In this document: piece after piece, positions 1 to 36,270 of the stretch
How the letters are laid out: each line of letters opens with the position of its first letter
Numbering within the stretch: position 1 is the first letter of the stretch
From: a virus
Virus record (IMG/VR): IMGVR_UViG_3300045988_133018
DNA: 36,270 bases
Strand: one strand, 5' to 3'
Position numbers and translations under genes: made by a program
The notes under the pieces: generated by a model
The model's database searches: none
Told to the model about the DNA's origin: nothing
The model's input: the letters and a program-made list of their open reading frames with translations, nothing else

Positions 1-95
1 ATTTTTTTTTGCTTATTGCAGTTATTATAATTAATGTTATACAAATTATTAATGTTATTATTATACTATTCATTTTCTTTCCTTCCTTTAATAAG
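1..95. repeat. Direct terminal repeat, copy 1, identical to 36176..36270. This is the signature of a circularly closed or terminally redundant contig (unit length 36175 bp).
   Basis: Compared base by base: ATTTTTTTTTGCTTATTGCAG...CCTTCCTTTAATAAG is present at both window ends, 95/95 identical. Confidence 0.95.
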
Positions 96-188
96 CATTA
101 CAATTCCAACAACTATACTTATTAATAATATTGCCATAATAGGTAATATAAAATATTTTAAAATCATATACATTATTGCATTTATCAT
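66..188 (-). CDS. Hydrophobic micro-protein (40 aa), third of four coupled micro-ORFs
   Basis: Hand translation gives MINAIMYMILKYFILPIMAILLISIVVGIVMLIKGRKENE. AGGAGG lies 6 nt upstream of the ATG at 188. ATGA stop/start overlap with the upstream micro-ORF. Below the 60-aa ORF-track cutoff. Confidence 0.4.
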   Translation of the reverse strand: MINAIMYMILKYFILPIMAILLISIVVGIVMLIKGRKENE

Positions 189-265
189 TCTTTACCTCCT
201 ACAATAATTCCCATAAATAAAGCACCTGAAATAACTCCTACGATTAAGCCCAACAAGAAGTTCAT
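185..265 (-). CDS. Hydrophobic micro-protein (26 aa), second of four coupled micro-ORFs
   Basis: Hand translation gives MNFLLGLIVGVISGALFMGIIVGGKE. ATGA overlaps at both ends (265-262 and 188-185). Confidence 0.35.
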   Translation of the reverse strand: MNFLLGLIVGVISGALFMGIIVGGKE

Positions 266-372
266 TTTTTATCACATCCTATTATTAATAAAATTATATA
301 TAATATTAATACACATAATCCTATAAAAGCTCCTATAACTTCTATTTTTGCTCTTAGTTCTAGCCAAAACAT
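262..372 (-). CDS. Hydrophobic micro-protein (36 aa), first of four coupled micro-ORFs
   Basis: Hand translation gives MFWLELRAKIEVIGAFIGLCVLILYIILLIIGCDKK. The ATG at 372 overlaps the stop of ORF 372..617 (TAATG). AGGAG lies about 10 nt upstream. Confidence 0.35.
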   Translation of the reverse strand: MFWLELRAKIEVIGAFIGLCVLILYIILLIIGCDKK

Positions 373-617
373 TATTTATCATCTCCTAATCTAAAAATAT
401 AATTTCCATTAACTAAATCTTCAACTTGTATAATATTGTGTTCTTTGCAGAATTCTCTCAATATATCAGCATAGTTATTACACTCAAAACTTGCAAAATC
501 TAAAATTTTCATCTCATATAATGTTATTTCAATTTCTTTCACATTGCCTTTTATTAAGTCTTGAAATTTGTTTAGAACTTTAACATAAATATTATTTTCA
601 GTTGTCATTATTCCCAC
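372..617 (-). CDS. Hypothetical protein (81 aa)
   Basis: Minus-strand ORF that tiles with its neighbours and overlaps the upstream ORF. No motif recognised. Confidence 0.6.
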   Translation of the reverse strand: MGIMTTENNIYVKVLNKFQDLIKGNVKEIEITLYEMKILDFASFECNNYADILREFCKEHNIIQVEDLVNGNYIFRLGDDK

Positions 618-1083
618 CTATTATTTCTCTATATTTTTGTAAAATCTCTTCAAGAATTATTCTTCTTGTATATGCTTTTTGTGAAGATAACTTTAAATTC
701 TCTTTCTCATCTTCATACATTAAGAAATATAATTTTTCTTGATTTTCTGCCATCAATGTTTCTTGTTGTTGTATTTTATCTTCTAACCACTCTATAAACT
801 CTTTTTGTTCTCTATATTTATCCTGTAATCTTTCATAATAATTATCTCTATCATCTCTTAATTCAAATTGAATATCACTCGCTTTTTCTTGAAATTCTAT
901 ATATTCTTCTTGCAATTTTTCAAGTTGTTTCTTTAATTTCTCATGTTCTTCTTCATCATAACAATGTGTAGTCCCTTTTAATTGTGATTTTAATTCTTGG
1001 TTTTCAACCAATAAAGGGTAATAAAAATTATCATATAATTCTTCCATATTTTCGCATTTATCGTATAGTTCTTCTCTAGTCAT
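598..1083 (-). CDS. Hypothetical coiled-coil protein (161 aa)
   Basis: E/K/Q-rich heptad-like sequence (KLKKQLEKLQEEYIEFQEK...). Tiles in the minus-strand gene chain. Confidence 0.6.
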   Translation of the reverse strand: MTREELYDKCENMEELYDNFYYPLLVENQELKSQLKGTTHCYDEEEHEKLKKQLEKLQEEYIEFQEKASDIQFELRDDRDNYYERLQDKYREQKEFIEWLEDKIQQQETLMAENQEKLYFLMYEDEKENLKLSSQKAYTRRIILEEILQKYREIIGGNNDN

Positions 1084-1090
1084 TTACTCA

Positions 1091-1345
1091 TCACTCTCTA
1101 CTTTCTTTTAAATAACATTTTATTTTATTTTGTGTATCTCTTTTATTATAAAACCATTCTAGGTCAACATTATCTTTTAGCCATATACCCTTTTCGGTAT
1201 GACAATTAAAATATTTAACTGGTATAAATACTAATTGTTTACTTAAACCTATTCTACAATTTACTGCGTTTCCTCTTATAGCAATTGGAAGAAAAGGTAT
1301 ATCATGTAAATAAAAATAATATTTTGTTTCATAAGGACTTTTCAT
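1091..1345 (-). CDS. Hypothetical protein (84 aa)
   Basis: Minus-strand ORF with a 4-nt overlap with the upstream ORF (1342..1345). Confidence 0.6.
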   Translation of the reverse strand: MKSPYETKYYFYLHDIPFLPIAIRGNAVNCRIGLSKQLVFIPVKYFNCHTEKGIWLKDNVDLEWFYNKRDTQNKIKCYLKESRE

Positions 1346-1641
1346 TCTGATACCTTTATTCTTTCTAATTGTCTCTCTATCTTTTGCTCTTTTATCTTTT
1401 GTATACTTTCTTCATTTAGATTATAATATACTTTAATTTGTTCTAACATCATTGTTAAATCTGCATATTCTTCTTCTATATGTTTATCTAATGGTTTTAT
1501 ATCTTGTATTTCAGTATCAAAATTCCAATGTATTTCTCTTTCAATTACTGCTTCTATAAATTCAAACATTTCCGTTTGCATATACTTTAATTGCGGTATT
1601 ACACCATAATGTTCTATTATTTGCTTTTCTTTCTCTTTCAT
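1342..1641 (-). CDS. Putative MazG-like nucleotide pyrophosphohydrolase (99 aa)
   Basis: Small all-helical protein with paired acidic motifs (EMFEFIEAVIE ... EEEYADLTMMLEQI), as in small phage MazG-like enzymes. Judged by eye only. Confidence 0.4.
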   Translation of the reverse strand: MKEKEKQIIEHYGVIPQLKYMQTEMFEFIEAVIEREIHWNFDTEIQDIKPLDKHIEEEYADLTMMLEQIKVYYNLNEESIQKIKEQKIERQLERIKVSE

Positions 1642-1907
1642 TCTAACGCCTCATTTAATATATCTAATAATTTTCCAACTTCTTCAGAAGATAAATTTAC
1701 ATTAATATGCCCTTTTTCATTTATGGAACATTCTAATATATATTCTATTGCTTTATCAATAACTTCTTTTTGCTTTTTATTCTTATTTTTTAATATTTGA
1801 ATTTGCCTCTGCAAATCCCTTTTCATTTTTTCATAGCCTAATATCCTTCTTCTCCAGTTATCAATTTTTCTTTCAGATGCAGGATATAAATCATAATTCT
1901 TACTCAT
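1638..1907 (-). CDS. Hypothetical protein (89 aa)
   Basis: Minus-strand ORF with a 4-nt overlap with the downstream gene. Confidence 0.6.
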   Translation of the reverse strand: MSKNYDLYPASERKIDNWRRRILGYEKMKRDLQRQIQILKNKNKKQKEVIDKAIEYILECSINEKGHINVNLSSEEVGKLLDILNEALE

Positions 1908-1909
1908 AA

Positions 1910-2236
1910 TTATTTCTCCTCTTTAAAAATTTCTTTAATTGGTACAGCCTTTCCATCAAAAATATATTTATATTCCTTTACTTGCTTAACTGTTCCATCT
2001 TCTAATTCACATATAGGACTTCCTTGTCCACCACGACCTATATTCTCAAATTTATATGAACAATTTTTAGCAATGCCATTGTTATTATCTAAATCAATAT
2101 ATTCATAATGATATTGTTTCTTTGGAAAACAACTTATTATTAACCCTAAAATTATTAAACATATAAAAGCTAAGAAAATTGAACCTAGCCATTTTAATAT
2201 AGTTATATACCATTTTTCTTCATAATAATCAAACAT
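1910..2236 (-). CDS. Membrane-anchored hypothetical protein (108 aa)
   Basis: N-terminal hydrophobic helix (ITILKWLGSIFLAFICLIILGLIISCF) followed by a soluble domain. Confidence 0.6.
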   Translation of the reverse strand: MFDYYEEKWYITILKWLGSIFLAFICLIILGLIISCFPKKQYHYEYIDLDNNNGIAKNCSYKFENIGRGGQGSPICELEDGTVKQVKEYKYIFDGKAVPIKEIFKEEK

Positions 2237-2238
2237 AA

Positions 2239-2376
2239 TTATTTCTCTTCTTTCATTTTTTCTTCAATTGCCTTTAATATAAAATCTTTAATAGTCATAT
2301 TGCTTTCATGTGCTTTTGTTTCAATCTCTTTTAAATATTCCTCTGTAAATTGTAAAGGATATGTTTTTATTTTCAT
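2239..2376 (-). CDS. Ribbon-helix-helix (CopG/Arc-like) DNA-binding protein, 45 aa
   Basis: Hand translation gives MKIKTYPLQFTEEYLKEIETKAHESNMTIKDFILKAIEEKMKEEK, a beta-strand followed by two helices. AGGAGGTG RBS upstream of the ATG at 2376. Below the ORF-track cutoff. Confidence 0.5.
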   Translation of the reverse strand: MKIKTYPLQFTEEYLKEIETKAHESNMTIKDFILKAIEEKMKEEK

Positions 2377-2411
2377 TTGTTCACCTCCTAAATATATAAG
2401 CAAGAGAAGTT

Positions 2412-2507
2412 TTATACTTCTCTTACATATTTTTTGTTTTCTTGCAGTTCTTTAAGTTTATTTATTATTTCACTTAATGAACCTTTAAGAATCAATCTTG
2501 TTTTCAT
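2412..2507 (-). CDS. Possible 31-aa leader micro-ORF
   Basis: GAGGGAG RBS followed by an ATG at 2507. Translation MKTRLILKGSLSEIINKLKELQENKKYVREV. Its stop codon lies in the loop of a 9-bp hairpin (2402..2424). Confidence 0.25.
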   Translation of the reverse strand: MKTRLILKGSLSEIINKLKELQENKKYVREV

Positions 2508-2531
2508 ATTTCTCCCTCACTTTCTATATTA

Positions 2532-2560
2532 ATTATAACATAAGTTAGTTAGTTAGTCAA
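2532..2560 (-). promoter_or_regulatory. SigA-type promoter, TTGACT-17 nt-TATAAT
   Basis: Minus-strand reading is TTGACTaactaactaacttatgtTATAAT, with the spacer counted as 17 nt. It lies in a gap upstream of the small-gene cassette. Confidence 0.6.
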
Positions 2561-2586
2561 TAATTTTTGATAAAAAAAGAAAGATT

Positions 2587-2805
2587 TTACTCTTCCTCAC
2601 ATAATTTTTTTTCAAGTTCTTTAAAAATGTATTCTTTTGGTTCTTCTAAATTTGAAACGTAAACTTCTGTTCCTGTTACAACAAGTACATTTTTCTTTTT
2701 AGAACTATTGTATTTTATTTCTAAGTTCGCTATTTCATAATCATTTGCCTTTTTCAAATAGTAAACATTATTCGACTGGTATATCATTATTAACCTCGCT
2801 TTCAC
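2587..2805 (-). CDS. Hypothetical protein (72 aa)
   Basis: Minus-strand ORF overlapping the 3' end of the fibre-like gene. Confidence 0.55.
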   Translation of the reverse strand: MKARLIMIYQSNNVYYLKKANDYEIANLEIKYNSSKKKNVLVVTGTEVYVSNLEEPKEYIFKELEKKLCEEE

Positions 2806-4594
2806 TTGTTTTTGCTGTTTCCAATGCTGTTAGTCTGTTATTTATGTCTATAAGTTCCTGCTTTAATGTTTTTTCATTTATCTGTAAGTTTTGAACCGTT
2901 TTAGTAAAATTTCTATAATATTTTGCATTAATTTGTGGTAGTAAATCACTATCAGTAAATATGTTTGTAATCTCATCATAAGATAAAGGCATATCTACTA
3001 TTCCTAAATCGACTTCGTATGGGTTTTCTAGCACATAATATACTTCTGTATTATGAGTTGATAGCCAATTGTTGAACCCATTATTCGAAACTTCCTCGAG
3101 TCTTGATTGTGAAATCTTTATTTGCAATAGATTATTACTTGAACCACCGGTAGAGATATTTTCAGAATTACTTGCCCAACCATTAGATAAATAAGTAAAT
3201 TTATCAGAAATCATTGGTGAACTTGATTTGATAGCAGTTCCTATATTAAATTGTGCAACAAATTTATCATCATTAATCACTTTTGAATAGCTAATTGGTT
3301 GAGTTCCATTTAAAACAGTCTTACTAACAATCTTATTTAATACTAAATGATGCTTTCCGTCCTCTTTATAAACTACCTTTAATGTATCTTTATAAGTGTC
3401 ATCTATTTTGGCTACAAATTCTCCTTCTGGAAGGTTGGCAGTTATGACACTTTCAAGATAATTTTCTTCTGTTTCATCTTTTCCATTATTACTAGTCACA
3501 CGCAAACTATCTGTTATTGTTTTAATTTCTTGCGGATAATCAGGTGAAGGTGTTGCTTGTTGTTCGCAAACACCATCGACACTAAGCTCTTGTAATTCTG
3601 CCCAAGCACTATCTTGAACATTGATAAAACTGTCGCTTGCTGTTCCTGTTTCAAGAATATCATTTTTAACTCGTTCTAATTCGTTTCTTGTTTTTTTAGC
3701 CCTGTTGTCTACTTCATCTAGTTGCTCTTTTGTAACTTCGCCATTCGTAACATCAAAAGTTGTTTGAGTTCCATCAGTATAATGGATAGCATAAGTATCT
3801 ACGTTTTCTACTGTTGATACTTTTTCGATGTTTTGAATTCCGTTTCCTGTATCACCCTTATCCCCTTTGCTGCCCTTTAATTCAACAAATTGATAAGTCG
3901 TTTCTTTAGAATTTTTAACGCCTAGTTTAGTACCATCCCATTTGTAATTAAAATCAGCACCGTCAAACTCGCCATTGTCAACTTGCACTTTTAAGTTGCT
4001 TATGTATTCTTCCCTTGCATTTTCATTAGTTTTACGTTCTTCTTCGGCTTTTTTTCTAGCAAGTTCATTCTTTATCCTAGTTTGCTCGTTTGTCTCTCTA
4101 ACAGTCTCATTTTCTTGCCTAACGGTTTCATTTTGCTGTCTAGTGGTTTCTTGATTTTGCCTGGTTTCTTCATCTTTAGTAACTTTTTCATTTAATTCAG
4201 TTACTTTTTGAATTAATTCATCTAAAATTACAACTTTAGGCTCGTCTGGTTTAATATCATCATCGCAAACAATAGCATTTTCAATATAAATTTTCAAAAT
4301 TGATGTTCTAGCCACGATTTCATCTTCATTTTCAATTTTAAAAAAAGCAATAGACATTTCTAATTCATCATATTGTGTCATATCTCTTGTTAAAGTCAAT
4401 GTGTTATCTGTTATGTTGTCAAAGCTTTTTGCAAAAGTCTTGTCATTAGCTTTAAAACAAGCTTTTCTGCCAAAGTTTTTGTATTCTTCAGGTATTTCAA
4501 ATTGTAATTTTTCAATTTTATTTTCTTCTAAGTATCCAACAACCAAACATGATACATTTAATTTCCTGCCATCTTCAATTTTAATTATCTTCAT
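2768..4594 (-). CDS. Fibre-like structural protein (608 aa): BppU-like N-terminus, NExxR coiled-coil repeats and a short collagen-like run
   Basis: Repeats ETRQNQETTRQQNETVRQENETVRETNEQTRIKNE, then G-X-Y x4 (GSKGDKGDTGNG). The start overlaps the portal stop by 14 nt. These features are typical of Firmicute phage fibres. Confidence 0.5.
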   Translation of the reverse strand: MKIIKIEDGRKLNVSCLVVGYLEENKIEKLQFEIPEEYKNFGRKACFKANDKTFAKSFDNITDNTLTLTRDMTQYDELEMSIAFFKIENEDEIVARTSILKIYIENAIVCDDDIKPDEPKVVILDELIQKVTELNEKVTKDEETRQNQETTRQQNETVRQENETVRETNEQTRIKNELARKKAEEERKTNENAREEYISNLKVQVDNGEFDGADFNYKWDGTKLGVKNSKETTYQFVELKGSKGDKGDTGNGIQNIEKVSTVENVDTYAIHYTDGTQTTFDVTNGEVTKEQLDEVDNRAKKTRNELERVKNDILETGTASDSFINVQDSAWAELQELSVDGVCEQQATPSPDYPQEIKTITDSLRVTSNNGKDETEENYLESVITANLPEGEFVAKIDDTYKDTLKVVYKEDGKHHLVLNKIVSKTVLNGTQPISYSKVINDDKFVAQFNIGTAIKSSSPMISDKFTYLSNGWASNSENISTGGSSNNLLQIKISQSRLEEVSNNGFNNWLSTHNTEVYYVLENPYEVDLGIVDMPLSYDEITNIFTDSDLLPQINAKYYRNFTKTVQNLQINEKTLKQELIDINNRLTALETAKTSESEVNNDIPVE

Positions 4595-6044
4595 CTTCTA
4601 CCTCCAATTTTGAACTTGTTAAACTATCTTCTTCATTGATTAAAGCAAGTTCTTTTTTTGCTTCTTCTTCACTCATTCCATAGAATTTCATTAAATAACC
4701 TACTTTACTTCTTAGCCCCATAGACATTTCATTTCTATATTCTTCTTTTTGGTCTTCTTCACTATTTAAGAAGCCATCTTTATCAACTAAACTAATTGTA
4801 TCGTTTTCATCTACATGTTCATTAAAGAATAATCTTCCTATCATTAAAATGCTTCTAATAATTCCAACAGTATATTTATTTAAAGCCGAACGGTGTTTTT
4901 TAGCATTTCCAACAAGGTCTTTATTATCTAATATAGCCTGTGTTGCTGTAACAACTCCACCTTGTTCGAACTTATAATAAGCCTTCCCTAGCCCACTTTT
5001 GAAAGCAAGTATATTAAGTGCTAGGTTTAGCCCATTTTCATTGTCAGTTTCTCTTAAATCTGGATTATGTTCATGAATTAATGTATCACTATTAACATCT
5101 GCATCATCACCGATAATTTGGAATTGTTGCTTAGTAATGTCATCTGGGTATATTGGAACTTCTTGAACTACAACTTCGCCTGTTTCTTCATCTGTATATG
5201 TTTGTGTATAATATTTCGTTAATTTCTTATTGTAAAATACTTTCTTGCCACCTAAATAAAAGTCTTTCATAAAGTTGTTATAGACAATATCTACACCTTG
5301 CAATTGGTCTATTGCGTTTGCATAAACACTAATACCAAGCCCATTATTTTCTCTAATGTTGTTTACTATTCTGGGCATTAATAAATTGAATAAAGGCACT
5401 GTCGAACCAGTTTCATACTCTTTAACTACTCCTGCATTTTCAATTTCATTACCTTGCTCATCAATATATATGTTTTGTATATGGTATCCATCTTTTTTAA
5501 GTTCGTGAATTTCTATATAAAAAGCATTTTTGTTATTAATAACACTTTTTGAAACAAAAGCAACATCAATTATTACACCATCAATTATTTTCAAAGGTAT
5601 TATTTGGCTAGCATTTACACTAACTAAATTCAAAGTAGTATTTTCATCAGCAACTATCTTTTTATTAACTATTTTAGCATTTTTAATTCTTACAATAGTT
5701 CCACAAGTACCACTCCAAAAAGCAGTTTCAATATTATCTGGTATTTTATCGTTAAATTCTAACTTTTCAAGCCACTTGTTAACGAACACTTGATTCTGTT
5801 TATTTTCGCAAACAATACTATCTCTTTCAGTGTAAAGAATACTGCTCCAGTCCTCACATAGCCTTTTAGCCATACCAAGTTTAAACAATTCTCTTTTATC
5901 ACCATTTTGGTCATGGTATTCATGAAATTTTTTTACATAATTTTCATACCATTCTTTCCATAATTCAACATAACCATAATAGCTTGTACTAGGATTGTAA
6001 CCTAGCGTTCCTAAATATTTAATTACTACATTATTACTATCCAT
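4581..6044 (-). CDS. Portal protein (SPP1 gp6-like)
   Basis: 487 aa, immediately downstream of TerL. Acidic C-terminal tail. Size and position are typical of a portal protein. Confidence 0.8.
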   Translation of the reverse strand: MDSNNVVIKYLGTLGYNPSTSYYGYVELWKEWYENYVKKFHEYHDQNGDKRELFKLGMAKRLCEDWSSILYTERDSIVCENKQNQVFVNKWLEKLEFNDKIPDNIETAFWSGTCGTIVRIKNAKIVNKKIVADENTTLNLVSVNASQIIPLKIIDGVIIDVAFVSKSVINNKNAFYIEIHELKKDGYHIQNIYIDEQGNEIENAGVVKEYETGSTVPLFNLLMPRIVNNIRENNGLGISVYANAIDQLQGVDIVYNNFMKDFYLGGKKVFYNKKLTKYYTQTYTDEETGEVVVQEVPIYPDDITKQQFQIIGDDADVNSDTLIHEHNPDLRETDNENGLNLALNILAFKSGLGKAYYKFEQGGVVTATQAILDNKDLVGNAKKHRSALNKYTVGIIRSILMIGRLFFNEHVDENDTISLVDKDGFLNSEEDQKEEYRNEMSMGLRSKVGYLMKFYGMSEEEAKKELALINEEDSLTSSKLEVEDEDN

Positions 6045-6045
6045 T

Positions 6046-7362
6046 TTATCCTCCTAAATTTGTTTTTAATAATATTTTATACCAATTTTCAACACTGTAA
6101 TTGTAAGCGTCCAAAGTATCTACATCAAAAGTCCCGTCATCAACGTATCGGTCATCATCAGCATTTGGGTCTTGTACTGCCTCTTGTAATGAAGTAACAA
6201 TCCCCTTTGTGTTATTTTCAACAAACTTAATCTTACTTAACATCATAAGCATATTTATAGCATAAATACGGCTCGAAATAGGTGTCTTAATACTGTCTTT
6301 AATTGGTATGTGTAAATGTAACTCGTCAAGTGCCTCTTGTAAAGCACTTATAAGTATCTGCTCGGCACAATCAGCCCATATATAGTCTATGTGTCCATAC
6401 TTCTCAATAATAAACAAAATATGCTCTTTAAATGCCTTTTTAAGCTGTTTTAATTTCTTATGAATATCATCTATAATTTCAGTCCTATCACTTCGCAAGA
6501 CTGTTATTCCTGTATAACTTCGTGGGATAGAACTTGTTACGAATGAGTGAGCCGAACCATTTCCACCAAAATCCACTCCAGTAGAAATAATACCGCCACT
6601 ACAACTAGGCACTAAGAAGTCTTTTTCTCGTTCTATTATTGGCGTGAATAAGAAACTCTCGTTTGCTACTCTTTTACCTAGAATATCTCGCTTGTACCAA
6701 ATAGAAGTCTTGTCATAAGTACTTAACCTTTGTTTTAACTTTTCATTGCTAATAGACAAATTATCAAATATATTAAACTCTTCATAATTAAAACCATAAT
6801 CAGGGTTTTCTCTCTGCTGTTCTTCGTGAAAAGCCAAGTATTCAGTATAATACCAATGCTTAGGGCTTTTAGGGTTTAAATCGTGAAATATCTTTCTATC
6901 ATCACTTGATAAAGTTCTATCTTCAACTTCTTTTAAAAATGATGGGTCACACTCGTTTGCTTCGGTAACATAAGCCATTCCGTAAGTATTACCTTTGATA
7001 GTCTTGTAAGAGTTAGCCTTGCCACCACCTGCAACTAATAAAATTTTTTCTTTTCCATCAGCGGTATTTATATAAATAGCGTCTCTGTTCTTATATTTTC
7101 CCTCTCGACATCGTCCAGCAAAATAATTAAGTATCCCATATCCATCACAATCAATTATATTAAGCCTTGCCGACGTGCTATCATATCCAGCAATCAAAAA
7201 TAATTTGTTTGGGTGGTTTTCTAATGCTATGCAAAAGGCTAGCCCATTTGTAACGTTCTTGCCACCACGTTTGCCACCATGAGCAACATTAAACCAACTT
7301 GTTTGGCACTTTCTAATATAATTAGCTTGTTTTTCACAAAGAGGCGCTAATTGATTAAACAT
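6046..7362 (-). CDS. terL: Terminase large subunit
   Basis: 438 aa. N-terminal P-loop-like GGKRGGKN. Overlaps TerS by 8 nt. Followed by the portal gene. Confidence 0.8.
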   Translation of the reverse strand: MFNQLAPLCEKQANYIRKCQTSWFNVAHGGKRGGKNVTNGLAFCIALENHPNKLFLIAGYDSTSARLNIIDCDGYGILNYFAGRCREGKYKNRDAIYINTADGKEKILLVAGGGKANSYKTIKGNTYGMAYVTEANECDPSFLKEVEDRTLSSDDRKIFHDLNPKSPKHWYYTEYLAFHEEQQRENPDYGFNYEEFNIFDNLSISNEKLKQRLSTYDKTSIWYKRDILGKRVANESFLFTPIIEREKDFLVPSCSGGIISTGVDFGGNGSAHSFVTSSIPRSYTGITVLRSDRTEIIDDIHKKLKQLKKAFKEHILFIIEKYGHIDYIWADCAEQILISALQEALDELHLHIPIKDSIKTPISSRIYAINMLMMLSKIKFVENNTKGIVTSLQEAVQDPNADDDRYVDDGTFDVDTLDAYNYSVENWYKILLKTNLGG

Positions 7363-7759
7363 CTTTTTCGCTCCTATTTGGTTTAGGGTTGTTTAATAAA
7401 TCAGCTATGTTAGATACGTTTTTGTTTATATTTTCAACTTCACTACTTGAATGTTCTATTTTATCTTTCCAATCAAAATTGTTTTTCAAATTGAAAATTA
7501 CCCCAGAATTATTGCCTAAACGATATAAACATTCTTCAAGTTGCATTTGAACTTTATCACGTGCTTTTTTTATAGTGTGGAAATATTCTTCATTTTTAGA
7601 ATAGTTTAATAATGTTTTTCTATCTATTCCTAAATAATAGGCAAGCCCACTCATTGTATAAGGTTTTTCCTTTTCTTCACAATAGTTGAAGTAGGCATTT
7701 ATTTTTTCTTCTACCTCTTCAACACTTTTAAATGCTCTAGGTCTCCCTACTTCTCCCAT
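7355..7759 (-). CDS. terS: Terminase small subunit
   Basis: N-terminal GRPRAF...EEVEEKINAYFNYCEE...PYTMSGLAYYLGI HTH and C-terminal FNLKNNFDWKDK, the pattern of Firmicute phage small terminases. Confidence 0.75.
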   Translation of the reverse strand: MGEVGRPRAFKSVEEVEEKINAYFNYCEEKEKPYTMSGLAYYLGIDRKTLLNYSKNEEYFHTIKKARDKVQMQLEECLYRLGNNSGVIFNLKNNFDWKDKIEHSSSEVENINKNVSNIADLLNNPKPNRSEKDV

Positions 7760-7762
7760 AAA

Positions 7763-7969
7763 TTAATCTTCCTTATCTTCTCTAATTTCCTTTTTTAATA
7801 AAGGTTTATCTTCTAAAATTTTCCCCTCGGCAACAAAACCTTTTGATAATAATTCTTCGTATCTTGCACGTTCAAGTGTAATTGGCTCATCTTTTTCATA
7901 AGTTTTAAAGTTATCTTTGCTGTCATTAAAGCCTTTTAAAACTGTCGTTTTCACTTTGTAATTTTTCAT
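7763..7969 (-). CDS. Hypothetical protein (68 aa)
   Basis: Minus-strand ORF tiling between neighbours. Confidence 0.55.
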   Translation of the reverse strand: MKNYKVKTTVLKGFNDSKDNFKTYEKDEPITLERARYEELLSKGFVAEGKILEDKPLLKKEIREDKED

Positions 7970-8175
7970 TTAATATCATCTCCTAATTTTAATATTTTCT
8001 TAATTTCTTCCAAAGAAATATCATCCCAAATATACTCCCAAAATAAATCTAATTTCCACGCTTTATAATTTTGAGAATAGAAATTGTTCTTATATTTCTT
8101 CAAAGTTTCATTGTTTAATTTTATCACATTTTCTTTTTCTTTGCAAACAGCACTAACCAACATCTTAATATTCAT
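7966..8175 (-). CDS. Hypothetical protein (69 aa)
   Basis: Minus-strand ORF with 4-nt overlaps at both ends. Confidence 0.55.
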   Translation of the reverse strand: MNIKMLVSAVCKEKENVIKLNNETLKKYKNNFYSQNYKAWKLDLFWEYIWDDISLEEIKKILKLGDDIK

Positions 8176-8591
8176 AATTTGACCCTGCTTGTAACAAATT
8201 CCCGTTTAATAAGTAATTTGCCACTTTTCGTTATGTCATGGTCATGTTCTCTTTCAAAATAAATAAGTAAATCTTTTATTCTTTTTAAATTATCAATATC
8301 AATTTTTCTTTTTATATTTTCATCAATCATTTCGCTTGTAATTAAGCAAAATATTTCTGGGTCTATATTTTCTATGATATGTAAATAATTGTGGCTTGTA
8401 TTCTGCCTTAAAATTGCTCCGTTCCAATATAAATATCCTTCGCCAAGTCCAGCACCTTTACAATGCCGTCTTGGAATGATTAAATGATGATAGGACAGGT
8501 CTTGTTTTCGATTAACCTTATAACCTAGGAAGTCATACCCCAATTTCATGATTTTAAAATCATTTACCATTATTTTTGTTATTTCTTTCAT
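8172..8591 (-). CDS. HNH endonuclease, terminase-associated type
   Basis: SYHHLIIPRRH ... NGAILRQNTSHNYLH motif pattern. It is the first gene after a terminator and lies upstream of terS, as in cos-type HNH/terminase phages. Confidence 0.65.
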   Translation of the reverse strand: MKEITKIMVNDFKIMKLGYDFLGYKVNRKQDLSYHHLIIPRRHCKGAGLGEGYLYWNGAILRQNTSHNYLHIIENIDPEIFCLITSEMIDENIKRKIDIDNLKRIKDLLIYFEREHDHDITKSGKLLIKREFVTSRVKL

Positions 8592-8632
8592 ATATTGCCT
8601 CCCAAAATTCTTTTTTATAAGAACTCAATAAA

Positions 8633-8672
8633 ACCAAAAAAAGAGCGACAAAAACCATAAAAGTTGTCGCTC
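8633..8672 (-). terminator. Rho-independent terminator
   Basis: Minus-strand GAGCGACAA-12 nt loop-TTGTCGCTC (9-bp stem) followed by TTTTTTTGGTTTT. Confidence 0.6.
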
Positions 8673-8728
8673 CAATTGATAATATTAAATTTAATAAATC
8701 GCTCATATTATCACCTAGTTAGATTATA

Positions 8729-9193
8729 TCATTTTTGAGATAATAAGTCAATTATCTTTGCCCCACATTCTGATTTTTTAGTAAAGATGAATTGGCAATT
8801 GTAATCTTCTGTGTTGTTCTCTATTGTGTAGAGCATTTTCGCTAAAGTGCTTCCTTTTGTCGCTTTAGGGGACTTTTTAAGTCGCCAATTGTACCAAGTG
8901 TATAAGTCGTTTATGCAAGTTACTTTTTCATCTTCAATAAGAATTATAAGCTTAGCCCCACACTTTTTAGCAAGTTGAAGTTCTCTTTTAAATCTTTCGT
9001 GGTCTTTTGTTACATCAATTATAAGTTCTTGTATATCTTTTTTAGTGTCTATTGCGATGTTAGGGTTTTGTGGTGTGGTATAGTCACCATATGGAAGTTT
9101 CGTTCTTATAATTTCTATCCCTTGACTTTCAAAGTATTCTTCTTTAAGTTTATGCTTTCCTTTTTGTTGCCTGGTGTCGCAAAATAAAATCAT
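8729..9193 (-). CDS. Putative ERCC4/Mus81-like PD-(D/E)XK nuclease
   Basis: The YGDY...IAIDTKKDIQEL arrangement resembles the ERCC4 GDY...ERK...DL core. Judged by eye only. Confidence 0.4.
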   Translation of the reverse strand: MILFCDTRQQKGKHKLKEEYFESQGIEIIRTKLPYGDYTTPQNPNIAIDTKKDIQELIIDVTKDHERFKRELQLAKKCGAKLIILIEDEKVTCINDLYTWYNWRLKKSPKATKGSTLAKMLYTIENNTEDYNCQFIFTKKSECGAKIIDLLSQK

Positions 9194-9538
9194 TTAATTA
9201 TCCCCCTTAAAATAATCTTCTACAATTTTGTGTATGATATCGTGGCTGTTTGCTGATATATCGCAAAGTTCTTCTTCACTAAATTTCCATTCTTCATTTC
9301 CAATAAAAACATCTTTATAAACGTGCATTAATTCGTGATATAAAGTTTTTTTCTTTCTTTCAATATGTATATCTTTATTTAATAACACTCTTTGTTTAGA
9401 TAACGTTGTTAAGCCATAAAAGAAATAATCTTCGTTTACTTTGCTATTATCAGATAAATCTTTATTATACTCTTCTCTTATAGTTTTTATATCTACTTCT
9501 TCAATATACCATTCTCTATCATTCATTTTAAATTTCAT
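9194..9538 (-). CDS. Small Zn-metallopeptidase (HExxH, ImmA/IrrE-like)
   Basis: The TLYHELMHV motif is preceded by the GLT...VLLNKD pattern seen in ImmA/IrrE-type peptidases. Confidence 0.45.
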   Translation of the reverse strand: MKFKMNDREWYIEEVDIKTIREEYNKDLSDNSKVNEDYFFYGLTTLSKQRVLLNKDIHIERKKKTLYHELMHVYKDVFIGNEEWKFSEEELCDISANSHDIIHKIVEDYFKGDN

Positions 9539-10135
9539 TTAATCAACCTCATTTTCATAAATATTTCCTATTACTTTCCAAAATTTATTATTACATATTT
9601 GACTGCATTGAGATATTGAAATATTATATTTTTTAGAAATATCTTTTAAAAACATACCTAACTTTCTATCTTTCCTAATCTTACTAACAATTTCAAAATT
9701 AATTTTACTTTTAGGATTATTAATACCTGTAAATCTATCACTTGCCAATTTTCTTTGTTTAATAGTTTGTTTTCTACCATTGCTTCTATAACTATGTAAG
9801 ACATTCTCTTTTGCTGTTACCCATTCAAGATTTTCTAGTCTATTATCATTTCTAATTCCATTAATATGGTTTACTTGTGGTTTGTTTTCTGGGTTAGAAA
9901 TAAAAGAGCTTAATATCATTCTATGAACTAATCTTTTATATTTTTTACCATCAACCGTCAAATATACGCAACAATAACCATCTTTGTCTTTATATTGATG
10001 TATTTCTTTATATTTTCCACTATGATTATAATCAAATGAATATACTTTGCCATTTTTACTTACACCATATTTAGGAAATTCTTTATATATTGTCAAATCT
10101 TCATCATATACTCTAAACTTTATTTCTCTATTCAT
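9539..10135 (-). CDS. Free-standing HNH homing endonuclease
   Basis: NHINGIRNDNRLENLEWVTAKEN core plus a C-terminal helix-turn-helix-like tail. No flanking non-coding sequence. Confidence 0.8.
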   Translation of the reverse strand: MNREIKFRVYDEDLTIYKEFPKYGVSKNGKVYSFDYNHSGKYKEIHQYKDKDGYCCVYLTVDGKKYKRLVHRMILSSFISNPENKPQVNHINGIRNDNRLENLEWVTAKENVLHSYRSNGRKQTIKQRKLASDRFTGINNPKSKINFEIVSKIRKDRKLGMFLKDISKKYNISISQCSQICNNKFWKVIGNIYENEVD

Positions 10136-10491
10136 TATTCCTCGCCTTTGCTTTCTAAATATTCATTTATACAATATTTTGGTAGATGTTTAATCACTTG
10201 TTTATCAAGTTCTTCTAATGTTCCTGCAATCCAACTATTCCCATAATCACAACTTCCTGTTGATAAAGCAACATAATTTAATTGATATGTTTTATAATAT
10301 TCATCATATTTTTTATTTATAATAATACCCACTGCAATATAACTATCTCCACTCATTCTTTTATCTTCAACCATAATTAAATCTCCAACATTATAATCAT
10401 GATATTCAAAATCATCATTAAAATAATTCTTTAATCTTCCATTAAATGATAATCCTAATAATTCTCTATGATTTGCTTTCATTCTTAACAT
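10135..10491 (-). CDS. Hypothetical protein (118 aa)
   Basis: Minus-strand ORF abutting the HNH gene. Confidence 0.55.
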   Translation of the reverse strand: MLRMKANHRELLGLSFNGRLKNYFNDDFEYHDYNVGDLIMVEDKRMSGDSYIAVGIIINKKYDEYYKTYQLNYVALSTGSCDYGNSWIAGTLEELDKQVIKHLPKYCINEYLESKGEE

Positions 10492-10699
10492 CTCCTTTAT
10501 TTTTATTTATTTCTTCTTTCAATTTGTATTTAAATTTTGCTTTATCATTTTTATAAACATAATGGCCACACCAACTACATATTATTCTATCTTCTTTATT
10601 TGGAAATATAACTGAATGTCCGCATTTGCATTTGATTGTATAATCTGCTATTTTATCCATATATTGGATTGGTTTCTCTTTTTTCACTGCCATAAACAT
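10466..10699 (-). CDS. Zinc-ribbon protein (77 aa)
   Basis: CKCGH...CSWCGH four-Cys pattern. GGAGGTG RBS. Confidence 0.5.
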   Translation of the reverse strand: MFMAVKKEKPIQYMDKIADYTIKCKCGHSVIFPNKEDRIICSWCGHYVYKNDKAKFKYKLKEEINKNKGDVKNESKS

Positions 10700-10764
10700 A
10701 TTAACACCTCCACATTCCTTATTTTTAGCCCCATAGAACGACTTTTTAATATGTTCTAGTACAA

Positions 10765-10911
10765 TTACACTCTAAACATACTTTTGCTCGTTACAACGAG
10801 CTTTTGACTATATTTTAATTTTGTTAATCTTTTTCTAAACAAATACTCACTTTCGTATCGTTCTTCCCAACTTTTGTCGGTTGTTCTATCATATATGTTT
10901 ATAAAGTACAT
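10765..10911 (-). CDS. Possible small protein (48 aa)
   Basis: GAGGTG RBS followed by an ATG at 10911. Translation MYFINIYDRTTDKSWEERYESEYLFRKRLTKLKYSQKLVVTSKSMFRV. Fills an otherwise empty 225-bp gap. Confidence 0.3.
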   Translation of the reverse strand: MYFINIYDRTTDKSWEERYESEYLFRKRLTKLKYSQKLVVTSKSMFRV

Positions 10912-10924
10912 TTTAACACCTCAT

Positions 10925-11482
10925 TTAAACATTATTTTTAAATTTCCAAATATATCCACCTGTACTTTTTCTTTTATTTTTACAACAGTTTGAAATATTA
11001 GATATACTTATTCTAGTTTCCTTTTCAATGTCTAACATACAATCCCATTCTTTTATAAAATTTCCATCTAAATCATATTGTAAAATTATTTTTCTAAATT
11101 TTGATTTTTTGCCATATAAATGGTGTTTATTTCCTTTATAATTTTTTGGTCCATGTGGAATACATAAATTATTTTTCCAAGCATGTATTGAATTTTCTTT
11201 ATTAGTACACCATTCTAAATTTTCTACTCTATTATCTTGTTTGTTTCCATTAATATGGTTTACTTGTGGTTTGTTTTCTGGATTTTGTATAAATGTTTCT
11301 GCAACTAATCTATGTATTAAATATTTTTTATTATCTTTAAGACCTATTCTATAATAACCATGTTTTGTTATATAAGGATTTATTATTTTATTTTTATATA
11401 TACTAAATATATCACCATAATCAGAAATATAATAATCATTTTCAAATTTTTGCAATGGTTTCCATATTTTATTTTTATTCAT
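10925..11482 (-). CDS. Free-standing HNH homing endonuclease (paralog of 9539..10135)
   Basis: [23 protein letters not shown] core. Shares a 35-bp identical DNA stretch with the other HNH gene. Confidence 0.8.
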
Positions 11483-11486
11483 TTAA

Positions 11487-12698
11487 TCACACCTTTATTG
11501 TAAATCTTTGTTTAGTCTTATCAAATATAACAGGTATTCTTACGTTCCTTTTGCCGCCACGACATTTTGGAATTAAGAAACCTATTTCTTTAACATCAGC
11601 ATTATCTTCTTTGTTTTCATCGTGTATAAGAATAATTGTGTCTGCTGTTTGTTCTATTTCTCCACTGTCTTTTAAATCTTGCATTGTTGGAGTATCACTA
11701 CCATTTCTATTTATTTGTGCTATTAAGAATATGGTGCAATCATAGTCTTTGGTAATATTATTTAACTCCCTTACCGCCTCGCCAATTCTTTCTCGGTCGT
11801 TTTGTCCTTGCTTACCAACTATATAACCTGTGTAATCAATAAACACTATGCAATGTTCATCTCGTTGCTCTTTAATAATCTTATTTTTCATTGCGTGGAC
11901 TGTCTTGCTACCATTAATGACTTCATATTTATAATTGTAAATCTTGTTAGCCACTTCCATTATTTTTTGGTCTTGATATTCAGTTTGTGGTTTATTAATA
12001 TCGGCAATTGGAATATTTGCCTCAATTCCTAGCATTCTCTCATAAACTTCTTCTTCGGTCATTTCCATATTGAAATAAATACATTTATATTCTTTCGCCA
12101 AATCACAGAATAAATTTAATGCTAATGCTGACTTACCTTCACTTGGTCTTGCTCCAATAACATTGACAGTTTTCTTTTTTATTCTCAGCTTTTCATTTAA
12201 AGCCCAGAACCTTGGAAACTTGATTATCTTTTCTCTATTTCTAATCATTCTAATCATTTCTTCTGGAGTTACTTTATTATTTTGCTTAATAACCATAACT
12301 TCATTTGAAATTTTATTAATGTTTTCTACAAGTTCATCAAGTTCAATTTGTTTATTGGAATATTTTTTTATTTCTTGCTTAATTAAATCATCTTTGTGTT
12401 GGTCTATTAATTTTTGCTGATATTCATAAAACATTGCTGGAGTTGGTAACAAATTAATTTTATCAAGAAAATATTCTATAAATTGATTTTTTTCATAATC
12501 AGTTTTTAATTCACTAACTATCAATGTTAAATCTAATTTTTTATATTTTTTATAAACTTCTTTTAAAAGCAATAGAACTCTTTTGTTGTATGTATTTTTA
12601 AAACAGTCTAAATCAATAAACAATTCTTCTATCAAACTGTCTTTCAAAAACAAACAACACATTAAGTTACTTTCAATTTCATAATCATATTGTTTCAT
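11487..12698 (-). CDS. DnaB-type replicative helicase
   Basis: Walker A GARPSEGKS and Walker B-like CIVFIDYTGY. 403 aa with the N-terminal DnaB-like domain. Confidence 0.8.
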   Translation of the reverse strand: MKQYDYEIESNLMCCLFLKDSLIEELFIDLDCFKNTYNKRVLLLLKEVYKKYKKLDLTLIVSELKTDYEKNQFIEYFLDKINLLPTPAMFYEYQQKLIDQHKDDLIKQEIKKYSNKQIELDELVENINKISNEVMVIKQNNKVTPEEMIRMIRNREKIIKFPRFWALNEKLRIKKKTVNVIGARPSEGKSALALNLFCDLAKEYKCIYFNMEMTEEEVYERMLGIEANIPIADINKPQTEYQDQKIMEVANKIYNYKYEVINGSKTVHAMKNKIIKEQRDEHCIVFIDYTGYIVGKQGQNDRERIGEAVRELNNITKDYDCTIFLIAQINRNGSDTPTMQDLKDSGEIEQTADTIILIHDENKEDNADVKEIGFLIPKCRGGKRNVRIPVIFDKTKQRFTIKV

Positions 12699-13332
12699 AG
12701 ACTACACTCTCTTTTTTATTATCATTTTCTTTTTTCGGTGGATAAAACTCTCTATAGCCATTTTTAATAGCTTTTTTTATAATTTGTTCTTGTTCTTTTT
12801 TGCTATATGGTTTTAAAAATAATATAAGTTCATCTATAACATTTTGATTATTAGGTATTCTTATACTTTTTCTATAATTAAAATATTCTAATAATAATTC
12901 TATTATATTATTTAATTTATTATTATTTATATATTCTAATATATTATTTTTATTTATATTTTCATTTTCATTTTCCATATGTTTAACATATGAAAAACAT
13001 ATGTTTTCAAAAGTTATCTTATTTTTCCTATTTTCACTTCTTGATTTTGAGTAGTTTCTTCTCTTATCAATTTCCTTTTGGAGCCTTATATTATAATATT
13101 TTCCATCATTATCTTTTATAAATTTATCAAAGATATCTTTATCATATCTTTTACATATGTTTAACATATCTTTTTCTGATAAATGTCCTTTTTGATGTTG
13201 TATGCACAATAATTTTATGTATTTTCCTAATTGAATATCGCTCATAAACATCGTACCAGTAAGAAAATCACTTGAATAAAATAAGAATGCTGGGTCTTTA
13301 TTTTCATATTGCTCTTTATTTGATTCTTCCAT
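12685..13332 (-). CDS. DUF1376 (YdaU)-like replication-associated protein, putative initiator or organiser
   Basis: The N-terminal DPAFLFYSSDFLTGTMFMSDIQLGKYIKLL pattern is typical of DUF1376. Lies directly upstream of the helicase gene. Contains two iteron clusters. Confidence 0.5.
   Translation of the reverse strand: MEESNKEQYENKDPAFLFYSSDFLTGTMFMSDIQLGKYIKLLCIQHQKGHLSEKDMLNICKRYDKDIFDKFIKDNDGKYYNIRLQKEIDKRRNYSKSRSENRKNKITFENICFSYVKHMENENENINKNNILEYINNNKLNNIIELLLEYFNYRKSIRIPNNQNVIDELILFLKPYSKKEQEQIIKKAIKNGYREFYPPKKENDNKKESVVYETI
12976..13003. repeat. Iteron cluster A: CATATG x3 at exact 11-bp phasing
   Basis: CATATG starts at 12976, 12987 and 12998, inside ORF 12685..13332. Confidence 0.8.
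13143..13170. repeat. Iteron cluster A2: CATAT(C/G) x3 at exact 11-bp phasing
   Basis: Motif starts at 13143, 13154 and 13165, inside ORF 12685..13332. Confidence 0.8.
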
Positions 13333-13334
13333 TT

Positions 13335-13484
13335 TTATTTTCCTTTCTTAACTGGTATTAATACAATTTTATCTTGATGAACTTCTAAATAATATTCTTT
13401 TCCAAAATTTTCAGTAACAACTTTTGGAATAAAAATTTTACCATTGCTGTCAACTTTTTTAAAAAATCTAATTAACATTTTCAT
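13335..13484 (-). CDS. AbrB/SpoVT/MazE-like small DNA-binding protein (49 aa)
   Basis: Hand translation gives MKMLIRFFKKVDSNGKIFIPKVVTENFGKEYYLEVHQDKIVLIPVKKGK, with a looped-hinge-helix style D..G+I.IPK motif. AGGAG RBS. Confidence 0.45.
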   Translation of the reverse strand: MKMLIRFFKKVDSNGKIFIPKVVTENFGKEYYLEVHQDKIVLIPVKKGK

Positions 13485-13512
13485 ATCTCCTTTCTATTTT
13501 TAGTACAATTTA

Positions 13513-13541
13513 ATATTATAATATTTTTTTATAAAAGTCAA
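13513..13541 (-). promoter_or_regulatory. Candidate SigA-type promoter, TTGACT-17 nt-TAATAT (or 15 nt-TATAAT)
   Basis: Minus-strand reading is TTGACTtttataaaaaaatatTATAATat, just downstream of a terminator. Confidence 0.45.
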
Positions 13542-13551
13542 TACTTTTTTT

Positions 13552-13581
13552 ATATAAAAAAAGAACTTTTTCAAGTTCTTT
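13552..13581 (-). terminator. Rho-independent terminator
   Basis: 9-bp stem (AAAGAACTT/AAGTTCTTT) with a 4-nt loop, followed by TTTT on the minus strand. Lies 8 nt after the stop at 13589. Confidence 0.6.
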
Positions 13582-13588
13582 AATTTTA

Positions 13589-14197
13589 TTAAAATGGTAA
13601 ATCGTTTTCACTAAATTCAACAGTATTCCCAAAGTCGCTAAATGGTTCATTATTTTTGCTATTAATATATTCCTCGTAATCTACATAAGAATTATCAAGT
13701 TTTTTAACTTTAGGAATTTTAATATTATCAACTTTATCAATACTTCTAAATTCCCTTAATTTATTGACAGTTTTTAGCTCTCCTGCTTGGTTCTCATATT
13801 CTTCCATTCCAAATACTAATCCTATTTTTTTGCCTGTTAATTGTTCCCAATTTTTGTTCCAATCAAATTGACAACCATTAGAATTTTCATAAGCTGTAAT
13901 AAATGCCTTAAGCATTTTAACTTGGTTTTCTTCTTCCCCTAGTGGAACATATTTAATTGCTGAATTGCTCCATTTTCTATCAATTCTAGTGTCATTTTTA
14001 TATTGTTCTTTAAAATATTCAGGTTGTTTATCGTCTTTAGCAGTATCTACGCTAACTTTTAAAGAAGTCTTTCCACTTTGTGGGCTAGTATATTCTTCTG
14101 CTTTCATTATTATTCCTTTGTGACCACCCAATTCAATTGGAGTAAAATCAAATTCCATTACTTCTACATTATCATAATTGCTTGGTTTCTTTATCAT
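13589..14197 (-). CDS. DUF669-like phage protein (putative ssDNA-binding partner of a Sak4-type ATPase)
   Basis: Lies directly after the ATPase gene. The N-terminal PIELGGHKGIIMKAEEYTSPQSGKTSLKVSV pattern resembles DUF669. Confidence 0.45.
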   Translation of the reverse strand: MIKKPSNYDNVEVMEFDFTPIELGGHKGIIMKAEEYTSPQSGKTSLKVSVDTAKDDKQPEYFKEQYKNDTRIDRKWSNSAIKYVPLGEEENQVKMLKAFITAYENSNGCQFDWNKNWEQLTGKKIGLVFGMEEYENQAGELKTVNKLREFRSIDKVDNIKIPKVKKLDNSYVDYEEYINSKNNEPFSDFGNTVEFSENDLPF

Positions 14198-15702
14198 TAT
14201 TTTTCTTCCTCATCTTTCTTTTCTTCTTCTTTATTTATTTCATAATATTCACAGATAGTATCATCTACTAATTTTAAATCATTGTCAATTAATTCTTCTT
14301 CAAACATTCCCATAGGTGTTTTAACAATATCATTTCCAGCTGTTTTAGTTCTAAATTGGAACTTGCCATTTTCATTAATTGCTCTTAATACTATTGTATA
14401 GAGCCCCTCAACGCAACATTGATTTGACAACATTTTTCCAACAGTCTTAACTCCTATATTTCCAAATTCATCAATTTCTTCATGGCTCATAAGATAGACT
14501 CTTTTATCTCCGCCAAGATTTTTAATAAAATCAATCAATTTCCAATAATTTAAAGCAATATCTGTAAATTTGCCATAGCCTGTTTCTTTTGTCTTTTTCA
14601 TCATTTCCATAGTTAATAAATAATTACTATCATCTATAACTATAATATCTTTTGGTGTTTCTTGAATAAACTTTTTAATTAATTCATAATCACAACTTTC
14701 AAGCCCTGTTTGTCCCCCTTTAAAAGGTAATCTTTTTGCAAGTGGATTTACTAAACTATATTCTTCTTTCTTTAAATTTCTTAAACTAGCACTCTTACCA
14801 CTACCAGAGTGTCCTATAATTAATACTGGAATGCATTTTCCCATTTTTCTTTCCCTCCTCATTTCTAGCATTAATTCTGCTTTTTCTTTTTCATAAGGTA
14901 TTTGAATAACCTCGTAATTGTCTTTATTTTCAGTTAAATATACTATTTCAGTCCTTAATACTGGAATACCTACCAATTCTTGTAAAATGTACTTATAAAT
15001 GCTTAATTGTATCTTATAATGCTCGTAAGAATTATCTAGCGTGTCTTGAAATGGTATCATCATATATTTTTTATAAACTTTTTTATCTGGATTGTTAAAA
15101 TATCCGTCCATATATGAGTTAGTTTTATAATCAACTATTACAACACCTTTATCAACTATATCATAAAATAAATGGTCAATAGCCGAACTGATATCTGCCC
15201 ACTCAACACCAATTAATAATTCATCTTTGATGTGTATATATCGGTCTTTATAATCATTGTAATAATTATTTGAGTGATGTTTTATTTTTTTAACTACTTC
15301 AAGATATTCTTTTGAGTTATCAAAAGGTCTTAAATACCATTCTTCACCACTAAATAATGACTGAGTGTATTCATGTATTGTTGTACCTTTTTCACAACTA
15401 AAATCACGTTTATAATGCCATTCTTCAATTATTTTAAATACATCGGTTTCTAAAGTGCTAGCATATTCTATATCTTCATGCTCAATTAATGGATTTCTAT
15501 AAATATCATTAATTTTCTTTTGATTGCTATTTGCCACCATTTCAGCAACTTTTTGTTCATCAAATTTATTAGCATAAAGTCCAATAAGTGAAGTAACACC
15601 AATTCCTACCTTTTTGCCATCGCAATAATAAGTATGCGTATTTTCTTCAAAAGTATATTTATCAAACACCTTTAGCTTTTGCTTAACTTCTTCAAGTGTC
15701 AT
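14197..15702 (-). CDS. Fusion protein: RecB/Cas4-type PD-(D/E)XK nuclease plus a Sak4-like P-loop ATPase
   Basis: N-terminal half has IVDYKT and QLSIYKY motifs. C-terminal half has Walker A GHSGSGKS and Walker B-like IIVIDDS. The track ORF begins at TTG 15723, but the ATG at 15702 sits 1 nt after the upstream stop and is preferred. Confidence 0.6.
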   Translation of the reverse strand: MTLEEVKQKLKVFDKYTFEENTHTYYCDGKKVGIGVTSLIGLYANKFDEQKVAEMVANSNQKKINDIYRNPLIEHEDIEYASTLETDVFKIIEEWHYKRDFSCEKGTTIHEYTQSLFSGEEWYLRPFDNSKEYLEVVKKIKHHSNNYYNDYKDRYIHIKDELLIGVEWADISSAIDHLFYDIVDKGVVIVDYKTNSYMDGYFNNPDKKVYKKYMMIPFQDTLDNSYEHYKIQLSIYKYILQELVGIPVLRTEIVYLTENKDNYEVIQIPYEKEKAELMLEMRRERKMGKCIPVLIIGHSGSGKSASLRNLKKEEYSLVNPLAKRLPFKGGQTGLESCDYELIKKFIQETPKDIIVIDDSNYLLTMEMMKKTKETGYGKFTDIALNYWKLIDFIKNLGGDKRVYLMSHEEIDEFGNIGVKTVGKMLSNQCCVEGLYTIVLRAINENGKFQFRTKTAGNDIVKTPMGMFEEELIDNDLKLVDDTICEYYEINKEEEKKDEEEK

Positions 15703-15703
15703 C

Positions 15704-15829
15704 TTATTTTTTCCTTTCAGCAATAATTGACTTTAAATAAGAACTTAGCGACATATCTCTTTCTTTTGCCTCTTTTTGTAATTGCTCTTTGAGTTCACAA
15801 CTAACTTTAAAGATTATTGTATCTTTCAT
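15704..15829 (-). CDS. Ribbon-helix-helix (CopG-like) protein, 41 aa
   Basis: Hand translation gives MKDTIIFKVSCELKEQLQKEAKERDMSLSSYLKSIIAERKK. GGAGG RBS. It is the first gene after a consensus-like promoter. Confidence 0.5.
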   Translation of the reverse strand: MKDTIIFKVSCELKEQLQKEAKERDMSLSSYLKSIIAERKK

Positions 15830-15851
15830 TTTCTACCTCCTTACACTTAAA

Positions 15852-15880
15852 ATTATAACATATTTTATATACTTTTGCAA
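15852..15880 (-). promoter_or_regulatory. SigA-type promoter, TTGCAA-17 nt-TATAAT
   Basis: Minus-strand reading is TTGCAAaagtatataaaatatgtTATAAT, with the spacer counted as 17 nt. Confidence 0.6.
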
Positions 15881-15904
15881 TACTTTTTTTATACTGTTTA
15901 TATA

Positions 15905-16087
15905 CTAATTTTGTGGATACCTAACTACGCAATTTTCATTTTGCCTTATTACTACTTCTTTATTTTCCAAACTCTTAACATAGTCTGTTATCCATTTTTT
16001 ATACTCTTCTATATTTCTTTTATCTTCATATCCTAGCATTGAACCATTAACTAAATTTGCTAGTCCTATTAAATATTTATCCTTCAT
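15905..16087 (-). CDS. Hypothetical protein (60 aa)
   Basis: Minus-strand ORF in the early region. Confidence 0.5.
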   Translation of the reverse strand: MKDKYLIGLANLVNGSMLGYEDKRNIEEYKKWITDYVKSLENKEVVIRQNENCVVRYPQN

Positions 16088-16275
16088 TTATTATTTACTC
16101 CTCTCTATAAGGTTTATGCGAAATATTATTATAAAATTCGTTTAATAGCAATTCGTAACATTCTTTTTCGTGCAATGTGTTTAAAATGCTTGTAAAAAAG
16201 CTCAATATAATTAAAAAATAGCCAGCATATAACATTATAACTATTAATTTTAGTCAGTTACTCATGTTTATTAAT

Positions 16276-16455
16276 TTATCTTTTAACAATTTCCCAATTT
16301 TCGGGATGCTTAAATTTTTTTAATTGAATATTTGCTTGCTGTTTATCAAATTTTGTTGCGTCAAGTATATTTCGTACATAATGATGATAATTTAATGCTT
16401 TATATTTCTTTAAAAAAGCTCCATTTATTTTATGCCTTAATATATATTTTACCAT
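16276..16455 (-). CDS. Hypothetical protein (59 aa)
   Basis: GGGAG RBS followed by an ATG at 16455, 4 nt after the upstream stop. One residue under the track cutoff. Confidence 0.4.
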   Translation of the reverse strand: MVKYILRHKINGAFLKKYKALNYHHYVRNILDATKFDKQQANIQLKKFKHPENWEIVKR

Positions 16456-16458
16456 TTT

Positions 16459-16716
16459 TTACTCCCTATAATCGTTTAAAATTCTTTTTACATCTTCATC
16501 AATAATTTGCTTTTCTAAATATCTGCTAATAAAATTAGATAATATTTTAATATCTTCAACTAAATACTTGTTTTTGTCAATCAATCTAATATTTGCTTTA
16601 ACCATTTGACTATTTTCTCTTTTCATCTCTCTAAAAAAATCTTTTATTTTTTTATCATTATTTTTTAAGTTTATTGTGCTGGAACCATTTATCAGTTCTA
16701 ATATTTCTTTTTCCAT
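16459..16716 (-). CDS. Hypothetical protein (85 aa)
   Basis: Minus-strand ORF downstream of the XRE gene. Confidence 0.55.
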   Translation of the reverse strand: MEKEILELINGSSTINLKNNDKKIKDFFREMKRENSQMVKANIRLIDKNKYLVEDIKILSNFISRYLEKQIIDEDVKRILNDYRE

Positions 16717-16778
16717 ATTTTATATTAAAAGCTTTATTCCATTTTTTTGTTTTAGCTTTATTCCCCTTTCTTAATAAA

Positions 16779-16994
16779 TTATTCTTTTGTTTCACATTCT
16801 TTTAGTATCCTTGACAATTCTCTATCTTGGTTGTCATTTCTTATATAAAGAAATTTTGATAAAATTTTATAGGGCATTTGTCTTTTTCCATACTCGTAAT
16901 TTCTATATGCTCTCAGTGATATATTTAATAAATCAGCCATTTGCTGTTGTGTGTATCTATTTTCAATCCTATACTGTTTCAATTTACTAACCAT
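16779..16994 (-). CDS. XRE-family helix-turn-helix transcriptional regulator
   Basis: The sequence LKQYRIENRYTQQQMADLLNISLRAYRNYEYGKR is a classic HTH_XRE pattern. Confidence 0.75.
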   Translation of the reverse strand: MVSKLKQYRIENRYTQQQMADLLNISLRAYRNYEYGKRQMPYKILSKFLYIRNDNQDRELSRILKECETKE

Positions 16995-16997
16995 AAA

Positions 16998-17192
16998 TTA
17001 CAAATCCTTTTCTATTTTGCATATTAATAAAATATTGCTAAACAATATTATAAATAAAATTAATATATTCTGCCTATAATCATTTATTGTGACTATTTCC
17101 TTCATTAAATTTGGCAAATTTAGTATTACTATTAAATCAATGATAGATAGCATTAAGTATCTCACCCATTTTTTTAGTCTTATTTTTTTCAT
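16998..17192 (-). CDS. Small membrane protein (64 aa)
   Basis: Two hydrophobic segments (YLMLSIIDLIVILNL and ILILFIILFSNILLI). Confidence 0.5.
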   Translation of the reverse strand: MKKIRLKKWVRYLMLSIIDLIVILNLPNLMKEIVTINDYRQNILILFIILFSNILLICKIEKDL

Positions 17193-17194
17193 TT

Positions 17195-17404
17195 TTATAT
17201 CCTCCTATATTCAAATTCGTACCCTAAATTATATTCCGTTATAATTCCATATTCTTCTAGTTCCTTAATTAATTTTTTTATGTCTTTATGGTATTTTTGA
17301 CTCAACTTATAATGTCTTTCTTCCCACCTGTCAATCATCTCAAGGTAAAAGTCTTTTTCAGCTAAATCATTCAATTCTTGTTTTATCTTTTCTATTTCAT
17401 TCAT
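17195..17404 (-). CDS. Hypothetical protein (69 aa), first early gene
   Basis: AGGAGGAG RBS. Lies directly downstream of a promoter. Confidence 0.6.
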   Translation of the reverse strand: MNEIEKIKQELNDLAEKDFYLEMIDRWEERHYKLSQKYHKDIKKLIKELEEYGIITEYNLGYEFEYRRI

Positions 17405-17426
17405 TTTATCTCCTCCTTACAATACT

Positions 17427-17455
17427 ATATTAACTCGTTTTGAGTAACTTGTCAA
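17427..17455 (-). promoter_or_regulatory. SigA-type promoter, TTGACA-17 nt-TAATAT
   Basis: Minus-strand reading is TTGACAagttactcaaaacgagtTAATAT, with the spacer counted as 17 nt. Confidence 0.55.
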
Positions 17456-17577
17456 CAAAAAAATAAAGAAAATTGCCTGAAAATGAAAACAAAAATAGGA
17501 GTAGGCAATTTCCCTTAATCACTAGGGGTTTTCTAGTGTCAAGTTAATTATAACATAATTATTATTAAAAATCAAAT

Positions 17578-17654
17578 TGGAGGGCAGAATGAGATTTGAA
17601 CTCATGAATACAAATTTTGCAGATTTGCCTCTTAAACCACTTGAGTATCTGCCC
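17578..17654 (-). tRNA. tRNA-Cys (anticodon GCA), 77 nt with encoded CCA
   Basis: The reverse complement folds as a cloverleaf. Acceptor GGGCAGA/TCTGCCC. D stem CTC/GAG. Anticodon stem CAAAT/ATTTG with loop CTGCAAA. T arm ATGAG-TTCAAAT-CTCAT. Discriminator U73, a tRNA-Cys identity element, then CCA. Confidence 0.9.
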
Positions 17655-17676
17655 ATAAAGAAGAAATTAATCTTCT

Positions 17677-18033
17677 TTATTCTACTTTCCAAGCGCACCT
17701 CATTATTCTATCAGAACAATTAAATGTGTCATAAATACAGCCATCTATCACGCAAGTAATATGTCCAGCCATAGTACATAAATAAACTCCATAACGGTGT
17801 TCTTTAGCAAATTCTCCTATTGTTTTAGAATAATGACATTGCCTAGGGTATCTATCATCAAGATAATTTTCGATAAATTCGACATTATCCATCATTTGAC
17901 CTTTTTCTCTTGCCAAACTGCTTAATTTATCATAGCAATAATCCCAAGAAGTACCCTCTGCTAAAGATATTGCTCTCGTAGTGCAGTCCGATACTTTATT
18001 TTTTAATGGATTAGCATTGTAATACTTATACAT
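17677..18033 (-). CDS. Cys-rich protein (118 aa, 8 Cys), possible papain/NlpC-like thiol peptidase
   Basis: VSDCTTRAI (candidate nucleophile) ... MAGHITCVIDG ... YDTF resembles a Cys-His-polar triad order. Weak, judged by eye only. Confidence 0.35.
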   Translation of the reverse strand: MYKYYNANPLKNKVSDCTTRAISLAEGTSWDYCYDKLSSLAREKGQMMDNVEFIENYLDDRYPRQCHYSKTIGEFAKEHRYGVYLCTMAGHITCVIDGCIYDTFNCSDRIMRCAWKVE

Positions 18034-18551
18034 TACATTTCACTTATCTTACGTGCAGTTTTTCTAACCTTTTCGATTTTATCTTGGCTATCTGCTTCTT
18101 GCATTATTAAATAAGTAAAATCTTCAAGGCTTTGCAACATTTTATCAAAAGATTTTTCAGTTTCTCTATCGTTTCCATAATTATCTCTACCCTCAGAATA
18201 ATCTCCATAATGTTCGCCCATTTCTTCAATCATATCATATCCACGATAGCGACCTCTTCCAGTCCCAGGGACACCTCTTCTTCCATAACTATCCATATAG
18301 CGGCCTCTACTATCTCTAGAACGACCACCACTGTAATTATCATAATCTCTATACATCATATTTTCCTCCTTTTCTTTCCAATATTTTTCATTTTCAATAT
18401 CTTTATGAATATCTATTAATTTGTATAAAAGTTCTACATTTGCAATTTGCAAACCATTTTCAGTTATTTGTTTTATTATTCTTTCAGTTTCAGATTTTGT
18501 TTTTATTAAAACATCTTCTTTGACTTCTTCAATTTTGTTCTCTTCTTCCAT
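18033..18551 (-). CDS. Low-complexity R/G/Y/D-rich protein (172 aa)
   Basis: The central stretch YSGGRSRDSRGRYMDSYGRRGVPGTGRGRYRGYD is flanked by helical segments. Confidence 0.55.
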   Translation of the reverse strand: MEEENKIEEVKEDVLIKTKSETERIIKQITENGLQIANVELLYKLIDIHKDIENEKYWKEKEENMMYRDYDNYSGGRSRDSRGRYMDSYGRRGVPGTGRGRYRGYDMIEEMGEHYGDYSEGRDNYGNDRETEKSFDKMLQSLEDFTYLIMQEADSQDKIEKVRKTARKISEM

Positions 18552-18732
18552 CTAAAATACCTCCTTCCTTTAATAATTTTACTATCTCTTCATATTGCTT
18601 GTCTTGTTTACTTAAATGGCTTTCTAATTTTTCAATTTGTTTGTCATTCAATTTTAAGTTTTCAACACCAATAATAAAAGATAATATATTTATTAAATTG
18701 AATAAATACTCATTATTGTTTTCAGTATTCAT
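18529..18732 (-). CDS. Hypothetical protein (67 aa)
   Basis: Minus-strand ORF overlapping both neighbours. Confidence 0.5.
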   Translation of the reverse strand: MNTENNNEYLFNLINILSFIIGVENLKLNDKQIEKLESHLSKQDKQYEEIVKLLKEGGILDGRREQN

Positions 18733-19190
18733 TATGACCTTTTGCTAATTCTAAAGTTAGCATTTTGATATAAAGGTATTTGTGTAGCAGTTGGTGTTCC
18801 AGCTGCAGTTGTACCAGTTAAAACGCTAGGCACTGATTGTACTGTTAAAGTAGCGTCCCCTCTGCAACAAATTGGTACTGTTTTAGTAAATGCTACATTT
18901 ACATAATCACCAGCAGTTGCTATATCAGCAATAACAGTTGTACCAGGTAATAAAACTCCATCCATATATAAACCTAAAGCAACTTGCCCAGCAGTAGCAC
19001 TTGTTACATTTGCATTAAAAGTAACATCATAGTTTCCACCATTTAAAATCTTATAAAGTGGTGAACCTTGTGAATGTTGAAGAAAACCATAGCAATTAGC
19101 ACATCTTGTTCTTATACAATCCGTAGAAAATGTTAAAGTGCTAGAATTTGAAGTAAGTAAAACTGGTGTTTCTTGATAACTTTGTATCAT
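18732..19190 (-). CDS. BclA C-terminal-domain-like (C1q/TNF-like jelly-roll) protein, 152 aa, 5 Cys
   Basis: GNYDVTFNANVTSATAGQVALGLYMDGVLLPGTTV resembles the BclA-CTD segment GFYKITVIANTATASVLGGLTIQVNGVPVPGT, as recalled from memory. Confidence 0.35.
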   Translation of the reverse strand: MIQSYQETPVLLTSNSSTLTFSTDCIRTRCANCYGFLQHSQGSPLYKILNGGNYDVTFNANVTSATAGQVALGLYMDGVLLPGTTVIADIATAGDYVNVAFTKTVPICCRGDATLTVQSVPSVLTGTTAAGTPTATQIPLYQNANFRISKRS

Positions 19191-19215
19191 AATATCATTC
19201 CTTTCTTATAAATTA

Positions 19216-19246
19216 TTTAAAAAAGAGATAGGGCTTTCCTATCTCT
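19216..19246 (-). terminator. Rho-independent terminator (bidirectional shape)
   Basis: AGAGATAGG-5 nt loop-CCTATCTCT (9-bp stem) followed by TTTTTT on the minus strand. Confidence 0.7.
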
Positions 19247-19291
19247 AAAAATAGTAAGCACTTGTAATCAAGCTCCTGTAATCAGGCCTTA

Positions 19292-20056
19292 CTAAAAATT
19301 TCCACATCCACATCCACCTGTTACTTGATAATTATAGCAGCAATTAGGGTTTGGTACTATGTAACTAGGTGATGGACAAGGTTTTAATTCACTTAATAAA
19401 TAAGCATTTTGTGCTGATTGACTAGCAGACAATCTTAATGCGTTAATTTCGTTTTGTTGAGCAGTGATTTGAGCATTTTTGTCCTCAATTCTATTAGAGA
19501 CTATTTCATCATGTAATGCACGATAATTTGCATTAACAGTGTCAACTATATCTCTAGTATTCATATTCATTGTATTTTGCAAATTACATGTATTAGTTGC
19601 TAGATTATAATTAACTCCTTGAATAGCACTTTGAGTTTTGCAGCAACAGTCTGCTAATTGACTTGATACACCTTGTATAGCATTTCTTGTTTCGTAACCA
19701 TTTGTCATAATAGCATTGTTAGTACCTGCAAATCCATTTAATATGCTTGTATTCATAGCATAGAAACCATCACAGATTCCATTTTGAATGTATCTACTTT
19801 GTGCTGTTAAATCATTGAAACCATCGCTTAATTGTCTTTGAATTGTAGCAAAATCAGAAGCTAGTACATAATTGTCAGTAGCACCTGAACCATTACCACC
19901 ACCGAAGCCATTACCATTTCTACCCCAGCCCATAAAGGCAAAGATTAAAAAGATAATAACCCACCAGCTACCATTATCTCCAAAACCATCATTATTTCCG
20001 TTTCTTCCAGATAATAGAGCAACATCAGAAGCAGTTAATCCACTTTCTCCTCTCAT
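19292..20056 (-). CDS. Membrane-anchored G/N/Q-rich protein with a Cys-rich C-terminus (254 aa, 10 Cys)
   Basis: Hydrophobic helix WWVIIFLIFAFMGW within Gly/Asn runs. Repeated N..I.G segments. A coiled-coil. Cys clusters DCCCK and CCYNYQVTGGCGCGNF. AAGGAG RBS and its own terminator. Confidence 0.6.
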   Translation of the reverse strand: MRGESGLTASDVALLSGRNGNNDGFGDNGSWWVIIFLIFAFMGWGRNGNGFGGGNGSGATDNYVLASDFATIQRQLSDGFNDLTAQSRYIQNGICDGFYAMNTSILNGFAGTNNAIMTNGYETRNAIQGVSSQLADCCCKTQSAIQGVNYNLATNTCNLQNTMNMNTRDIVDTVNANYRALHDEIVSNRIEDKNAQITAQQNEINALRLSASQSAQNAYLLSELKPCPSPSYIVPNPNCCYNYQVTGGCGCGNF

Positions 20057-20123
20057 TTTAAAATCTCCTTTCTTATATTTAAAATACTTGGGAATTGCAA
20101 AATTATATTAAAAACCAAATATT

Positions 20124-20348
20124 TTATTTAAACATATCTTTGAAATTATTAAACTCTTGGTCGAAATCTTTTCCTTGACTTTTCATATAATTTCTAGCAA
20201 AATCTTCGACACCTTTTGTGTCACCTTTGTTTGCCATATCAATTAAATTTTTAAATATGGGATTGTTATTTTGAGATAACATTTTCATTGCCATATCTTT
20301 TGGATTGCCAATTCCCATCATGCCTTTTATCATGTTTAAAGGGTTCAT
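20124..20348 (-). CDS. Hypothetical M/N/K-rich protein (74 aa)
   Basis: Minus-strand ORF in the operon. Confidence 0.55.
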   Translation of the reverse strand: MNPLNMIKGMMGIGNPKDMAMKMLSQNNNPIFKNLIDMANKGDTKGVEDFARNYMKSQGKDFDQEFNNFKDMFK

Positions 20349-20351
20349 AAA

Positions 20352-20810
20352 TTAATCCTCCTTTTTAGCTTTTAATTTGTTTTTAATATCTTTTAACTCT
20401 TTTTTTAAATCACTTAAATCTTCTTTCAAATCATCAATTTCACTAAAATCTAGTTTTTCAAGTCTTTTATCGACATCTTCAATAGTTGCAAATTTTATGT
20501 CATCTTTTTGTGTTTTAGGTTCATAAATAGTTATTTTACTAGTTCCATCTTGCTGTAACTGTTTTGTTACTATTGCACTACCATTAGTAAGTGGAAAGTA
20601 GCTTACAGAACCATCTAATGGTATATCAATAGCTTTTACTACTTCTAAACTATCAACTTGCTTTCCATATAGTATATTTTGCCTATTTAGAGCCATTTGT
20701 GGCGTATTTTGTTGTTGAATAGGCATTTCCATTGGTTGTGGCATATTTGCTTGTTGTTGCCCGTAAAATCGGTTCATATAAGGGTTATATTGATTATACA
20801 TTTTCATCAT
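20352..20810 (-). CDS. Protein with a Q/N/M/P-rich N-terminus and a coiled-coil C-terminus (152 aa)
   Basis: The sequence MYNQYNPYMNRFYGQQQANMPQPMEMPIQQQNTPQ is followed by a globular segment and a K/E/D-rich tail. Confidence 0.55.
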   Translation of the reverse strand: MMKMYNQYNPYMNRFYGQQQANMPQPMEMPIQQQNTPQMALNRQNILYGKQVDSLEVVKAIDIPLDGSVSYFPLTNGSAIVTKQLQQDGTSKITIYEPKTQKDDIKFATIEDVDKRLEKLDFSEIDDLKEDLSDLKKELKDIKNKLKAKKED

Positions 20811-20932
20811 TTCCTTTCAATTAAAAAGAAGAGTATAATAAACCACATTCGTTTTAAGAATTGCTTTAAATTATTACTCTTCCTCCTTTCGCAAATCAAG
20901 GTATTATCCCTGTTTACAATTAAATTTTACAA

Positions 20933-20963
20933 CAAAAAAAGAACTAAATTTTATTAGTTCTTT
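20933..20963 (-). terminator. Rho-independent terminator
   Basis: Stem AAAGAACTAA/TTAGTTCTTT (up to 10 bp) with a 6-nt loop, then a T-run on the minus strand. Lies 10 nt after the stop at 20973. Confidence 0.65.
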
Positions 20964-20972
20964 ATATATTAT

Positions 20973-21281
20973 TTATAAGATTTTTCTAATTTTTTTCTTT
21001 AATTTTTTAATCATAACATCAAGTGTTAGTTCTGATACATTAAGTTCCATAGCCATTTTTGTGCGACTATAACCTTTTATTTTCATTTCAAGTAGTTTTG
21101 CGTATTCTTCATTAAGCATTGCTTCATCTACTATTCTTAAATAATCTATTTTTGTTAATTCAAACATTATTTTTTCCCCCATGAATCTTCCACAAGTTTT
21201 ACATCTTCTTCTACCTTTTTTATCAGTTTTAGTTTTAGATTTACGATATTTAGTAGTTCGAGATAATCTTATTTTTCCCAT
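20973..21281 (-). CDS. Putative transcriptional regulator with a C-terminal HTH (sigma region-4-like) and a basic N-terminus
   Basis: The C-terminal segment YSRTKMAMELNVSELTLDVMIKKLKKKI looks like an HTH. It is the last gene before a terminator. An internal ATG (MFELTK...) is an alternative start. Confidence 0.4.
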   Translation of the reverse strand: MGKIRLSRTTKYRKSKTKTDKKGRRRCKTCGRFMGEKIMFELTKIDYLRIVDEAMLNEEYAKLLEMKIKGYSRTKMAMELNVSELTLDVMIKKLKKKIRKIL

Positions 21282-21544
21282 ATGTCATCGCCATTTTTAA
21301 TATGTGAGTCACTTATACTATCCACTTTATCAATATCAATTGTATCATTAGTAGTACCAATATCGTTTAAAAGCCATATAGTATATCCTAAAAGTATTGT
21401 AAACATACCTAGTATTACTAAAATAATTATAAACTGCCTTTTATTTTGTTTTTTTTGGTCTTTTAAAAGTTCCATTGCAAAACTTTGTTCTTGAATTTCT
21501 TGTACTTCTTTCTTCATTTCTAACACTTCCTCTTTAAGCCCCAT
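21269..21544 (-). CDS. Membrane protein (91 aa, one central TM helix)
   Basis: FIIILVILGMFTILLGYTIWLL. Confidence 0.5.
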   Translation of the reverse strand: MGLKEEVLEMKKEVQEIQEQSFAMELLKDQKKQNKRQFIIILVILGMFTILLGYTIWLLNDIGTTNDTIDIDKVDSISDSHIKNGDDIWEK

Positions 21545-21545
21545 G

Positions 21546-21812
21546 TTATTCTCCTTTATTATGATATTCTTTTATATGATGTTTTAAAGCAATTTCAATT
21601 TTTTCATCTATTTCTTTATCGTAAGTATCTAATTTAGCTTCTATTTTTTCAAGTTTGCCCAGAATTGTTTTCAATTGCATATCAATTTGCCCTTGTCTAT
21701 AACTAGTATCTCCACTATCCTTAGTTGACTTGTCTTTTCTATTCAGTGCAAAACTGCATACTGATATCACAGAACCAAGTATTGATAGTGCTAGTGCTAT
21801 TGTTAATTCCAT
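21546..21812 (-). CDS. Membrane-anchored coiled-coil protein (88 aa)
   Basis: N-terminal helix LTIALALSILGSVISVCSFAL. Lies downstream of the endolysin gene. Confidence 0.5.
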   Translation of the reverse strand: MELTIALALSILGSVISVCSFALNRKDKSTKDSGDTSYRQGQIDMQLKTILGKLEKIEAKLDTYDKEIDEKIEIALKHHIKEYHNKGE

Positions 21813-21825
21813 AATAATTTCCTTA

Positions 21826-22800
21826 CTAATAAATTTTTAATACTTGCCCTGAATATATTTTATCAGGATTGCTAATACCATTGTCTTTAGCAATTTTTTG
21901 ATATGTAGTTCCATATTTAGAAGCTATTCCTGATAATGTATCTCCTTTTTTAACAATATAAGTTATTACATTTGATGAAGAAGTAGCATTACCATTGATA
22001 GTTAAAACTTGTCCTGGATATATTTTATTAGGGTCTGCAATACCATTTATTCTTGCTAACTCTTGATAAGTAGTTCCATATCTACTAGCAATACCACTTA
22101 AAGTATCACCTTTTTTTACTGTATATGTAGTTGTTGTTTGAGCTGGTTTATTAGGAGCTGGTGTTGGTGTTGGTTGGCTTGGTGTAACACTTGGACTACC
22201 TCCTGCATATTTATCCCAAGCTAGACTATCACCATAGAAATAATTCATATCAATATCTCCATTATATCCGTTTACTCTTCCCTTTGAAGTATATTGCCAT
22301 AAACAATAGAATGGCCATTTATCACATGAAGGTTTAACTCCTGCTTCTCCTGTATTTTTACCATAGCTTGCAATCCATAATCCATAATCTCCAGATACAA
22401 CTGAACTCCAATCATAACTATTAGCTGGGCTTGCACTCATATATACGACTGGTTTAACTTCTGTTTTAGAATAAACTCTATCACAAAAAGCTTTTACCCA
22501 TGCTGGATTATTTAAGTTACCACTTTCCCAATCTAAAACTAAAATTGCTTCTTTAATATAACCTTGTATTTGACTAACAAACCAATCAGCTTCTGCTTCT
22601 GCACTGTTTCCTAAATCTGGTCTAGCAAAGTGATATACTCCTAATTTTTTGCCACAGCTTTTAGCAGCTTGATAAAATTTATCGCAGCATGGGTCTGTAT
22701 ATCCGATTCCTTCTGTTGCTTTGCAAATAACAAAGTCTACTCCAGTAGTGCCTACATCAATTCCGCTTTGCCATTTGCTAATATCAATTCCTTTTAACAT
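21826..22800 (-). CDS. Endolysin: GH25 muramidase plus two LysM domains
   Basis: N-terminal GIDISKWQ and [10 protein letters not shown] motifs, a P/T-rich linker, then two repeats [21 protein letters not shown]... and [21 protein letters not shown]... Confidence 0.9.
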
Positions 22801-22801
22801 A

Positions 22802-22999
22802 TTATTTCATCTCCTTTATAACTTTATTTCCTAATAAATATGTAGAAATTACTGCTATTACAACTGATATTGTGTTTGTGATTTTGTCAGCATTAACATT
22901 CCAAATTGGAGCAATTCCAATGATTAATGCGTTGACAATTGTAAGTATATTAAGCAAGTATTTTGATATGGTTTTTATTTTTTCTATTTTCTTCTTCAT
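22802..22999 (-). CDS. Holin
   Basis: 65 aa with two hydrophobic segments. The stop lies 1 nt upstream of the endolysin start. Confidence 0.6.
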
Positions 23000-23049
23000 A
23001 TTTTTGTCTCCTTTTTATTATAATATCATAGTTTCCATATTTTTTCAAT

Positions 23050-23565
23050 TTATGCAACTCTTTTCCAATAAGCCATAACAATATATGGTGGCATATTCTC
23101 GTGTGCTAAAGCTGTATGCATTATTGGATTATTAGCAGTCAGCTTAGGACTATTGCTATTAGTTGTGCCAGTTTTTAATAAGTAGTAATTAACACCAGTA
23201 GTTGTATCAAAGCCACCAGTAATAGGATCATTGTTACCTTCATTTGGATAGATATAAGTCGGAGGTAATTCATCTGCGATTAATTTATGCATCTTTTCTC
23301 CACCAATTTTACCAATTTCATTGAAGTCTGTATCGTTCGCATCCAATCCTATAGGTATGCGGCCTTGCGAAATTAATTCCCAAGTATACCCAAAATAATT
23401 AGAATGGTCTAAATCATCATAAAATAGTTCCACTTTATTTATTGGTAAAAGAGCATTTAATAATTCTCTATTTAAGTATATTCCATTTTCGATATTTTTC
23501 ATATTTGTTTCATTTACGATTGTTTCACCATCTTTCCATTCTGTTTTTTGATAATCTTTAGCCAT
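23050..23565 (-). CDS. Tail fibre / collar-domain-like protein
   Basis: The segment IGGEKMHKLIADELP resembles the phage tail-collar GGE..H.L...ELP motif. It is the last structural gene before the lysis genes. Confidence 0.45.
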   Translation of the reverse strand: MAKDYQKTEWKDGETIVNETNMKNIENGIYLNRELLNALLPINKVELFYDDLDHSNYFGYTWELISQGRIPIGLDANDTDFNEIGKIGGEKMHKLIADELPPTYIYPNEGNNDPITGGFDTTTGVNYYLLKTGTTNSNSPKLTANNPIMHTALAHENMPPYIVMAYWKRVA

Positions 23566-23585
23566 TTTTTCATTCCTCCTTTTGA

Positions 23586-25994
23586 CTAATTATAATTTTC
23601 TTCTGTTTTTATATAACCAATTATATCTAGTACCATTTTCCCAATTCCTGTGTTCAAATATGGTTGCGTGGAATTTCCTGTCGATTCAGGTGAAGCAGGT
23701 TTGTCCAATGATGTGCGTAGAATAAATACATTTCTTCCAGCTAGCAAGGATTCTTTTAAATTAATTGTTTTTACTGTTGTAATATATCCTGGCATTATAC
23801 TAGGCGTATATGAAGCCTGATTATTAATTGCGTTTACTATTTCTTCTCCTGATAACGGCTCATAATGTTGTAATATTCCAGCACTAGGTGCAACATAATA
23901 AGTTGTTATCTCATTAGAATTACCTTTATACAGTTTTAACTGTTTAGGATAACCATTTCCAACAGACTCATTGTTAAAATTGAACACTTCTTCTGAGCTA
24001 ATATACATTGTAATATACGCACTTGTTACTGTAAAATTGTCTGGAATAAATGCGTCAACAATGCAATCTGCATAACCATATTGTGAATAATAATCTATTT
24101 CCTTAAAACCCACAAAAGTAAAACCGCTGTCTAGTTCTCCAGTTGATATAAATTGTAAATTAGTTAGTAGTCCATCGCCACCGATTACTCTACCACCATC
24201 CAATAATCGCAAATCTTGTGCTGTTATTGAACCATCCAAATTGAATTTAATCTTGTCTCCCACAGTAGTAGTACCTTCCAACGCTATCGTATCGCTTGCT
24301 TTAATTTTAACATTACCAGTTGATGTTGTATTTATACTAGCTATCAGTGCGTCACCATTATCCAATATTTCTGATTTACTTTGTATTAAAATTTCATCAC
24401 TTGCTACTTTTATTTCGTTTGTTACCTCTACTTGAGTAGCAAGTTGATTGGTATATTCATTTTTGTTTAGATATGTTATTGATATATTTAAATTTCTTAT
24501 TTTTAGTGTACTTTCTCCTTCAGGTATTTCTATGTCTATTTCACCTAAATCGTGTATAATAGGGTTTTCTAATACATATTTTGAGCCACTATTGTCTACA
24601 CCAATTTTTTCAATAAATGTGCATTTATTATAATTAATTTGCAATTCATCTTTTTTACCATTATAACTATATAAATGATTTATTGGGAGACTATAACTTT
24701 GTTTTAGTTCATCATTTATGTATAACTCTAAAACAGGGCTATCAACTTTAAAATTACCAACTACTAAATTTTTTTTATTTTTTGTGCCAACAACTGGATA
24801 GTCGATATTTCCTGTTAATGTTATATTGTAAGGTTTGCTCAAACTTGCATTTATTATATTTACACTGCCATAACCCGTAACTGTAGTTGAAATGTCTACT
24901 ACTTTTTTGTTTAAAAGTTCTATTTCTTTCTCAGCTTGGTCTACTTTAATTCCAACTTTATTAACTTTCTGCTCTGTAGTTTCTGGTAAAGTATAATCAA
25001 TACTTGCATTTATTATGCTAGGAGCTTCAAACGTGATTTCATCATAGTTTGTCTCATACCTAAGTATTAAGCTATTTATTAGTTCTCCTTTTTTATTTCT
25101 AAATTGTATTTTATCACCTAAACTCAAATATGGTAAAAATGAATATTCACTTTTAAAAGAACTATAAGCAAGTCCTTTTACTTGGTTAAATATTGCATTA
25201 ACCAATTGCTGGCACTTCTCAGTAGAATAAGCAAATCCATAAGAATATATTTTAAGCCAATGTTCTCCATATTGTGCTATTAAATTTTCGTCTTTCATAA
25301 CTGCACCAGCAGTCTCTAAATCTTCACTTGTTGCTACTAAAACACTTGTTATAGGCCATGTGTCTCTTTTATCATCTAATTCAACATAATCTTCTATAAT
25401 TTCATTTGTCTCATTTGTAAATATAAACTCTAACTTATCATTTGAATTTATTGTTGCAAACATTCCATTAATACCACTTGCTTGTGCTACTACATCTCCA
25501 TATTGTTCTCCATTTACAAACTGATTGCTATCAACTATAAAATAGCCATTTGGAAGTGAAGTATTTTCTAATTCCACTTCACAATTCGTACATATTTCTT
25601 GAATTACTTGAAATAAAATTGTATTTGAATAATCTAATGAAGTTACATAAGGATTAGCAAATTTAAGTCCATAATCATAAGCAGTTACGTTTACACTTTC
25701 AAAAGTATCACTATCTTTCACTTCTGTTACAATAAATGTACCTATTTTTAATGCCTCTCCATCAACTTCTTTATAATATTTAAATTCTTTCTTTTTATAA
25801 TCAATATCATTTTCAGTTTCAAACTTTAACATTTTAAGATTAAATTTGCCAAAAAAAGTAGTATCTTTATAAGCAGTATCACTTAAATCACCCTTAATAT
25901 CAACTTTTTTATTATCAATTACAATATATTCTCTATATTTAACACTATCTTTTTTACAGTTAGCTTTAAAAGTACTCGATACATTTTTAATCAT
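23586..25994 (-). CDS. Tail-associated (Tal-like) minor structural protein, 802 aa
   Basis: Position is after the tape measure and Dit-like genes. Size is typical. 4-nt overlap with the upstream gene. Confidence 0.55.
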   Translation of the reverse strand: MIKNVSSTFKANCKKDSVKYREYIVIDNKKVDIKGDLSDTAYKDTTFFGKFNLKMLKFETENDIDYKKKEFKYYKEVDGEALKIGTFIVTEVKDSDTFESVNVTAYDYGLKFANPYVTSLDYSNTILFQVIQEICTNCEVELENTSLPNGYFIVDSNQFVNGEQYGDVVAQASGINGMFATINSNDKLEFIFTNETNEIIEDYVELDDKRDTWPITSVLVATSEDLETAGAVMKDENLIAQYGEHWLKIYSYGFAYSTEKCQQLVNAIFNQVKGLAYSSFKSEYSFLPYLSLGDKIQFRNKKGELINSLILRYETNYDEITFEAPSIINASIDYTLPETTEQKVNKVGIKVDQAEKEIELLNKKVVDISTTVTGYGSVNIINASLSKPYNITLTGNIDYPVVGTKNKKNLVVGNFKVDSPVLELYINDELKQSYSLPINHLYSYNGKKDELQINYNKCTFIEKIGVDNSGSKYVLENPIIHDLGEIDIEIPEGESTLKIRNLNISITYLNKNEYTNQLATQVEVTNEIKVASDEILIQSKSEILDNGDALIASINTTSTGNVKIKASDTIALEGTTTVGDKIKFNLDGSITAQDLRLLDGGRVIGGDGLLTNLQFISTGELDSGFTFVGFKEIDYYSQYGYADCIVDAFIPDNFTVTSAYITMYISSEEVFNFNNESVGNGYPKQLKLYKGNSNEITTYYVAPSAGILQHYEPLSGEEIVNAINNQASYTPSIMPGYITTVKTINLKESLLAGRNVFILRTSLDKPASPESTGNSTQPYLNTGIGKMVLDIIGYIKTEENYN

Positions 25995-26374
25995 GATACA
26001 TCACTACTCTTTTCTAATTTAATAGATAAATCTTCAATCCCTATATCATTATCATAAGCATATTCAGTAGAAATTGGAGGCAATGTTATTATAAAATTAG
26101 CGTTCTTCATTTTATTATCTCTATAACTCCAATATTGATATTCTCCATCATTTAAATATGGTTTATACTTTTGATAAGTTACATTATCCCATAAACCAAT
26201 ATTTATATTAATTTCACAATCGACATAAGATGTAACAATCTTTTTTCGTTTGCCATTTGCCATTTGCTTTTTAGCAATTTCATTCTCTTGTTCATCAATT
26301 TCATAACCTTTTCGCAAAATTTTATCAAAATCAAAATATGTCCCATCAGTTTTCTTTTTTCTTAATAAAGTCAT
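25991..26374 (-). CDS. Putative distal tail protein (short, 127 aa)
   Basis: Position only: directly after the tape measure gene. Confidence 0.35.
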   Translation of the reverse strand: MTLLRKKKTDGTYFDFDKILRKGYEIDEQENEIAKKQMANGKRKKIVTSYVDCEININIGLWDNVTYQKYKPYLNDGEYQYWSYRDNKMKNANFIITLPPISTEYAYDNDIGIEDLSIKLEKSSDVS

Positions 26375-26376
26375 AA

Positions 26377-27960
26377 CTAACCTCCAAATCCTGTTTGCAA
26401 ATTCTTTTGTCTTGCAATTCTTTGTTGCGCTTCAAACAATGTTCCCTCTTCAACTTCTGCTTTAACTACAAAATTTCCATCAAAAGTTGCATTGCTTGAT
26501 AATATTTGGCTAACGCTTCCAGCAGTACCACTAAATGCCATTTTACCAGTTTCCATATTGACTGCTTGTTTCATTCTATCATAAATTTCATCATTCATTT
26601 TATCAATGCTATCTAATGCTTTACCAGTATCTGTTTCAATACCTACTGCTATACCTTGTGGCAAATATTTACCAACTTGGTCACGCATAAGCGTTGATGG
26701 GCTATGTATTCCAAAGAATGATTTTATTCCATTTAGCATTGAAGAGCAAACATTTTTAATAGCCTTTTTAACAAAACTTCCCATTGAAGAGAAACCATTT
26801 ATAATACCTTGAATTATATTTTTTCCAATTCCAGACCATCCGCCGCTTTTAAAGGTATTTATTATTTGGCCTATTATTTTAGGAATATTTTTTAGCAAAT
26901 TTGGTATTGCTTGCCCTAATCCTTTTATTAATCCTGTTATTATGCTTTTACCTATTGATAAAAATTTACTTAATGTAAAGAAATTTATAATTGCCATTAT
27001 TATTGTTGGTAAATTTTTTAATATATCAGGAATTGATTTTATTAATCCTTCAATTAAACCTAAAATAATTTTAATTCCAAGCATTAAAAATTTATCAAAA
27101 TTTTCATTGAATATTTCCATTATTTTAATGATAACTTTCACTATTTGTGGCACTAAGTCAGGCAATGCTTCAGCTATTCCTTCCATTAGTGCAAATAATA
27201 TTTGAACTCCAGCCTCTAAAATTGTTGGTAAATTATCAATTATTAATTGAACAATACTCATTATTACTTGTATTATTACTGGTATTATTTGTGGCAAATA
27301 TTGTATTATACCATTTAATAATGATTGTAATATTTGTGTTCCAGTTGTTATCAAAGTAGGTAATGCACTAACTATTGCTTGCATTAAACCATTTATAATA
27401 TTTTGACCTGCTTCTATTATTTCTGGTAAATGTTCTAGCAATATTTCTCCTAATTTTGGTATTAGTTCTCCGATACCTTCAATAGCAATTAAAATTCTAG
27501 GTAATAAATTTTCAAACATTGTTTCTACACTGTCTACAAACTCGCCCATTACACCTTCAAAATCAACGTGGTCTCTTGCTATTGCTGTAACTAAATTATC
27601 CCATGATGCTTTTGCCATATTAGTTGAACCTTCGATTGTTGTTGAAGCCTCTTTAGCAGAAGTGCCTAATAAGACTTGTGCATCTTTAAAGCTTAATGTC
27701 CCATTTTTCATTTTTTCCATTGCTTCTTCGTATGAAATCCCCATATTTTCAGCAATTTTTGAAAGGTCTTCTTGAGTTAAAGACATATTTTTTAATTTTT
27801 CTTTTAATTCATCAGCAGAATATCCAGAAATGTCCATGTTTTTTTGAATTACATGAATTGCTTCAGCAATGTCTGCAAAATTACTTACATCATATTCTAT
27901 GCCGCTTAATTTTGTTGCGTCTTCAAGAAGCCTTTCCATTTCTTTTTTTGTACCACCGTA
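26377..27960 (-). CDS. Tail tape measure protein, exon 2 (527 aa)
   Basis: The reading frame is open from TAC at 27960 (YGGTKKEMERLL...). The MNTR residues of the track ORF come from a TTG inside intron sequence. A long hydrophobic-repeat central region is typical of tape measure proteins. Confidence 0.75.
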   Translation of the reverse strand, partial: YGGTKKEMERLLEDATKLSGIEYDVSNFADIAEAIHVIQKNMDISGYSADELKEKLKNMSLTQEDLSKIAENMGISYEEAMEKMKNGTLSFKDAQVLLGTSAKEASTTIEGSTNMAKASWDNLVTAIARDHVDFEGVMGEFVDSVETMFENLLPRILIAIEGIGELIPKLGEILLEHLPEIIEAGQNIINGLMQAIVSALPTLITTGTQILQSLLNGIIQYLPQIIPVIIQVIMSIVQLIIDNLPTILEAGVQILFALMEGIAEALPDLVPQIVKVIIKIMEIFNENFDKFLMLGIKIILGLIEGLIKSIPDILKNLPTIIMAIINFFTLSKFLSIGKSIITGLIKGLGQAIPNLLKNIPKIIGQIINTFKSGGWSGIGKNIIQGIINGFSSMGSFVKKAIKNVCSSMLNGIKSFFGIHSPSTLMRDQVGKYLPQGIAVGIETDTGKALDSIDKMNDEIYDRMKQAVNMETGKMAFSGTAGSVSQILSSNATFDGNFVVKAEVEEGTLFEAQQRIARQKNLQTGFGG

Positions 27961-28755
27961 CCTTGTATTCAACAGAGTTCGTTAGGCTCTGCCCGTTCTC
28001 TTATGAACTGCTATATATTTCTATATAGAGTAGACTATCTCTTCATCTCTTTTGAGAGCCTCGCACTTCCACTCACTTGAGTGTACTTCCTTTCGGAATA
28101 GTCGTTACACTTTTTTAGATTATTTCATATAAATAAATTTATAATTTCTCGTTTTTCCTCTTTTTCCAAATGTTCCTTTTTTTTAACATTTGTGAAATGT
28201 TAGAAATATTACAATTAAAATATTTTGCAACATCTTTTATTCTATTAAATATTAATTCTTCACCATTTATATTTATTACTTTTATTTTCTCACTTCTTAC
28301 ACCAAAAGTATTAAATCTTGAATTTTGTTCCGAATAAGTAGCCCATCTTAAATTAGAAATATCATTATTTAATCTGTTCCCATCTATATGGTCTATTGTG
28401 GGTTTACCTTCCAAATTAGGTATAAAATTACTTGCTATTAATCTATGCAATGTATATTTCTTTGATTTATTATTTTTCCATAAATCTATTTGATAATAGC
28501 CACTATCTTTATTAATTGATGGGCTTAATATTTTTTTAGTAATATTATTTTTTATTTCTCCTTTTTTATTAATAGAATAATTTTCATTTTCTTTTAATAT
28601 TTTCCATTCCATTTTACCGCCTCGTTATATCTAATTTAATTTTATCATAAATATAACAAAGTGTCAATAATCTAAACTTAGCACGGTATTGTCTTCAACT
28701 TTGTTTGTTAAGAGTTCCACCGTTTTCACGAGGTTTTAATTGAGCTATTTTGTTA
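27961..28755 (-). mobile_element. Group I intron (about 795 nt) interrupting the tape measure gene and carrying an HNH homing endonuclease ORF
   Basis: P1 pairs exon AAUUGGGU with intron GCUCAAUU, giving U.G at the 5' splice site. The intron ends in G at 27961. GNRA hairpins TTCC-GAAA-GGAA and CTATATA-GAAA-TATATAG. Long-range pairings AGGCTCT/AGAGCCT and CCTCGT/ACGAGG. Exon ligation is in frame. Confidence 0.75.
28139..28612 (-). CDS. Intron-encoded HNH homing endonuclease
   Basis: DHIDGNRLNNDISNLRWATYSEQN core. Flanked by 140-180 nt of structured, ORF-free sequence inside the split tape measure gene. Confidence 0.8.
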   Translation of the reverse strand: MEWKILKENENYSINKKGEIKNNITKKILSPSINKDSGYYQIDLWKNNKSKKYTLHRLIASNFIPNLEGKPTIDHIDGNRLNNDISNLRWATYSEQNSRFNTFGVRSEKIKVININGEELIFNRIKDVAKYFNCNISNISQMLKKRNIWKKRKNEKL

Positions 28756-29250
28756 ACCCAATTTAAGGTTATCTAACATAGTATAATTTTGTTTTGCAAA
28801 TCCTTGATAAGCATTTTGTATCATCTCCATTGATGTACCCATTTTATTAGCATTATCTGCCATATCAATTATTGTTCTATTTGCAATATCTGCTGCTTTA
28901 TCAGTATCTCCACCTAATGATTGCAACAAACTTGCACTAAATGAAGTAACTGTATTCATATATTCATTTGCACCAATTTGTGCAGTTTTATAAGCTTTGG
29001 CAGCATAACCTTGTAATTTTTGTGAACTTTCTTTAAATAAAGTGTCAACTCCACCTACAAGTTGCTCATATTCAGCATAATTACTTACAGAACTTTTTAA
29101 CAACGCTCCAAGCCCAGTACCAATTGCTGCTATTGAAGCACCTACTCCAACCGCTACGCCTTTAGCAATTCCACCTATTTTATTTAAACCACTTTGGAAT
29201 CCTTTTGTATCTAATTTGGTATCGTATGTTAACGAACCCGCTATTGCCAT
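28756..29250 (-). CDS. Tail tape measure protein, exon 1 (165 aa)
   Basis: Ends ...YTMLDNLKLG, followed immediately by a TAA that belongs to the intron. Joining to exon 2 gives LKLG-YGGTKKEMERLL. Confidence 0.75.
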
Positions 29251-29277
29251 TTTTTAACCTCTCTTTCTATTGAGAGA

Positions 29278-29841
29278 TTACTTTAAAGCCTCGTATATTT
29301 CATTTCTTCTTATTTGGTCTTGTATTTCTTTTTTGTTTGGTGGTAATTTATAATGTTCTTTTAAATCTAATATGTCTTTATCTTTGCCATCATAAGCCCT
29401 ATATCCTTTTATTTTACTAAATTCAAAATTATCAGGTATAGTAAGCCATATTGCTCTAAATTCCCACCAATGGATATAATCTTTTGTTAAATCATATCCT
29501 AGTTGTTCATAAGTCCCCCAAATGTACAAATCATCATAAGAATACCTAAAACTTTCTTTTTTTGCTTTTCCTTTTCCATTTTTAGATACCTCATCAGTTT
29601 TGCCACATTTATAAAACCAAATAAACTTATCTACTGCCTCATTGATAAGGCCTTTTTGTATGATTAAATAAAAAGCAGGGTAGAAACTTTGTAAAGCGTT
29701 ATTAACTACCTTCTTCGTATCTATTCCCTGCGTCATTTCTTCTTCAAAGTTTATAAATATACGAAAGTCTGTATTAATAATAAATCTCTCATTTTTTATT
29801 TTAATTGAACGAGGTAATTTACTATACATTCCTTTTAACAT
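29278..29841 (-). CDS. Gp15-like protein (Listeria phage A118 gp15 family)
   Basis: Lies directly upstream of the tape measure gene. The N-terminal IINTDFRIFINFEE pattern resembles the Gp15 family. Confidence 0.5.
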   Translation of the reverse strand: MLKGMYSKLPRSIKIKNERFIINTDFRIFINFEEEMTQGIDTKKVVNNALQSFYPAFYLIIQKGLINEAVDKFIWFYKCGKTDEVSKNGKGKAKKESFRYSYDDLYIWGTYEQLGYDLTKDYIHWWEFRAIWLTIPDNFEFSKIKGYRAYDGKDKDILDLKEHYKLPPNKKEIQDQIRRNEIYEALK

Positions 29842-29843
29842 TT

Positions 29844-30254
29844 CTAATATCTCCTATATTTATTTCCTCTATAATTATTTCTATTATTATTTCTTCTTTG
29901 TTCTCTGTTTTGTGGTCTTGCAAACATTCCATTTGCTTTATTTGTTAAATTATTCATCTCATTTGCATATTCATTGAATATAAACTCATAAACTCTTATA
30001 AATGCTTGTAAGCCAAACTCTTTCCCTTTTTGCTCTTCGTAACTTTTTGATATTTTATTATATGCTTCTTTATCATTTAAAATTAAATTCATTAATTCTT
30101 TTAATTGTTCAAATACATTATTTTCTCTTATTTTATTAACATCTATACTTCTTAACTTATTTATATAATTCTCACTAAACTCTAATTCAAATTCATTTCC
30201 AAATATCTCTATACTATTTTCTATATCATTAATATTTAATACTCTATTATTCAT
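29844..30254 (-). CDS. Putative tail assembly chaperone
   Basis: Lies between the major tail and Gp15-like genes. Basic R/N-rich C-terminal tail. Confidence 0.45.
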   Translation of the reverse strand: MNNRVLNINDIENSIEIFGNEFELEFSENYINKLRSIDVNKIRENNVFEQLKELMNLILNDKEAYNKISKSYEEQKGKEFGLQAFIRVYEFIFNEYANEMNNLTNKANGMFARPQNREQRRNNNRNNYRGNKYRRY

Positions 30255-30277
30255 AAATTATCCTCGTTTTCTTTTAT

Positions 30278-30757
30278 TTAAGCATTAGGTGTAAATGTTT
30301 TTGTACTTGTATCGAAAGTACCATACACAAAGTCCCCACCTTTTAAAGAACCTGTGATTTGTTTTTGCTCTCCAGCAGCGCCATTACACTCTGTAATTGA
30401 TACTGTCTGAGTTATTTTTCTTGCCTTATAAGTGTTTCCTGTTGTTTCTTTTTCCCACAAATTTACTATATAATGGTCAATGTTTAAATCATTCCCAGTT
30501 TTTCTTTGATAAAATTTTTCATAAAAGTTTTCAAAAACTTTATCTCCTTTAACCATATCCATTGTTATTGGGAATTCATTTGAATAACCAGTTGTTTTAG
30601 TTATCTTTGATTTTTGATGAATATATTGCTTTTCTTGTTCAGTAGGATTACTACTTTCAGTCATTTCAGTAATAACACCGCCTAGTTCAATATCAGGTGC
30701 TTCACTTGTACCAACATCAAAATAATGGGCTTCATCATAAACCATAATATCTTGCAT
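30278..30757 (-). CDS. Major tail protein
   Basis: 159 aa. Follows the tail-completion genes and precedes the chaperones. Confidence 0.6.
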   Translation of the reverse strand: MQDIMVYDEAHYFDVGTSEAPDIELGGVITEMTESSNPTEQEKQYIHQKSKITKTTGYSNEFPITMDMVKGDKVFENFYEKFYQRKTGNDLNIDHYIVNLWEKETTGNTYKARKITQTVSITECNGAAGEQKQITGSLKGGDFVYGTFDTSTKTFTPNA

Positions 30758-30759
30758 AA

Positions 30760-31203
30760 TTAATTCTCCTTTCTGATATCAACATATAATTGTAAATAAT
30801 ATACGCTAATCGAACCATCTTCACTTTGTTCATAATTCAAAGCATTGGCGCAACTAACTTTTATCACTTTTTTATTATCTTCTAAAATAGGAAATTCCCT
30901 TTTAGAATTTTTTTCAGCCAGCCAATCACTTAAGCCATCAAGCCAATCATAATTAGTTAGCCTTTGTTCATCTATTTCACTCTCACTTTTTAATAAAAGC
31001 ATATATTGGTATTGCCTATGCCACCCTTTGTCAGTGATATATTTCATACCTAAATTTTCAAAGCCTGTTCTTTGTAATGCTAAATTTTTAACTGTTTCAC
31101 TAACACCCTCAATATGTATATCTTCAGTTTGAGCAATTTCATTAATTGGCTCATATTCTTTTAACCATTGGTTTATTATATAATCTTGACTTTGTTTTAT
31201 CAT
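30760..31203 (-). CDS. Tail completion / tail terminator-like protein
   Basis: Gene-order inference within an A118-like module. 4-nt overlap with the upstream gene. Confidence 0.45.
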   Translation of the reverse strand: MIKQSQDYIINQWLKEYEPINEIAQTEDIHIEGVSETVKNLALQRTGFENLGMKYITDKGWHRQYQYMLLLKSESEIDEQRLTNYDWLDGLSDWLAEKNSKREFPILEDNKKVIKVSCANALNYEQSEDGSISVYYLQLYVDIRKEN

Positions 31204-31604
31204 TTATTTAACCTCCTAGAATATGCTTCAACTTGTTTTAAAATTGTATCTTTCTTATCGGCTTTCATTCTTTCAAATGGATATGTTCCTCTTTTACCAA
31301 CACGTTTTTTTATACGCTTAGAATATGCTTGATATTTTGCATAAGGTACGTTTATGTGTACTTTTCCACTGCCTGGGTCGCTTGTAAGTCTTATCGACTT
31401 TGCTTGTGTACCAGTTTTATAAGAAACGTATTCTTGTAAGAACATTATTACTTTATTGTCTAAAAATACTTGTTCTTTGTTAAGATTATTATTAAACTTA
31501 TTAACATAATTTTTATTATATTCTATATAAGCCTTGCCTTTTCCACCATCAGTAACATATATTTTCCCTTGTGGAAATTCAACTTTTAAAACATCATTTG
31601 CCAT
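31200..31604 (-). CDS. Head-tail joining protein (HK97 gp10-like position)
   Basis: Gene-order inference. Confidence 0.45.
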   Translation of the reverse strand: MANDVLKVEFPQGKIYVTDGGKGKAYIEYNKNYVNKFNNNLNKEQVFLDNKVIMFLQEYVSYKTGTQAKSIRLTSDPGSGKVHINVPYAKYQAYSKRIKKRVGKRGTYPFERMKADKKDTILKQVEAYSRRLNK

Positions 31605-31969
31605 TATCTAGCACCTATTTTAATATGATTTAATTCTAGTAAGTCATCGTCTTTAAAATCAAATATATCTATTGAACTAACCTCATATACATAATCTTTG
31701 CCATACTTTTCTCTTAACTCAGTAAGTGGGGCTTTTGTAATATCATCTAAAACCTTTTTAAACACTATTATATCGCCTTTTTGACATTTCCAAGTATTAT
31801 TATACCCTTTTGCGTCAAACACCCTTATAAGAGCACTGTCTGTGGTTTGCACGCCTGTTTTATTTCTATTCAAATAAGATGTGTTTCTAACACTTGCAAT
31901 TTTAGGATATCTAACATATTGAGTACCCTCTTTATGATAAATTGTTATATCTTGTAATAAATCATCCAT
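31604..31969 (-). CDS. Head closure / head-tail adaptor protein
   Basis: Gene-order inference. Confidence 0.45.
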   Translation of the reverse strand: MDDLLQDITIYHKEGTQYVRYPKIASVRNTSYLNRNKTGVQTTDSALIRVFDAKGYNNTWKCQKGDIIVFKKVLDDITKAPLTELREKYGKDYVYEVSSIDIFDFKDDDLLELNHIKIGAR

Positions 31970-32343
31970 TATAGATACCTTATCAAGCTTAAAGGAAGTT
32001 CTCCTAATATACTTTTTTTATCTTTGTTTATTTGGTTTTCACTCTTTATATTAGAACCTTTGCTAATACTAACACCATCTATTGAAATACTATCCGCACC
32101 GAAACTATATTTGCCACTATTTCCACCACTATTTTTAAGAAAATCACAAAGTTCACAAGCAACATATTTTAGTTGCCATTGTTCTCTTTCAGTCAATCTT
32201 TTAATGTTAGTTTCAGTTAAATCTTTATTTACATTTTTATCAATTTCTCGGCTCGCTTTTATTATCAAAGAATTAAAGAGGTCAATAGACAAACTGCCCT
32301 TATATTCATTTGCGTAAAAATCATAATCGGCGTAATTTATCAT
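31969..32343 (-). CDS. Head-tail connector (gp6-like) protein
   Basis: Gene-order inference. It is the first sizeable gene after the capsid gene. Confidence 0.45.
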   Translation of the reverse strand: MINYADYDFYANEYKGSLSIDLFNSLIIKASREIDKNVNKDLTETNIKRLTEREQWQLKYVACELCDFLKNSGGNSGKYSFGADSISIDGVSISKGSNIKSENQINKDKKSILGELPLSLIRYL

Positions 32344-32363
32344 ATTAAACCTCTCCTTTTATT

Positions 32364-32507
32364 TTATTTTTCTTTAGTTTCAGTTTTTTTTGGTTTTTCT
32401 TCTTCAACTAATTCAAATTTGTCAGGATAGCCAAGTAATTTTTCAATTCTTTCTTTATCCTTGATTTCAATTATTTTATTATTGCTTAAATCTTTTATCT
32501 TAGCCAT
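32364..32507 (-). CDS. Small K/E-rich protein (47 aa)
   Basis: AGGAGGTT RBS followed by an ATG at 32507. Translation MAKIKDLSNNKIIEIKDKERIEKLLGYPDKFELVEEEKPKKTETKEK. Fills the gap after the capsid gene. Confidence 0.45.
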   Translation of the reverse strand: MAKIKDLSNNKIIEIKDKERIEKLLGYPDKFELVEEEKPKKTETKEK

Positions 32508-32519
32508 AATAACCTCCTA

Positions 32520-33515
32520 TTATGCAGCAGTTTTAGGACTAATCTTAATTCCTCTTAGGACTCCTGCTTTATTAGTGTTCTTTAATGCAACACCAGCAAT
32601 AAGTTCTACTTCTCCATCTTTTACTGCTCCTGGTTTAGTTAAATCAGGCATATATGAATTGATTACTTTTGAACCAGTCGGACTTACTCCATGGAAACCA
32701 TCTAATCCAATTGTTACTGCATAAATATCTGTTTTTCCTTCTGCAGTTGTAGTTGCTGCAGTTTCAGGTATAATATCAACAGTATTAGTACCATTGTAAT
32801 ATTTACCCATATCATACATAGGAATATCATTGTAAGTTTCAACCATTCTACCGAAATCATCTCTACTTCTGCCATAATATCCTGCACGTCTTGCAGCACT
32901 TCTCATTTTTGCAAGCATTTTATTATTCATTAATAACATACTAGGTTTTCCATCTAATGCAGATAAGAAACCATCTACTTCATCAAGTAATGCATTATAA
33001 TTAGAACCCATTAATGCGTCTGTTGATACATCAACTGCAGATGTAATTTCAGTTTCAGTACCAGTTAATAATTTATCTAGTCCATCAAATGTATTTAATA
33101 CACCTGTTCCAGTGCTTGCTTTATTACCGTTAATAACTAAATTATTAAAGTAATTTGAAGTTGCTTTTACTTTTTGCTCAGTTTGGAATGCTAATTCATC
33201 AACTGCTCCAGATGTACCAATAAGTACACGGTCAATTTGAAATTTACCGCCCATCACAACTGCCTTTGTAGTTTTTTCTTCTCTTTTTGCTTCTCCTGCA
33301 GTATATTCGCTATTTATTTGTCTTACTGCTGCAGTAGAAGGCGTTTTTAATTGGATATAACCATAAGTTAATGTAGAACCACCAGTTCCTGGAGAAATTG
33401 CATTATCAAATACCATTTTGTCTAATAATAATGAACTTCTACGGAAAGTATCAACTACTTTTTGGTCTACCTTATCAGCCATACCAACTTTTGCTTCTGC
33501 TAATGTTATAGCCAT
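32520..33515 (-). CDS. Major capsid protein
   Basis: 331 aa. AAGGAG RBS. Lies directly after the scaffold gene. N-terminus is MAITLAEAKVGMADKVDQKVVDTF.... Confidence 0.8.
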   Translation of the reverse strand: MAITLAEAKVGMADKVDQKVVDTFRRSSLLLDKMVFDNAISPGTGGSTLTYGYIQLKTPSTAAVRQINSEYTAGEAKREEKTTKAVVMGGKFQIDRVLIGTSGAVDELAFQTEQKVKATSNYFNNLVINGNKASTGTGVLNTFDGLDKLLTGTETEITSAVDVSTDALMGSNYNALLDEVDGFLSALDGKPSMLLMNNKMLAKMRSAARRAGYYGRSRDDFGRMVETYNDIPMYDMGKYYNGTNTVDIIPETAATTTAEGKTDIYAVTIGLDGFHGVSPTGSKVINSYMPDLTKPGAVKDGEVELIAGVALKNTNKAGVLRGIKISPKTAA

Positions 33516-33531
33516 TTTTTATCGCTCCTTT

Positions 33532-34101
33532 TTAATTACCGTATTTTTCTCTTAAAGCACTTGCTAAATCTTGTGCTTCATTTTCAGGGGCTTTATTTTG
33601 ATGGTCGCCGCCTAAATTGAAACCATTTTGTTGCTTGCTTTCTTGTTCAAATAAATAATCGTGAGTAGTTTTAATACTCTTTAATTGTTCATCTAAACCA
33701 CCAACAACATAATTGCCATCTTTTTCTTCATAAGTTAGTTTTTCACTATCTAGAAGTTTTTCTAGCAATTTAATATCTTTTGCTTTAGAGTTTGCTAATG
33801 CTTTATCTAATGCAATAGATTTTTTGAAAGTTTCCACTTCCTTACTTCCCTCGGCTTTTCCTAAATCGTATTGCTCTTGCTTGATAGCCTCGACATCGAC
33901 TTCTTCTAACTCTTTTATCTTTTCGTTCAAATTATTAACGACACCATCTTTAACTTTTAAGTCGTTTTTCAGTGTGGCTACCTCAGTTTTATGGCTTTCA
34001 ATTAGTTCACCATTTTTTGCCATTAAAGTATCAACAATTTCTTTTCTTTTTGTTTCATCTTCAACAACATTAAGTAATTCTTCTAAAAACTTTCTATTCA
34101 T
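33532..34101 (-). CDS. Scaffolding protein (GP20-like)
   Basis: Highly helical E/K-rich 189-aa protein directly upstream of the capsid gene. Confidence 0.65.
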   Translation of the reverse strand: MNRKFLEELLNVVEDETKRKEIVDTLMAKNGELIESHKTEVATLKNDLKVKDGVVNNLNEKIKELEEVDVEAIKQEQYDLGKAEGSKEVETFKKSIALDKALANSKAKDIKLLEKLLDSEKLTYEEKDGNYVVGGLDEQLKSIKTTHDYLFEQESKQQNGFNLGGDHQNKAPENEAQDLASALREKYGN

Positions 34102-34206
34102 TTTCTTCCCTCCATACGATTTTATACGAGTTTTTCATCTCTTTGAATTTTAGAAAAGTTTCACTTTTACGATGTGATAATCATGGTATATTATCTACCT
34201 GAATAG

Positions 34207-34235
34207 AGTATACCATATTTACTAAAAAAAATCAA
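34207..34235 (-). promoter_or_regulatory. Candidate promoter for the structural operon, TTGATT-17 nt-(TGg)TATACT
   Basis: Minus-strand reading is TTGATTttttttagtaaataTGgTATACT. The -10 overlaps one arm of the 8-bp inverted repeat ATGGTATA/TATACCAT. Confidence 0.5.
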
Positions 34236-34338
34236 ATACACAAAATTAAGAGTAATATAAGAATAATATAAATTATAATATAAATAATTAATAATAATAA
34301 AATAATAATAAATAATATATATTTATATTTTCATTTTC

Positions 34339-34377
34339 CATATGTTATTCATATGTTTTTCATATCTTTAACATATC
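34339..34377. repeat. Iteron cluster B: CATAT(G/C) x4 at exact 11-bp phasing
   Basis: Motif starts at 34339, 34350, 34361 and 34372. The flanking sequence is a diverged copy of 12954..12984 and 13159..13175. Confidence 0.8.
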
Positions 34378-34480
34378 TTTTTTTAAATTCCTTGATTTTT
34401 CCTTATTTTTCAACAAATTTTAATTTTTGAAACAACTATTTTTTAATTTTATATTTTTGAACAAAATTAAATTTTTTTGT

Positions 34481-34517
34481 AAAAAAACACAAAAAAAACA
34501 AACATTTAAGTTTGTTT
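34481..34517 (-). terminator. Rho-independent terminator closing the RNA locus
   Basis: Minus-strand AAACAAAC-TTAAAT-GTTTGTTT (8-bp stem) followed by TTTTTGTGTTTTTTT. Confidence 0.65.
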
Positions 34518-35047
34518 ATAGTAAATATAAATAGGAATTGAACCTATTACAACTAGTTTTAAACGTTAACACACCAGCTATATATTTACTTTGTATCTTT
34601 AATAGATACTGTACTAATGATATAAAGGCTATCTCTTTCATTCAAATACAAACCCACTCCATTGTTGTATCAGGGCGACCATTTATATATCATCAGTACA
34701 CTACCTGTTAAAGGTAGTACCACTACTCTATATTATTCACTTAACACCAACGAAAGAAATTAAGTTTTCATATATTTCGTGTAGACGACTTCGCTCGTTG
34801 TCTAGGGTATTAGTCGTTTTCCCTACCTCTAAAATAAGATTCAATACTTAACTTTGACATGTCAGCCATTAATTCTTTACAAACACAGGATTTTATGTGT
34901 TTTCTTCACATTTCAGTGCCTTATAGACACCAACAGAACAAAATTTAAAGGCGTAAGAAAAGAAAAATAATTAAAGCCAATAAATATTGCTATGTTGCTA
35001 CCTATAAAGGTAACAAGCAAGGAAATTGTAAAAACACTTTTTCCACT
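34496..35047 (-). ncRNA. Candidate large structured non-coding RNA (about 550 nt), class unknown
   Basis: Bounded by a consensus-like promoter and an intrinsic terminator. No ORF of 60 aa or more on either strand. Many hairpins, and their G.U pairs work only in the minus sense. GC is visibly higher than in the adjacent spacer. Confidence 0.55.
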
Positions 35048-35053
35048 ACATTA

Positions 35054-35082
35054 ATTATATCACATTAATTTAGTTTTTGCAA
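35054..35082 (-). promoter_or_regulatory. SigA-type promoter with extended -10, TTGCAA-17 nt-TGaTATAAT
   Basis: Minus-strand reading is TTGCAAaaactaaattaatgTGaTATAAT, starting on the base after the stop codon at 35083..35085. Confidence 0.65.
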
Positions 35083-36162
35083 TTATTTATTGTATTTTGC
35101 AACCCAAGTTTTATCGTAATCAACTTCTAAACCTTTGCTTTTAGAATACTGCCTATATTTCATCTGACTGTTCCTTAATTCTTTTTTCTTTTTTTTCAAT
35201 ATATCGGTATTATTAGTTCCTTTTAATGATAAGATTTCTTTCTTTTTACTTCTAACAGCTCTTGCATAATAATTTTGTTGCTGTCGTTCATTATAATTTT
35301 TTGTTATTTCTTGAATAGTTCCATGTTCATTCCCAAATATAGTTTTTTGCTTTTTGTTGTCAAACTCAGGTCGCCAATCATAATTTACAATATGGTTGCA
35401 ATTAAATTCTTCAGTAAGATATTCATACTTTTTAAATTCTTTTAAACTCATAACAACATCATCAATGGGATGATGGCTAGGACGACAGGTAGGACTATGT
35501 CCTATAACGACACAATTAGCCCCTATTTCGTCGCCAACTTGTTTAGCAATATCATTAGCCGTCTGAGTTAAACTTGTCATTAGGTTGCGTTTAACAGCCA
35601 CTTCAAGAGATGCATTTCTTCCCGCTCTATCTTTTAAAGTTATACCTTTTTCAGCAAGTGCGTTTATAGTACTTTTCATTGCACTAGAATAATCAAAAGA
35701 ACCACTTGCAACTTTAGTATATAAATCATCTAAAGCATTGATATAGGCTTTTTTGCTAAAAAATGCTATTGATTTAGTCATATTCTTTAAATCTTTATTG
35801 GTTCTTCTATAAATGCTATCAACTAGTGTTTGCACTTCTTGGCTTATTTCATATTCAAGCCCCTTAGCCTCGTAAGTTTCTTTATAGCCTTTCATTTGCT
35901 CATTTTGTAATTCTTCAAATAATTGCAGTAATTGTTTCTTTCGTTCCCTAGAAAGCCCATTTGCCTTATTTAAAGCCTCATTAAATACTTCTTTGCCACC
36001 TTGCCTAGCAAGAACTCTCATTTGTGCTTTAGTAAATGAAGATATATCCTCATTTTGTTGTAATTTCTTAATTATTGATGATGTTAAGTCCTGATTTAAT
36101 TTGCTAAAAATTTCAACAACTTTGTTTTTTTCAAATTCACTCATTCTTTGTGGTGTTATCAT
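35083..36162 (-). CDS. Minor head protein / head morphogenesis protein (SPP1 gp7 / Mu F-like)
   Basis: 359 aa. The C-terminal region VVIGHSPTCRPSHHPIDD has the Mu F-like ...RPSH... pattern. AAGGAG RBS. Confidence 0.75.
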   Translation of the reverse strand: MITPQRMSEFEKNKVVEIFSKLNQDLTSSIIKKLQQNEDISSFTKAQMRVLARQGGKEVFNEALNKANGLSRERKKQLLQLFEELQNEQMKGYKETYEAKGLEYEISQEVQTLVDSIYRRTNKDLKNMTKSIAFFSKKAYINALDDLYTKVASGSFDYSSAMKSTINALAEKGITLKDRAGRNASLEVAVKRNLMTSLTQTANDIAKQVGDEIGANCVVIGHSPTCRPSHHPIDDVVMSLKEFKKYEYLTEEFNCNHIVNYDWRPEFDNKKQKTIFGNEHGTIQEITKNYNERQQQNYYARAVRSKKKEILSLKGTNNTDILKKKKKELRNSQMKYRQYSKSKGLEVDYDKTWVAKYNK

Positions 36163-36173
36163 TTAATCACTCC

Positions 36174-36248
36174 TTATTTTTTTTTGCTTATTGCAGTTAT
36201 TATAATTAATGTTATACAAATTATTAATGTTATTATTATACTATTCAT
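36174..36248 (-). CDS. Hydrophobic micro-protein (24 aa), fourth coupled micro-ORF, spanning the circle junction
   Basis: Translation MNSIIITLIICITLIIITAISKKK. Its ATG overlaps the stop of the third micro-ORF. Purine-rich AAGGAAGG lies upstream. Its TAA lies 9 nt upstream of the minor head gene ATG at 36162. Confidence 0.3.
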   Translation of the reverse strand: MNSIIITLIICITLIIITAISKKK

Positions 36249-36270
36249 TTTCTTTCCTTCCTTTAATAAG
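36176..36270. repeat. Direct terminal repeat, copy 2 (identical to 1..95)
   Basis: 95/95 identity with the window start. Confidence 0.95.

Follow-up and report, generated by a model that had tools for sequence, protein, structure and literature searches.

The tape measure gene of the uncultivated phage considered here appears, at face value, as two genes. In the window (the whole stretch of DNA analysed, 36,270 nt, IMG/VR record IMGVR_UViG_3300045988_133018), the minus strand encodes every gene of this region, and a 165-aa ORF (28753..29250) ending ..YTMLDNLKLG (..QNYTMLDNLKLG) is parted by an HNH homing-endonuclease ORF from a 531-aa ORF (26377..27972) that starts at a TTG codon and opens MNTR-YGGTKKEMERLL. 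The locus thus poses the question of whether these ORFs specify separate proteins or are the exons of one interrupted gene. A first-pass annotation, made from the sequence alone, had favored the latter and described a group I intron with an HNH homing-endonuclease gene in the tape measure gene. That identification stands: at a probability of about 0.93, the tape measure gene is interrupted by a mobile group I intron of subgroup IA that carries an HNH gene, inserted after the Gly codon that ends LKLG and before the Tyr codon that opens YGGT. This reading is built on intron-less homologs, on introns found at the same site in other phages, on covariation, and on a match to the Rfam group I core. 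The stretch 27961..28755 possesses the anatomy, the homology, the covariation and the mobility signature of such an element, and we infer that this copy is spliced.

The boundaries of the two ORFs are readily explained by an intron. The stop codon of the 165-aa ORF, TAA, consists of the first three intron bases, and the TTG start at 27972 sits inside the intron and is an artefact of ORF listing. When T28756, the last base of exon 1 and the U of the 5' splice site, is joined to T27960 (GGT/TAC), 795 nt are removed in frame to give a 692-aa product with the junction LKLG-YGGT. The in-frame join to LKLG-YGGTK put forward in the first-pass annotation is therefore correct, and it yields the same reading as the intron-less homologs. 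The spliced protein matches the tape measure profiles phrog_58 (E 1e-80, residues 16-653) and phrog_6900 (E 6.6e-76, residues 16-202), each in a single stretch through residues 165/166, such that the profile match is unbroken across the proposed junction. Blastn searches of GenBank phages further identified intron-less tape measure genes, among them those of Lactococcus phage 63301, Streptococcus phage Javan630 and Ruminococcus phage NatCom_2329, which are colinear with the spliced product and uninterrupted at the site, reading ..YTMLDNLKLGYGGTKEEM.. / ..YTMLDNLKLGYGGTKEEMQRLL... Alignment with these continuous genes confirmed the insertion point. The two 'tape measure' ORFs, together with the TTG start, accordingly are one gene of 692 codons, and where tail length is predicted from the size of the tape measure protein, the spliced product should be used. 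The features of the locus are collected in Table 1.

Table 1. Exons, intron, ribozyme elements and endonuclease gene at the tape measure locus, in transcript order (window coordinates)
Feature	Position	Strand	Remarks
Tape measure exon 1	28756..29250	-	165 codons, ends ..LKLG; PHROG tape measure profiles run across the junction
Group I intron, subgroup IA, 795 nt	27961..28755	-	starts UAA.., ends ..AAGG; omega-G = 27961
Internal guide sequence GCUCAAUU, P1 3' strand	28738..28745	-	pairs with exon 28756..28763; U.G at splice site
P3 5' strand CCUCGUG	28727..28733	-	pairs with 28059..28066; 4/7 pairs compensatory
P4 (ACGGUG / UACCGU) around P5 (28692..28713)	28683..28723	-	P4 100% paired, 4/6 compensatory
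P6 5' strand GCU; P6a 5' strand UUUAGAUUAUU	28680..28682; 28666..28676	-	P6a strand has its exact complement AAUAAUCUAAA at 28114..28124
Sigma-70-type promoter-like site TTGACA-17-TAAAAT with TG extension	28639..28667	-	just inside the P6a loop, ahead of the HNH gene
HNH homing-endonuclease ORF as read, 157 aa	28139..28612	-	Pfam HNH_3; I-HmuI 1U3E; PHROG 59
A8 run, one A more than close relatives	28177..28184	-	frameshifts the last ~18 HNH codons
P6a 3' strand AAUAAUCUAAA; P6 3' strand AGU	28114..28124; 28109..28111	-	P6 2/3, P6a 6/8 pairs compensatory
P7 5' strand GACUAU	28098..28103	-	invariant
P7.1 UCC-GAAA-GGA	28088..28097	-	
P7.2 CACUC-AAGU-GAGUG	28070..28083	-	5/5 pairs compensatory
P3 3' strand GUGCGAGG	28059..28066	-	conserved, covarying partner of CCUCGUG
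P8	28044..28058	-	recovered by RNAalifold
J8/7 and P7 3' strand AAGAGAUAGUC	28033..28043	-	Rfam consensus match
P9, GAAA loop	28011..28028	-	2/7 pairs compensatory
P9.1	27995..28008	-	invariant
P9.2	27971..27993	-	7/7 pairs compensatory
Tape measure exon 2	26377..27960	-	starts UAC GGU GGU = YGG; 527 codons and stop

Related introns at the same position provided the material for a comparative analysis of the intervening RNA. By blastn, the same layout, i.e. an N-terminal tape measure ORF, an endonuclease ORF and a C-terminal ORF, was found in the GenBank records of Lactococcus phages r1t, proPhi7, 28201, 50901, 62501 and C41431 and of streptococcal prophages Javan520 and Javan271. Wherever the position of the break was checked, it lay after the glycine codon of LKLG and before the tyrosine codon of YGG. 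Same-site introns also are present at nine distinct IMG/VR loci, in addition to duplicates of the phages or of the window. Alignment A1 comprises 22 sequences (15 same-site introns and 7 from other genes) over 353 columns with the ORF loops excised, and was evaluated against a structure composed of P1, P3, P4, P5, P6, P6a, P7 (as a pseudoknot), P7.1, P7.2, P9, P9.1 and P9.2. Across the 22 sequences, standard pairs fill 97.6% of cells, a figure that drops to 85.5% on shuffling and to 31-44% once pairing partners are offset by 1-3 columns. Compensatory change is seen in 38 of the 68 pairs, and none of 500 shuffles reached the observed values. Within the core, P3 is 99.4% paired with 4 compensatory pairs, P4 100% with 4, and P6 100% with 2; P7 is 100% paired and invariant and P9.1 likewise invariant, which makes both uninformative for covariation. 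RNAalifold, with no pseudoknots drawn, independently recovers P3, P4, P5, P6, P6a, P7.2, P8, P9, P9.1 and P9.2, and the window intron with its ORF deleted folds at -72.3 kcal/mol, compared with -48.8 +/- 4.75 kcal/mol in shuffles (z = -4.94).

The most telling helix is P1, whose exon strand is coding sequence. The guide GCUCAAUU, at intron positions 11-18, pairs with the exon sequence AAUUGGGU through the core AUUGGGU / GCUCAAU, in agreement with the earlier claim that the last 8 nt of exon 1 pair with a guide ~10 nt into the intron and set a U.G pair at the 5' splice site. All 7 positions are paired in 15/15 same-site introns, the U.G is invariant, and two pairs are compensatory, both in response to synonymous changes of a Leu codon: CUG to UUG (the window type) is matched by G to A in the guide, and CUG to CUA (in L019) by C to U. 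Several other elements picked out in the first reading now have places in the ribozyme. The TTCC-GAAA-GGAA hairpin is P7.1, in which two base pairs are testable and one covaries, and the CACTC-AAGT-GAGTG hairpin (P7.2), the CTATATA-GAAA-TATATAG hairpin (P9) and the ACGGT/ACCGT pairing (P4) all are present and have compensatory pairs across relatives. A proposed 7-bp long-range helix, AGGCTCT/AGAGCCT, fares otherwise; it occurs in the window but is a chance match that overlaps P3', P8 and P9.2, with 55.8% of cells paired across relatives and no excess covariation. The arm that closes the 568-nt ORF loop is P6a, an 11-bp helix (UUUAGAUUAUU/AAUAAUCUAAA) that varies in sequence between relatives while pairing is kept. 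This helix, the internal promoter-like site and the endonuclease frameshift described below are features absent from the earlier annotation.

Subgroup and boundaries likewise are those of a group I intron. The P7.1 and P7.2 hairpins that are the hallmark of subgroup IA lie between P7 and P3', and P2 is missing. The last base of the intervening sequence is G27961, as anticipated, at the 3' splice site, and all same-site relatives also end in G. Group II intron, intein and split-gene readings were weighed as well; the group I core, together with the stop codon formed by the first intron bases, excludes all three.

Searches with the Rfam group I model RF00028 gave a divided outcome. Scans of the whole 36-kb window, whether at the gathering threshold, where a tRNA was the sole hit, or by E-value, did not match the intron. 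A search of 1.1 kb, in contrast, matched the P7/J8-7/P9 core of the window copy at 28011..28155 with 28.5 bits (E 4.9e-5), under the gathering cut-off of 50 bits, which is a model threshold and not a biological property. In this match, AUGAAGAGAUAGUCUACUCU followed by P9(GAAA) aligns with high posterior probability to the family J8/7-P7-P9 consensus UgAAGAUAUAGUCuaaucU; over the J8/7-P7 3' region the Rfam consensus is AAGAuAUAGUC. The covariance-model check named in the first-pass annotation therefore recovers the core in a focused search and falls short of the cut-off and of detection in the whole window, because the model is broken in this copy by the 568-nt ORF insert in P6a and the missing P2. 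Same-site introns devoid of an ORF exist (L010, 244 nt; Javan271, 298 nt; L014, 299 nt), establishing the ORF as an insert in the P6a arm. Against RF00028, Javan271 scores 43.3 bits and L014 71.8 bits, so that L014 exceeds the cut-off of 50; of the ORF-less relatives, L010 is the closest, and it has no Rfam match at E <= 0.001.

These findings bear directly on whether the locus might simply be a gene in pieces, with a free-standing HNH gene lodged between two tape measure genes that are separate by nature, and with RNA splicing playing no part. Such an organization is what GenBank depicts for the relatives, where two 'tape measure' or 'minor tail' coding sequences flank an HNH gene, and the records of r1t, the P335 phages and the Javan prophages all share this split-gene annotation. 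The ~220 nt of non-coding sequence around the ORF nonetheless form a group I fold backed by covariation, guide and exon change in concert, ORF-less versions still break the gene, and intron-less homologs run unbroken through the site. Two naturally separate genes are already contradicted by the covariation data, and we consider this account scarcely credible.

A second alternative accepts descent from a group I intron and posits that splicing has been lost in this copy, with the tape measure protein either lost, as in a defective prophage or dead contig, or made as two polypeptides. The score of the window copy under the Rfam cut-off fits such decay, as does an A.A mismatch in P5, where relatives have C-G, and the frameshift in the endonuclease gene indicates that some decay is tolerated at the locus. 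The P5 mismatch is, however, the single exception among 68 consensus pairs, 67 of which are standard in the window copy; P1, the U.G pair, the terminal G and the P7/J8-7 core all are intact; and the exon frame is exact. Outside the intron, moreover, neither a start codon nor a ribosome-binding site is available to exon 2. Loss of the endonuclease with retention of a splicing ribozyme is part of the normal life cycle of these introns, and the ORF-less L010, L014 and Javan271 illustrate it at this very site. A decayed, non-splicing intron is accordingly judged highly improbable, and a splicing-competent group I intron is the reading carried forward here.

The gene housed in the P6a loop encodes a recognizable HNH protein. 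The catalytic motif is intact and is detected by Pfam HNH_3 (E 2.9e-12, residues 54-96), and the DHIDGN..NN..NLRW residues align to I-HmuI (PDB 1U3E, E 3e-15), the closest solved structure. The carboxyl end of the ORF as read departs from that of its relatives. L026, L025 and r1t ORF41 terminate in a conserved DNA-binding tail, ..GT.G.RG.TR.Y.F.Y, which the window ORF lacks, ending instead in KKRNIWKKRKNEKL (..QMLKKRNIWKKRKNEKL) and a stop codon. Removal of one A from the A8 run extends the HNH protein to 163 aa with its end at 28120, and in this corrected frame the protein shares 53% identity with r1t ORF41 along its full length. The run is A7 and the tail, GTFGKRGKTRNYKF, intact in L026 and in L033 (IMGVR_UViG_3300045988_118293), which is 99.76% identical to the window over 1230 nt. 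The extra A is either a recent inactivating frameshift or a homopolymer assembly error, and judging from the reading frame, the endonuclease of the window may be inactive.

A candidate promoter precedes this gene. TTGACA-17-TAAAAT is the best promoter-like site in the region, with 11/12 matches, and a site at the matching position was found in r1t, proPhi7, Javan520, L017, L019, L021, L025, L026 and C41431, the last of which keeps it though its intron ORF is unrelated. Among the ORF-bearing relatives scanned, none was found in L022 or L031. In this AT-rich region, the number of promoter-like sites is 8 as against 9.0 in shuffles, hence without excess, and we infer promoter function from match quality and positional conservation.

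The first-pass annotation had further paired CCTCGT with ACGAGG and suggested that intron folding through this pairing, which overlaps the Shine-Dalgarno sequence of the HNH ORF, could repress endonuclease translation. The complementarity is present, with ACGAGG at 28620..28625, a short way upstream of the endonuclease start codon and at the ribosome-binding site, forming a 6-bp match to CCUCGU. The conserved, covarying partner of CCUCGUG, however, is GUGCGAGG at 28059..28066, and the pairing formed is P3. The ACGAGG complementarity occurs in the window, L025 and L026. In r1t-type introns, the motif instead is ACGUGG and lies upstream of the ribosome-binding site without overlap. Comparison across relatives lends no support to the ACGAGG pairing, possible though it is in the window: the 5' strand of P3 does not vary, and r1t-type relatives have a different motif. 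Translational repression through CCUCGU/ACGAGG is a guess. In one elaboration, ACGAGG would mimic the 3' strand of P3 as part of a switch with two promoters, by which endonuclease and tape measure would be expressed separately. In read-through late pre-mRNA, pairing of ACGAGG with CCUCGU would mask the ribosome-binding site and be in competition with the folding of the ribozyme. RNAs begun at the intron promoter would start downstream of CCUCGU and keep that site accessible. Such a switch would resemble the published control of I-TevI in the td intron of phage T4, but we regard its operation in the window as unlikely.

The ribozyme core of the intron belongs to a wider family. A search of IMG/VR with the P7-P9 core pattern returned 27 loci; 15 of them carry the core followed by TAYGGNGG, which marks the tape measure site, and the other 12 have it in other genes. 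Identity between the window intron and its counterparts in L025 and L026 is 92.7-93.5%, as compared with 52-59% in the 300-nt flanks, where only the ~50-100 nt nearest the junctions show higher values. High identity in the intron and low identity in its flanks is the footprint expected of an intron moving between diverged tape measure genes, and it supports mobility indirectly. The LKLG/YGG junction is a recurrent homing site in Lactococcus phages, Streptococcus phages and uncultured phages of low-GC Firmicutes, and other phage genes, too, harbor this ribozyme core; neither the recurrent site nor the spread of the core changes existing knowledge of group I introns. When 24 kb of the window was compared with GenBank phages by megablast, no close relative emerged, and matches were confined to the intron core and a short segment of tape measure sequence. 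A pattern scan of genome contigs returned two Clostridia metagenome-assembled genomes only, from which no host is assigned.

A model for the working of the element can be envisioned, in which the splicing steps follow established group I chemistry. The late pre-mRNA would fold such that exon AUUGGGU pairs with guide GCUCAAU to form P1, and the P3-P9 core would form around the guanosine-binding P7. Free guanosine bound at P7 would attack after U28756, whereupon the terminal G27961 would take the place of the guanosine and the exons would be ligated to encode the 692-aa tape measure protein. The endonuclease, probably made from its own sigma-70-type promoter, would presumably nick intron-less tape measure alleles of co-infecting phages, and repair after nicking would copy the intron into the recipient allele, i.e. 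homing.

How this element relates to known systems is best judged from the intron of Lactococcus phage r1t (ORF40 / ORF41 HNH / ORF42) and its relatives in P335 phages and streptococcal prophages, which occupy the identical LKLG/YGG site. The r1t intron has been in GenBank since 1996, and van Sinderen et al. are reportedly the source, in that year, of its designation as group I-like. In the later literature, the element is cited as a group I-like intron with reference to van Sinderen et al. 1996 (PMC4177764). The r1t-group introns have a core homologous to that of the window, with the same helices, and their ORF, too, occupies the P6a loop and follows the shared promoter-like site. They differ from the window copy in length (919-928 nt vs 795 nt), in P7.1 (a ~55-nt extension vs the minimal UCC-GAAA-GGA) and in the P1 loop, which is 5 nt shorter in the window. 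The window HNH protein also lacks a ~16-23-aa internal segment of the r1t-group proteins, in addition to its frameshifted end, and the window phage, at 28% GC and with no close GenBank phage relative, is otherwise unrelated to the r1t group.

Introns in tape measure genes of other phages are likened to the window intron here by description. In Bacillus cereus-group prophages, three positions in the tape measure gene are occupied by IA1/IA2 introns, designated TMP-IVS1, IVS2 and IVS3 (Tourasse and Kolsto 2008, PMC2504315); they resemble the window intron as group I IA elements in a Firmicute phage tape measure gene, and differ in host genes and sites. Some carry an HNH gene and others do not, the guide adapts to the site, and a single gene may be interrupted at several sites (PMC2504315). 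In Vibrio phage ICP1, the tape measure gene has four exons and three introns with HNH-3 genes, and splicing was demonstrated by RNA-seq and RT-PCR (Barth et al. 2023, PMC10448857). The ICP1 gene thus is split, like that of the window, by introns with HNH_3-type genes, in a phage that, unlike the window, has a Gram-negative host and four exons; its authors describe the tape measure gene as 'frequently interrupted' (PMC10448857). With the same site occupied in r1t and its relatives, and with these further examples (PMC2504315, PMC10448857), the notion in the first-pass annotation that tape measure introns are uncommon is not sustained. The DNA polymerase intron of Bacillus phage SPO1, with I-HmuI, offers a further parallel as a phage IA-type intron with an HNH nicking endonuclease; it resides in another host gene, and only the N-terminal 95 residues align with the window HNH protein. 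The intron described here is real and was correctly interpreted at the outset as far as the main claim goes; because related introns interrupt the same codon junction in r1t and many other phages, it is ordinary in kind and of low significance beyond annotation. Among these systems, the window copy takes its place as a compact variant of a known intron type, with a short P7.1 and a shorter endonuclease.

Some relatives of the window carry twin introns at this point of the tape measure gene, in which a second, different group I intron lies 22 nt upstream of the subgroup IA intron that separates the LKLG and YGG codons, so that the two are parted by a micro-exon of 22 nt, GUUAGAUAACUUAAAACUGGGU. 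In the streptococcal prophage Javan271 the HNH endonuclease gene sits in the upstream intron and the same-site intron is ORF-less; the upstream intron of L014, another related locus, scores 32.4 bits on Rfam. The second upstream intron is absent from the window. Coordinates are collected in the table.

Coordinates of features in the window and of twin introns in related loci
Feature	Sequence	Position	Strand	Remark
Promoter-like site (predicted)	window	28639-28667	-	near-consensus sigma-70 type, TTGACA-17-TGATAAAAT; inside intron P6a loop
Start of exon 2	window	27953-27960	-	UACGGUGG
P4 5' strand	window	28716-28723	-	AACGGUGG
A8 run	window	28177-28184	-	in endonuclease ORF
Core segment matched by megablast	window	27980-28114
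tRNA-Cys (GCA) gene	window	17578-17654	-
Stretch around tRNA gene	window	15724-17676		~1.9 kb; no ORF of at least 90 aa
Twin introns	L004 (Javan271)	1600-2945
Twin introns	L014	3764-4413
Twin introns	L025			second intron directly upstream of same-site intron

The conserved C-terminal tail of the window's HNH endonuclease is frameshifted by an A8 run with one A more than in L026 and in L033, an IMG/VR contig that is 99.76% identical. Either the extra A is a genuine mutation that inactivates the gene, or the assembly is wrong in this homopolymer. The P6a loop of the intron also carries a predicted promoter, and the position of this sigma-70-type site is kept in most related introns, even where, as in the intron of Lactococcus phage C41431, the endonuclease ORF belongs to a different family.

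Because the start of exon 2 nearly repeats the 5' strand of P4, exon 2 takes the place of that strand in single-sequence folding and pairs with the 3' strand of P4. This resemblance is not shared by relatives with a different P4 (C41431, L014), and it is therefore probably a coincidence.

In several IMG/VR loci (L009, L011, L013, L015, L020, L023/L029 and L027), an ORF-less copy of the same ribozyme core (P3-P9.2, with the W-type short P7.1) lies in a gene that is not the tape measure gene. These cores have their own P1 plus an extra P2 hairpin, and several of them, e.g. L009 and L023, have near-identical hairpins at P5 and P8 (CCUAAACGUAAAGxCGUAGG). By megablast, ~110-150 nt of the window's intron core match Twort/K-like Staphylococcus myophages at 80-82% identity and, in the same range, a UvsX-like recombinase gene of a Bacillus phage. 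These matches suggest that the core family is widespread among the introns of Firmicute phages.

Follow-up and report, generated by a model that had tools for sequence, protein, structure and literature searches.

The window, a 36,270-nt stretch of DNA from IMG/VR virus record IMGVR_UViG_3300045988_133018, carries on its minus strand what is probably an autonomous, moron-like non-coding RNA gene (35082..34491) that is co-directional with the phage genes. The predicted RNA is a string of independently folding domains, namely a leader hairpin, module 1, element X, module 2, a tRNA-like element lacking a D arm and a terminator, for which comparative support covers the module clamps, element X, the tRNA-like element and the terminator rather than the two window cassettes themselves. 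Each module is built on a covarying stem S of 13-16 bp, clamped without a linker by conserved hairpins A and B and enclosing a hypervariable insert. Sequence comparison places the RNA in a family of modular RNA arrays that is uncatalogued but widespread among low-GC gut phages not yet in culture. The features are listed below in the direction of transcription, and L-numbers (L014, L049 and so on) label the contigs compared with the window.

35083..36162, minus strand: minor capsid 2 gene (PF06152)
35054..35082, minus strand: sigma-70-type promoter, best match in a scan of 33900..35300 (score 10/12)
35021..35044, minus strand: 5' leader hairpin, GGAAA..(GUG-UUUU-UAC)..UUUCC
34915..35014, minus strand: module 1 (class 1), fold -27.5 kcal/mol, z = -5.3
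35014..34997, minus strand: hairpin A1, GTTACC-TTTATA-GGTAGC
34996..34981 paired with 34947..34932, minus strand: stem S1
34980..34948, minus strand: module 1 cassette, with a U-rich loop
34931..34915, minus strand: hairpin B1, GGTGTC-TATAA-GGCACT
34719..34914, minus strand: element X, ~195 nt, 25 distinct homologs
34902..34881, minus strand: P1 of element X, AAACACA/UGUGUUU
34825..34803, minus strand: P3 of element X, UAGGG/CCCUA
34817..34812 paired with 34790..34785, minus strand: PK1 of element X
34800..34794 paired with 34754..34748, minus strand: P4 of element X
34766..34760 paired with 34744..34738, minus strand: PK2 of element X
34592..34718, minus strand: module 2 (class 2), fold -35.8 kcal/mol, z = -3.8
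34718..34700, minus strand: hairpin A2, ACTACC-TTTAACA-GGTAGT
34699..34682 paired with 34626..34611, minus strand: stem S2
34681..34627, minus strand: module 2 cassette
34610..34592, minus strand: hairpin B2, AGTATC-TATTAA-AGATACA
34521..34589, minus strand: tRNA-like element without a D arm, fold -14.8 kcal/mol, z = -2.4
34547..34531, minus strand: T arm of the tRNA-like element, AUAGG-UUCAAUU-CCUAU
34491..34517, minus strand: intrinsic terminator, AAACAAAC-UUAAAU-GUUUGUUU then U5-G-U-G-U7
33532..34101, minus strand: scaffold gene (PF06810)

The gap that holds the RNA gene (34102..35082) is bounded by two minus-strand head genes of a low-GC gut phage. The longest ORF lying wholly within it measures 57 aa, in agreement with the earlier claim of no ORF of 60 aa or more, and a 109-aa antisense ORF enters it only as far as 34153. 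Each minus-strand frame contains 23-30 stops, and with TGA, TAG or TAA read through no ORF exceeded 118 codons on either strand; an alternative genetic code was rejected, there being no coding capacity under any stop-codon reassignment. A decayed gene was also rejected, since tblastn with the proteins at the equivalent site of Clostridium phage CPQ4 gave no match; the 427-aa CPQ4 "integrase", one of the proteins tested, resembles a primase or helicase. The HNH protein of L014 matched three other window genes and not the gap. GC content was 0.25-0.35 over 34520..35060 against 0.08-0.15 over 34220..34460, as the earlier description of an AT-rich neighbour had it.

The promoter, already proposed as TTGCAA-17-TATAAT with an upstream TG, topped our promoter scan and consists of a -35 element TTGCAA (35082..35077), a 17-nt spacer and an extended -10 element TGaTATAAT (35062..35054). 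Transcription is predicted to start at ~35047 and to run to ~34490, giving roughly 558 nt, close to the ~550 nt estimated before. The identical 29-nt promoter is present in 8 IMG/VR contigs; in seven of them, those read further downstream, it is followed by a module array or by an HNH gene inserted in one, and the remaining contig, L127 (contig 130501), is closely related to the window. Leaders with 81-88% identity also stand ahead of the arrays of L041, L085 and L074; the hairpin fold alone is not significant (z = -0.6). The terminator, read as DNA, is AAACAAAC-TTAAAT-GTTTGTTT with a T run behind it (34517..34491); its folding energy is -6.8 kcal/mol (z = -2.8), and the consensus scan missed it because its stem holds just 2 G-C pairs. 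Relatives carry AAGCAGCC/GGTTGTTT and GCAACC/GGTTGT in its place, with pairing preserved on the minus strand only; by sequence these changes read as compensatory or G.U-compatible, and with the fold they uphold the terminator named in the earlier note. A same-strand hairpin with a T run lies within 260 nt downstream of 28 of the 39 non-redundant arrays. The promoter, terminator, fold and coding tests thus support what was first proposed: a locus that runs from promoter to terminator and encodes, on the minus strand, a structured non-coding RNA of ~550 nt.

Two readings place the role of the locus in the sequence that follows it. The scaffold gene has a promoter of its own (34235..34207), and the GP20-b RNA model (RF03003) aligned over its full length with 34115..34183 on the minus strand (21.6 bits, gathering score 36.2, E = 0.057), directly upstream of the PF06810 gene, i.e. 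in the scaffold 5' UTR and outside the RNA gene. A strong promoter, a structured RNA and a terminator ahead of highly expressed head genes could form a cis-acting leader that boosts the scaffold/capsid genes, e.g. through processive antitermination or 5'-UTR control, and in L041, L079 and L085 a Shine-Dalgarno sequence and start codon follow the array without a break. We consider such a leader improbable, given the scaffold gene's own promoter and GP20-b-like 5' UTR, the tRNA payloads described below, the terminators ending 28 of 39 arrays, and downstream genes that differ completely between arrays. In priming of the ColE1 RNA II type, the transcript extends into the origin and stays hybridised there, and its cleavage yields the primer for DNA synthesis. 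The earlier note had offered such a pre-primer, or an origin-activating transcript, for the adjacent iterons and AT-rich tract: the RNA ends ~100 nt before four phased 11-bp CATATNTTTNN repeats (34339..34382) and a tract of 8-15% GC, L015 has the same AT tract with different repeats, and array and AT tract move together into L036 and L126. This alternative was not borne out and is very unlikely, because a conserved terminator intervenes between RNA and tract, genes or tRNAs rather than an AT/iteron tract follow most arrays (e.g. L034, L041, L042, L043, L053 and L103), the tract sits directly upstream of the scaffold promoter and may be a promoter-upstream element, and no initiator gene is linked.

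The minus strand of 34488..35048 folded at -143 kcal/mol (z = -4.3), compared with -102 kcal/mol (z = -3.2) for the plus strand. In a control run, 20 segments of 561 nt from the same genome gave z-scores from +1.1 to -4.2 and minimum free energies (MFE) of -61 to -123, and the RNA interval gave z = -5.7; its folding energy is an outlier for its genome, and we count the unusual stability as a property of the minus strand only. All helices named in the earlier note were recovered in place, and comparative support was obtained for the pseudoknot (34785..34825), the two CTACC/GGTAG hairpins and the 3' tRNA-like minihelix. The AAACACA/TGTGTTT helix (34881..34902) is conserved but nearly invariant and therefore adds no covariation evidence, and ATACAA/TTGTAT sits in a cassette limited to the window and one near-identical relative.

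The S stems were counted in junction-anchored register, since MAFFT alignment of collapsed modules mis-registers them. Class-1 stems were 93% paired (24 distinct modules) with 3-4 pair types per position, and class-2 stems were likewise 93% paired (37 modules; G.U 46 vs A.C 2), compared with 22-56% in shifted registers and 58-68% with permuted partners, where 0 of 500 reached the observed value; the S variants form a handful of discrete types, so that independent compensatory events are fewer than these cell counts suggest. Over all S stems, G.U outnumbered A.C by 75 to 8 on the gene-sense strand, which gives statistical backing to the earlier claim of pairs that are G.U on the minus strand. 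Hairpins A and B were 100% canonical in 60 modules, with U.G intermediates present and no C.A. For both window modules the MFE structure is an extended A:B duplex, whose energy barely differs from that of the three-helix form; we prefer the three-helix form mainly because the extended one has a constant G.G mismatch and C.A mismatches. The B1 17-mer was matched exactly in 42 IMG/VR contigs, and the B2 19-mer in 35 IMG/VR contigs and 72 metagenome contigs. The whole module was rejected as a cloverleaf with A as D arm and B as T arm, its 5' and 3' flanks being unpaired. The hammerhead core is an unpaired CUGAUGA...GAAA at a three-way junction; a hammerhead ribozyme was rejected here, since CUGAUGA in S2 (34696..34690) is base-paired to UCAUUAG and is CUAGUGA in other modules, and there was no Rfam hammerhead match at E <= 10.

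The conserved hairpins, with their inverted repeats, could act as DNA, as palindromic ends of a MITE or an IS200/IS605-type element, single-stranded DNA hairpins, recombination sites or homing-endonuclease targets, with RNA structure incidental. The halves A+S5' and S3'+B are long, imperfect inverted repeats of each other with the variable cargo between them, and A resembles B as a palindrome. Phages exchange cassettes, arrays contain HNH endonuclease genes, and strand-biased G.T pairing would fit single-stranded DNA as well. Elements of the IS200/IS605-type PATE or MITE kind have multiple genomic copies with precise ends, a Y1 transposase linked or in trans, and a target tetra- or pentanucleotide. 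The window genome has one array; no transposase was found among the 32 window ORFs scanned (Pfam or PHROGs; ~14 ORFs of at least 90 aa lay outside the scan). Within that scope neither a linked transposase or recombinase nor target-site duplications were seen; each array brings its own promoter and terminator and points the same way as the tRNAs, ROOL and genes around it. These points, the excess of gene-sense G.T over the alternative mismatch (75 vs 8), and a cargo of functional-looking tRNAs and a covarying pseudoknot, meaningless in duplex DNA, make a DNA-level role unlikely.

Element X is a double-pseudoknot motif absent from Rfam, with a variable hairpin between P1 and P3. In an alignment of 20 sequences (A3), 98.3% of cells were paired, compared with 32-50% when partners were slid, and the covariation score of 0.219 exceeded that of shuffles (0.134 +/- 0.010; 0 of 500 reached the observed value). 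Both sides had changed in 3 of 6 PK1 pairs and 2 of 7 P4 pairs. PK2 was kept with differing sequences in per-sequence duplex folding and stands outside the formal covariation count, MAFFT shifting it by one column in some rows.

The tRNA-like element combines a 9-bp acceptor-like stem (GUAAAUAUA/UAUAUUUAC), a D-loop-like segment UAGCUGG with no D stem, the T arm listed above and a 7-bp arm capped by a conserved loop of 15 nt (..UAACGUUUAAA..) that contains the self-complementary AACGUU. The tRNA cloverleaf comprises acceptor, D, anticodon (7-nt loop) and T arms. With acceptor and T arms, a 15-nt loop and no D stem, 34521..34589 was not accepted as a tRNA (RF00005); ARAGORN called neither tRNA nor tmRNA there, the best Rfam match was a weak tRNA-Sec-like one (18.6 bits vs a gathering score of 47), and no Rfam tmRNA or Y RNA matched in the region. 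Eleven distinct homologs were found, and the element lies inside a class-1 clamp in L065 and L115 and inside a class-2 clamp in L059, L087 and L122.

At least 60 contigs of IMG/VR, as well as human-gut metagenomes, carry the same modules, and the genomic surroundings differ. The arrays occupy at least 3 such contexts, always co-oriented with neighbouring genes, and their downstream genes are wholly different. Searched by blastn against 50,697 GenBank phage records, the gap gave no match, and so no cultured phage that carries the element. A genome-collection scan with the B1 17-mer returned 27 matches, of which 2 (L103 and L104) are real and the rest chance hits in unrelated, higher-GC genomes. 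A recurring neighbour protein of the arrays (homologs of window 8172..8591) had no Pfam or PHROG match. The module 1 cassette of the window recurs in L103, L055, L063 and L036, cassettes being exchanged between phages with unrelated backbones, and the 69 inserts fall into 45 cassette clusters. Payloads in relatives can be genuine tRNAs or tRNA-like domains: that of L053 is tRNA-Trp, and the cassettes of L029 and L045 score 42.5 and 48.2 bits as tRNA. Because inserts can be tRNA or tRNA-like, stem S acts as a lengthened acceptor stem or leader-trailer stem. Of the 39 arrays, 14 have a tRNA on the same strand no more than 400 nt away, and ROOL lies immediately upstream of homologous modules in L049, L039 and L059.

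The earlier note had compared the RNA with ROOL and GOLLD or, failing these, a new class. ROOL and GOLLD are large non-coding RNAs of phages and prophages located in tRNA islands (PMC5737381, PMC12286853). Rfam 15, searched at the gathering threshold and at E <= 10 over 34050..35150, yielded no relevant family. Neither ROOL (RF03087; window at the gathering threshold, 34050..35150 at E <= 10) nor GOLLD (RF01998, a model with a conserved 3' domain) matched at either level; the ROOL model (574 positions, six multistem junctions, three pseudoknots, gathering score 99.1 bits) scored 159-170 bits in L049, L039 and L059, so the method works here. Other self-cleaving ribozymes, riboswitches, group I/II introns, RNase P, OLE, raiA and HEARO likewise had no Rfam match, and chance-level matches (including mir-1303 at 25 bits, Lysine at 13 bits and SAM-II at 16 bits) fell far under their gathering scores. 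The tRNA-island niche of ROOL and GOLLD was thus upheld, with ROOL abutting modules in three contigs, but family membership was not, and the new-class option stands in that no catalogued Rfam family matches.

Domain order is permuted, from M1-X-M2 in the window to X-M1-M2 in L031 and M1-M2-X in L055, and close relatives swap whole segments, once for an HNH endonuclease gene; such genes lie inside the arrays of L014 and L126. A single large ornate RNA of fixed tertiary architecture, such as a divergent ROOL/GOLLD or sister class forming one particle (e.g. a nanocage), would share the size, phage host and tRNA-island niche, would sit well with the strong whole-transcript z-score and with ROOL beside modules in three contigs, and could dimerise through AACGUU in the tRNA-like loop. 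The permuted order, the swapped or HNH-replaced segments in close relatives, the failure to match ROOL or GOLLD at E <= 10 and the lack of a conserved long-range helix between domains leave this architecture with very little probability.

Our best guess, drawn from sequence comparisons, is that the locus would work like a polycistronic tRNA-island operon, with processing, stability and trans-acting steps that we infer as follows. The A-S-B clamps would insulate the folding of each payload and would stabilise it or allow its endonucleolytic release by supplying hairpins at the 5' and 3' ends, a double-stranded stalk or both. Release would be of the RNase III or Mini-III type at S and of the RNase P or Z type at tRNA-like payloads, and the payloads would act in trans on host translation/tRNA machinery or on tRNA-targeting defences. 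A bolder version, which we hold to be doubtful, takes the clamp as a portable RNA display scaffold: RNA cassettes (tRNAs, tRNA-elbow mimics and pseudoknots, with ROOL alongside) would be exchanged in an integron-like manner driven by recombination and homing endonucleases, and payloads would serve as decoys or substitutes against host tRNA-targeting or RNA-sensing defences. Were it true, the island would be an anti-defence island made of RNA where others use protein genes. With 45 clusters among 69 inserts, the cassettes are diverse enough to suggest strong diversifying pressure, as in host-virus conflict.

ROOL and GOLLD rank with the largest RNAs of bacteria and phages; to our knowledge their function is still unknown and their known context is just "near tRNA islands". 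The present arrays show that tRNA/ROOL islands hold a further conserved, covariation-supported RNA layer, which can exist without ROOL. The hairpin-clamped modules, the double-pseudoknot motif and the D-arm-less tRNA mimic are all missing from Rfam, and the main text of the ROOL/GOLLD papers and of the IMG/VR structured-RNA survey does not describe the modules. They provide concrete new objects for structure determination and gut metatranscriptome mining, a sequence handle (hairpins A and B) for finding further island payloads, and an idea that can be tested, namely that the RNAs of these islands are produced as clamped units open to exchange.

Compared with known systems, the window RNA resembles ROOL and GOLLD in overall length, and ROOL, which is closed by a long terminal stem, adjoins homologous modules; the window RNA differs in having no sequence or structure match to them and no fixed multi-junction core, its domains being permuted and exchanged. 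The tmRNA consists of a tRNA-like domain, pseudoknots and a tag reading frame, and YrlA is a bacterial Y RNA that mimics tRNA. The window element shares with the tRNA-like domain of tmRNA and with YrlA an acceptor-like stem, a canonical T arm (UUCAAUU loop) and the D-loop-like UAGCUGG, but lacks CCA and a tag reading frame and has the conserved 15-nt loop. Among viral RNAs, the TMERs of murid gammaherpesvirus 68 are tRNA-like elements fused to hairpins, with pol III promoters and pre-miRNA payloads. They too are non-coding arrays joining tRNA-like elements and stable hairpins in one transcript, but their eukaryotic host virus, promoters and payloads set them apart, and they have no homology to window arrays.

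The tRNA and rRNA operons of bacteria and phages have leader-trailer processing stalks, RNase III or Mini-III sites, and RNase P/Z maturation. Like them, the arrays consist of tandem independently folding domains whose 5' and 3' flanks pair into a long closing stem; as in tRNA operons, some modules hold genuine tRNAs, and the whole is polycistronic between one promoter and one terminator. The arrays differ in that A, B and S are conserved as a portable scaffold and most payloads are neither tRNA nor rRNA. Integron cassette arrays offer an analogy only, in that hypervariable cassettes lie between conserved, strand-specific, hairpin-forming boundaries and are shared by unrelated backbones. Here, in contrast, the payloads are RNAs and not ORFs, an integrase is lacking, each cassette lies between its boundaries instead of ahead of one, and the evidence on the arrays favours structure at the RNA level.

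Every feature that the earlier note had described from sequence alone was present in the gap running from the stop codon of minor capsid 2 (35083) to the start codon of the scaffold gene (34101). None of the ORFs contained entirely in this gap reaches 60 aa, and stop-codon reassignment does not yield one of that length. The noted TTGCAA-17-TGaTATAAT is the region's best promoter, and the proposed terminator folds; it was skipped by the terminator scan because of the low G-C content of its stem. Variants of this terminator in relatives (AAGCAGCC/GGTTGTTT and GCAACC/GGTTGT) keep their pairing only in the minus-strand reading. The RNA region had a GC content of 25–35%, compared to 8–15% in the adjoining tract, and the minus-strand fold was 41 kcal/mol better than the plus-strand fold (z = −4.3 vs −3.2). 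Among 21 equal-length minus-strand windows of the same genome, the RNA interval was the stability maximum and the most atypical. These sequence analyses demonstrate a predicted autonomous non-coding transcription unit with the following layout:

35082..35054, minus strand, promoter
35044..35021, minus strand, leader hairpin
35014..34915, minus strand, module 1 (M1)
34914..34719, minus strand, element X
34718..34592, minus strand, module 2 (M2)
34589..34521, minus strand, tRNA-like element
34517..34491, minus strand, terminator

The locus had no Rfam 15 match at curated thresholds, and relaxing the cut-off to E ≤ 10 brought up nothing meaningful, which argues against the ROOL or GOLLD membership suggested earlier; as a positive control, the same search readily detected ROOL in related contigs. 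ARAGORN found no tRNA or tmRNA in the locus, and GenBank phages showed no DNA similarity to it.

Four IMG/VR relatives with flanking genes 95–99% identical had a mosaic RNA interval, in which short islands were kept and the intervening segments exchanged; one carried an HNH endonuclease gene (NUMOD4 plus HNH_3-like) with a Shine-Dalgarno sequence after the conserved promoter. Two conserved islands scanned against IMG/VR matched 42 and 35 contigs from many different phages. Their flanks revealed a repeating module, read on the gene-sense strand as hairpin A (consensus nnTAYC-loop-GGTAnn), an S5' strand of 13–16 nt, a variable insert, the S3' strand complementary to S5' and, directly after it, hairpin B (GGTGTC-TATAA-GGCAC or AGTATC-TATTAA-AGATAC). 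Two sequence classes of module usually alternate, in arrays of two to five. In the junction-anchored register of 61 distinct modules, 93% of S-stem cells were paired, compared to 22–56% in shifted registers and 58–68% with permuted partners, and 0 of 500 permutations reached the observed value. At most S positions, three or four kinds of Watson-Crick pair occurred, some stems were wholly different in sequence yet paired (e.g., CAAAGCACTTGGGG/ACCCCTAGGCTTTG), and G.U outnumbered A.C (75 vs 8). Hairpins A and B were canonical in all modules. An alternative extended A:B duplex has an invariable G.G mismatch and often C.A mismatches as well; it is nevertheless the MFE for both window modules, so that the separate hairpins are a candidate conformation. 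These comparisons demonstrate that the predicted helices are selected on the transcribed strand.

The candidate pseudoknot of the earlier note corresponds to element X, a double-pseudoknot domain with 25 distinct homologs and covariation support among them. In a 20-sequence alignment, P3, PK1 and P4 were 98.3% paired, compared to 32–50% with slid partners, and the covariation score exceeded all 500 shuffles. The pseudoknot helix had four to five versions with compensating changes (ACGAC/GUCGU, GCAAC/GUUGC, GCUGC/GUAGC, ACUGC/GCAGU, ACUGC/GUAGU), and the second pseudoknot, PK2, was kept with unrelated sequences. Domain order was permuted, being M1-X-M2 in the window, X-M1-M2 in contig L031 and M1-M2-X in L055. 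The results show that the domains are modular and exchangeable; a single monolithic ROOL-like particle is contradicted by this permutation and swapping between phages, and by the Rfam result.

The inserts were extremely diverse, with 69 inserts forming 45 clusters. Genuine tRNAs occur among them, such as tRNA-Trp in L053 and the cassettes of L029 and L045, which score above Rfam's tRNA threshold; S thus acts like a lengthened acceptor or leader-trailer stem. The window's 3' tRNA-like element (acceptor-like stem, canonical T arm, UAGCUGG D-loop-like segment and conserved ..UAACGUUUAAA.. loop) was found again inside the A-S-B clamps of class-1 (L065, L115) and class-2 modules (L059, L087, L122). 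In L049 (10625..11313, minus), L039 (10920..11688) and L059 (2491..3175, minus), tRNA, ROOL and module arrays adjoin one another, with an A hairpin and then modules coming immediately after a bona fide ROOL RNA. Because this ROOL has short AATATT-like repeats on its flanks and a 20-bp terminal closing stem, it looks like one more island cassette; in L103 and L080, tRNAs take its position ahead of the modules. Among 39 non-redundant arrays, 28 had a same-strand terminator within 260 nt, 14 a same-strand tRNA within 400 nt and 13 a strong upstream promoter. The exact window promoter was present in 8 contigs, with a module unit or HNH-invaded unit downstream in 7/7 read. Some arrays follow minor-capsid genes, others lie upstream of terminase genes or in further places, and all share the orientation of their neighbours. 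These results establish that the RNA family is physically linked to tRNAs and ROOL. Genuine matches in bacterial genomes numbered two, an uncultured "Tenericutes" contig (UMGS900) and a Bacilli MAG (GC 26–27%, human gut), and several metagenome matches also carry a human gut label.

HNH homing-endonuclease genes with a Shine-Dalgarno sequence directly after the array promoter replace module 1 in L014 (5174..5515) and L126 (13870..14377), with the L126 stop codon in the A2 hairpin loop. Elsewhere the window has three or more HNH paralogs (about 28325..28531, 11195..11476 and 9800..10090). The HNH insertions into arrays and the inverted-repeat geometry fit a rival reading of the conserved hairpins as DNA-level palindromes or mobile elements, which is made unlikely by the pseudoknot covariation, the promoters and terminators, the tRNA payloads and the strand bias, although single-stranded DNA would also allow the last. 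Arrays of the L041 type run into an ORF and are possibly cis-regulatory leaders; the window scaffold gene, however, has its own promoter (TTGATT-17-TGgTATACT, 34235..34207) and, downstream of it, a GP20-b-like 5' UTR. This segment of the scaffold (PF06810/GP20) transcript (34115..34183, minus) matched the GP20-b motif at full length but below threshold (21.6 vs 36.2 bits, E = 0.057), and the GP20-b-like part was 81% conserved in L048 and L077, two phages that are more distant.

The AT-rich tract (34240..34490) contains four tandem 11-bp repeats at 34339..34382 (+; CATATGTTATT / CATATGTTTTT / CATATCTTTAA / CATATCTTTTT), and L015 has the same stretch beside different repeats (TACCCTATCTA x2). 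Its AT-rich part also lies downstream of arrays in L036, L074, L081 and L126. Contig 3300045988_100786 carries the array terminator sequence twice (L003 1..45, L014 6001..6045), on either side of the tract, and its ends fall inside it, which suggests that the assembly broke there at a repeat or that the genome truly ends there. Possible roles for the tract are an origin or, for the scaffold promoter, a phased activator or UP element. A rival reading takes the RNA as an origin primer or activator, the ColE1 RNA II-like alternative of the earlier note, and array and tract do occur together in L036 and L126; however, a terminator stands between RNA and tract, and the family is not generally found beside AT-rich or iteron tracts. 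The earlier interpretation was partly supported: for a non-coding RNA unit, but not for ROOL or GOLLD membership or an origin transcript.

The ~36.2-kb window (GC ~30%, every gene on the minus strand) has an exact 95-nt direct repeat at its ends (1..95 = 36176..36270), which shows that it is a complete phage genome, either circularly permuted or terminally redundant. Its gene products include small and large terminase, minor capsid 2 (PF06152), scaffold (PF06810), an SU10-like major capsid, a DnaB-type helicase, Sak4, SSB, an ERCC4 nuclease, several HNH endonucleases, an endolysin and, from gene order, a probable portal; no integrase was found among 32 ORFs scanned. The order across the terminal junction is terminase, probable portal, a 608-aa protein, small genes, minor capsid 2, RNA locus and scaffold. 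In the cultured relative Clostridium phage CPQ4 (L002; capsid identity 55%), the minor-capsid-to-scaffold junction (1927..3951) holds small ORFs and a 427-aa protein annotated "integrase", which looks like a P-loop primase or helicase; the junction is therefore a general cargo hot-spot. Searches with the CPQ4 proteins encoded at this site and with the L014 HNH protein gave no match in the gap, so it is not a decayed copy of these genes. Upstream of the small terminase, ~9 kb from the array, a 139-aa protein (8172..8591, minus) had no Pfam or PHROG match, and its homologs (37–68% identity) directly adjoin module arrays in L039, L049, L056, L063, L065 and L069. A tRNA-Cys(GCA) gene (17578..17654, minus) follows a ~1.9-kb stretch with only ORFs of ≤85 aa (15723..17577) and lacks flanking A or B modules, in contrast to the tRNA-Cys genes of L043 and L065.

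Read as a non-coding RNA, the locus would work like a polycistronic tRNA-island operon, in which the zero-linker A-S-B clamp may insulate the folding of each payload. Any inter-module cut would leave hairpins at both ends of the released unit, which classically protect an RNA from Firmicute RNase J1/Y and 3' exonucleases, and the 13–16 bp leader-trailer stalk may resemble RNase III or Mini-III substrates. The tRNA-like payload would retain elbow elements, which are recognised by RNase P, RNase Z and other tRNA-binding factors. The extreme cassette diversity, strong constitutive-type promoter and presence of tRNAs prompt the speculation that the locus takes part in a conflict between host and virus over tRNAs or translation. 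As a kind of locus, the phage tRNA-island non-coding RNA is already known. The clamp architecture, element X and D-arm-less tRNA mimic are absent from Rfam, with no description found in those parts of the literature that were searched, and there is a real chance that this cassette-display architecture is something categorically new.
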